64,000 nt of DNA from Oikopleura dioica (GCA_907165135.1 OU015569.1:6634001-6698000); one strand, 5' to 3'. Shown: positions 1 through 64,000, counted from the first letter of the stretch. Numbers and translations: made by a program. Notes: generated by a model from the letters alone, not told the origin.

Positions 1-640
1 TCCTGGAAAAAGAGATTCTTAGGTCTCACTTACATGCCACGCACCAAAAACATCCAACAATAGACAAGCATACGAAGAAGTAATTACTGTGGTTATATTC
101 TTCGCAGCGCCTGACGAAAAGTCGTTCGAATGAAACAACCATCTTTTGGCAGCGGCTGTCCAATCCTTCCGCCTATTTTTTCAGATTAATAGGGTAAAAC
201 TTATTGGTACGTTACATTGTCAAGATGTTCTTGTTCACTTGTTAGACGTTGTTGGTCGTGTTTGAATGCGATTCTTGCCTCTTCTTCTTCGTCTGGAGCA
301 TATTTTTTGCTCATTTTGGTTTCAAGAAGACGCTCAAACTGCAGAATCCTCTCCCCTTGCTCACGAATCGATTTTTGAAATGCTGATCATATTTTATGAA
401 ATCGCGTGCATAAAAAATAAACCTGGTCCTTGGACGTGTTCGCAGAGTTGCTTCATGTTGCCCCATGACGCTCGTGCCCAGACGATAGGATACTATGCAA
501 TCATTGATATTCGTATCAATTTAGATTGAATGATTGTTACTTACTTGATTGAGAAACAGATCCGTCGCATTCCCGGTGAGACAGATCAAGGCAAACCAAA
601 CGATGTGTTCAAACTTTTTGAGCTTCTTGGTGATCTTCAT
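1..640 (-). CDS. Multi-exon protein of unknown function, runs off the window start
   Basis: Manual translation of minus-strand exons: MKITKKLKKFEHIVWFALICLTGNATDLFLNQ ending at a GTAAGT donor (~545); AFQKSIREQGERILQFERLLETKMSKKYAPDEEEARIAFK (~230-390); hydrophobic NYFFVCLSIVGCFWCV near 40-90. No family recognised. Confidence 0.45.
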
Positions 641-1569
641 CTAAATACAGAATATTCCAGTCTGAAAAACTCGTTTGGAAGATTATCTTTTCTTTAGTGA
701 AAAAGGTGTAACAGTCATAAAACTATCTCTAGTATAAGTCTCTGTCTTGCTACTAGGGTAAATTTCTGGGAAAAATCTGGAAAATTCGCAGCGCGGGGCC
801 CCAAAAAGGGAACACCGCGCGGAAAAGGGAAAAAGTCACTGCTGGCACCTGGGAGTCATCTCTCATTGCGGCCAAATTTTCAACCCATCGAATCAGCGGC
901 GGAAAACTGACGACGCCATCGGATGATATCCATTAGGAGAAGAGGAAACCATTCATTAGATGGAATTTTCGATAGTGACAAAATCGAAATCGCGACAGCG
1001 AGCAATTGATACTAGCGGAAATCATGACTTGAATAAGATGCAATCATAAAGCTATTATCATAAGTTCCTGAATCGGCGACGATTGCGATCTATTCAGGCG
1101 TTGAAAGCTCCGACTTCTCAATCGGAAACGTCGTTCGTGACCAGAAACTCATTTGGAATCGCTGCAGACATTTATCCTTTGTCTCCATATTATGTGGACC
1201 ATATATGGAATTTGTGAAATTTCAAGTCAATTGAAATCTGCCTCCTTGATTGAAAGGCAACCCGACGGAAAACGCGGCCCTTCTAGGATAAAATTACTTA
1301 AACGGAAAGCATAGAACCCAGTGCTCCAAGATAAATCTCATTTTAAAAACGTAAAGAATAAATTATAACAATCTTCCTAATCGGACTTTTGGAAACGATT
1401 TCCAGCAACTATTGGTTCCGTTCAAAAACCCATGCTTACTGGATTGAAGCCTATTTTTCAAAAATTTGGGCCCGTAAAAAATATAGCTTTTAGATAGTCT
1501 GAGTCAATAATGAAATGGTTTTGCAAATTTCATCACTACCGATAGACATGCGAGCTGCTCGATTTATAG

Positions 1570-2312
1570 ATCCTCAGAGCAATTCTCACGGCTACTCGCA
1601 AAAGAGACGCTAAAGAATCCAGTCGAGAGTTCGGGAAAATGGAGAGACCACAGAATCGACAAAGCGAAAGTTCAAATGAAGCTGCAAACTCACCATCGAA
1701 TCGGTTAGAATTATGTGTAATCGCTAATAAGTAGTCAAATTGATGCACTAAAATTACCAATAAAAAGAATGATCGTCTGATAATCAGACTCTGATTACTC
1801 TTCAATCGACGGCCTTTCCGAAATTTATCTATCATAAGCGTAAACTTGTTTTCATGGCGAGTTAAAATATATAGAAACATTATTTTAATTCCAACAGACT
1901 GTATTTTAGACCAGACAACGATCAGCTTTACTGGGCGAAGATTTTCGGCGGAGCTGCGCCTAGGCAAAGTTCAAACATTCTCGTTCATATTCTCAGCTAT
2001 TTTTCTTATCGCAGCTCAAATAAAAGTTTACGAAAGTTTGGCAAGATGACATTTGAAATGAACTTGGTATGAGCCACTCAAACAGTGGGCGAAAGAAGAG
2101 TATGAAGCGCGCAGATGAATTATCCCGCTCGGAGAAAAGGAAAGATTCGCTCACTTCTAATGACGTCGATGCGGTAAAATTGAGAAGCATCAATTCATTA
2201 CTTTTTCTTTCGATTTCAGCATACCAAGTGGCTTCTCTTACAAAATATCCAGAATCAAGGTGGATTCATCGAAAAAAGTGCTCAGCAGAATCCACACAGC
2301 AGCAAGACATGA
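1570..2312 (+). CDS. Probable short multi-exon hypothetical protein
   Basis: Open segments bounded by GT/AG, e.g. ...SLTSNDVDA|gtaaaa...tttcag|HTKWLLLQNIQNQGGFIEKSAQQNPHSSKT* (stop 2310-2312). The 5' end is unresolved and there is no recognisable homology. Confidence 0.3.
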
Positions 2313-2481
2313 ATCAGAATTGTACAATCCAACATTAAAACAAACTCATTCAAAAATATTTCTTTTCGCAATCAAATTCACTGTATTTTTCAATTGCAGG
2401 GTCTCGAATGAAGTAATATTATAAACAGATTGTTTTCAGTGCTTGACAACATTTTTAATTTCTTTAAAGAAAAAATTTGAA

Positions 2482-5400
2482 TCAGTTCTCCATGATTTCG
2501 ATTTTGAGAGGCTCAGGTTCTGTCCACGATGGTGAGTGATTGCTTGAAATCGTTCGCTGTGAGTTGATGTCATCGGAGATTGACTGAGATGAATTCGTCC
2601 CGTGCTCGTGCATTGTTTCTTCCGACCTGACGCTATTGCTCATGCTCAAGTCATTCGAAGAGGAGCAGCCTGGAGAATCAGCAGTCGGTATTTGCAGCAT
2701 AGTTGGAAACGACAGGCCTGAATTGTCAGATGTGAGAAAGGAAACAATCTAAGCTAGTCACCATTTTCCAGCGAGGGCAGCGAAGGAGTTGAAGAATGTT
2801 TCGAACGCTTGGAATCTTTAGGCTGCACTATTCCGTGGCGATTTGACATATGCGACTTGAGGTACTCGTTCCTAGACGAACAGTTATTTCTACGCAAGAA
2901 TTATCTGCTTACCGTGTGGCGGAGTAGTTGCAAAGAGCGCATTTGAATTTGCGTGCCTGCTCTGGAAAATGTAGAGCTTGATGACGAACGAGCTCAGCCT
3001 TTCTTCGATATTTTCGAACGTCGCCAAACATAGGACAAAAGTCACACGTATACTGGAAATTGTTCCAATCTGAGTCTCGCTAAAAATAAGTTAGATTTTA
3101 GATTACTTTCTTCAAATCATACTTTGCTCCATCTGCGAGCAGGAACACGTGTACAGAGTCGCCCGTCAGGAAGCTGAGCTTGCTCGGAACTTATTCGTCG
3201 ATTGTAAACACTTGGCCTGTTGTCGTAGGATCGCTGGACGAGTGTCGGCTGGCTCGCAGGTTGAGGACTTGCTCCTGTAGATGGCTGGCTAGGTTGAGTT
3301 CCTCCAAAGCCCCTGTTCAGCCGCTGTGATAGTGCGAGCTATCCAAGTTAAATGTTATTTTTTTTTATTTTTATTGGGCTTTTACCTGTGATAGAACAAA
3401 CTCTTGCAAATTTTGGCGAATGAGAAGGCGTCTCAGAAGTGCGTCTTGATTCTGCACATCAATCAATGGCTGTGATGGGTCAAGGAAACTTTGTTTGTGA
3501 TTGAACATTTTATGAAAGTCAGTTTGGTAAGCGAACATCTCAATCATTCTGGAACAGGGACACTTTTTAAAGAGCGCGTCTTTGTCATGTTGATGGCGCT
3601 GTTCCTGTCGCTCTATACATTATTTTGAAAAAAAATTCCACATACCTATAATTTTCCCCTGTCAGGTTATAAGTCAATGACGTCTCTACTCAGTTTTACT
3701 CATAAAATGAATGGAAACCCGGGTCAAGTATTGAAACTATTTGAACGAAGTATTAGGATGTAAACAGAAATAATATCTAATCACTTTCCTCCCAGAGCTA
3801 TTTTCAGAGGCGGTTTCAATTTCCTCTATTGCCATGGACGAAGGCGACTCAGTCGTCTGACAAGAGTCATCCTCTATATTCACATCCTTCGCGTCTTCCT
3901 TGATTTCAATGTTCTCTTTGCTTTCCTCTGGTTTTGACTCTTCTTTTATCTTTCGGGACTCTTCTATAGCTTTAATCACAAGTTGAGCTGTTTCTCTTTT
4001 TGGAGGAGGGAGTAATTCTAATAGATCTTCTCCAGAAATGCCTTCGCTGCATTTGTCTTTCAGTGAAACTTCAGATTGGAGTAGAAGCTCCATTGCGTGC
4101 CTGAGCTCTTCAAGGTCATTACATTTGCTATCTTCAGAAAGAAGATAGTGGAAAGGTGTCTAAAATAAAATTATTAGGATTATCATACATATAAAAATCA
4201 ACCATTTTATAAAAATTATTGATTTATACGAGTAGACTGGTTACTGTTCATTTTAGCTATTGATTTAAATTGAAAGAATTCAGAAAATGAGAAATATAAT
4301 ATTATCCTCGATAGGAAAACCTTATTGATTTTTTGAGGATAAAATTATAGTTTTGAAAATTATTTAGCCCCCGTCTAACTCCTCCGAGGAAAGCCCCTTT
4401 TGTTTCTTGGGTCTACTAGACTCTATCAAAGATTACCTGGTTCCGATTATTCTTAACATTAATATTGGCGTTCAATCCTTTCAGACAGGCAAGAGCAGAC
4501 CCCGGAGTCAAACTTCGACAAGCAAAGAAAACAGGTGGTGATCCGGTTCCATCCTTAAAATAATCGAAATACAATTAAGAGGACATTTACTAAGAATTGA
4601 CTGTTTTGGTTGGGGAAAAGTTACGATCTTCTCGAGGCTCGTTCAAGATGCAAGGAGGATAAATGTGTAATTAAGCATTCCTTTGGGCACACTAGGTGCT
4701 GTAAGGTGCTGGCTAGGCTAGTGCTTTTGGCCGTGGTGAAATAAACGGACGCGAAATGTGTGCATTGTGTTGCCTAGGCTTTTGTTTGATCGTAGTTACA
4801 AGGTACAAAGCCCGAGTCCCGGCTCAATCATTAACCTTAACTGCGAAGGGCTTCCTTTCACTGTGCGTATTTGCGCAAAAACAATCGCGCAAAGTCAATT
4901 TCAGGTGTGCCAGCTCGCGCCCCTCAACCTGTGCCTATTGCTTAAATTTCATCGATATTCCTTTCCGGATTGATTGGAGGCTGAGACCTATCGCTGCCTA
5001 GCAGCTAGAACTTTTTCCGTAATCAGTGGAAATATCCATCTATAGATGAGCCTACAAAAAAATCGGGGAAAGGGAGCGTTGGAACTCCTGTGCTGGTTTT
5101 AAAATTCTTAATCGAAGATTCCATGATAAAAAGCGATCTAAACTCACCTCCGCCGGAAGGTTAAAATCAGCTGCGTTCAAACCCAAAAGGATTGCCACAG
5201 CGTTGATGACTTCTTTTGGACAAACGGCAGCCATACCATGGACAACTGCTAGCCCTGCGTCGTTGAGTTCGTTGATAGACGCACGCTAAAGTTAAATTAT
5301 GTGAATACGTTTGATAAGTTGCATAGGAATATTCAAGTTTACTGTTTAGAATAGTGTATAGTATGCTCTGTATAATCATAATTATGAGAATTTGGTATAA

Positions 5401-5737
5401 GAAATGATGTAAACTCGAGTCAATTTTTCTGGAAAATATTTGGGATTGAAGCAGGAGCCTTCCGCTTTTGAGTTTCCAGTGTGATTTTCATTCGATTCGA
5501 GAATCTGGGTTCAGGATTTCCTAAGCTTTCTATACATGAAATAGGAGGACTGAAGTCAAACAAAGATGGAGTATGATATTCCCGTCTTTCTCTTTTGTCA
5601 AAATACCTGCATCGATAAAACTTCTCTATTATTTTAGAGGGCTTGAAATAACAATCCCTAGGGCTCACCTGAACATGTTTAGAAACGCTGACAACATCCC
5701 CACAGCAGACAGCATGGAAAAGCTCCGGTTGAGCCAT
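2482..5737 (-). CDS. Ankyrin-repeat protein with C-terminal C2H2 zinc fingers
   Basis: Exons join in frame. Ankyrin-like units: PELFHAVCCGDVVSV, INELNDAGLAVVHGMAA, DGTGSPPVFFAC, VKNNRNQ|TPFHYLL. An acidic linker is followed by C2H2 fingers YTCDFC...ELVRHQALH and FKCALCNYSATR|NEYLKSHMSNRH, then a Ser-rich tail (stop 2482). Middle exons at 4600-5000 are uncertain. Confidence 0.75.
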
Positions 5738-7385
5738 CTCCAGTTATTTCTTTAGCTTCTTCGGCAACGGAGTTTATCTGCAAAAGAAAAACTTAAACGT
5801 AAAGTAGTGAGTGTCGCCCCTTTTTTCTTTAATTTTTTCATGGCCGTAAACTTAAATAGGTTAAGCTAAGCCAAGGACGAATTTCATTCGGAGGCACGGA
5901 CCGTGAACCAGGATTTAATCACGACCGTTATTCACACTCGCGGACGCACGCGAAAAACTAACACTAAGGTTGCGTATTTACGAACAAGTATTACCAACAA
6001 GAGCTAAGCAAGCCGCTTCAAATGCATACCTGTTTTGATCAGATCTATTAAGATCAAAAAAACCTCCAAAAATCATTATTTTCTGAAAGAATTATCTGAC
6101 TGACGTTTCATAAAAAGGGAAAATTTATTTGACAAAACGTTTAATCACTTATTCAAACACCTAGTAGATCTTCTTTTTTAGTAAATTTTGGAATTCGACT
6201 TGAAGTTAAAAATGGCCGAAAATGTTAAGCAACTTACAATGGAGAAGGTTAATCTCTTAGTTTTGTTCCTGGCAGAAATATTCCTTAAAAAAAGACGTTT
6301 TAAGCGTTCTCGGCCGTGTTTTTGCCTCGAGCGTGTGAATTGGACGTCTCTTTGACTTGGCCGGTTCTAGTTTTTCGTAATAATGGTCTCGGTTGACATT
6401 GACTAAACTAAAGCCTGAATCGCCCTGGGCGAGTGCGGTCGCTCCTGGCCTAGGTGGCACAGGGTTAATATTTGCAGGTTTTGCGTTACCTACGAAAGGC
6501 GGCCCACCACACTACACCACACTTGACTTTTCGTAAAAAATTACGAACCTGCTTGGGCACACGCTGCCTAGACCCTTTTATTTGATATGGTACTCAGCCA
6601 GCAAGGCAAGTTTAGGCACACGGGCCACAAAACAAGCGCAACGCCAGAATTTGAAACTGAGAACACAAAATAATAATTGCCGAGACCTACGTCAAAATTA
6701 AATGTGTGCTCAATGCCATGATCATGCGACTGCATTCTCGCTTGACTATCAATTCACGAGCAACCATAAAATCAACATACGAGAAGACTAAAACCTTTTA
6801 CTTATCCGGAAGCAGTTCTCTCTTACATTTTTGTCTGCAACAGTGACAGACGTCCAATCTGGATGCCTTTGATAGCTAGTCGTCATCACATTCCTTGGGA
6901 CGATACTCTGCTAATGCTAATCGAACTAGACTGATAAATGAATCGTCCCTCAAATTGAGTACAAGCTTTTGCTAAATTTTGGAATAAAATGCCCTATTCG
7001 AATATTCTTTCAAAAGGTCGTTTTTACACCTGAGAACGGTTTCTATTGTTTCTATTCGTTATGAGAATTGAAAATAGTATTGGAGAACGGAGCAATTGGA
7101 ATCAAGGAAGAGAAAGCATATTTTTGGTTGTGATTTTATTTTTTTTGCTATAAAATTATAGGACACCTAATATAATAGTTTATCGATAATGTGAGTGTTT
7201 GATAATTATGATGACAGAAATAAATTCTTAGTAAAATTTGTACAGTAATCACAGTCAAAACATGTGTGAAGCAGAGAATTTAAATATTGATGTTAATTAA
7301 TTGAGCACACGGAATAATGTGACTATGACAGGGGCCGATTATCTTTACTGGTTTGGATAAATGAAAAAAGCCAGTGGATCTCTCC

Positions 7386-8828
7386 TCAAAGAGTAGGGGA
7401 AGCATTAGGGACGACAGCGTCATCGTTTTCTAAATATTAATTGCGGAACTGTTCTTTTTCCTTGATCAGTATTGTTCACTGAGTCAACACATTATTCCTA
7501 CCTGCTCCAGAGGCAAGAGAATCGCTTTCTGAGGGCTGACCAGGCTGGCCGAGAGCTTCCGGTGCAGACATGGAACTTGGTCCTTGGGGCACGCCGCCGC
7601 CGGCACCCATAGCTCCTACGTCAGATGGAGCCAGAGTAGGCACTATTCCCGCCGACTGAGTTGGAGCTGGTCCGAAACCTTGGCCATTCATCGCACCTTG
7701 GATTGCTTCTTTGTTATCCTGGTAATTATCTGAATAATTCTGTTAAGCGAAAAGCACGACACTTTGATCATCTGCGAACTCATGAATAGCTTATTGAATT
7801 GAAATGTCGGAATAATTGATTTGATTAATAAATAATCGATAATCAGGCAACTATCTGACAATGGAAAAGAAAGAGTGTACTTACACACTGCAACCCCAAT
7901 GACGATCAATGCTACGATTCCTAGAGCGATCATGTATTTCATATTCTCAAGCCAGAATTTATTCTTTAGCTTCGCCGCCTGCGTCTCGAATTGACTTGCT
8001 CCCTGGTGTAACGCGTCCGCACGATCGTCCATCATTGAAATTTTGGCGTCCCGCTCGAGTACTGCTTCCACGTTTGTCCTCATTATATCCACCACCTAAA
8101 AGATATTCCATAAAAAGCTTTTCATTAATTAGGAGTTAATCCTTAATGACTTATGATATTTACTACGTTTTCTTGGAAAATAATGAGATTTTTATGTTAT
8201 CAATGAGGAAATGATTGCTTGATTGGCGACATAACACCTTGACGAATCGGTAGAAGCTAGTAGCTAGCAAGCTATAAAGATGTTTCCTTCATTAGCCTTA
8301 TGGCGCTGTATCGACCAGCGATCGATTGCATCGCGCTTTATGCAGTCTCTCCTTCTCTTTCTCTTTTGCGCTTACTCTTCTGAGAAGAGTGCACTCTCCT
8401 GCTCTTTCCTTGCTCACTCTGTCTTTAAGCACGTACTGCTCTTAGCTCGGTTACACCTTCAATTTTACGATAACAAATGTTTATAAACTCTGCAAATAAT
8501 TTTGTAAGACGAGAAAGATTTCTTCGAAGCAATAAAAACGAGATTCTGGGAGTAATAATATTTCCTTCGTTCATTTTCTTGTTCTATTCTACTCAATATA
8601 AGATCGGATTACATTTTCTTAATTTTATATCTTTTCTATGTTGATCTTGTTAGAACATCAAAGTGCTTACCTCGTCGACTTGTGCTTTGGTTGCCTGCAT
8701 TTTTCTACTTGAACTCGGCGCTTGATTTGCATTGGTGCCATATGAGCTGAAGGAGACTTTAGTTGCATAACGCAAAGACAAACCCACGGTTGGTTCTCCT
8801 CGCCTTGGGAGAGAGGTTGATCCGACAT
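7386..8828 (-). CDS. VAMP: Synaptobrevin/VAMP R-SNARE (VAMP1/2/3-like) with optional long luminal tail
   Basis: Exons 8828-~8788, ~8746-8673, 8095-7885, 7729-7502 and 7429-7386. R-SNARE motif VDE|[44 protein letters not shown], then FWLENMK and [18 protein letters not shown]. Confidence 0.93.
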
Positions 8829-8889
8829 ATTTTTTTCGTGGGAAGAAGAAGGCCAGATGAGTCAAAGTCGTTGCAATTGAGGTTACTTA

Positions 8890-8924
8890 TCTCTCTCTAT
8901 GTTTGCCTCTCTCTCTCTCTCTTT
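8890..8924. repeat. (CT)n microsatellite upstream of VAMP
   Basis: ctctctct...ctctctctctctctct read directly from the sequence. Confidence 0.8.
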
Positions 8925-9499
8925 CTGATACAAGATACAGTGCTCGGCAGCGCGGGGAGAGTGCCCAAAGACACACTCCCTCGTCTTCGGAAAGGAGGAC
9001 TCTTCAGCGCCACCAATTGATCATCGATATTTCATTCCCGGTAGAAATGAGAAATCAACTTACACGCACACGCGCATATGCCCGCAGCTGACCGAAATGC
9101 AAAAAAAAACAGGCGGTACTCTGCAACTTAACCGCTTATTGTCATTAAAAGATTGTTACTAACAGGACGTTATATATCAAGTATATTAACGTCCCGAAAA
9201 GAGATGGGTAGGTGCTGAAATCACACGCGTGGAACTATTGATAAATGATATTCAGATGAGCCAGAGGTAGCGCTTTTCGTCAGTTCGTATATTTAGCCTT
9301 ATTACGTTCCGTTACTTAGCTACTTTTGGAAAGGGGCGACGAGACCTCAAATGTCACTTTCTTTCAAGATGAACATTTTTAATTGCGAAGATGAAATGAT
9401 CAGATATAAACATTATGAAAAATAGTAAAAAGAATTCTTTTAGTTTTTAAAATTTAAACAATTTCGTATGCTTTCTAAGGTTTACTACAAGAAATTAGA

Positions 9500-11727
9500 A
9501 GATGAAGTCGAAGGAGTTACTTTCTAGACATTCCAGAGTCAGATATTTAACAGATACGAAGCCTGCATTTGCTGAGGAAGTTATTGGGTAGAATTAAGTT
9601 CACATTACAGGTTACTTCGAAAATGGGTGAGCAGTTGCCACGTGCCGTGTCACCGAGTTGTAAAACTTCGCAATTTTACTTTCAAGTTGCCCCTGCGGCC
9701 AGGGGCAGCTGCCTCCAGCTGATTGACGAGGGGATGAACTACTACCTTTAAAAGAAGCGAATGGCCTACTCACTCCCTTCAGGCCAGTCATAGCATTTTA
9801 ATTAGCATCATCAGCAAGTAAATTTTCTAAAGAGAGTCAAGAGAAGCTAGTTATGACACAGCCACAAAATTGGCTTGTTGGGATGATCAAATTCAAGCAC
9901 CCTTTTGAACTTGACCTTTTGTCGCAAAGTTCAGTTTTTTAACAAGATTCCGTTCATCCTCACAACAGTATCGAATGTTTCAAAATCCGGGCGAAACCCG
10001 ACAAGATAGAAAATTCAAAGTGAAACCAGTAAGCAAAAGTCTCGACGAGAAACTTGGATTCTTCAAACAGACAATCGAGGAGCAGCGGCGCAGGGAACTT
10101 GCAGTCACACCCAATAGAGAACGTAAAAATGCGGCCAGGTAATTGTGTATGGAATGTTTAAAATGAGCGGAAGCAGCACAAATGCTCCTTTTATCACTTA
10201 GCTGTGGATCGAAAAGGACCGCGCGAGTATGATTGACTTTGCTAAGTTCTTCCATGTTTTCTAATCCACCAGAAAATGGAATTCTTTATTCACCACTTGT
10301 CTTCAAAGCGAAATTCTTTTTTCGGAGAATTTTTAAAAAGTTAGCAGCTTAATAATGTACACGTTAGAAATACGTTTACCACCTGTTAGAAGCTTATCAC
10401 AACGAGTCATTTATGTACTATGTAGTCACGTGTGTAATAAACTCTTCTAGAGCGCTATCGACGGACTTTGGACAACGCGCAACAAATTCTACCCACTTTA
10501 CTCATGGTACAAGGACTCAAATGGTCATTCCCAAGTTGGATAATCTGAGGCAATTATCTGAAGTTGTAAGACGAAGTTAACTCCGATTAAGATCAACGAA
10601 AATGAGTCCCATCAGTCAAACGCTGAGGAACAGTGCTCATGACTCCTGGAATTCGGAAAACGAAGGTAATATCTCTCCGCCTGAGCGACGAGAAGTCCGA
10701 CGTAATAGAACTCGTAGAGGCTGCCAGGTAACTGCTTTCGTTTCAGAGGAGAAAGCAATAACTGTTTGCAGAAAACATTTGTCATAACTCGACAATCAAA
10801 TGAAGGAGATATTTTTGACATCGAAGACGTCCTCACACCGAAGAATACAAGAGCTACCGTTGAACGCGAAGTCGTAACTCCGAGATGCAGATCAAAAAGT
10901 CGCGAGCGGCGAATTTCTAGTGCCAAACTCTATAATGGTAGGGCCACGGATTTTGTTTGAGATTTTAATGTTTTTTTTAGATGCGAAGCAAGCGAGTTCG
11001 CATGAGAAGGAGACAGAGCTTACGAAGAAAGTTTCTTCCCCAAAAGGTGATTCGATGAAAAAAAATAGAGTCGTAGTTTTCCGTTCATAATACTCCACCC
11101 TCCGTAAATGATCGAGCTGCAGATGTTCGACGCGTTTCCATCACGTGACGAACGACTCGCGCATCAAATACTCTCATTTACGTCAAGATAAGAAATTGTC
11201 AGATTATACTCATACTCGATTTCCATTCCATCTTGGAAGTCGGCGTTACATTAAGTTAATCTTTTGCTGTCTAGTCACTGGCGAAAGTAACAAGAAAAAG
11301 CGAGACGCTTCCAAGACAACGCTTGCTGAAAGCTTTAAGAACTCTATTAAAGCGCAACTAGCTTCTCTGAAGGTTAGCAGATTGAATAGGACTTTTGCGA
11401 TATTCCGAAGAATGAATGATTAAAGTATGTTTCTAGTCACGAGCATCGCAGAGTCGTCCGAAGATGAAAGGTCGCTAACTCGAAACGACATTTTCAAAAA
11501 TATTGAAACCCATTTTCTTAACAAAAATTAATAAACTCCAAGGTGAAAATACCCCTTTCAAGGCAGCGCAGCTACTTGCGTTCCGAAAAAAATATTTCGA
11601 GCCGAGAGGGCTTTATAAATCCTCACATGGCCGGGCGCAGGTCACTTTTTCAGAAAACTTCATTCTGAATCAAAGAGAAATCGCCTTTTTTGGAATAAAG
11701 CTCGACGATCAAAATGGAAGGAAATGA
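9500..11727 (+). CDS. Probable multi-exon, basic/low-complexity hypothetical protein (possibly more than one gene)
   Basis: Phase-compatible exons: DAKQASSHEKETELTKKVSSPK, VTGESNKKKRDASKTTLAESFKNSIKAQLASLK, SRASQSRPKMK, GENTPFKAAQLLAFRKKYFEPRGLYKSSHGRAQ, LDDQNGRK*. Upstream exons at 9500-10930 could not be joined unambiguously. Confidence 0.35.
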
Positions 11728-14700
11728 TGATTTCTTGGGAGATATGCCGTCGATGCCCGACATGGAGGTAAGATACAGATTACAGAGCGGGCTACGGGTA
11801 GTTAGTTCTTTTCAGAACTTCAACATGGAGAGTTTCGATATGAATATGGACTTCAATATGGACGACTTTCCAGAGATGCCTTCGTTCAACGACAGTTTCA
11901 ACTTGGAAGACTTCGAAGGAGGCGACATGACCGCTGATCTTCAGAATTTCGAGGACATGAATTCAGATGGTAAGTCCAAAAACTGCCCATAAAAATAATG
12001 CGTATAAGAGTCTGAGGCAGGGCTGGTAAATTCGCGTCCTAAAATCTGTCGAAAATTTTTAGTGCACTAAAATTAGTGCGCGAATTTATTTTGTCGAGAC
12101 TTTAGTGACTTTCGCGTCTCTTTCGCGTGTGTCTCGAAAAGTGTCGAAAATAAGGGCTGCTGATTGGCCCGCCAATGAGCGCGGGCTCTTTAATTCTAAA
12201 GAATACGTAAGTTTGAGAATATCAAACTTCGCTTATATTAGAAATTCAAAAAGTTTGGTTTCAATCAAGTGGATTGGGTAATTAAGGGCGTGAATTTTAA
12301 TATGAAGTCAAAAAAGACTTTGTCAATTCATTTGTTAATTTTCTTTATAAATATAAAGTAACAAATATAGCCTATATTATATAGGGAAAAATACAATTCA
12401 ACTTTTGTTTGCAACTCTTTTTGTGCTGGATTTGAATGATAAGCTTAGACTTTTAGCCTAAGATAAGCTTTCTTAGGGAGGTCTTCTCCCTAATTTTTTT
12501 TATTGAAGGGCCATCCGCAGCTTGTTATTCCTGCTTTTTCCCTTTCTTGTCAATCTTCTTCTTGTCATTGTTTGACTAATTTCAGTGTCCTCAAAAGTCT
12601 GCAGCTGGAGGAGCCTTGTGCGAATTGTTGATATAATTCTATATTTAAAAAATCAAATTTATTCTATAATTCAGAAGGGAGATCTTCTCCCAAGTTCATG
12701 CTTACCTTGTAATTCAGAAAGCAGATTTCCTCCCAATACATTTTACTCAAAAAACTTACATTGCTATATGATAGAAACTCGGTGTTCCAAGCCTTTGTCA
12801 AGCCCCTTAAATTAAAAAAATCAAGGAACTGGGCTGAGACGGCCCGAAGGGCTGTCAAGCCCATTAAATTAAAAAATCAAGGAAGTAAGCGTGAATTTAG
12901 GAGGAGACCTCCCTTCTAAATTATCAAATAAATATGATTCTATGAATAAAGATACTGAATAGAGATACTGAGAAGAGCTCTTAAGACCACGAAAATAGAA
13001 CGTATCAGTCAAGGCTGCTCTAGCTTCAGAGACTGTTGAGGAGAAGTTGTCGGACAACGACAAGAAGAAGGGCAAAAAATGAAGAAAAGCAGGAAGATCC
13101 AGCTGCTGATGGCCCTGCGATAAAAAAATTAGGGAGAGGACCTCCCTAGGCTAGGGACCCTAGCAAAGCTTATCTTACCTCATCATTTAACTCGACAAAA
13201 AGAATTTCCAACAAAAGTTGACTTTTATTCTTTTCAACTTATTTGTTACTAAATAAGTAATTTCTTTAAAATTAAATTGTGTCATATTTACGATGCATTG
13301 ATTTTTATATATCTAGCAGTTTCAGTTTGAAGAAATTCTTCCCTGATCAAAATCGTCTTCCATGAAACTATCATCCGGGAAGAGCCTATTGGATGATGAA
13401 AAAGAGCCTCTTTTTTCGCGTCTTTAGTGCTAATCAGCTCTCGAAAAGTCACTAATTTCCCCAAGAGGAAAAATTAGTGTCATTTTAGTGCACTAAAGGC
13501 GCGAAAGACGCGAAAATGTCTCCAAAAAAAAATTAGTGCGCTAATTTTTTTTTCTTCGAGAGAAAATAGTGCGCTAATTTACCAGCCCTGGTCTGAGGGT
13601 GAAACAGGATTTGAAGAAGAGGATGTTTCGCAGGAAGGCGCTTCCCAAGAGGAGGATGAAGAAATTCATGATGAAGAAAATTTCGAGAGCGAAGATGCGA
13701 GCGATGAATCCATGACCCCTCAAGAGTACGACAACGATGAGAACGGAGGCGAGGGAGACGGAGAGAATAATTGTGCATCGAGTGGAAAATTTCCGGAAGA
13801 CTCGGACGAACTCGACAAGGAGTTAATCAAAAAGAATGAGGAGTTACTCCTTGCTCAATCTCGAAGAAAGAAATCTGGCATCGATCTTCTTCCATTGCGT
13901 GATCCAGAGAGCACCGACTCATCCCAAGAAACGTAAGATTTCTACGGAAGAAATACTCTAATTTAAGGTATTTTTAGAATGATGAGACCACGAAAGTCAA
14001 ACCTCAAGAAAGGAAAAGCAGAAAATAAGACACGGAAAAGTGTGGAGTTCGCAACCCCGATTGAAAAAGTGTCGCGGATCGAGTCCCGAAAGTCCGTGGG
14101 CAGCAAGAAGAAATATGATCGAAGACTCGTAGACGAGGAGGATGAGCCATTCGTCAAGGAAATTAAGGAGTTTCTGAGTATGTCGGAAATGTTTTTAAGC
14201 TCTAACTATAATATTTAGACAAGCCGCGATCGCAAAGCAACCTTGATGTTTTGCGCCATCGACGAGTTCAACAAGGCATGGCTTTTTCAGATGCATTCAT
14301 AACATCCCAATCTACTATATAATTCTTGTCTCCGAAAAAAAGCCTTGAAAGGAATGATTGAAAATTTCCATTCTAAAGCATCAAGACTTGACACAAAAAA
14401 GATGGTTGCAAACACTTCTAAAAAAACAGAAGTTCGAAAAACGATGATCAACTTGGGAAAAACTCAAGGAAAGGATATCTCTTCGCTTTTGTTTTATAAA
14501 CAAAAATAAAGATAAAAGGGATATCCTTAAGAAGGAGAGACAGTGGCTAAAGTCGCCGGGCTCGAACCTTTTCAGAATAAGGCGAAAGCATCAGTCCGAA
14601 AACTTGAACAGCGGTGGGAAAATGAGAATGAAAATTTCGATCATCTTCGAAAGCAACTGCCCAGCGCTATGACCGTTCGTCAGAGCCAAGTTTCGCTGAG

Positions 14701-14897
14701 GATTTCTGTCGCTGGCAAAAATCTGATTCTTGAGCAGATGCGAGAAGCATGGATCAAGAAGAGAGAGGATCACCAACGAAGAAAGGTAAGGCAAGTTATA
14801 ATCAGTATTATTTTTAAATCTGCATTTTTAGTTGAAAGTCAGGGAGCAGATCAAATCAGCCATGACGATGCTCAAACAACTCGGAGCGAAGAACTGA
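11714..14897 (+). CDS. Acidic low-complexity protein with basic/coiled-coil C-terminus, interrupted by a transposon in exon 3
   Basis: MEGNDDFLGDMPSMPDME|NFNMESFDM...NSD G|, intron 11970-12008, then ES[TE insertion]EGETGFEEEDV...; later exons RPRKSNLKKG..., EGETVAKVAGLEPFQNK..., LKVREQIKSAMTMLKQLGAKN* (stop 14895-14897). The frame is continuous across the insertion site once the element and one TSD are removed. Confidence 0.7.
12018..13590. mobile_element. Non-autonomous hAT-like DNA transposon with foldback (nested inverted-repeat) structure, 1573 bp
   Basis: 15-bp perfect TIR CAGGGCTGGTAAATT / AATTTACCAGCCCTG; 8-bp TSD GTCTGAGG (12010-12017 and 13591-13598); subterminal TTAGTGCACTAA/TAGTGCGC repeats; internal inverted pairs (~12462-12515 vs ~13108-13175; ~12668-12706 vs ~12885-12923). 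No transposase ORF. An 8-bp TSD with a CAG terminus is typical of hAT. Confidence 0.92.
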
Positions 14898-15236
14898 AGA
14901 AGAGACAATGTTTCTGCCTCACTTTCCTTTTTGATCTCCTAGATGAATTCCATTTTTTATTCCAATTAATAAACAATTGTACTCTTTATGGGTTTTTTAA
15001 ATCTAGATTTATTTAATTTTGATAATATTACTAGACAGTCAAGTCGACTTATAAAGTCGGAAGAAAGTAAGAAAGGAAAAGATAGATAGAAAAGAAAATA
15101 GTAGTAGAGAGAAGAATATGATAGAGGTTTAAAAGATATACAAAAGCTTTGTGAGGAAAAGACATAAGAGATAGAAAGAGAAAGTATATAAGAGAAACAG
15201 AATGTGTAAAAGTGGAATTAGAGACGTGCACTTTCC

Positions 15237-16459
<1,223 letters not shown>

Positions 16460-16547
16460 TTTTGCAAATTTTTTTGAAAAAACTTGAAAGTTTAAAGTTT
16501 ATATTCAGCAAATCGAAGCTGGATGATCGTTTTTCCTAGAAGATGCA

Positions 16548-16600
16548 TTTAAATACAATCAAGGTGTGAACTCTTTGGCATCACCATATAAGGTCATCTG
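16548..16600 (-). promoter_or_regulatory. Muscle actin proximal promoter: TATA, T-box half-site, CArG box, E-box
   Basis: TATTTAAA on the minus strand (16548-16555); AGGTGTGAA (16562-16570); CCATATAAGG, a perfect CC(A/T)6GG (16584-16593); CATCTG (16595-16600). All lie within ~140 bp of the ATG. Confidence 0.7.
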
Positions 16601-16799
16601 TTTCAACATGCCTAATAGCGGCACAGCGTCAGCCTAGAATAACTTATCACTTCAAACGATATTTCCGAAAAAGGCAACTGACACTTAGCAGAAAATAATC
16701 GGGAGAACCTTTCAAAAATGATTAATAAGGATCATATAGCACCATTTCAAATTCAAATTGAAAGTCTGTGTCATTTTTAATAAAAGGCTTGAAAATTGG

Positions 16800-17400
16800 T
16801 CAAAATTTTATCTCGCTTAGCTTGTTAAAATTTAACATGGTGGTGGCGTCATCATGGGCCTGTTTGAGGTTGTCTGGAGAATCGATTAGGAACGTTCGGA
16901 GTGTGGACGCGACTTTTCTATAATCGACATTTTGGCGAGTAAAGAAGCTCCTGAAAAGTTCATGAATCAGTTCTTCCACTTGATCTTTCAGCGAGAATGC
17001 CAGATATCTGAGTAAGACGAGCTTCTGCGAATTAGTGCCATCGACATTTATCAAGGCACCAACCAGGAGGGAATCGATTTGATCCGTTTGTTCATCGTTG
17101 CGATTTGAGTGAATCGAACTTGTTGAAAGCCATTATAATTTATATTTATATAACAAAAATTATCGCGATTTCAGAATGTGCTCGATATTTTATCCTACCT
17201 AATTTTGTATTACTTCTAAAAATCACGCTTCTTCTGAAAAGAGACACACGTCGCAAGTTGCGAATTGATTCGTCGTCAAAATCACCAAGCGGTTTGGGCT
17301 ATGCAACTGGACAACCCGCTGTCAATGACCTTTACCTTGTTAGTTTCTAATCGAGGCTCGGGAATCGGTGACATTCCAATGCAACCTCTGACATCATCGA
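16800..17400 (-). CDS. Hypothetical helical protein (3' exon clear, 5' exons uncertain)
   Basis: Open exon NDEQTDQIDSLLVGALINVDGTNSQKLVLLRYLAFSLKDQVEELIHELFRSFF...SEIKF* (stop 16800). No family recognised. Confidence 0.4.
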
Positions 17401-17916
17401 ATTGCTTCTTTATTCCTATGCTCGTTCTATAATTTGAAGAACTGTTTTGTGTCCATAATTTGTAGTAAAGATCATATTATTCAATCAATTTTTATTAACA
17501 ATGCAAGTTTAACGATAAACCAGTATCAGATGAAGAAATTAAATTGAGACAATACTGAAGCTTAGTATTTTTTAAGGGTTCGAGCGTGATAAAGGTCATA
17601 AAAATAATTCAGCGTTTCTAACTGTTTGATAGATATCCTAGTTTATTATAATTAAAGTGAAATCAGCACAATACAGAGAAAAATGTAACAAATGGTTTAG
17701 TCGAATCTAATGCAGACGTGACGGGATGATGAATTTCTAACTTTCCTTGCAGTTTTTGTCCGCCACCACCACTATCCGGCGCCGCCAGAGAGCCATGCAA
17801 ATTTCAATCTCTCCCGTGCGAATAAAAAGCTGAAGCATAGCTGCAAATACCATAGACACTTCTTCTCGACTCGAATTAAGAGACGAGATAGCAGAGAACA
17901 TCAACCTTCGATCACT

Positions 17917-18736
17917 ATGAAACTTTTTGCTTTGTTTACCGTTGCTCTTGCCCAGGAAGGTGCTCCGGGCGATGGATCCCGAGCTATGTCTCTCGATAAG
18001 AAGATCAGCAACGCTAAAGTCAAGTGTAACTACTACATGGAGAAGGCTCTCGTTTGCAACCCACCAAGCTCGAAGATCTCCAAGTACAATCATCGAATCG
18101 AGAAGGTCCTCCTCGATGCCAAGTTCCACCTTGAGAGTGGAAAATGCGACAAGAATGCACCAGTACCAGGCCCTTATTCACGAAAACGACGACAGGCCGG
18201 AGACGACCTTTTCTCCGCGGATGAAGAGTTCACTGCTCTCGAGCAAGAGATTGAACAATTCGGCGGAAAGGGAAAATACGGATCCATGGCCAACCCAGAT
18301 CAACTCGAGAGACTCAAGGGTGTCTGCGAAAAGGTAGGGCCGATTGATTAGTGAATAGTATCATGATCTAATGCGTTTTGTTCGATAACGGAAATCTTAT
18401 GAAATATTGTAGTTCGCTAACGCTTCTTTGGCTGACGATTCTCTCGCTGATTGCCCTAAACTCGGAGCCTGGCAGAAACGAATGGCTCACTTGCTCCTTG
18501 ATTTGGACAGAATGGAGGCTGTTTGTGTGAAACAAGAGAGTGCCGCAACTGGCGGTGGAAGCTACCCTACTCAGCCACCAACCACTGAGGATCCATATGC
18601 CATGGAGACAACCACTGCTCTCTATACTGATGGCTACCCAACCACTACAAGCTACTACCCGACAACAACCACCACTACCACCACCAAGTACGTGGGCAAC
18701 AAAAATAAGAACAAGAAAAACAAAAAGAAGAACTAA
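17917..18736 (+). CDS. Secreted Cys-containing proprotein with furin site, Thr/Tyr-rich segment and Lys/Asn-rich tail
   Basis: Signal peptide MKLFALFTVALA; RKRR at 18181-18192; intron 18334-18412 (GT-AG, phase 0) joins GVCEK to FANASLADD...; ends in YPTTTTTTTTKYVGNKNKNKKNKKKN*. Confidence 0.8.
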
Positions 18737-19056
18737 TTCATCTACCCTGCAAAAAATGTATGAAACAATCAAATAATAGCGATAATGTTCATCAAAGATA
18801 TTGCTTAATAAATGCCAATCATCTAACACAGTGAAACTCAGTTTTGTAATTTATTGTGTATTCAAAATATCCTTATGTCAGTTTGAACTTTTAAAAGGTG
18901 AAGATAAATGAGGGAAAATAGTTAAAAATAAGTGAATATAATCGAAAGGAGGTAAAACTTCTTCCTTGTCTGGTAAAAGTTAGCAGGCAGTTATTTGTCA
19001 TTGCATCTAGTCATCAATTCCATCCTAAAAAGTGTTCAGGTCACTAATTATTTTGG

Positions 19057-22000
19057 CTAGTTTACCTCTAATTCGGCATCTCTCTTTTTCAGATAATTCA
19101 GCGCAGCTCTAGCAGCGGAAGCCTTTGCAGCTTTATGATTTCTACCGGCCCCGGCAAACCTTCCCTTATTGTTTGCGATATGTACAGTCACTCGATACTT
19201 TCCATCAGCACGTTTTTCAGGTGCCGAGAACTTGGCCGTTTCCGGTTCGAGTTCGAGCAATTCACGGATCGGTGATCGTGGCGGGTTGATGGAGTACTTG
19301 TCGATGTACTTTTGCAACATCGGCCGGTATACCTTGATGGAATTCAATAAAAATGCGTTCTTTTATTTTCTTCGCTTACCCCCCAGACGGCGTCAAGACT
19401 CATTCCAGAGTCGAGGTAAATTGCGCCGGCAACAGACTCGTAAATGTCACCCAACACTTTTGGAACCTCGATGTCTTCTGAATCTTCCGACTCTTCTCCT
19501 TCATCGGCTTCTTCCTCTAATCTTATTTTTTTAAGATGTGCTTCCATTCCTTCTACATCTTCTCGTGACTCGCAGTAGAGGACATAGTCACGGATAACGT
19601 TGTGTAGATCCGGAGTCAGTGCATACAAGAATTTGTGGTACGTAAACTGAGGATATATTAAACAGAGGATTTAGCGATTTTTACCTTGACGGCAAGGGCA
19701 GCGAAAATATTATTGTTGACTAAAGCAGCTCGAAGATCCGTGAGTTCTCCAGGACTAAACCTCCTTGTTGGATGATCGAAAAGATGTCTGGTGATCAAGA
19801 AGTCGAGAACTGCGTCACCAAGAAATTCAAGTCGTTGGTAGCAGTTAGTCACCTTCAGTATGTTTAAAAGCTGTCTAGACTCTAGAAAAGAGAATATACC
19901 TGGTTGTATTGATAACTGGCATGCGTGAGGGATTGGAGAAGGTATCCCTTATTTTTGAAAGTGTAGCCGATTTTCTTCTCGAAAAGGTGGTAATTCTTTG
20001 TTAGCTTTTCGAGAGCCTGCAGCCTCTGCATTTTTTCCAATTGTGTGCAAGTTTTCAGATGAAAAGGTTCAATCGGCGGCGCAAGGGTGAGAAAAGGAGG
20101 TAGTGGTTTTCCTGTTTCGGGTTCGCAGCACTAACTTTGTTAAACTATGTATATAAAAAATAATTTTACCGATGAGGGAAGTACGATGAGTCCCATATGA
20201 CATAGGAATTGTTGTGTTGCTGGTATTCCAGTCGCTTTCAAGTACGCGCCAATAAGAGCCTCCATGCAATCTGCTATGGATTTATCAGTTAGATATTGCT
20301 CGGAGTAGTGATTGTAAATAAGAGGTTCTTCGGTGTTGATAGGTCTTCCTTTGGTATCAAGTGGTTTCCAGACAGAAATGTCGAATTCATCGCCTGGAAT
20401 CTGTTTTTTGCGGTCAAGGAAGCTCATAAGTTGATTTGATGAGCCGCGCAACATCTCATCGACCATAGTGATGTCTTCGCCGTCAAAATCGTCGGCTGAT
20501 TCAGTACTGCTCTGCTCTTCTTCTAAGTCTCGCGGACGTTCACCTTCGCATTTTTCGAACTCGAAATCGTTCTCATCGTCAGACTCATCGCTTTCTTCCA
20601 ACGCGGCTTGATCTTTATTGAAATAGCCTGGCGGTAACCAATTTCCGCCTGTGTCGTTTTGCATGAACTGCTCGGCTACCATGCGGCCAGGGATGTCGTT
20701 GTAGACACCCAAGCGAAAGAGATTGCGGTTGGAAACTTTTTCGATCGAAGGAATGAAAGCTGACCTTCGTGTTGATGTTCATATTTACAATAAAGATAGC
20801 AGGTGACAGCGTACTTGAGGAAGCAATCACCAAGCATTTCTAACCGCTCAAGATTAAAACCGTCGGAAGATTTGGATAGAGTCAGCGTTTGGAGAATTTG
20901 ATCCGGGGTGGGGCCTACATCTTCCACATTGTGCAGACCAATTGTTTTTGGAACTTCAAGAAGAGGAATATCGTCGTCCGTCTCCTCGATAACTGTAGGT
21001 TGCTCGAGCAATTGCAAGATCTGGTTTTCAATTGTAGTTTCTGCTTGCTCGTCATGCACAATTTCTTCAATTTCGTCAAGGGTGTTGATCTCCCTTGAAT
21101 CGATTTCCTTCTGCTTCTGCTCGAGCTGAGTATCGCTAAGAACTTTGGTGTCAAAGTTTGGCGGCAAGGGTGGACCAAACTTTTCATCTGAAAGCTCTCT
21201 TTTGATTACCGGCGCTTGCAAAAACACATAGTCTCCGTCTTCAACGAAACCACTTTCTTCAACTTCCTTATTTTCGGTGGGATTCTCTGCCGGGTTTTCC
21301 GTGGGATTTTCTGTCGGGTTTTCCGTGGTATTTGCTATGGAATCACCGACTTCATCAGGCAATTCAAGGGTGCCTTCTAACTCGGTGAAAACAGGCGTGC
21401 GAGCTCCGATTTTCTGATTACAGCCGTTCTGGAGCAAGTATGTCGACAGTTCAGTGTTTCTTTCGATTGCAGTAAAGGGAAATTCGAGATGCGTTGTTTC
21501 CACCTCGATCTCATCTTCTTCCCATTGCTTCTGATCGTAATACGGGTAGTTTTTAGGCAATGTAGGTTGTTTACAGAACGGCTCTGAGTTAGGAATATCT
21601 TTGGGGTCCTCCCAGTCGAGTTGTAGATGAGGGAAGGACATACCAATAGGAGGAATGATTAGACCAACTTTAGTTTGTCGGGAGATTCGCCTTCGCAAGT
21701 CTTCAGCTGCGAGTAGACACGAGACGCGATGAAGAATGGATGGAAGACAGACTGCTTTCCGCCAGAGTGATGCCGGCACTGGGTGAACATCGAGAATCTC
21801 AGGTATAAGGTATTGACGATTCGCCTTATCTTCGTACTTCTGACGCTTCTTTTCGAGAGCTGACGCGGGTAACGCGCGTCCTTTCTGAGTAACGAAACGG
21901 GGCGTCAGAAGATTTAATCGACAATCAGTGTGGTCCACGTCGAGAAGTGGTTGACGCTCGTTCGTCAGAACCAGAGACCAGCGTTGCATGTAGTACTGAC

Positions 22001-25000
22001 GGAAGCTTTCGTAATCATCAGCAGGAAATGCTGAATCAGGATCCATGTCGTATTGAATCTCAGCCACGTAGAATCGATTTTGAGTTGGCGCGTCGTGTCT
22101 TCGGTAACTGCAAATAACCACAGAATCTTGATATTCATTCTTAGAGAAGATAAAGGGATCATCTTCGGAGTAAATGTTCACACGCCTTTCTGCATCAGCG
22201 GCTTCTGATGCGAGAACGCGGCCGGCGATAGACTCAGTCAAGTAGTCCCAGTCGATTTGCCAGTCGAGTCCGCTTGTGCAATCCATCGGAGCAATCAAAT
22301 AAGGACAGGGAGATTTGTCTGGGTTGAATTGCACGACTCCACCGGGTCGCTCGATTCTGATAACGTCTTTGTCGAGTTTTTAAATGTATGTATTAGAATT
22401 ATTTAGAAACTACGTAATAAAGGAGGGTTGAACTCTGCCTTGGATGATGTATTGATGGAAAGACTTTATTACCTCCAGCTGGATAGCAGAGAAGCAAACT
22501 TGTTGATAGATTGGTTCTAAATAGACTCCTTCTTCTCCGGACCGGTCAAATATTGAAAAGCCCGGAATCGTGTGTGGAATAGGCTTAGAAGTGATGATCG
22601 CGAAGGACTGAGAACTATCTTCAGGACGATGAAGTTTGCGTCCACGATAGTTATACTTGTCTGCAAGTCCCTGGCGGTAAAACATCGAAATGCGGTAGAC
22701 ATAGCACTCTCCTTCCGGAACAGGAAGGGCACTGTCACCTTGGCCAACTTTCGGTTTCGCCCGCAAGCATCTTGGAATATGTCGTGGGTACTTCTGTCGC
22801 CTCTTTGGGCCGCCTTCTTGGCCAGGTGGAGGCTTTCTTTTTCGATTGAGAGGATTTGGGAAGGGATCGATCTCAAACTTGTACTTTTCAATTTCTTTGC
22901 CGGTGTGGAAAAGAAAATCATCGAGTTCGCCAACAATACGGAGCTTCGTACACGCTACAAAGGCCGCCGAACGCTTAGACAACTCAGCAGTTTCTTGAGG
23001 ATGTCCGATGACGATACCTCTGAGGTGGGAATTGTTAGGAAGAACGAGAGAAGTTTGGAATTTTCCGTCGGCCAGTTGAAGCGTCTTGCGTAATACTGAC
23101 AACTGAGTGAAACTGTCACAAGGCAGTCTTTAGGAGAGATCCGATATTTATTTTCTAATAATACTTCTAAGTTTCGAATAACAATGATCAAAAAATGCTC
23201 GACATAGAGCATTTACTCGAACATAAACAAATTGACCTCTTTCCTGTTGCAGTATTTGTTTAGTAGACTCAGTGAATTTTGCATGGTGATTTTGATTTGA
23301 GGACGAGTTTTTCGGCGCCATCCTTCTGGATGGATCAGATTCTCAGGTTCATCCTCTGGTTCCAAGTAGTCGGGCTCGACAGCACCGATTTCTTCTTTCC
23401 GATAATCCTTCGGCATATCCTCAAATATATGACTCACATCAAGGTCCAAACAGAGCTCTGCGGGGCCAGCTTCTTCAGCCAATGAAGATCTGTGCTTCAG
23501 GTATTCTTCAAGTGTCTTGAACTCTTCGAGCAGTTTGCAGAATCGCAGTTTTTCGTCTTTGTTAATCAAAATCCCATAGAGCGCGTCATTTTGCTGCGAT
23601 AATAGTCGCTTCCCACCGTCATAGCGCAGATATGAGCCAGGTGGGTCAAATCGAAGGACAAGATTGCACTTTGGAATATCGAAATGGCGATGTTTTTCGT
23701 TCTCTGTCTCTGCTTGCGCGATAAGAATGTTTGCCTCCCGTGTTCGAAATTTATGGAGCGCTTCTTCTTGCTTTTTTTTCTCTTCTGCGAGATCTTCATC
23801 GTCGTTTTGAACGTTTGGATTGTCGATCTTTGCCAATTGGCATAGAGCCTTAATTTCAATTGAAGAAAATCAAGATCATTTCGGCAAGTACCTGACAGGA
23901 AACGTGGCATAAGTCAGGGTCAGCCCTCGCAGCGTCTTTCATGATCTTGCCTAAGTACTTCGCGACAGGTCTTTCGTTAACGAGAACACATCCCCAAAGA
24001 CGGTTAGTGAAAGGTGTGGGACCAGGGCTATCATCTGAACCGGCATCATCTTGATCGTTACACTGATCATTGTGCCAACTAACATAGTTGGCGTCGTCGC
24101 GATCGTTGTATTGGCTTGAAGCTTGAGTTTTTTTCCAGATTACCAAATTAAGATCATTACCTGTCCGGGTTTCGCTGCTTGACCTCTGGCTTGTATTCAC
24201 GGAGAACATCCATCAGGCGAGCGACCTTTGTAGTGACGAAATCTCGGGAGAAGCCAGAAACGCGCATGGTTTCGTCGCAGAGGACGTAGACTTTGCGCAG
24301 CGCAGTCATGAGAAGCTCGAGACCGATGATGTGATTGTAACGAGTTTCTTGCTTTGTGCGCCGCTGTAGGTAACGGATGTTTGTCTGATAGAAACGATAA
24401 AGCGCCCATGGGCCTAACTGTTCAAGCAAAAGCTTCGCTTCTGTGAGAAATGCGATCGGTATGGCCATCGGATCATTGTCATAATCGCGTTCGTCCTCTT
24501 CGGCGACGTAAGTTGAGCAATCACTGTCCTCCGAAGAATCACTTGAAGAATCAGAAACTGATTCAGGATACTCAATCACTTCATGAGTTAGTTGCATATT
24601 GAGTGTTGTGTACTCCTTCGAAGATACTTCGTCCAGTTGGAGATTATACTGTCTGGCCTGTTCTTCTACGTACTCTCGCTCGGCAGTTTCGATTGCTTCC
24701 AGCTCACTTTCGGTGTATTCAGTTCCTTCGAATTCGCGTTCAACGGTCTCCCTATCGCCGTAGTCGGGAGTTACATAGGTCGTCAAGGATGAAGTAGAGG
24801 CTTCAGCGTCTTCATCGAATTTCGTCTCCATCGCATTTTGCCGCCGCTGAGCCGCGGAAAGTTTAACTCTTTCGATTATCTCTTGATGTTTCCTTCTATA
24901 GTATGCTTCTTCGTCAGTCATGCGCTCTTCAACGCTGCTTTCGGAATCTTGGACTGCCGACATATTTTGATGAAGCTGAGCTTGCGGGATCGATTCAGAA

Positions 25001-26449
25001 TCTGATTCTAGACCAGGGATAGGGAACATTGGAATAACGTGATTTTCGTTTGCAATTAAGGGACTTGGTCCTGCTAGTGACAACCCCTCCATCTCTGTGG
25101 TAGGAACAGTCGCTTCTTGAGATGAAGAGTCATCAATATATTCAGGTTCTGTTTCAGGCGGATCCGGACTAGTAATGTCCCCTTCGCGCTCGGTGGTGCT
25201 GATTGAACGGTAACTACTTGCAAGAGAATCTGAGACACCAGTATCTGACTCAACAAGAGTATCAGCTTCGTTACTAGTAGCACTGCTCGTGTCAGCCTCA
25301 CGCTTAGCGTAAAATTCATCGACGCTCAAAGTACTTTGACTGATATCATTGACATGATGCTCTGGAGGATATTCGTCGCTGTCGCTACTGTCATTGCCAC
25401 TTTGGTCGTCTACGCCCCCCATGTCATAAAGGCATTCTTCTTCATCGTCGCCAGTATAGTCTGTCACTACCATGCTGTTAAAGTTGGAGCAGGAGAGTAG
25501 AAACATTAGAGGCCCCTGTATTGCACTTTCGAGCTCCATTTTCAAATCAGAGTTGAAGTGGTCGCAAACGATCACTTTTTCGTCAAAAACGCCAGAAACG
25601 CTGAACTCGCCAGAAGTCTCGACTTTGCAGCCAGAGCTAGTTTCCAGTTCGTAAATCTGCTTCTTTAGTTGGTCAGCTGAGCGAGTGTTTTTCAAGATAT
25701 GGGAAGTAAGCCCAAGTGTATGAGGCTTGAGCACAATTATCCTTTGAGTGACTGATTGTTGAAACTACCTTGTCTATATTGAGATTATCGCAAAAAGCGT
25801 CTACTTGATCAAGAAGACCGTGATGTGATCGGGATTCGAAATTGTCGAGAATGAGAAGCCCGCATTGTGGCAGTGTGAGATTCGTCTGTTCTGGGCATAC
25901 TACAGGATACATTGAAAGCTTAACTTAATACGAGGGACTTACTTTGTGAGCTGCGAATGAAATCGAAGAGTTTTTTGACGGTTTTGGGCAGTGTGAGGAT
26001 AACTTTCGTCGTCGAGAAGTCTATCATGGCAAATTCTTGTGTGTCTGAAGAAGAGCATGTTACGCTACCGTGAGTTAACCGGGTCGACGACTTGCCTAAT
26101 ACAATATCAACTCCGCTTATTGAAGTCGAAACAGTGAAGGTCTGTCTGTACGAATCTAACTCGTCCACAGCTGTAGAAACGATAATGGCGATTTTGCCAT
26201 CTAGCCGGCCGCGTAGAAACATCTCGGTCGTAACTTTCGTTATCAAAAACGACTTTTCTGAAAGAGTTCTTGAAAGCAGATTTGTTGAAATGGTCCATTA
26301 CCATTCTCCGAGTTTGTGCAAATCACTCGGTTCCCTAGGATCGCTTTCTCAAGCATGTCGACAAGAAAAGCCTTGGGCGAGAAATCTTGCGCCCCACCAC
26401 CACCATCTCCCCAAGGCACATACATCCGAGGTCCGACCTGCTTGTACAT
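19057..26449 (-). CDS. DICER1: Dicer (helicase-like, DUF283, platform, PAZ, RNase IIIa, RNase IIIb, dsRBD)
   Basis: Matches recalled human DICER1 throughout: [44 protein letters not shown]|[32 protein letters not shown], RNase IIIa [23 protein letters not shown], RNase IIIb [21 protein letters not shown], ds[14 protein letters not shown]. One apparent frameshift at 20737-20741. Confidence 0.97.
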
Positions 26450-26725
26450 TCTGAAAGAATAAACAAATAAATATATCATATAATCTAATAGTTTAAAAGT
26501 CGATCTTCTTCGATAAATTTCTCTCGCTATTATTCCGGAAATTTGGCGTAGCAGCTACGCCGAAGCTGAAAAAGTTCTCTTTTCGGACTTTAGTCGGTTC
26601 GAAAAAGCGTTCAATTTCGTGAGTCATTTCAGAAACAGCAGCGCCCTGATTCGTGGAGGCTCGAAAGATAGAGAAAGGATAAATTGGCAGACAGAAGAAG
26701 CGATTTGAAAAAGAAGCTGTTCAGA
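26450..26725. promoter_or_regulatory. Short bidirectional promoter between Dicer and GPN2
   Basis: Divergent start codons 277 bp apart, both preceded by TTCAG|A. Central dyad GGCGTAGC-A-GCTACGCC at 26545-26561. Confidence 0.6.
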
Positions 26726-29700
26726 ATGGTCCGATTCGGACAAGCAGTAGTGGGCGCACCCGGTGCCGGCAAATCTACTTATGCTAAGGCCGTCTTCAAC
26801 CATCTGATCGGACAGAACAAGGACGTTGCCATTAGTAAGCACCTTTTATTGAGAAAAATGTCTCGACTGTGTTTGTTGTAGTCAACTTGGACCCGGCTGT
26901 TTCTTTCGCCGAGGCCAGGGTTGACATTTGCACTTTGGTGGAGCACGCGGATGTGATGGAAGAACTCAGCCTCGGCCCGAATGGGGCACTCGTCTACTGC
27001 ATGGAACTCCTCCTTGAGAATATCGACTGGCTGTTGACGGAAATCGAGAAGATTCCGAAATCGACTTATTTAGTTTTTGACTTTCCGGGACAGGCAGAGC
27101 TGTATTCTGTTCACGATTGCGTCGAAAAGCTGGTCTTTCAATTGCAGGTAGTCCCTCTCTCTGGTCTTCTTCACAGGACCGTTTGTTTCCTAGAAAAATC
27201 ACATCCGACTATGTGCGGTCTACTTCACCGAAGCTCGCCACGCAGCAGACGCTCATCTATTTACAGCAGCGCTTTTGGCGACACTCTCTTCAATGCTGCG
27301 CCTTGCCTTGCCAGCTGTTAATGTATTATCGAAACTCGACGTGGCGCCTAGACTCGCTGCAAGACTAGAAGTTTTTACTGAGCCTGTTGATTTAGGAAAG
27401 GATTTTTTCATGTTGAGCCCTTTATTTTTAAATGGTATCATTAGGCAGTATTCTAGTCAGAAATATAATGAGAACAGTTGTTTACAAAACAGTAACGTTA
27501 ATTCGGAGTAAGTAATAGTAATCGGACCATCCTCGGCGCCATCCGTAATCCCGGAGATGAAATTCGTCGGATATGTGCTGGAACCCGTTGTCCCAATCTC
27601 CGCTGAAGTGTTCTCGATCGAAATCATCTTGATCTGGGAATGTAGCCCGCAGTTCCTTATCGTTCGCGCCCACTATCTGAATCTCGGCCTTGAATTTGAA
27701 GTCGGGATCGCCTAAGTTTGATCATTATTTTACATATTTTCAAGAGTTAATTACCCTTCTTTTTCAACATGAAATTCATCGAGTCCATGTCACGGTAGTA
27801 TTGGGAGTCATCTGGATAAACCTTCATCCACAGGCTGAAGTCGCCATAAGTAACCCGGACTGTTTCGCGCTCGCCGCTCATGTCCAGCTAAATATTTTTT
27901 CTCGAAAGAAGTTATTATGAGTTTTCTTACCCGAAAATTGACCTCCTTGCAACCCAAAGTTAGGAGTTTCAGCACCTCTTTCGCCTCAGTCTTGCCCATT
28001 CCACCAGGACCCACTACGTTTGCGTCAGCATAATGGCCGTAACCTTGATCGACACCCATCTTGCTCTTCAGCTGATCGAGCTTGGCTTTGTTCGCTTAAA
28101 AGAAAAATTGTTATTCACCGAATCCCATTAAGACAATTACCTTTCGCCTTTTTGGCCTTTTTCATTTCCGGGTCTTCAAGTTTGCGTTTTTTGTTTGCTT
28201 TGTCGGGATTCATTTTCTGAAGTTCGTACAGAAGAAATCTGAATTTAAGAAGGGTTGAATGTAGAAATTTAAAGCTATTGATATTCAAGACTTGAATGTA
28301 AAGAAAGAGGCTCGTCATTTTCTGTGTCTAAGTTTTCGGTTTTCAATTATCGTCCGGCAGTACTAATCAAGAATCTAATAACTGGGATTTTTACAGAACA
28401 GAAACATTGATTCGGATCAAGTAAGAATCTTGATAGCCTCGGCGCACTCCGTATTCGCGCAGATTAACAAAGTCGGAGATGTGCTGGAACCCTTTGGTCG
28501 ATTCTTTGCTAGTGAACATTCGATCGTTACCATCCTCATCCGGGAAGACCATTTCCATTTCGCCGTTCTCATCTATTAGCTGCACTTCGGCCTTGAACTT
28601 GAAGTCGGGATCGCCTTAAATTTCCGATTAATGATCTTTCATTCGAAACATGAAAAATTTTACCTTTCTTTTTCAGCATAAAATCGATCATATCGGTCTC
28701 AGGGTAGTACGGAGACTCATTAGGATAAACGGTCATCGATAGGCGGAAGTCTCCGTTGGAGACGCGGACTGCCTCGCGCTCACCTCGCATCGCTAGCTAA
28801 AAGATATTTTTATTAGAGAATGGAACATAAGTTTTCTTACCCGAAAGTTTACTTCCTTGCATCCCAGATTAAGAAGTTTGAGCACCCCAACCGCTTCGGA
28901 GTTATCCATTCCACTAGCAGGTCCCTCTTCCCTGGCGTTTGCAAAATGACCACAGCCCTGGTCCACACCCATCTTGGTTTTCAGCTCATCGAGCTTGGCT
29001 GCATCTTCTAAAAATATTGTTAGTATGTTAATTTTATTATCAATATTACCTTTGGCCTTCTCTGCCTTTTGTTTTCTCATCTCTTCCGCTCTGCGTAATC
29101 CCCAGAAATCAGGGGGCGTGAAAGATGCCCCTTCGTCGGAATTCATTTTCTCTCACAGATTCTCTGGCTCGAACTGACAGCTCTGTAAAATAAGGGTTGA
29201 ATGTGGAAATTTCAACCTCTGGAATATTAAAATAGAGGTCTGCCAAAAGAGGGCGCCCGAAGATAAAAATAGAATGGCAGAAAACTAGGGTGCAATGTCC
29301 TGGAGTGCGCGCGGCCTTTGATACAGATCGAACGCAGCTCTTAGCGCCCTCAAAATTTTCAAAAAATCTCTGATGCTTTTTCATCTCACAAGTAATTAAT
29401 CATCTCTTGTCTTTTTCACGAAATGACTTTATGAAAAATGAGTGACTGAGCCGGCCTCGGCCAGACCTAAAAGAGCGCCTTGCAAAATTTGACTCGATCT
29501 CGGCGAATCAAATGCCACAAATAATCTAGTAAGCACATTCCCATCCTATGACCGATGACCCCAACTAACATCGAGTCACATCAAGCCAACTACAAAGGTT
29601 CCTTATCATATTCAAATTTTAACGTAAAAAACAAGCTGAAAATCTCCTTTGAAGAAAGATTTTTCCTCGATGCATCAGACGACGAAACCGATAAAGGTAA

Positions 29701-30114
29701 ATCCCAAGCCGACCGCTTCCTTTTTAGCGGCGATAATCCCTACCTCATTTGAAGCTCTTCTAAACAGTTAAAATTAGAACAAAAAGTTCCTGTGCGAAGG
29801 AAAACTCGACGTCGACGGATTCGTGAAAGGGTCTCCGCTCAATTGGCAGAAGTTGCCACCTCGTATGGACTGGTCAGATTCCATCCCTTGGTGGTTACAG
29901 ATGAGAAGCTACTTCAAGTTGTGCTCTCCCACGTTAGTTGATAACTTTAAAATTTGATTTCAAGTTTAAAAAATAGGCGAATTCCGCGATCGGAATGAAA
30001 ATCGGAGATGAGGATCTTCTTCTTGCGGCAAACCGAGATGCTGATTTTGAGTTTATGGGTAGCACTGCATTTGCCCAAGAGGAATACATCGACAAATTTC
30101 ACGAAAACAGCTGA
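26726..30114 (+). CDS. GPN2: GPN-loop GTPase 2, split by a ~2-kb intron
   Basis: MVRFGQAVVGAPGAGKSTY (P-loop), NLDPA, LGPNGALVYCMELL, VFDFPGQAELY, LPAVNVLSKLD, FTEPVDL to ~27400. The C-terminus resumes at ~29770: RERVSAQLAEVATSYGLVRFHPLVVTDEKLLQVVLSH|ANSAIG...DADFEFMGSTAFAQEEYIDKFHENS*. Small exons at 29440-29770 are uncertain. Confidence 0.88.
27482..28213 (-). CDS. MATH/TRAF-like domain protein, paralogue 1 (nested in GPN2 intron)
   Basis: Four exons: MNPDKANKKRKLEDPEMKKAKKAK|ANKAKLDQLKSKMGVDQG...CKEVNFR|LDMSGERETVRVTYGDFSLWMKVYPDD...MNFMLKKK|GDPDFKFKAEIQI...GFQHISDEFHLRDYG...LLRINVTVL*. The beta-strand pattern resembles MATH. Confidence 0.7.
28391..29146 (-). CDS. MATH/TRAF-like domain protein, paralogue 2 (nested in GPN2 intron)
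   Basis: Same four-exon structure and phases as paralogue 1: ...CKEVNFR|LAMRGEREAVRVSNGDFRLSMTVYPNE...IDFMLKKK|GDPDFKFKAEVQL...GFQHISDFVNLREYG...LIRINVSVL*. Confidence 0.7.
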
Positions 30115-30220
30115 CACTCTTCTATGTCTCCATTTGTGTGACCAATCTGCGAGAATTCAACAATCCAGAACAAAACTGCCCCTGATGCCAATAAATGAAA
30201 TGAAAATACATGCTCCTAGA

Positions 30221-32009
30221 ATGCTTCGTAAATTTCGGGTTCCCCGAGTAAGCACTCTCCGTGGAAAGTCTACTGATGTTGATATGTTTAACTTTGGCGA
30301 TCTACAATTCGAAGATGGCTTGGCCATTCAACACGGCGTGCCTGCAAATAAGGAAATCGTCTGAGCAGTATGTGAAAATAATCATAATAACAGTGGCACA
30401 ATTCCTGATTTCGAAGCTGACTAGTTAGTTTTCCATCGTGTTGAATTGGGTCTTTCTCTTGCTTTTGAGTTTCCAATGACGGAATAGTTTCTATTTCTCA
30501 TGCTCAAACTATAGGAAAGCTATCTGCTGCAGCGATGGCCCCACTGGCTGAGTCTAGACAAAATAAAGATAAGCTTGATAATTTTATCCATGTGTCTGAC
30601 GTTCAAGGCTCCTCGCAATCAATCAGAATAGGAATCAACTCTAACAGGGTGGAGACAAACGTAAACCGGAACCCGATTCTTGTTGATTTACATGACAGAT
30701 TCCAAGGATAATGCTTAAATATTTCCAGAAGTCTAAACTTGATACTTATGACTTTTGCCAATTTTATATTGAGCAGATTACAGTCGACATTCAGCAGATG
30801 AAGAAGAACTGTCATCTTTTTTATAAAGATCATCGCTACGGCGCCAAATATGTTCAATTGATTGAGCCGGAAGAATATTTAGCGCGGACAAATTTCATAA
30901 TTCGAAATATATTGAAGATAGCGAAGCGTAATCATGTGGATACGAACATACTTGTCGGAAAAATGATTACTAGAGCCCCGCTGTTGCTGGATCCAAAGTT
31001 GTCCGAGAGATCATTCGGAGGAGGGTATATCGAAGAAAACTGGAAGAAAAACTTGGCGCTTTTGAATAAAGAAATCGGCCTGACAAAGGATGAAATTTCG
31101 ACAACCTTGGTGCGCTGTCCAGGTCTCCTTACATATCCGATAACAAGGAAGAGTTCTATCAGAAATGTCTAATAGTTTATTGGCAATGGACATTTTTTGT
31201 CCCCTTTATGATAAAGTGGCGCTAAAAAACTCCGAAAAGAATGCAAAAAGCAATCGACACTTTTAAGAATCTTGGTGATCTAGTAGAAAATGTATCCCTT
31301 TACTTTTCCGACGATGACTTGCGAAAGATGGTTCTTCTCGATCCTGGTCTGAGATCTTCATTCAAATCGATTATTTATGTTTTTTTAGACATCCTGTTAG
31401 AAAATTCTGAGCATATAAAGGCCACTGCCCGAATCTTCTTCATGCACGACTTTACACTAGTGGAATCTAAAGGAACGAGGCTGACGATTCTTTTCCCCTT
31501 TGTTACAGGGTTTCCAGGCAGTTTCCAAAGTCCGCAAAAGCCATCTCAACTCAGAATCCTAGTTGTTTGACGTCAAAGCTTTTTTCGATTGATGTAACTT
31601 CGAACCGATACACTGATCTAGATAAACAACTTTTCTTTCTGCTCCACGAGGCGGGCTTCACCACCAAGCAGATCAGATACAACCCGCTTTTACTAACAAC
31701 TGAGAAGGCCGTGATAACTGAAAGACTTCTCTTTTTGCGAGAAACGAACAGGATGAATTTTGACATAAACGCCGAAGGAAGTCCAGAGCATGTGCCTATT
31801 GATGCACTTTGTCAAGTGTTCGGTTTTCACTCAAAGATAATCCTTAGAAATGATTTATTGGAATCAAGATAAATAACCGTTGACAAGATATCTCCGCCAA
31901 GAACTTCGATCCAGCAAAAAGAAGAAACCCGTCCGAAGATATCCAAAAGTTCCTTGCTCTCGCCCAAGTTGATTCCACTGAATATTTCAATTTTTTAAGG
32001 CGATTATAA
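30221..32009 (+). CDS. MTERF3: Mitochondrial transcription termination factor, MTERF3-like
   Basis: Arg-rich presequence MLRKFRVPRVSTLRGKS; mTERF repeats GLTKDEISTTLVRCPGLL, FSDDDLRKMVLLDP|DILL, GFTTKQIRYNPLLL...ERLLFL; C-terminus AKNFDPAKRRNP...YFNFLRRL* resembles MTERF3 (AQYDPAKP...FLKTL). AATAAA follows the stop. Confidence 0.8.
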
Positions 32010-32342
32010 ATAAACCATAATAAAATCGACTCTTTTTACTTTTTTTATAAGAAAACAAACTAATTTGAAAACGTTAATTTCGGGGGATTTTGGCCTTTGA
32101 TTGTGCAACACACACTTCCATAATAAACTTAAGTAAACTATCAGTTTGCTTAATCTATTACGATCAGTTTATCAGCGATTCTCTGCGTCCAATATTGACA
32201 CGGGACGATGGCCGCCCCCTAAGAGATCATGAAAAGATCTTTTCTGTAGAAAAAATTGTCGCCAGCGACAATTGAATAAGCTCAGGCAGCGAAGAGCAGC
32301 ACTGAGAAGCGAATAAAGACGACAAAAGGAAAAGTCGAGAAA

Positions 32343-34667
32343 ATGGAGCTGCAAACAAAGCTAGGCAAAATCAGGGGACGACTGTGGAATGTTAGCGAAG
32401 AGATCAAATCAAAGGGTAATTTAGTCACTTGGAAGATATTTTTCAACCGTAGAATTACAAGTTTATCATTATTATCATGAACATAGAGAAACTCTCTGTT
32501 ACTTAGATGGAGAATTGCATTTGGAAGTCGCCAATTTCAATAAAATCCCCTTTGCCAAGAGCCCACGCTTAGCAAAGCCGGTATCTTACGGTAAATGGGA
32601 CGAGACGATAGATGGGACTGGAAACACTCCAATGTGCCCTCAGTATGACGGATTCATCGACAAAATTGATCGAATGGAAGGACAGACTTTTATTAATCGC
32701 CCAATGTTCGACAAATTGGATTGTTTTCATAACTGACAATTAATATGACTAAGATTTTATAAAAAATATGATAAAAACACAGAAAAGGTGGCTGAAACGG
32801 AAACCAATGACGAAGTATTACATCTCAGTGTCTATACTCCTTCAAACTTTCAATCATCTACAAAGGTTCTTCGATTGTTGACTTTGAACGTCTTTGATTT
32901 AAACTAGAGTCTAGAAGAAACCAGTTATGGTATTTTTCTACGGTGGTGGTTTTCTTTGCGGAGGAGCATACCTGTAACTATTGAAACACTACTAAAAACT
33001 AAAGTTAAAACTAGTTACAATGCAGCACCACTTGTTGCGGTCGGAGACTGTGTCGTTGTGGTTGTCAGGTAAAAATAAGGCACTCGCCTCCAATAATTTT
33101 GTTAAATTAAGCTACCGACTTAACATGCTAGGCTTCCTTGGGGGGAACTGGGGTCTATGGGATCAGCTGGAATCGCTGAAATGGGTCAAGTACGTGATTT
33201 TCTATTTTCGAATTGGAAGTAGTTCTTTTTAGGGCGAATATTGGCGACTATGGAGGAGATCGTGATAATGTCACTATTTTTGGTGAGTCTGCTGGTTCTT
33301 GGTCAGGACTGGGTTTCATGAATCGAGTCTACGAGACCTTAGAGATTGCATTTGTTTGCTGAAATAGCGGGAATCAATCCCCGACAATCGGCCCTTGTAT
33401 CGCTACTTGTTGGTGGCAAACAGTTGAGATCAAATATTTAATTATTGCTAGAAGATTCTACTGATCAAGTAGCGGCAGTGACAATTCTTAATGAAACTCA
33501 ATAACAGTCGAGTGTCATCTTATGTCGGAAAAATCTACGGGTCTCTTTCATCGAGCTATCTGCCAGTCCGGAAGTATTCAAATTCTGAAGCCGAAGCCAG
33601 AAGTACGGGCCGCCATGAAATTCGCGCAAGATCACTTTGGAGTTAACGACTTCGACTGCCTCAAAGCAAAAGTGAAGAAAGCGTCCGTCAAGGAGCTTGT
33701 CGAGTTTTATGCCAAGGAAATTGTTGTTTCGTATTTCTTCAAATACTAGCATCTATTTTGGAAATGTCAATTTAAAGGTCCCAAAAGGCATGGATGAAAT
33801 GTTCAGAACCTTATCTGCTGATGACGGTTTCTTTCCAAACGCCCCGTGGGAAATGAAAGAGTTCGTCAACAAGGTCCCCGTCTTAGCGGGCAAAAATCAA
33901 GCTGAGATGGGCGCTATGCTTCTCATCTTCTTCGAAGACATGATTCCCGGGCTATCAAAAGGCATCTCAAAAGCAGCCTTGAAGGTATTAAACTTGTTGC
34001 TTTTAATTTCAAAAAGAACCAAGGGTGTCATTCATCATGGAGTCGCGAAACTGGTACCAGACGAAGCAAAAGCAGCTGAAATCGCAGAGAAAACTTTGCA
34101 GTCCTGGCTTAAAATTTACCTGGAGGATACAAACGACCCAATCACATACACTAGAATCTTACTGTCTTCAATGGCTGACCAGTTTTTCTACGGAGTTGTC
34201 GATCGGATGGAAAACAACAGCGAGTTGCAGGACATGTACTTGTACGAGATGGACTCGCGAACCGAGATGTTCCACGACAACGAATTTCATGGAAACTCGC
34301 CCAACTTTCGACCTGATTTCGTGAGAACGGATCACTTCGACGACATTTGCTATGTGTATGGATTCGCGTTTCTCCCTGAATTCTATCTGCTCGCAGAGGG
34401 AGCTTCCTTCACTGAGCAAGAGAAAGAGTTCGCTAGGAGAATCATGAAGATTTGGAGTAATTTTGCGATGACAGGAACTCCCGGCTGGAACAAATACGAC
34501 AAATCGAAGAAACTCTGCAATGTTCTTAATAAAGAAGGTACAATTATATATTCGCTTGCTTGATTTAAAATATGCTTGTTCTAGGCGACAGGCTACGATC
34601 TGGCAACGATCCGATGCTCATTGCTCGTCACAATCTTTGGAAAACTTCTGTTTACGGAGCTCAATGA
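32343..34667 (+). CDS. Type-B carboxylesterase (alpha/beta hydrolase), no signal peptide
   Basis: TKLGKIRG, KIPFAKSP, PMCPQ, LHLSVYTP, PVMVFFYGGGF, SYRLNMLGFL, NWGLWDQ, DNVTIFGESAG (catalytic Ser), LFHRAICQSG, GKNQAE (Glu), TDHFDDICYVYG (His), IWSNFAMTGTP. Confidence 0.93.
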
Positions 34668-37600
34668 TTTAAATTGTGACTAAATTTAACAATAAAATGG
34701 ATTCTCCATTGGCGATTCAATCTTTTGCTATTTCGTTCTTGAGTGTTTATCAATCTTGTTAAAAGTGCCTTTTTGTGGTCCAGTCCTTATCGCAAGGTGA
34801 CAATTTTATTATGAGGACTATTTCTCAACACCCTTGCGACTTTTGTCTTGTGACTTTTCTCTTGGAAAAAAAAAACAGCTGAACAAAGTTAACAATTTTT
34901 CGATAATATAAAAAGAGATCTGTTTTGAAATGATGAAGAAAAACTTTTTTATGAGTGAAAAGGGAATTATTAATTGTTGTCTTTAAATACTACCCTCAGT
35001 CATTAATTCAATTATCTACTGATTCATTCGACAAACAAAATGAGCATATTCATAAATACGGAAAAGCGTGTGTTTTTACGAAAAGATAAGGTGGGTCAAG
35101 GTCAAGTTTAAAACTGCGCGTCAGGTGATCCGAGTGTTTCGATCTTATGACTTTCCCGTCCGCCATAAGATACTCACGAGAAATTAAGAGATCGTCGAAA
35201 TTAATATTCTCGAAATGTTTTTTCATAGTTTCAAATTAGAGAAGCGAGAAATCTCCTCAGAGAAAAGGAAAACTAAGTATTTCCCAAAACCCTTTTTATT
35301 AGAAATTAATCCGCAAGTCTCGTGCGTGTGATCAAAGTAATAATATTTTATTAGCTCTTCCTCAGCAGGAAATATTTTTATTAATAGTCAATTTTGAACA
35401 GCCCGTTCAGTATTTAAAAGAGTATTGTATATTTTTGGTGAAAAAGAAGGCAATCAACTGTTGCTAATTGAAAAGTGAAAGAAGTTGGTTTGACGGAGAC
35501 AATTATCTTTTTTTTTCGCGCTGAGGCTTGATCAGCCAAGCGCTAATTAGATGATGACGTTCATTCCCGTTTGTAATTATGAAGCAAAGACTATTCACAG
35601 AACGTATTTACGAGGCCAGTTTGACTCATCATCTTCGTCTCCACTGCACAGTCAACTCATCAACCTAGTCGCACCAAAGCGTAAAGAAAGTAGAGAAGTA
35701 AAGAAATATTTAGAGAAAGAGCTCTGAAATCAACAAAGATTCTTTTTAAATTTCGTTTAACACTTTTTGAGATTTGTTTTTCTCTCATCTCGGACGTTTA
35801 TTAAATCTCTCTTGATCTGACAGACAGAATTATAAAAAAATTGGGCAATTTCGCGAACTCGTCAAAAACAACTGTCTTTTTCGAGAAAAACAAGAAAGGA
35901 AGAAAAGCTCAATTTCGAAGATAAAAAAAAAATTCAAGTTGTCTTTTTGACGTAATCCGCGCAATTAGAAAATAAAATAGAAAGCTGAAAAGCCGCTAAA
36001 GACGACAGTTAGAGGTCTGAAAGTTGACCGAAGAGGCAATTTTTGCGAATTCGCCTCGGAAATGGCCCATTAGATGTTGACATTTGCGCGGAAAAGGGCA
36101 ATGTCGAATGTCACCCGGAGTCAGCTGGAAGGTAGGAAGCCTGTCTTCCTTTTCGTGATCGATTAACTAAAACTTTTTTTAACGTGTCAGAGATTAAATG
36201 CGAGAAGAGAAAGAAGGGGTTCGAGTGAAGAGATGACGGCTTTTTTGGAGCTCTCATTCGGAATGTAAGGTAAAGTTGAATGAAAAAAGTATTAAAGAGT
36301 AGTTTAACTCGGAAATTTATGAGCTATAGCAAGTTAAGAGTCCGTTTATTGGAAAGAGGAGAATAGGAATTGGCGCAATTTCATTTATCAATCCATTTAA
36401 TGTGGCATGTTCGAACTCGTCAATGAAAGCATCCCTTTTTTCTATCATAAAGGCGCTTTGACTCTTTTTGCATTGGGAAAATTATGATTTCTTTCGTTTA
36501 AAACAGCGTAAACAGCGAGTATGTGAAGTCAACTGAGTGGCAAATGTCGATTTTGCGCCCGAAAGACACATCAAACAGAAACCACCAACTAACTGGATCT
36601 ATTCATATGACAAAAAGCCTTTCCAAAATCACCTTTCTGCTCTTGTCATGCAATGCCGTTGTTAATTCAGTCCAGTTAGTTATAACTTCTAAGGAGTGGA
36701 GGATGTAAAATAGTTTACTAACGTCCCGTCGATTGAGTGGTTTTAATTTTCCTCTCAGGGGAGCAGCGCTTTGCAGACCGACATTGCCGTCATATTTTCT
36801 TATTTTGGACCAAAAAAAAAGAGAAATTTTAGATTGAGAGTATTCAGATTAAATCACCTTCTGAGAATGAGTTTTTAGACCTTGAGACTAGGGATTTATT
36901 GTTTTTGCTCAGTTGATGGCTCATTGATATTTCAGCATTAATTATTCAACCCCGCGTTATTTCTAAAGCCAACTTAGCTCAAGCTCAAGATGTTAATTAT
37001 TGATCTCATTTGAACACTTTCGAACGGTGCAATTTTCATTCAGGAATTTGGAACTAGAATTATTAGCGCCTCAACAAATTATTATCGCTGTTCAATTGAT
37101 GATAAAACCCAAATCTTGACGCTTGAAAATATCGCTCTCGGGGCGCACGTCAGAACGTTTTTGACATTTACAGCTCTCCAACATTTGAAGCGAGCTTTGA
37201 TTATTTCATCAAAAGGCTTCCTTATGAAAAAAAATCGATCCCGTACTTGCTGAGAGAGGACGCATGTTTTTTTCCCAGAGCTACAGTAACGATTTGGGAA
37301 AGAGGCTCCCCGTTGACAAATCCGATTTTCAGTTCCGGGTGCCTGTTTTCACTTATCAATATTCAAGAAACGCTCGATTTCAAGCATTCATTTAGTGGCT
37401 TGTAGAAAAGTCCAGGTCGAAGTGAGCGCTTAGATTGGCCTGTAATTGTTGAATAATAGAGTCAATCTATGCCTTTACTGGCTTGTTGAGTTTCCCTCTT
37501 TTTTCATCCCTTTTTACAGTCCAAAATTTAGCCGGCTTGATTACGGAAAGCGCATTCGGAAGTAAGAATGGAGAAAATTAACAGTTGGACCTTTAGTAAT

Positions 37601-39728
37601 TTGAAATTTAGAGGTGACCTTTTCAGGAGCTTGTCTGTTCATCCTCTTTTGGCGGACTTTGGGCAGCAGCGAAATACGCTCGCTGGCGACGGCTGGCGGT
37701 TGAGAGCTCCTCCGTTTTGGGATTTCGCTGCGTTTCGGGGAACACTTGAGTCCTCTTTGAAATGATACCGCCCGGGGCCCAATCCCTGAACGGTGTCTCA
37801 GCTCGGGAGCGATTTGCTCCAACGAGCTACCACCCGAAAACACAGAAAAAACGGACTACTCCAACAGACAGAGAGTGACCCTTCCTCCCACCACCAGCTA
37901 CTAGAGAAGCACATTTCCCCCTCACGTGATTCTGCTACAGACAGGACTCACCTTTCCAGCTCCATTCATTTTTATCGCTAGAAAACAAATCACAGCCCAT
38001 TACCAACTTAACAATATTTTCACCTAAGGGCAAAAATACGAGTGTCAATTTCCTTAATTATTGCCTTAAAAGATGAGTTTAATTTTAAGATATTTTTTCT
38101 TTTCGAGGAGGCGACAGCGGGTTAAAAGGATGAAGCAGAAAGAGAGGTAATTCGGTGTGAAATCGCCGCCACTGCGAAATTCGCAGCTAGCCTCCAGTGA
38201 ACATCCGAATTTCACCCTTCCTTCATCGAAGAAAAAAAAATCGCAACACCCTTAACTGACACGCATTCTTATGAACGTCTTGGCTAGTGGTTATAAAATC
38301 ACGATAAAGAGAGAGAGAGAGAGGGGCCTTGAAAATGATCAGAAGCGTCGACTCCACTACTGTAGTACTGCAAGTTTTGCTGTCTTTTTGTTCGGTCACC
38401 TCAGTTCCCTGACTGCATTTTCGGCTTGATTAATAGGGCCTCGCAGTTTTAAATTAAAAGAAGACTTATTTTGTCTTTTATTTTTCGGCCAATATGGCAT
38501 TAAAGGCGGGACCGAACCGACTGATGGCCTTTTCGGGCTTATTAGCTTGCTCGATTTTTTTAACCGAATGAGACGCCGAAGCCGCTCGATAAAGACGATC
38601 GATATTTCATATCCTCCTCAAATCTCGCCACACGCGATTTGATTTCGCGAAAATCTATATCAACTCACTCAAAGAAAAGAGGGAGAGAGAAAAGGGGAGA
38701 TGCGCATCGCTAGAGATTAAAATTGCCCTTCCATAAATACACACATCGAAACGTAAGAGAATTTCACGAAAGATTATTGTAGATAATAGAAGCGACTAAA
38801 AATAAAAAAGAGGCTCGCAAGAGAAAATCTAAACAGCTTACGTTTCAATAATTTTTCTTCATGTTCATAGTATCGGCAGCTAATGACAAAATAAACTAAG
38901 AACTATCTTTGGGAATTTACGGTTAAAATGGGTTGATATTTCTTTGCACCCAACTTCTTAGTTTATTTTCACCACAAAACCTCAATTTACACAAGAAATT
39001 TTTAACAAAAATTTTCATCAAAGCGTTGAACTTTTAGATAACGCTGAAACAGTAAGAGGACCTCTACAGTTTCGACAAGAGAACAGTTAATTGGAAAATC
39101 GGGCCTGTGATGTTATTTTTTTGTCAGTCGATTTCATCATTCTGTTCCTCATTTTAAATTTATGAAATACTAACTCCGTTCTACAAGTCTACTTTTCAAA
39201 GGCATATTGTGTTTCTCGATGTTCGATTAGAAGATAACAAAAAAAGCGGGCCGTCTACCCCAGAACATTATAAATTAAACTGGGCTTTAGAATAATTGAT
39301 GATATGGAGCTCAAGTCAATTTGAGCTCCTTTCAATTGTGGACTAAGCCGAGAACTGTTTAGCTAGACTTTTTTCGTAGATAATACAAAGTCCTTCTCAT
39401 TTTTGCCTAACCGAAAAAAAAGAGAAAGCGACTTTTGCTTCTTCAAACGGCAGAACCTTTTTGCTGTTATTGAATGGCGATAACGTGAAAAATCACTAAC
39501 TACATTATCTTCTATTAAAATAATCGAAAATCACTCGCAAAAACACGTGGAGCATAATGTTTTTCCTCCCTTGTCTGACTTGGCAACGATCTATCTCTCT
39601 ATTTTTCTTCAATTTTATGACATGATGCTTTTGCATGCGAGTACTTTGATTAAAAAATAACCTTTTCGCCTTTTAGAAATCGGTGCGTTTCGTAAAAAAA
39701 TTGAAGAATTTCGCTCGTTTACAAGCAG

Positions 39729-40798
39729 ATGGCTAGTTGGCAGAAACCTAAGAATCCATCGACGACAGTGCCCGTACAGTCCCTCTGGCGTCAGAAGTCC
39801 TTCGCAAATGCTATTAGAGGAGAGAACTCGAGCACTGCGAGCACGGCGCCGAGCAGTACGCAGCACGCAGATGTAGCGCAGCTCTTATCGGCAAATGCTG
39901 TGCCCGTTTCGCGCCTCAGTCCAACGAGTAGACGAGTGAGCCCCGAGCAAAACTCCGTCTCATCTGGCTTAAACCTCCTCAACGTTCAGCCTTCGTTTAA
40001 TCATGTAGGAGCTTATTTTATTGAAATCGCTTTTCAACGACTCTTGTAGCTAGAAACTCTACAGCAGCGACTCGCGGAAACGCAAAGAAATCTCAGGGAG
40101 ATAGATGGCGCTATTCACAAACTGGACAGTATGCTTCACGAAGATCGACCCAAACTGGTAAGATTTTCTTAATGAAATCAAGGAAGACTCAAGGACGGTC
40201 ATTTTCTTCGGCCCTTGAAATTATTCTTCAGGAACTTGAGTCGCTAGAAAAGACAAGAGCAGTTTCGTCGGAACAAGCGGAAACACTGCGAAAAGCAGCT
40301 CTTTCGTTGGAACGCGAAGTACGCCGCTCGCAGCACTTGAAGGAATTGACGGAAGAAATCAACGACGACTCAGACGACCTTTTCAACTTGATTGAGTTGG
40401 AGCGCGTGAAGAATGCAGAGGAGTACGAGCAGCAGCTTCGCCAGGAGCAGAACAACTCTCCCTCGACATCGTCAACTTCGTCGAGCTCCGAAAATGATTC
40501 CGATCGACCAAGCAACACCACGCCCGAGCCGAGCAGAACGCCTACTATGTTTAACGTGAACGCAAGCGAGTTCAAGGTAGATTGCTCGATGGCGAGAAAA
40601 GCACTAAATAAATAATTTCAGCCGTCAACCAAAAGTCCGAAAACGTCGGAGCCTTCAAGTCATGTTAACTTCCAACAACTCGACCCTTCTACGCAAAAAG
40701 TGACTTACCACCAGCCTGGCTTCACGTTGTTTTACCCCATTCGACCCCCAATGTCAAATAATGTGGTAATGCTTCCACAACTGTATATTCCTCAATAG
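39729..40798 (+). CDS. Coiled-coil protein with PAM2-like motif
   Basis: Exons MASWQKPKNP..., LETLQQRLAETQRNLREIDGAIHKLDSML..., ELESLEKTRAV...MFNVNASEFK|PSTKSP...PQLYIPQ* (stop 40796-40798). Additional upstream exons are possible. Confidence 0.65.
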
Positions 40799-42054
40799 AA
40801 AAACACGTGTAGGTTTGTGTGCCCGAAGAGGCGTCGACGATTGGACAGATCGTCGGACCTGGCATCTGAGTTCTTGTTAAATAACTGTACATCATATTAC
40901 TTGATAATATATTACAATTTAACGCTTTTCTGACTGCTAATATATTATTAAATAATATAACTTAAATATGTTAATAAGGCTCTCCTTGCCTTGTCTCATT
41001 TTCTGCTTGATCTTCTCGCGCCCAGCGCTCGACCTTCCTTGTACTGCCCCTCAAACCAAATTGCGTGTCCATCAACTCTATATTAATATAACCTTGTATT
41101 AATCAATTAACGTTCATCAAGCATTTTATGATCGTTTATTGATTAACCTTTGGTGATGTTTCTATTTTTGATATTTTGCTCCTCCCCGACGCCCGCGCAC
41201 TGCACAAATGAACATATAAAACGAGCGCGTTGGCGCCGTCTGGCTCTGGTGGCTCTGTTGGTTTTGCTCTGAGGTGTCCGGATCTGGGCACACGACTGGC
41301 AGCGCCACCAGATCCTGCAACCAATGAGTCGTCTCGATAGACGCAGCTTGCGAAAAATAACGATTTGGTCGGACACGCAACAACAAAAATACCACCATCG
41401 CTCTTTACTCCCAACTGTCCCCACTTTTGAACAAATGTAGTTAATCTTGGTGTTGAAAAAAACTAATCGGTGATTTTTATAAACTGCGAACAAAGCAACC
41501 ACAGCCTTGTTAAAATAAACACACGTGGATATGAATGTTAAAATTCATTTTGTTTTCCTTTCCGTATTCTATGCAACTGGAAATGAGAAGATTTTTTTTT
41601 TTCGAAAAGTTACCTTTTTCGAACGATACAAATGGAGTTCTGATAAGCTGAAAATTCGTCTGGCAAGCAATTATCTCGATTGAGAAGCATTGATTTAGAA
41701 AAGACGCATTTTTGGATAGTCCGAAAAATCCTCTCAAAATTGAGTGAGTCCTTGAGTGTCCTGCGCCACGTTTTTTCTTGAGTATGTTTTTTCAAATGCG
41801 CGCAGCTTAGTAGGCTTCAAGCCGGTAAACAGCGAAGATCTGCGAAAAAAATAATGTCACTAGAACTGATGTACTTAATAGCCAAACTACAAATATAGAA
41901 TCCGGATGACACGACGTCTGAAATAGAAATATTCTCGTAGTACCTTTATTTTTAGCAAAAACGTTGAAGGACGATTTACAAATCGACAAGAGCGTTTTAA
42001 ATAACCACTCGGAAAGAATATCATATTTTGTGTTATGATTTCATTATTCGTAGA

Positions 42055-43860
42055 TTAGTTTTCTTGAGCTTGCGATTTTTTCGTAAGCGATTTTGGCTTA
42101 CGGGCATCTTTCAGGGATCTTGATGAAACGATGTCACAGTTGTTGTCTAAAAATGAACAATAAAGCCGTCAAATGCTAAACTTACCATAGTCTCCTAATA
42201 TGACAGACATTTTCAGTCCATTGTAATTAGAAATCGCATAATCAGATGTAAATCTTAGCTGGACACTATCTTGGTCGATGCTGATCAGTTTGCTGTACAA
42301 GGATGACTGTGCGTTTGAATCGATGTAAAGGAAATCGTATCCAGGCTCCAAATCAAGAAATTCTTAATTGGGATCTATTTACGTCTGGTGCATATGACAG
42401 TCAACCAGAAATTTTCCGCATCAAGGCATTTTAAATCCCGATTCCTATGTACAGATTTATCGCTTTTGTCGAAGAAATCCTGTTTATAGTCAGCGTGCAG
42501 TTATTGTCCTCTCCGTAATCTTGAGGAATCCTGAATAATAAATATATAATCGTCCGAGTTTAAAAACTTACGTGATTCCATATTGCTGTCCCTCATGAAT
42601 CCCAGCAGAAGTTATGTCGCAGAAGTTGGACTCGTTATCTATGGAAAAATGCTACGAGTATACTACATAATAGTCTATATTAAATATAGTCTTTATTGTG
42701 AATGCACCTGGATTATAATTGATGGCGGCGAAGCACGGCGGAGTTGCAGAGAAAAAACTCATTGCCCAAGTTTTAACAAACTAAAATTTCGCTTGACGAA
42801 AAAGTGATCAATTATTTATGAAGAAAAATTTTATCCCAAACGAAACATCTGCATATACGCCTGGCGCTCCTTCATCAGCACAGCCGAAGCCCCATGAAAC
42901 CACGCCCGACAAGAATGGTACTCCATTTTGAGAACAAATAACTGGCCCGCCGGAATCTCCCTATAGCAATTGGATCACAAAAAAAGTAGATCTAAAATTC
43001 AGTTGGTATTTGTGAGCCCAGCCTGGCAAGAGTCTTTTCCTCCATCTGTTTGTCCGTCCTCGTCACCGTCAAGCCGTCCTGCGCAGAACATAGATTCATC
43101 TAAGTCGTTTCCGGTCAAAACACTATTTTGGATGCAGTAGTCTTTTGACATAAGCGTGATATCGACTTCTTGGAGAATATCAGGCGTAGATCCGCCAGAA
43201 GAAAGGGTACCCCAGCCGGCTACGTTGCATTGTTTCTCGTGTCCAAAATAACCATCTGGTAGACAAGCAGGTTCGAAGACGGCCCCAGGACTTGCACTTT
43301 GTATCAGATTTGGTACAAAGAGAATGCAGTAGTCGTGCGACACCGTGTTTTCATTGTATTGAGGATGCATTTCATAATGCAAAATTGGCACTGTGAAATA
43401 ATCGTTTCCGTTTTCGTCGTGTTTGCCAATGTAAGCTTCGCTGAAATAACCACAACAGTGAGCGGCTTTAATAATGCTCAATCATTGTATACAATAGGTT
43501 TTATGTATATGTTTTATAGCATTTCCTGTCATTATTATATCGTTACTACCATCAGTCTTCTTAGTCAATATTGTAGCACCACAAACTCCAAGATGCGCTA
43601 TCCATGGCCAACTTCCTTGAACAGCATCTTGACCTCCAACAATTCGTGATGAGTAGATCGACGGCGGGTTAAATGGATCGGCGCAAATTAAACCGGTTTC
43701 AATGGGTACAACAGGAGGTAAAGTAGTAGTCCCGCCAGGCTCAGTGCTGGTAGCGCTTTCGCCAAATATGCCAATGTCGATTGCTTGCGTGGCTATTAGG
43801 TAGCTAACCAGCCCTTTTTTGAGAATTCAAAATTTATCTTTGAAGGAACTTTCTTTTCAT
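42055..43860 (-). CDS. Trypsin-family serine protease followed by a CUB domain (oviductin/ovochymase-like architecture)
   Basis: SSR|[14 protein letters not shown] activation site, IMT|AAHC, HDYCIL, VAGWG, GKDSCQ|[16 protein letters not shown], then CUB-like [11 protein letters not shown]...[16 protein letters not shown]. The catalytic triad is intact. The start codon was not pinned down. Confidence 0.9.
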
Positions 43861-44257
43861 TATGAAAACTTTTCCTATAAGGACAAGAAGCAGCACAATT
43901 ATAGTTCCTAATACAGCGTTCAGGGAACTCATTCTCTCGAAGAACTGAGTAATATCACCTTTTTTAATCTATACGAAAAAGTATTCTAGAGATTACACAT
44001 CTTGACGCTTGACGGAGATACATCACCACCTTGATCATTTTATATACCAATTTTCGAAAATACAATGCTCGACGGATATTGGATTGTCCATAAAAGATAT
44101 TTTATGTTTGACAAGCTCTCAGCTTCCTAGGCGAGGAGATATTTTTTCACGAATAATTTTATTATAAAAGTTGAATGTTTAATCTTTTTACATGAATAAC
44201 AGATTAAACAGTTTTGAACTGAATGAGATCAAATTAAAAAGGATTGTGGAAGAAGAT

Positions 44258-44500
44258 TTATCCAAAGATAGGAAATTGTTCTGCGTTGTCGTCAACATCT
44301 AATGGCTTGGTCCACTGATTGAAGCCGAACGGGTCCTGGAATCGCGGCGGCTGCACACCGTCTTCTGCTCTATCTGGTCGTTTGTACATATCAGCCCAAG
44401 AATCTAGACCGGAGCTCATACTTCTCGTTGCTGATTTCAAACTGGAAATATAGGGAAACGCTTCCGAAAAACTAACAAAAAATACTAGTGCGATTTTCAT
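44258..44500 (-). CDS. Small secreted protein (80 aa, possibly a first exon)
   Basis: ATG-initiated ORF with hydrophobic signal MKIALVFFVSFSEA and a TATA-like element ~85 bp upstream. No family recognised. Confidence 0.55.
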   Translation of the reverse strand: MKIALVFFVSFSEAFPYISSLKSATRSMSSGLDSWADMYKRPDRAEDGVQPPRFQDPFGFNQWTKPLDVDDNAEQFPIFG

Positions 44501-45422
44501 TTTTTCCTTTCAATTTGGATTTGGATTGAAACTACCGGCAAATCGACGAGAAAAAGCCGGTATATAAAGAAGTTGAAAAATAGTTTATATAAACAGCCTT
44601 CGGCATAAATAAACGAGAAATGGAATGAGGCAGATTTAGATGTCATCTTTGTGCAACATTATAGTCCATAATTTATAAATCTGGGCTACTGACGCAAATT
44701 TCTCGACTTTTAAATGATCTATTTCGAAGTTAAAATACTTCTGTGAAAGTCGATGCTTCGCCATGATTTGTCATAACTTAGATATCTAATTTTTGCATTG
44801 AAGAACAACCAGAAGAGTGATTATATTTGTATGCTTCGAAACAAAATATGAATTTAGAAACGATTAGTTCTTCGTTTTCCAATATTTGTCACATTAAACG
44901 GCTTCTAATTATAGTTTTTGGTGCCTTCATTTTTAAGCTGAGTACAAAAAAAAAAGAAGATAAAGCAAATGACCTTGATAGATAATAAATTTAAGCTAAA
45001 TGAAAATGATAATCTGCTCAGATTCGATTCATTGCGTAACTCATTCCATCGCTTCGAGAATAGAGAGCAACGCTCTTGAACTTTTGATTGCTCCGAAAAT
45101 TTGAAGCGTTGGAACTCAACGCATGCATCTCGCGCATGATGGAGGATGAAAGATTATTTACAACACGGCAAAGTCTAAAATTCCCAAGTATTTCATCACT
45201 TTCTCAATGCAATTTCAGTCAGTCTATTTTCTTAATTCTGAAATTGTGAAATCATCAAGGATCACTTTTTTGAAAGCAACGGGTTTACGATTCTTTATTT
45301 ACATTTTCGAATGTTTTATAAGCTCGCAAAAGGTTTGAAGACTGAAACGAATTTTTATGCAGAGAATAGCTTTTTTAATTTATCTCGCACGCGCACTTGT
45401 TCGCCGTCGACAGACTCTGATT

Positions 45423-46032
45423 TTAGGTTGGCGAGTGTTCTTCTGGGTAAGAATTGCTTAGATCAATAGATCTGCCAACCGGAGCCTTGTCTAAAGACAT
45501 CTCTGATGTTTTCAACAACCGCTGTCGAGCGTCTTCTTTTTTGTGGCTTTTCTTGGACCAAGTGATCACTGCCGGAATCGGGAGAAGAGCCTGTCCGCGA
45601 ATTCTCTACAAGCTCTTCAAATCATAAAGAAAGACAAAAGACGAACCTATACCATCTTCGGACTTGGAACTCTGCAATTCTGGAATGCGTCCCGTCGCGA
45701 CCATCCAGTCGTAATATTCGGGCTCGCATAGGTACTGAACATATCATATGTGAATTCAATAATTTTTGCCAATGTCTGCTCGACCCAGTAGAACTGGCTG
45801 TCCTGTTATCGGATTATTGATATTCAATTTCATTCCCCGCCCTCGTCATTTATTTAACCGTTTCGTAGAGCACTGTTTTCTTTAATTTTTGGTGCTTTAG
45901 CGAAAACGTCCATTCTCGATGATTGAAATAAAACTGTTTAGGCACCTGAATGTCTTCGGCGGTGAGCCTTATCGTCGAGGGATTACTCCTTCGTGAATTT
46001 GCTTTTTGATTCTCTTGTTTTTCGTCGTCCAT
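45423..46032 (-). CDS. Small multi-exon hypothetical protein
   Basis: Phase-compatible exons DSQFYW|YLCEPEYYDWMVATGRIPELQSSKSED G|ELVENSRTG...PEEHSPT*; first exon MDDEKQENQKANSRR.... Confidence 0.45.
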
Positions 46033-46608
46033 TTTTGAAATTTAGATTTCTTGTTGCTATGGGTTCTTTTTTATTCTCTTCTATTCAAACATATTAAATA
46101 ACAAAGAATGCTCTAGTTATTATCTTTTCAAAGTTCACTCGCTGTTTTAAGAAACTTGCGCATCAAAAAGTAAAAACCGCCTCTCGCTCACAATCGTATT
46201 CGAAATGAACTTTCCTCTTCTTGATCAATGATCAATACCAAAAGGCCCGTTCTCCTCCAAAATACCACCAAGGATTGATTAGTAGGCTATCAGCTAATTA
46301 TTCTTTTATTTTCACGCGCAAATAATTATTCTTCTTCTCCTTCTTCTGCGGCCTCCTTCTCTCGCTCTCTCTTGCACAGTAACTCAATATTGCTCCTTCT
46401 CGTTTCTTTTTAATATTTCTTCGATTTTCGTTTTTTTTTCTTTTTCTTTCGTTCTGAAAAATGTAATAGAAATAGTGGAAGTAGGCCGATGGATGGGAGA
46501 TTATTAAAGGGTGCACGTGCAATTTCTGCAGCCACCTATTACCCAATATGCATATTACATGAAAGCACATATGTTTTGCCACAGTAAAAAAGAAATGCAT
46601 TCTTCAAA

Positions 46609-47152
46609 GGTGATACGGCCTAATTCTTCGGATAGGAGGCCGAATGATTGATGCGTGTAAGAACACTGATTCTTCGGCAAAAAACCGAAGAATAAGTGAT
46701 AGAAGATGCACTGATTCTTCGGCTAAGGTGAATTTATTCACAGATTCCTGTGCCCCTTACCACGGGGCTTCGCCCCTTAGGTCCTAAAATGCCGGGGTCT
46801 AGTCTAGGGTTACTTAGGGTTACCTTCAGTAACCCTAACTAACCCTAGCCTATCCCCCTCGGGTGAGTTTTTTCTGTCATTTTGCCCAGTGCCCCCTAAC
46901 ACTAGCCTCAAATTATAGAAAATACTTATTGCCAAATTGAGTTTATTCTCTAGAAAATGTCTTTTTCTTAAGTTATGAGTCATAAGTTACAATCAAAGAG
47001 TTTTGATAATGAATTCTAGAAAATTTGCCGAAGAATCACTGTCAATAATATCAATAATCCTTCGGTTCAAGGCAATTCTTAATTTGCCGAAGAATCAGTG
47101 TTATTGAAAGCATCAATTCTTCGGTCTTGCCGAAGAATTAGCCCATACCACG
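46609..47152. mobile_element. MITE, 544 bp, with 8-bp TSD
   Basis: TSD TCTTCAAA at 46601-46608 and 47153-47160; imperfect TIR GGTGATACGGCCTAATTCTTCGG vs reverse complement CGTGGTATGGGCTAATTCTTCGG; repeated subterminal GATTCTTCGGC/GCCGAAGAATC motifs; no ORF. Confidence 0.85.
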
Positions 47153-48136
47153 TCTTCAAACACACATAAAAACATTCAAACAAAAGCTATTTGTGGCAAA
47201 TAATTGTTCATAATTCAATAGTTAATTTTATAACATTCTTCTTGAAAAAATTTCACTAAAATTAAGTAAAATATATTTAATGAGGAATTTCTAAAGAAGA
47301 ATTTATATTTGCGTAGTCTTAAAAATGGATAACATCTAAATCATCGAAAACTGAAGGGCTCAAAGTTAGACATGCTTAATCCTCTGTCAATGAGACATTC
47401 TGAATCGACCGATAGTACAAGTTTCCTGAGTTAAAGATATTAAATCGTGGCCCTTTAAATCTGCGATTTTTTCCGGCGAAGGGCACAAATTTGAGTTTTT
47501 CTCTCGGACAAAACAGTTCAGGAGATACGTCAGAAAGACGTCGGAATTTCGCGATGACGAGTTGAACGATGATCACCTTCGATTGCGTTCTGACATCTCT
47601 GGGAACTGAGTTATCTGCTTCAAAACAAAACAATTTTGTCTCGACACAACAACTAATATCAACAGAATGCTTATCATGAAGTCGGTACGCCTGGCTCTTG
47701 ATTCTTCGTCGGAGAAATGCTGAGGGTTCGAAGGCCAGATGTTCTTATTGCGAACTCGGATAGCCAAGTAAAATCTACATATACTCTTAGCAAAAATTAT
47801 TCTCTCGGTAGAGTCATTACTGTAATTGTGATTGGATTGACCGGATATTTGCCTAATCACCGAATGAAATGCCTAATCAGCAGCACGTTCGCGCCCTGCT
47901 CGTTCGCCTTAATCCAGAGTTTTGAATTCGTAATCCTGCGTTCACGCTTTCGCGAAGAATAGGTTTAGAAACCCAAAACGCTGGCTGCTATCCTCTGCGG
48001 CTATAAAGATCTACACGAGCATGTTGAAATCATAAAATCGAAAAGCGATAGAAAATGAGGATCAGCTCATTTCTACCGATTGCCTTGAGGTAAACCCTTT
48101 TTCGCGAGAGATAGATCTGAATCTGTTAATTTTAGC

Positions 48137-50000
48137 ATGGCACAGAGGACAATGAAAGTGAGCCGACAAGCGGAGCTGGGTTTGCTCCAGAAAAAGGAGA
48201 TTTCGCTTCCATATGAAATGATTAACGACGCTTTGGCTAATTCGCCAGATGGAAAGGCAACCTTCGAGCAAATGGTATCCGCCTACAAAGTCCCCCTTCA
48301 ATCTCGCCAAAGGTTAACTTTCGAATAGTTCTCGAAAACTAGTCGAAATTGAATCATTTAGTAGAAACTATCAATTGTGTTTCTTGCTATAAAAGCTACA
48401 GATGTATCAATAATGCTTATCCAAAGGAAGAGAATTTTGTTGATTAGTATAAGAGCGCTTAAAAGGTTCTGTGCTTATAAGCCGAGTAAGCTTTTAAGCC
48501 TCGTTCAAAAGAATCGCTTGGGTAAATTAATTAAAGAGGTTTTCAGAATACAAAGAAGGAAAAAGCTATTCTTCGAGAAAAATACCTCGCTCGTGGGAGC
48601 AAAATCCTCGGGGTTGAATCGCGCTGGAGATTTCGTCTGACGCAGTGCGCCAAACAAGGAAACTGCCCATGCTCGGAAAAGATCGACGTCGATTATGCTC
48701 CTTTCGGCGTGGAAGGTGCCTTCAAATCAAACAACGGGACAAAGTTCTATGCGCCGAATACGAATTGTATCTGGAAATTACACGCGCCGAAAGATTACAC
48801 CATTCTTATGCGGTTTAATCGATTTGCTGTTGAGCGAGAAGACGTCTGCGGGTTCGACTATGCGATGATCTACTCCGGCAAGATGGAATACCTCAACAAC
48901 AAAGAGCATAACGACACAGTTAAAGCAGAAGGTTTGATAGCTAGTTTTCGAAGCTATTGATAAAATTATAAGGGGTTTTCTGCGGAAGCATCAAAGACCC
49001 TCAAAACGTAGGCGACGATGACTGGAACGACAAAAGCACGCTGGTGCCAACTTCGGACAGCGGAGATGACACGCTCAATCGAACATTCTTCAATGGACAG
49101 TGGACAGACTTACGGAACAACAACGCAGGAAACATTTTTGAAAATTTGATCTTGAGCAAAAACAAAGAGACATATTTGCTTTTGAAAAATGCATCAAGGA
49201 ATTATTTTCGTAACCGATGGCGACACTCAACACACCGGCTTTGAATTGGAGTGGCGAGTCCTTCCTAAAATGCAGAACGTCAATGGTACAGTAAAAAATC
49301 AAATATTCATAAGTACACTAAATTATCATACTGTATGTATCCCCGACCTAGTCATTTCCAAGCACTGGCCTACGTAGTAAAGCATCGTTTAGTGACGGGT
49401 GCGGAGGATGCTGTCGATTACGTTCGGCAGCGGATCCTAGATGATATCGAAAACAATCCAATGAACTCGAAAGAAGAGAAGGAAGAAAAGATCAAACAGG
49501 TAAAATTACCAGCACCCTACTCAATGTAATCATCATCGCAGGTTACTAAAACTATGGACCGTATGATCACAGCGACCAAAAAGAACTGCTATCACTTGGA
49601 AGGAAATGTCGTGCCACTGGAAATTCAGAATGGAATAAAGACAACAAATACAGCAATAGGTTTCTTTCCGTACATGCTTGACCTGATTTTCGCGACGCAC
49701 AAAAAGTGCAGACAAAAGCACAGGGTTGCATGGAAGCGACGATTCGACAAACTGCAAAACACTCTTTGGAACAAGGTAGATATCGATGATAAGTGATCAA
49801 AGCTGCATTTATAATGTTAAAACCCATAAACTAAGAGACTGATTAACTATCATACAATTTATGGTAATTTAAAGGTAGCAGATCAGGATAGTTCAATTAA
49901 CACCTCAGACGATGACTCCATCAACGTCGGGAGTTTAACGCTTTCAGCAGAGGTGAGCTTCTAACTAACAAAGAGAACCTAACTATTAGGTGTCATTAAC
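48137..50000 (+). CDS. CUB-domain protein with helical C-terminal region
   Basis: CPCSEK...FYAPNTNCIWKLHAPKDYTILMRFNRFAVEREDVCGFDYAMIY...|GFCGS...GIIFVTDGDTQHTGFELEW is a CUB pattern, followed by helical exons ending CRQKHRVAWKRRFDKLQNTLWNK. The 5' and 3' boundaries are uncertain. Confidence 0.75.
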
Positions 50001-50792
50001 CCTTAGAGTACAGCGCTCGCATTTAACACTCAAATATCAATTGCAGTTCGATCGGTCTTACAAATCAAATTTAAAAAAGCTGCAGTCCTATCTGAATGCA
50101 AATGATTGTTCAACACACCTTAAAGTTAGCACGTTAACAATAGTTTCGTTAAACTACTCGGTGAAAAATAAGTTGGTGACCTTTAAAAACCTGTGATACG
50201 CTAGTTACTTTTCCTCTTTCAAAGTCTCTTCGAGACACCGAAAAATTTGTTGATGAAATTTGAACTTTGAGAACACTGTACCACTAACAATTTTTTCAAA
50301 ACAAGGAGGAGAACGGAGAGACGCAACACAAATCGCCATTCAATCCAGATGATAGTGTATTTGCAATCGAATGAAAGTTGAAAGAAAAGACATCCGGAAC
50401 TACAAATTGACTAATTAAGTCATCATGTACAAACACTTACTGCACCTATCTGAAATAAATGATAGTTAATATAGAGCATAAACTTAGTTTGTTCGAGTCG
50501 TGACGTTTGCTTTTTGTTTCATAAAGAATTGTCGCGAGTTGCATGTCTTTGCAAGAAAAACGCAAACACGAAAAAAGAGCACACTTCAAACGCCAAAAAG
50601 TGTCATTAGCTGTCGCTCTATTTGCTTTCTTTTTCTCAAGAATTCTTGTTTATCTTTCACAAAATGGAATTTACAATTACAGAATAAACAGTATAGGCTA
50701 TCTTCGTTTCAATTACAGTGTGTGCTCTTGGATGTATTCGTTTAATTGATAAGGACTTCTGTGTGTGGGTCGCCGCTTTTCTCTAGGTAGAA

Positions 50793-52990
50793 TTAAGAAT
50801 CCGAGAAAGCTTCGTTCACATCTCCGATCGGATTTGATGGAGGAGGGGCAGCTCGTTTTTTCGATTTCGATCTCGATGGCGGCGGGAATTTCATAGATTT
50901 TGTACTCGTTGATGCAGCAGGCTCAAGCTGGAGACTCACTGAGCCTGGATCTGAGATTAATTAGTTAACGTGTTGATTCACAACGTTTCCAATCATGTTT
51001 ATGGATGATAAATTTTACCTAAGCTTCGTTCATGGCTAGTTCCATGATAAACGATTGCTGGCTGACTTTCTAACGCTCCTTGACTGCTTTGATTGTACAG
51101 ATTACTATTTTGCAAAGCAGAAGTGTGTGCGTAGGTAAAGCTAAACAATAACGTTCACAAGAATAGATTTTTTTGATAAAAATCAGGCTTACCTGTGGGG
51201 ATTACGCTGGCTTATGTTCACGTTAACAGTAGAAGTAGGATACTCAGGTTGAACCTGAGTTTGAGAAGGTGGTCGGGGAGTCGGCTCTGTCGGTTTCGGA
51301 GCCGGCTTAGGTGGTTGTGAATAATACGTCGTGGGCTTCGACTTTCCTCTTGGTAAAAGCCACTTCCAACCCCATTTGGGCCAGAGAAACGCGACGATAA
51401 GATAAACTGCCAAAAGCGTGCCTGTGACTGCCCCGAATAAGATCCCAATAGCAGTTCCGGGGTCCATGGGATCTTTCGGATATTCCACTTCTTCACAATC
51501 GCTCAAGTCAGTCTCACAAATGATCAGATCTTTGTTGTGATCCGTTAGAACAAGGGCTGGATAATTATTGCCGTTCGCATATTCAAATGCGTTATTGTAA
51601 ATAGCAACGACGTGGTCTTTTGACTTTTCCGATGTTATTTCAGATAGAAAAGAGAAAGACTTCCCCATTGATTGACTGACAGAGCACTCATTGAAAGTCT
51701 AAGAATATAGATATGAAGTGTTGAAATATCAAATAAAAACTTACGTCTTCACAAATAAGTCGGTTTAGATCTGTTAATACATCATCATTCTTCGCATTTT
51801 CACTTACTCCAACGGCATCTTTAATAATATATTTTGTCGCAGAAGGAGTTGACGCTGAAGAAGTTGTCGCTGAAGTGGTTGTTGTTGAAGTAGTTGTTGT
51901 TGAGGTCGTGGTTGTAGCTACAGTTGATGTTGTGCTTGTTGTAGAAGTTTCTGTCGGGGTCGTATTAGTCGGAGTTGTTGATGTTGTTGATGTTGTCGTC
52001 GTTGAAGTTGTTGAGGTTGTCGTTGTTGAAGTTGACGTTGTTGAAGAAGTAGTCGTCGCTTCACCAGAACTTGTCGTTGCTGAAGTCGTAGTCGACGTTG
52101 TAGTAGTCGAACTCCAGGTCGTATTCGTTGTTGTTGTGCTAGTTGTAGTAGTAGTCGTTGTTGTTGTCGTTGTGCTTGTAGTAGTCGATGTCGTGGTCGT
52201 TGTTTCTGGAATACACTCATCCTTTACGACACACTTTGGCTTGGCTGCGCATTGATAACCATCTTCAGTTCCTGGCGTTTCGATAAACGTCCCTTCTTCG
52301 CAGTTGCCATTTTTTGGAATACTATTTTCACAAGATGCCCATTTAGTGGCACAATCATCTTTTGGGATGTCGTAACAGTCTTGGCAGCCATTTGGACAGG
52401 AACAGGAAGCTTTGTAGCAAGTTTCGGAGCTTTCACATTTGAACGATTTTGAAGTCGCATCGAAAGAGAAGTTTGCATCACGAGCATATTTAACGAAATA
52501 ATATTCCTTTCGAAAGGTTTCGATTTATAGCACTAGACATAAATTCATTATTGTTTTATATCAAGTGAAATCGAAGAACCTTCCCTGAATGAGTTCTCCA
52601 TCATAACATGCCGAAAGTTCAAGCATATCATCGTCGAGCGATTTTTCATCCTTTAGATTTGCAGACGTCGGAAGAGTTGAAAACGTGAATTTTCCTCCGC
52701 TATTATTGCTAACAAACTTCTTGAATCGCTGTTTTGATATTCCTACAATTTTGGAGAAATCTCCGAGGAAAGCGAATTTCTTGTCTTTCAATGAGGTGAT
52801 TTCTGCGAATGTCGTGAGGGAATATCCACTTTGTGGAGCGAAGGAAAACTTAATTTTGTAAGATTATGTTTTCAACGTTTCAAACCGTTTCGGTGCTTTT
52901 CTTCGAGTAGCATTGGTTTCCAGGAGTTGGCTGTGATTGAATGTAGTAGAATTCGGTGTCATCATTATCGGCCCCTTGCAGCGAAGCTAG
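50793..52990 (-). CDS. Cys-rich region, Thr-rich mucin stalk, second Cys-containing region, single TM helix and Pro-rich cytoplasmic tail (probably the 3' part of the upstream GH-like gene)
   Basis: ...FAFLGDFSKIVGISKQRF...; CESSETCYKASCSCPNGCQDCY...; ~115-aa T/S tract; TM AIGILFGAVTGTLLAVYLIVAFLW; tail ending ...NEAFSDS* (50793). No signal peptide of its own was found. Confidence 0.75.
51850..52205 (-). repeat. Coding Thr/Ser low-complexity (ACA/ACT/ACG) mucin tract
   Basis: The plus strand is gtt/gta/gtc-rich; the minus frame reads TTTTTSTTTSTTTT.... Confidence 0.9.
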
Positions 52991-53169
52991 TCAAGGGTCG
53001 GCATAATTCAACATAACTCGTTATCTATAGACTAATGTGTATTCATATCATTTCTTTTTCTTGAAATAGAGTCGACCCTAGGCTATTGGAAGAGAGAATT
53101 GTGTAGTTGTTTTGTGCAAGAGTATGTAATTGTTTGTGAGTTTTGCTTTATCGGGATCAATGCCATTAA

Positions 53170-56100
53170 AAAACTCGAGCTAAGATGTCGATCATTTTGA
53201 TCTATGGTAAAATTAAGGAAAGCAAAATTATTAATTTTAAATTAAGAAGCGCAATAAAAAATATCAAAAGCGATCAACGTTCCTCGACTTCCACGTAAGT
53301 TTGCCATCGAATTTGAGTTCCTTTGCCAAGTCCATTTTCCTTGCTTCCTATTCCGGCTAAATCTGTGTCCATTGGTGCTGCTGGCACGTCTGGCTTTAGA
53401 ATGACTCCATCGTTTCGACAGCACTTTGATAATAGATCCCAGTCAAACTTCCCTCTTTTGTCGCCGAAGCGGACTGGGCCAGTGCTAAACTCGGCTAGAA
53501 TTTTTTTCTATTGCTTTTTACCTAAGGGTGACGGCAGCAATTTGGAATTCAGCGTCGATTTCTTGGTATTGGTAGTTGTTTAGCCCATCATATTTGCCAC
53601 TCAAGATCGGACCAGTCATCGGTCGAAGTCCAAGAGCATTTGTGAAAAGACCTGTCAAGCCATAATCAAAATTGAATGGAGAAGTGACCTCCAAAGAGTG
53701 AACATGAGTCAGTAATGCTGCGTAGATTCCAATTCTCGGACTTGCGTTGGCGAAAGTCATTCCGATACCTTTCTTTGGCTTCGTTCCAGCAGGAACTGCA
53801 GCGTTTGAGAGACCCTCATGCATCCTAAATGTTTTCAGTAAAACTGACGAGTTTCGTAAATTTACGTAAAAAGCCACTCTTCTCCACCGCCAACCTCCAA
53901 GTTTGCACGACAGTGCTGGTTTAGAATTTCTTTGGTATATCTCATTGTCATTTGAGAACAGCCTGACCAGCGATCGTTAAAGAATATATCACTACGTGTG
54001 TTATAGTTTTTAATTTCAGGGAGAGCTTTCCAGTACTGCCTATCATTGACAATCGTGATTCCACCATACCAGCATTCTTCTCTGTACGGACAAGGAATAT
54101 GTGCATCTGCATCCTCTCCTTTAATTTCTGCGTTCCAACAAACTTTGTTCCGAGAATATGGTTCAGAGTGAATCTTTTCCGGTCTTGATTGAATTGAATA
54201 TTCTACAAAAAATTACTTTTAACTCACCTTACGTTGGCGTCAACTCTTTCACAAAGATACTGATCTTGCAGTTGTGGGACACTTTCAAGCTTTGCAGTTG
54301 GAAAGCCATACTCACAGTCCATCCCAAAGTTGAGATTATAATTTCGGCTCAGTTCAAAGTATATCGCAGCGGTTCCCCATCGGTCGCATGATGGAGGCTC
54401 CGTCTGTGGAGGTTCAAGTGAGGGAGGGCCCCAAATGTTGTTTCTGTTGTTCATATACTTTTTCAGGCCGAACTCGTCGGTATCGGCCCACCAGTCAGCC
54501 AAATGAAAATAATTTACAAGAACAGGGGCATCTCCACCGACTAATTCCTTTCCGAGTTCCATTAATTCCCCAGACAAATCAATTTGACTCTTTCCATCTT
54601 TTGTCACTAGTCCGTCGTAGTAACTTCCTGCAGCTGTGGTAAACATAGCTTTTGCTTGTTGGGGAAAATCGCTTTTTACAATATCACTTTTGAAGGTTGA
54701 GCAGGGGCAGTCTTCGGAGAGTCCCATAGCTCCGAAAACCTTGATCATTTCTCCCCACTTAGAGATAGCAGCTCGAGGACCTTCGTTAGAAGTCACAAGG
54801 ATGGTCATCGACTCAAACGGGACAAAGCCAGTTCCGTCTTCTCGCTTTTTGATGAATTCTTCATAAGCTCCACCAATATGAGATCGGGCGCCCCTTGATG
54901 ATCCGAACTCGAGATCCAACTGCTCAACAAAACAGGTTTCATCCTCCTTCGGGTCCTTGAACTTGAGGCGAGCTGCTGCTTCCATAAGCATACTATAGGC
55001 ATTGTCTTTTGTATATATCCAATCATCCAAATATGTGTAGAATGAAGCCATACTTGCTGGAGAAATAATAATAACGTCTTTTTTGTTCTTATGTACGAGC
55101 ATAAATGGCCCGCCGTCTAGCCCTTCGCCATCTCGGGCGATATCTTTTAATGCGGAAACCTTCCATTCGCCATTGACAGTGTGTTCTGCACCGAAATAAT
55201 CCCCTTTCAACCACCAAAAAAAGCTGTCCGACGTTTCCGGCACTTTAAAACTTGGAAAGCCAAAAAGAAGGTCTCCAACTCGTCCTCTGACATCTGAGTT
55301 CTTTTTTGTCTCGGATGAAAATTGTCGAAAATCGTCAAATGAAAATCGGTCGCTAAAGAAGTAAACACCCAGTTGATCAAAATGTCGGATGATCATTTGG
55401 CCGAGCTTGTCGTTTGATCTTGCGCCGTAATGCTTCCAACTGTACTCTTTGAAACTGAACATTTTGTATTCTTCGTCTTCTAATTCTTCGCACTGATCTT
55501 TTATAGGAACGTAGTAACCGAATCCACCCAAAATATCAACTTCTGTGTCAAACATGTTCTTTTCCACAGTTGGATTCATCTCCGGCCTGTCTTCATACAA
55601 TCCATCAAAGTTTTTCTCGCAAATTTCGTCGTTGTCGTCAAAGTTTTCTCCAATACAGTTCGTGTAACAGTTAATAATATTGATTGCGGGAGTACTCTCA
55701 TCATCATACGGACTGTATTCACTGAGCGATGCAGAAATAAATCCAGATTCTAATGTTTGAGCACCAGCAGTCAGCTTGAACTTTCCGAGGTCACCTTTAA
55801 TTCGTTTTTAATCGTTTTTAATGATTAAATTCCTATTTCTAAATTAGCTGTAGTAACAATTTTCCCGTAGATTAATGCGAGATCGCACATTCTATTGATC
55901 TATTACGACTTTGTTTGCGACGTCTTACGTCAACAGTCAGTTAGGAAGCTACTCCTCGATGTTGTACAGATTTCCTAAAGAACCGTTAAAGGAAATCAAT
56001 GAGTCTTCTGCTTATCTGAGTTCCTATCATTATTCTTACAGTTAAAATTAAAGCAACCTTTTTTACTATACCTAATTTCGGGATTCACTAACAATTGAAA

Positions 56101-56278
56101 ACATTTTTAATTAATAAATTCGATTCAATTTTGAAACGATTCCTGCGCCACTGAAGGGTTCAACCTCAATTGTTGTAGCATGATCATTCTTGTACTTCTC
56201 CAGCCAGTAACCACTTGTTCTTCCTAGCAATATCAAGAAAAAGCAGGCATTGATGGCGCCTGAAGAGCCATTCCGCAT
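53170..56278 (-). CDS. GH36/raffinose-synthase-like (clan GH-D) TIM-barrel glycosidase-like protein
   Basis: 458-aa ORF with GLDGGPFML, FTTAAGSYY, NYFHLADWW; then TNALGLRPMTG and FSTGPVRFGDKRGKFDWDLLSKCCRNDGVILKPDVPAAPMD, resembling the raffinose synthase/Sip1 motif ISGGPxYVSD...HxFxLL..LV.PDG.ILR...PG.PT.D (from memory, not searched). The start at 56278 is tentative. Confidence 0.55.
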
Positions 56279-57008
56279 GATAACTCTACTCCCTCTTCTC
56301 GCTGCGTTTCTCTCGGTAGTTTATTCAGCAATCAGCAAAATTGTCGACGATAAAAGCAAGGTGAGAGAGATAGAGTAAGACTATAAAAAAAGTATGCGCT
56401 TGATCTTTTGGTTAATAATTCCTCTCACAAACATCGCTCTATTTGCGAAGCCTCAGAGATGTCCTCTAAAAACGACAAGAGATTTTTTACAATTTATTGC
56501 AACTCTTGCAGTCAGATTCCGATCCCATGAATTAATTTCGTCTTGCGACAATCGCCATCTGTTCTAACTTGTCCTTGTCAATCAGAGAACTTTGTAAGAA
56601 CACAAGTTTACATCCGCTAAATTTGAACTGAAAATTCGACGAAATATTCAATGTTGATAAATATTTTCCCTTACTAGACATTTGAGTTGCACTCAGATTT
56701 AATAAAATACCCGAAGATATTATGTTATTCTTAAATATTTCTAATTGGCTGCATTCCTCATGTTTGTCAGGTTATATGATCAGATTGCTCGCTGGCAAGA
56801 AGTGAACTCGAGAAAGGATAAGTAGTTAGCGGATGTGAATTCTGCCGCTGCTTTCTCAAAGTCCAGTGCAAGCAAGTTTGATCAAACGAGGACTCGCGGT
56901 AAACATCAAAGTTTGAACAAGTTACTTATCGCTTCGGAAAAAGTCAATACGCGTAAGATGCAGCCTGGATGGCGACTTTTATTAGTGTTTTTCGGGACAA
57001 GTGTGTTT

Positions 57009-60000
57009 CTAGTTTTCATCGATTGTTTTCTTGATCCAGTCGCGAACACCCCAAACATCGACATAAACACCTGGAGATCCTTTTCGAGCGCATCCTTGAC
57101 CCCAAGAAACGACGCCATAGAGGGTTGCTTTTCCTTCTTCATTGCACACGAGAGGCCCTCCTGAGTCGCCTTGGCAAGCATCTTTGCCTTTTATTTTTTT
57201 TTTTTTAATAGAAAAGTTTTTTCCATAGCGCTTACCTCCGTCAATAAGGCCGTCTCCATCAGTATCGGTTGTTCCAGCGCAGAGCTCGCTCACTTTGTTG
57301 ATTACCTGAATTTTGATCATTTTATAGAACATTTTTTTTCTTTGAGAAATAGTAATCTTACAGATCCGTAGACGGATTTAGAAGTACAGTACTCCCAGTC
57401 GTAAAGATTGACTCCGACTTCTTGGAGCGAATCTGCTAGGTTGAAGCCCTCGTTCTTGTTTCCCCAGCCGGCGACCCAGCAGAAATCTCCGTGAGTCGGA
57501 GCTTTATCTGGAAGACATGCTGCTGAGAAGCAGTTATTGCACGACGCAGGAGCAGCAGCTTTGATGGACGGAACTTTGACAAGGCACGCATCCCAGTCCA
57601 TTCCGTTGCCCGTTTGGTAAAGAGGATGAATGTGCAAGTCTTTTGCGCGTTGAGTTTCGATCACGAACTCGCCCGGATCGTTTGTGCTTCGACTAATGTC
57701 TCCAACGCTTGCTCGCACTTTTACGCTTCCCTTATTCTGGCTTGAAAACACGTGTTTTGATTATACTTAAGCTTTAGCAGCAAAAGAGAGCGTCCGAATT
57801 TCAGAACGTCTCTAGAACCCCGTTAAGGATCTGTTGTTCTAAAAGGAAAAATCAAAAATATACTCACTCTTGAAATTGAGTTTTCAAGTCCGGCGCGAAG
57901 AATAAAAAGGTATTTATTTGTCAATTCCGTTAAAATTCAATGCTTTTAGAAAATGTTATTGAGGATTCAAAGCGATCCTAAAAGGATTCTCGAGAAGCAT
58001 CAGTCCGCAAGAAGCGACTGTTGCTAAGAAATACATTCTACAAAAGAATGAAGAATTCGCTGACCATCTCAAGGGATGAAAGTCTGATCATCTGTGGAGC
58101 TTAAGCTTACTCTTCTGTACTTCCTTTCTTGTTAAAGAGAAATAAAAATTATCACTTTTTAAACAAAAAAAATAGAGCTAAAGAAGATAAGGCACTTCAA
58201 CTTGAAGGCTTCAAGTTTTTTAGCTCCTGTCTTAGTTCTCTTTCTTGCAGGGGGTTCTTAAGGAGGTAGTCCCCGGTTTGACGAAAGTCAAAATATTAGA
58301 ATTTTCTATGCATATTCTGAAAGCTCAATAAAAGAGCGTCAAAATTTGTATTGATCATTTTTTGTAAATATCAGAGGAAAGTCCTTAAAATTTCACTTGA
58401 AAGTTGAGATTCTTATAAAAAAAATTGATAATTTGATATTTTTTGATTATTTTATCAAACAAAAACGTGCATTTATGATGTCTTTTGATCTATTGATTAT
58501 TCCAAAATTAATATTTATTACTTATATTAAGGTTATAATAGGTTTATCTTACTTCAAAAACTATGATTTTTCAATTTCTTCAGTCCAAAATTTTGATCGA
58601 AGGTTTTACTGATGACTTTTTTGAGTTTCTAAATTTCGTTGGATGGCAACTCTAGACGAGGGAATAAGCTTCCTAAATATATATTTTGATAAAATATATT
58701 TCAGTATTTTTACGGCTTTACGCTTGTTTGAAAATAGGCCAAAATGGCGATTTTTCTCGGGCGGAGTTAGAATTCGGCATTTTAGCTCCTCAAGCGGCCA
58801 AGAAAGATATCTTTTGCGAACTGGCAACTCTAGAACAGGGTTCGACCTTTCTACCAATATAGTTTTCATGCTTTAACTACAGCCCAAATTCGTCTGATCG
58901 CTGTTCAAAAAGTGCCGAAATTGCAAAAAGCAGGGACTACCTCCTTAAACGTGATAAAAATGCTGTAAGGAGTGTTAAACCATTTCCTTGCAACAATGTG
59001 CGGCTGTGATTATCCAGTTATCATTGAGAATCGAGCCACCACAAAGTCCGGCTCCTCCGAACTGGCTTTGTCGCGTTCATTGCATATTTGTTTTTCTTTG
59101 CCTCGAATCTAGGCTTTTTGTTAACGCCGCAATGAACCGGTCCTAATCATTCTCAAATTGACTGCAAATGGCCACTTAGCTTTGTTAGCATCTACTCCAT
59201 TAATGATTCTGTTTGAGTCTCCCATTTGACGAGAAACTGGAAACACACTTTGTTCCACTGAACATGTGTCCGAGGCTCTTAATTAGAAGTTATCCAGAAA
59301 ACCTCACGCAATAGAAATATCACTGAATAAGAATGTTCCATTTCCGAACGCAAAATGTCACCATAACTATCGAAGTTTACTTACGAGAGTCTTTTCGGAC
59401 CGGTTTTGAATTCAGGTTCGTCTTCTGGTTGAAGCTGAAGCTCAGATTCTGGCGAGGTTGGTGGCTGTGTCGGCTGCGGAGTTGGAGCTACTGATCTCAA
59501 GTTGAAAATCGTAAATATGCTGGATTCCCTACCCGGTGCATTGCACTTGAAATCCTCCCAAAGAGCGATTCTTCTTGCCTCTTTCCATTGGCAGTTTCCA
59601 CGGGGACAAGAACAAGTCAGTCTCGTGCCTGCAACAAACGAAGATTAATGCAGTGAATCAGAAAGTCAAAATTACTAGGTCGATTGTTGTGAGTAAATCC
59701 ATTTTCGCAGCGCAAGCTGCAGAGTCGTTTTCCCTTTCCAGTGACTCTGCAACGAGTCCTCACCGCTGCGTCATTAGCTAAAAACAATTTCCCTCCATGC
59801 TTTCTATTTTGTCGACTAACGTTGGGGTACGAGTGGGTCACAAGTTACGCATTTGCCAGGACTTTTTGTCCAGATAAAGGTTCCCCCTCGATTTCTACAG
59901 GCTACTCGTTTTCTTCCAGCGGGTACAAAGCCTTTCAAACGATAATGTTTTTTAAAATTCGCATTAGTTGTTATAATTTATATCAGATTATTTTAAACAA

Positions 60001-60260
60001 GTCAAGGATACTGTACACTAGTCTTTTATCATTCCTGATTTGCAGACAAGCATACAAGTGGCTCCACTGCATCTGAAAGGCTGCATATTCTCATCCGGAA
60101 CCAAAGCCGGGCAATCTTCATGACCTCTAAACGTTTTTCTCTTTTTCAGATTGACAGGGCGCCCCCAGCTAGTTCGTTGTTCTGACTGCACGAGAGCATT
60201 CCAATATCGAGGTTGTTCGTAGAAAGAACCTGCACCAAGTCCAAGAAAACCTGCAAGCAG
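57009..60260 (-). CDS. Trypsin-family serine protease with two N-terminal Cys-rich (CCP/sushi-like) repeats
   Basis: Signal-like [11 protein letters not shown]; repeats CPALVP...[12 protein letters not shown]|GFVPAG...C...W...GKCVTC and [18 protein letters not shown]...[10 protein letters not shown]; NR|IINGVD activation site; [18 protein letters not shown]; DWDACLV; [12 protein letters not shown] (Asp189, trypsin-like); stop 57009. Confidence 0.9.
58262..58944. mobile_element. Non-autonomous DNA transposon with TTAA TSD (Kolobok-like), in a protease intron
   Basis: TTAA (58258-58261), then 12-bp perfect TIR GGAGGTAGTCCC ... GGGACTACCTCC, then TTAA (58945-58948); AT-rich interior, no ORF. 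TTAA with GG...CC termini fits Kolobok better than piggyBac (CCC...GGG). Confidence 0.8.
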
Positions 60261-60493
60261 CTGTTAATAATTTCGATAAGACACTTTTGTTCATAAATTA
60301 TGTTCTTATCTGAAATCTCTCCTTCATGGCGACGAAAAATTAGATTGACTAATGCGGTTGTGAAGCCTGCAAAACGCTCCGAAAAGGTCAGTGACTTAGC
60401 TTTGTATAATATATTTCGTGGAAAATGTATTTTAGGCAAAGCTGGAACACAGGCAGATTTATAGCAGGGAACAGTACGAAACACATTCACTAT

Positions 60494-61130
60494 TTACATC
60501 GAAAAGAAACGACCTCTATTCTCATATTCCTTGAACGTACATTGATCTTTCTTCCGTTCCAGGACCTATCGAGGCCAGCCGTTTTCTTTTATAGGTAATC
60601 GCATTTAGTCAGAATTTAAGCAAATAACAAGGGTTTTTTTTATTTAATTATAATTTATAAAGCGTTGATAACCTCCCTGGAATGCGTGGAGATATAGACG
60701 AATATCCACTTGAAGACACCAGCAACAACAAGAAACGCTCCGGCAAAGGTCATGGCAACTGTCTTATTACAGTGATTCGTCTGGCAACTCCAGATCGATC
60801 CAACGCCACTCAAGAAAAACAGTAGTCCAATGAATAAGTCAATAGATACTGTAATTTTTCGTGATTTTGAAGACTTTGAAAAGGACTTGATCAGCTCAAT
60901 TGGATCAAAAACTAACAGCGTGGGAGTCCTCATGTTTTCAATGAAGCTCTTTAACTTCTCAATACACGTGGTCGGTTCAACCGACCACGGCGACTTTGAG
61001 CCGCCGTAATTTCTCATGTGATAATCCATTCGACCTGATTTTTGTAATGTGAGCTGAGATGACTAAAACGAACCACTTTGTCAAATTTTGGATGTTTTCT
61101 CAAAAGTGGTGGCGTTTTGCACCGCATTTA
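60494..61130 (-). CDS. Small two-TM membrane protein
   Basis: ORF 60655-61029 with hydrophobic segments IDLFIGLLFFLSGVGSIW and VAMTFAGAFLVVAGVFKWIFVYI; a phase-0 splice leads to last exon VLERKKDQ...GRFFSM*. The start is uncertain. Confidence 0.55.
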
Positions 61131-62324
61131 TCTTTCATTCTGCAGCTGAAAATCCAAAAAGTTTTTTTCAAAAGTAATTGTAAATCTTGATAGGTAAGTG
61201 TTCAAGTTTCCAGCGATATGTTTTGTAAATTTTTGCTTGCCGGAAACGCAAGTTAGAGCTAAAAATCTTGAGCGCTCTTAATCACACTCCGAATTTTGCG
61301 CGCCGCGCGGGGCTGAATAATGCATTGTGGTCCCCTCACCCGACCCCGTGTTTTGAGCGCTTAGTTGCGCGCCCGTGTATTGAGAAGTTAATTTGAATAG
61401 GCATTCAGACTTTTTGAAATTCATCAAAGCGGCAAATAACAAGCCCTTCCCTTTGTCTTCTTAGAGAACAAACTTAAAAACAGTCGGACGCTGACGTAAA
61501 TGAATCTGAAACAAAAATGCTCACTCATTGCTTTTAAAACAAGAAAAATAAGTTACAAATTAATACAAAGACAAGGAAAGTGCGCTATTTTACCAACTCT
61601 GATATAGATAGTAAAGTCTATTAAGAATATGAGAATCTTTCTCGTTTGAAGATTCTCGATCCACGATCAATAATCATAAATCAACGGGTGAACGTTGTTG
61701 TCAAGCATAGATTTACAAGGATTAGCGAGAAAAATTCGCATTGTTGGCAGTGGTTTGCTAAAGTTGTACTTACCCAAGTATGGCGAGGAGTGCATAAACG
61801 ATCTGATTGCCAAATTCGTTGCTCGTAATTATTAATATCACTGCAGTCAGACTAAAGACAAAATGGGGATTAGCTTATCTTTAAAGTTTAAACATAAAAA
61901 GCTAAAACGTTAGGGTTGGCTTCGAACTGACAAAATAGCTGTTGAATCTTACAGGCGATATAAATTTGAGTTTCCCTAGCATATAAATTTAGATTTTGTT
62001 CGTTACCTTTTGCAGAGTATGGATAGCAGTATCAAACTAATATCTGTCTTCTCTTTTTCATTTCGGAAGCGAGCGAATTGTTTTTCACCATCATAAATCA
62101 AAGTATAATTCTCAACGTGTTTTCCCTGTTTCTGGTTGCGAGGTTGGGGGCTCCTTTCTTTTTTTCAAACTTGGCCTAATCATCTCTTTTCTCTAGTCAT
62201 AAAACAAATTGCCAGTGGAGCGCTTTTCACACATTCAGTCCTCTTCGCTGAAATATCAACTCATGGATTCCAAAAATATTCATATTCTTATAAAAATAGT
62301 GCTCTTTTAATTTGACTTTTACAT

Positions 62325-64000
62325 TCAGTCGTTAACAATTTCAGCAGCAATGTTTCTTTTTATAAATATGTTAGCAGCAACAATCGTCCAGAAGGCACTG
62401 TTGAAGACAAGGAAGAGAGCCGGAAATACTTTTCTAGCGAGTGAGTCGAGCCACATCGCCGCTAATCCGGAAATGACAACGTTCCTCTGTTGGTCAAGCT
62501 CTTCTATGTTTCCAACAAGACTCGCACGGCGCCGACTTTGCCCAGCGCGATTTATTTTTTTCATCAACCGGGCGTGCTAATAATGCTATTATCCAATTGA
62601 TTCGGATTTAATACCTCTGAGGACCTAGAGCTTTCGGAGCCATTTTTATCGCAGTCCATGTTCCCTGTCGGAATAGCTACAATATGGTAGTGTTCAATAC
62701 TGTGATATGTAAGAAAGTAACTACCAGCTAGTGCATTCGCGGCCATCAATAATGACGGACGTAAGTTTTCGATTATTCCTGACGACTGCCGCTGTTTCTT
62801 TCTGAGCAAGACTTTTAAAAATATTTGGCAAACTGAATTGACAAGTTCCCGATTCCCAAAATTTTATATAATAAATACTATCCTTGAGCAACAGTGTTTT
62901 CGATCATGGTGCCAAAGACAAAAATATTACAGACGATGAGCCAGACGTCAAGAGCTATGGAAGGAACTAATAGCTTAAATAATTTATCGAGTTACCTTTG
63001 AGATATGATACTTTTGGCATGCTCGAGTTGATAGACTGCGACTGTCCAAGAATCGCAAGAAAGGTGGTGACGCCGAGTGTGACACGAGCAGGAACGTGAT
63101 CGACTTTTATCCAGAACGCGAAGAAGCTAACAATCACGCAAAGAAAGCTTGGCAAAAACTTTTTGAATATTTGCAAATATAATGACTTTTTAAAAATATT
63201 CTTTGCGAAATATTTTCCTGGAAGATGATATTTATACTGTATCGCCTCTCAAGAAGCATGAATAGTTCAGAGCAGTCGACTTCCTGCATGAAACGGCGCG
63301 TATGGCAAGGCGCACTAGTCAGGTTGCTCGTTTTTCGGTTGGAAATCGTGGCGATTCTGAATCCAGCTGGAGACTCGTGAATTAAGGAAGAGGAGACCGC
63401 AACGACGTCCAGTTTGCTCTCGTCGGAGTAGAACGAAACTGGGCATTCCTGACTGTCGAAAGGCTTATTTGATTTGTTACAGCTATCGAACAAAAGTCTT
63501 ACATAGAAAGTCAAGTCCATAAAGCACATAAGCAAAAGGTCGACTCGTTTCAGCAATTGAATTTCGCCAGATTTATCGATATGAAGCGCCTCGATTCGCT
63601 CGATTGATGGATTGCCGACCATGTTTAAAATAGATATCTGTGGCATCCAGATCAAGTCGGTCACGGCCCGTTTTAGGTTTTAAAAGAAATTTCGCTCGAT
63701 CTTTCATTATTTTTAATTCCTACTCTGTGCGTTGGCTGTCTCGACAGTCAAATTTCGCAGACGCTCGTCCGTCCATGTTAGAGTCATAAAGACTGATAAA
63801 TCAAGCTCTAAATTTGGTGCAATTAAATTCGCGAAATTTTCCCACAACTGACCCATTTGGCTTTCGCTCACTCCTCTGAGACTGCTGATCGAAAGTTTTA
63901 TCCCCGTGGTAGCATTTTCAGGAGCTACGTACTTTCTTACTTTCCTTAACAATTTGAAGCTACTAATAAATAGTTGTTGGAAAATCTTCCTGTAACAGAA
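62325..64000 (-). CDS. Cys-loop ligand-gated anion channel subunit (GlyR/GABA-A family), 5' end beyond the window
   Basis: DLSVFMTLTWTDERL, IWMPQ, Cys loop CFMDLTFY|PFDSQEC, M1 FLPSFLCVIVSFFAFWI, anion-type PAR motif and M2 PARVTLGVTTFLAILGQ, MPKVSYLK|ALDVWLIVC (M3), M4 LDSLARKVFPALFLVFNSAFW. Confidence 0.92.

Follow-up and report, generated by a model that had tools for sequence, protein, structure and literature searches.

The origin of new spliceosomal introns in animals is poorly documented. Oikopleura is a textbook case of massive intron turnover, and to our knowledge no source of that turnover has been demonstrated. The idea that the ends of a transposon may supply both splice sites is not new, and has clear precedents. 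Rushforth and Anderson reportedly described, in 1996, how cryptic splicing takes Tc1 out of the pre-mRNAs of C. elegans mutants; as proposed for the locus described here, this would involve an exonic DNA transposon spliced out imprecisely near its ends to give partially functional alleles, although Tc1 is a member of the Tc1/mariner superfamily and its removal relies on sites that are cryptic and heterogeneous. Within 35 bp of its ends, exonic Ds1 (hAT) of maize has three donor and two acceptor sites (Wessler 1991, summarised in PMC5432752). Introns derived from DNA transposons in Micromonas, Aureococcus and others are known as introners (Huff 2016; Gozashti 2022, PMC9860276); in one Aureococcus family the element contains both sites, and 4 + 8 = 12 nt, i.e. 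four amino acids, are added in frame (PMC9860276). The larvacean Fritillaria borealis has lineage-specific introns of which most are derived from MITEs (Henriet 2019, reviewed in PMC11282704).

Here we consider an insertion in a 64,000-nt stretch of the Oikopleura dioica genome (GCA_907165135.1 OU015569.1:6634001-6698000, hereafter the window) that is, to near certainty, a young, polymorphic, hAT-like exonic insertion. The maize Ac/Ds system shares with the window element a cut-and-paste mode of movement (proposed, in our case), a target site duplication (TSD) of 8 bp, short subterminal repeats and non-autonomous derivatives, and the terminal inverted repeat (TIR), which begins CAGGG in the window element, is like the C/TAGGGATGAAA at the ends of Ac, itself a hAT element (PMC3260210). 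For both Ds1 and the window element, splice sites (candidates in the latter) lie within ~35 bp of the ends, and a few element bases plus the TSD remain, or would remain, after removal. Ds resides in a plant, however, where its splicing has been shown experimentally and gives several alternative products, whereas that of the window element is putative; moreover, unlike in Ds, both of its candidate sites fall in a symmetric 15-bp TIR, making the predicted outcome independent of orientation.

Introners create introns as they insert, as is proposed for the window element; both are non-autonomous elements with TIRs and TSDs, and the 4 + 8 logic of the Aureococcus family becomes 13 + 8 = 21 nt here. 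Introners differ in being short, in occurring in hundreds to thousands of copies mostly in genes, and in that their splicing is verified, whilst the window element is 1.57 kb long and its splicing is putative. The MITE introns of Fritillaria borealis resemble the present case in their appendicularian tunicate host, in their lineage-specific positions, in their TIRs and TSDs, and in having hairpin-forming ends that draw the splice sites close to each other. In contrast to the canonical GT-AG candidate sites of the window element, which lie 8 and 5 nt inside it, the Fritillaria introns use non-canonical AG-AC and AG-AT sites at the element boundaries and require a modified spliceosome. A preliminary description of the locus regarded it as a distinctive case; this was overstated, given that Ds1 supplies both sites from its termini (PMC5432752) and that the Aureococcus introner adds its own 4 + 8 nt (PMC9860276). 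What is particular here is the combination of both candidate sites in a symmetric TIR, a large element, and an allele still segregating in a fast intron-gaining animal.

The element spans 12018-13590 (1573 bp) and is bounded by TIRs and TSD. The 8-bp TSD, GTCTGAGG, was read from the window sequence at 12010-12017 and, as the right-hand copy on the plus strand, at 13591-13598. The left TIR, CAGGGCTGGTAAATT, occupies 12018-12032 on the plus strand, and its exact reverse complement 13576-13590 on the minus strand; the two match at 15/15 positions and form the sole perfect pair of this 15-mer within the window. Beyond the TIRs the inverted-repeat arms are imperfect and reach 36 nt, with 81% complementarity. 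Subterminal repeats follow on both sides, comprising TTAGTGC motifs and two copies of CTTTCGCGTCT on the left (12056-12130), mirrored on the right (13413-13575) by TTAGTGC motifs and 2.3 copies of AAAGACGCG; of 11 TTAGTGC matches across the window, seven fall within ~170 bp of the element ends. The interior is made up of collinear inverted repeats in nine pairs, with a pair of ~57-nt direct repeats near the foldback centre (12796-12909). The element RNA is predicted to form one long hairpin, with a minimum free energy of -575 kcal/mol, where 20 shuffled sequences gave -354 +/- 9 (z ~ -25), and with 141 long-range pairs in which i+j is nearly constant; in this fold each base of one TIR is paired with its counterpart in the other. 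The element has no transposase, its ORFs do not exceed 81 aa, and its internal ORFs returned neither a database record nor homologues; the possibility of an autonomous element was rejected for want of a transposase ORF.

By its sequence features the element is hAT-like: it combines an 8-bp TSD, a TIR beginning CAGGG, subterminal repeats and deletion derivatives. The TIR consensus of hAT elements is YARNG, and CAGGGCTGGTAAATT begins with 5'-YARNG. The TSD is present in two copies around the element and in a single copy in alleles that lack it, and the short subterminal repeats are candidates for the transposase-binding type. Against the TSD consensus nTnnnnAn, GTCTGAGG agrees in its T at position 2 and disagrees in its G at position 7, a comparison that concerns one site only. 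Both the hAT-like assignment of the preliminary description, on the strength of the TSD, the CAGGG TIR and the subterminal repeats in an element devoid of transposase, and the foldback architecture that it proposed, with long collinear inverted arms and a predicted hairpin, are thus borne out.

The family to which the element belongs is multi-copy in X2, a DNA run that carries the same species label as the window and comes from a different study. Summed contig depth on the element is ~3,000-14,000, highest at the termini, compared with 73 on the single-copy flanks, a measure that serves as a rough indicator and not as a copy number; the central ~57-nt repeat unit is hyper-abundant, with summed depth of up to 780,000 compared with the same single-copy 73. 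The termini are uniform across the family, with no variant at or above 5% in X2 over 12018-12065, at ~150x the single-copy summed depth, and none at or above 5% over 13546-13590 except for a 1-nt deletion at 13545. Joints in X2 such as 12060 to 13397 and 12265 to 13356 resemble derivatives with internal deletions at other sites of that genome. No second copy of the element was found within the 64-kb window. A scan of metagenome contigs for the exact 15-nt TIR gave 120 loci with nothing in common beyond the 15-mer; these are therefore chance matches, and were rejected as copies of the family.

A contig of 3855 nt from X2 covers 11400-12009 and then 13591-14998, skipping 1581 nt, i.e. the element plus one TSD copy; eight letters at this joint fit both sides, and the flanks differ from the window at ~0.5% of positions. 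Three marine metagenome contigs (L126, L127 and L128), with flanks 98-99% identical to the window and exactly the same 74-aa exon-3 piece, have the sequence ...TATAAGAGTCTGAGGGTGAAAC... of the empty site. The site is empty, too, in three contigs from a sister lineage (L121, L122 and L123, ~83% identical), where DESEGETGF is conserved. Empty alleles read AAG|AGTCTGAGGGTGAAAC. The preliminary description had proposed a search for the empty allele in other haplotypes or populations, and the exact empty site, with one TSD copy and no element, is present in seven contigs (one from X2, three of the same lineage and three of the sister lineage), so that the insertion is no chance match. The empty site is the ancestral state, and the insertion is real, recent and polymorphic; an old fixed intron is ruled out by empty alleles at 98-99.5% flank identity. 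The filled allele was not found outside the window, all four same-lineage samples and the three sister-lineage contigs being empty, a count to be read with the caveat that assemblers break at repeats; nor was there any contig in which the 74-aa ORF has the right TIR upstream, as a filled contig would still show. The insertion allele is very recent and of low frequency, and its absence elsewhere agrees equally with its being deleterious and with its simply being young.

The host gene lies on the plus strand with its ATG at 11714. Exon 1 (11714-11767), intron 1 (11768-11815, 48 nt) and exon 2 (11816-11969) give an ORF that is continuous across the joins, and are followed by intron 2 (11970-12008; 39 nt, GTAAGT...TATAAG, phase 1), which is conserved in L121 and L123; introns of this organism are 40-50 nt long. 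Exon 3 starts at 12009, and the element therefore begins 9 nt into the exon, the first 9 nt (12009-12017) including the left TSD copy. The remainder of exon 3 (13599-13932) is acidic, low-complexity coding sequence, as judged by translation and by likeness to P0001 (see below). Downstream, a provisional 3' model (13933-14900) comprises an intron at 13933-13977, an exon at 13978-14177 and further exons to a stop near 14897. An actin gene, whose protein matches actins from all eukaryotes, is the neighbour of the host gene.

The host protein is acidic and of low complexity. Pfam gave no domain above threshold, with a weak match to Mis14 below the cut-off, and a search of 11400-15000 against Rfam gave no match. 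P0001, a 76-aa ORF fragment that is 81% identical, is the only relative of the exon-3 protein piece among 1.8 billion cluster representatives, and the same protein libraries contained no transcript-derived or annotated full-length protein with exon 3. P0001 is encoded on contigs from marine metagenomes and from one Logan assembly; their alignment to the window, at ~82-84% identity, extends over exons, introns and the upstream region, and they hence represent the sister lineage. In comparison with this lineage (contig L121), the ATG, the reading frame and all four introns examined are conserved, indels measure 3, 6 and 3 nt in exons and 4, 2, 1, 1, 7 and 1 nt outside them, and dN/dS is 0.137 over 249 codons. 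The host gene is therefore functional and under purifying selection; it is restricted to Oikopleura.

The left TIR contains a candidate donor, CTG|GTAAAT (GT at 12026-27), and the right TIR a candidate acceptor, ATTTACCAG| (AG at 13584-85). Removal of 12026-13585 would take out 1560 nt and leave a 21-nt scar, to which the left TIR would contribute 8 nt, the right TIR 5 nt and the TSD 8 nt. The 12025-13586 join reads ...DESEAGLPWSEGET..., in frame and with no stop, and the predicted product is ...NSDESE-AGLPWSE-GETGF..., with the seven residues AGLPWSE added. The stretch of the TIR that contains the two sites is perfectly symmetric, so that insertion in either orientation would give an identical scar. 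The preliminary description had set out much of this geometry, and at the level of sequence it stands: the position 9 nt into a coding exon, where the exon structure is kept in the sister-lineage contig; the presence of both splice sites in the TIRs, in the manner of an introner; the stop-free, in-frame scar; and its independence of orientation. Frame preservation alone is nevertheless weak evidence, with a prior of 1 in 3 for a single insertion. Pairings around the element were obtained by combining 23 AG acceptors (13480-13699) with each of 16 GT/GC donors (12009-12119, after normal removal of intron 2) and also with the donor of intron 2 at 11970; 67 of these 391 are open and in frame.

We propose that a non-autonomous hAT-type foldback transposon was cut and pasted into GTCTGAGG, 1 nt into exon 3, with duplication of the target on insertion. 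We infer that the pre-mRNA of the filled allele may be at least partly rescued by ordinary U2-type splicing from the donor in the left TIR to the acceptor, TTTACCAG|, in the right TIR, which would place AGLPWSE within an acidic, disordered stretch where indels between lineages, if in frame, are also tolerated. Non-productive products and other in-frame routes would be expected to compete with the spliced product, and the likely outcome would be a leaky allele, comparable to maize Ds insertions, rather than a clean intron. That the 12025/13586 junction is made at an appreciable level we regard as a realistic prospect that falls somewhat short of probable. Three oligo-dT RNA runs from 2026, of the same species label (X11, X12 and X13), gave 0, 0 and 1 reads, respectively, on 3.6 kb containing all flanking exons, which is too few to be informative, and exon 3 was present in none of the RNA runs listed by an RNA-specific search.

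The strongest rival to partial rescue by the TIR sites is that the insertion is a plain loss-of-function or strongly hypomorphic allele, an explanation that we hold to be a serious contender whilst stopping short of favouring it. Here the element would not be productively removed, and transcripts would read into it, use a mini-intron or terminate, meet a stop and be degraded; such an allele would persist only through its youth or rarity, through shelter, or through dispensability of the gene in the sequenced animal. Consistent with this, no other sample that spans the site has the filled allele, and the host gene is under purifying selection, so that its disruption should be selected against. 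The predicted fold points in the same direction: the GU of the donor (12026-27) is paired with 13581-82, and the AG of the acceptor with 12023-24, so that both candidate sites would be sequestered in the perfect 15-bp stem of a very stable hairpin. Moreover, a competing acceptor-like TTTTTAG (12056-12062, plus strand) would, together with the TIR donor, define a 37-nt mini-intron (12026-12062) leading to a premature stop, read-through into the element would meet a stop after 16 codons of element sequence, and AATAAA occurs inside the element at 12927 and 12945.

Set against a simple loss of function are features of the candidate sites. The donor CTG|GTAAAT is predicted to be good and matches donors elsewhere in the window well, GTAAA-type donors recurring among ORF-joining short-intron candidates there, although this set is contaminated with false introns and the comparison is qualitative. 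The acceptor is weak, but weak acceptors appear to be tolerated, as in the conserved intron 2 of the host gene, where TATAAG is equally pyrimidine-poor. An in-frame 3-nt indel between lineages, ~50 nt downstream, indicates that the region tolerates length change. Nevertheless, the predicted stem pairing, the strong proximal acceptor and the availability of other in-frame routes would all count against efficient rescue.

Those other routes constitute a second, unlikely, alternative to rescue from the TIR sites, and two of them, both open and in frame, merit description. In the first, a scarless GC-AG pairing would be drawn from the TSD, with the donor GAG|GC at 12017 and the acceptor TCTGAG| at 13597, so that, in the manner of classical introners, the wild-type mRNA would be restored exactly. 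Of the introns in the Okinawa Oikopleura dioica assembly, for which the reference animal was a mature male, ~11% are non-GT/AG (PMC8008620), which favours such a route, but the GC donor has a weak context (GCAGGG) and also lies in the TIR stem. In the second, the intron-2 donor at 11970 would be joined to the AG at 13606-07 with the loss of 18 nt, converting DESEGETG to DG. This route would use the strongest donor of the region (ATG|GTAAGT) and would dispense with a 17-nt micro-exon, but would require that the conserved acceptor at 12008 be skipped.

An assembly artefact or somatic insertion, as opposed to a heritable allele, is scarcely credible: the reference sequence is the one place where the filled state is seen, but a misassembly would not yield a perfect 8-bp TSD exactly around perfect TIRs and was rejected on that ground, and a consensus assembly of one animal requires majority read support.

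A bolder version of the proposal that the TIRs supply the splice sites would hold that the CAGGGCTGGTAAATT family is a true animal introner, with a symmetric TIR shaped for removal in either orientation and any phase with a stop-free 21-nt scar, that such hAT elements are a main source of the exceptionally fast gain of introns in Oikopleura, and that this allele is a polymorphic newborn intron; we judge this improbable. If the element is not spliced, the locus represents just one among many young insertion alleles, and would mainly be a sign of present-day hAT activity in this lineage. If it is spliced, a transposon insertion would here become an intron immediately. The locus thus offers a clean natural experiment, in which an exonic transposon with predicted splice-competent ends segregates alongside an intact empty allele, in a host gene that is under selection.

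The centre of the element (window 12731-12972, core 12796-12909) holds two copies of a repeat of about 57 nt, the unit of which reads TGTCAAGCCC.TTAAATTAAAAAA.TCAAGGA... In X2, a DNA run from a different study that carries the same species label, summed contig depth, which does not equate to copy number, reaches up to about 780,000 over the 12731-12972 stretch, as against 73 in the single-copy flanks, and numerous back-joints spaced at about 50-57 nt cover the same stretch. The unit is therefore probably also present at other genomic sites as a very abundant repeat, either tandem or dispersed.

A 23-nt stretch at 61579-61601 (AGTGCGCTATTTTACCAACTCTG; minus strand end CAGAGTTGGTAAAAT) resembles the right terminus of the exon-3 element, with which it agrees at 20 of 23 positions. 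Since neither an inverted partner nor a matching TSD was found within 5 kb, this stretch appears to be a solo end that belongs to a related hAT family. The GGTAAA donor motif is retained in its TIR, which has AA at the place of the studied element's acceptor AG.

For the host gene's 3' half (14219-14545), GT-AG introns alone give no complete exon model; the open frame switches at about 14275-14340 and again at about 14495-14540, changes that suggest non-canonical introns, e.g. AAG|GCATGG. Adjoining the host gene downstream, and convergent with it, is a highly conserved actin gene (15237-16440, minus strand) with one short intron close to its 5' end.

Two Tara Oceans marine metagenome contigs from the open ocean, L126 and L127, are 98-99% identical to the host-gene locus. 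Genotyping of insertions from metagenomes is therefore feasible for this lineage, making metagenomes a minable source of wild same-lineage DNA in which the presence or absence of transposon insertions can be scored.
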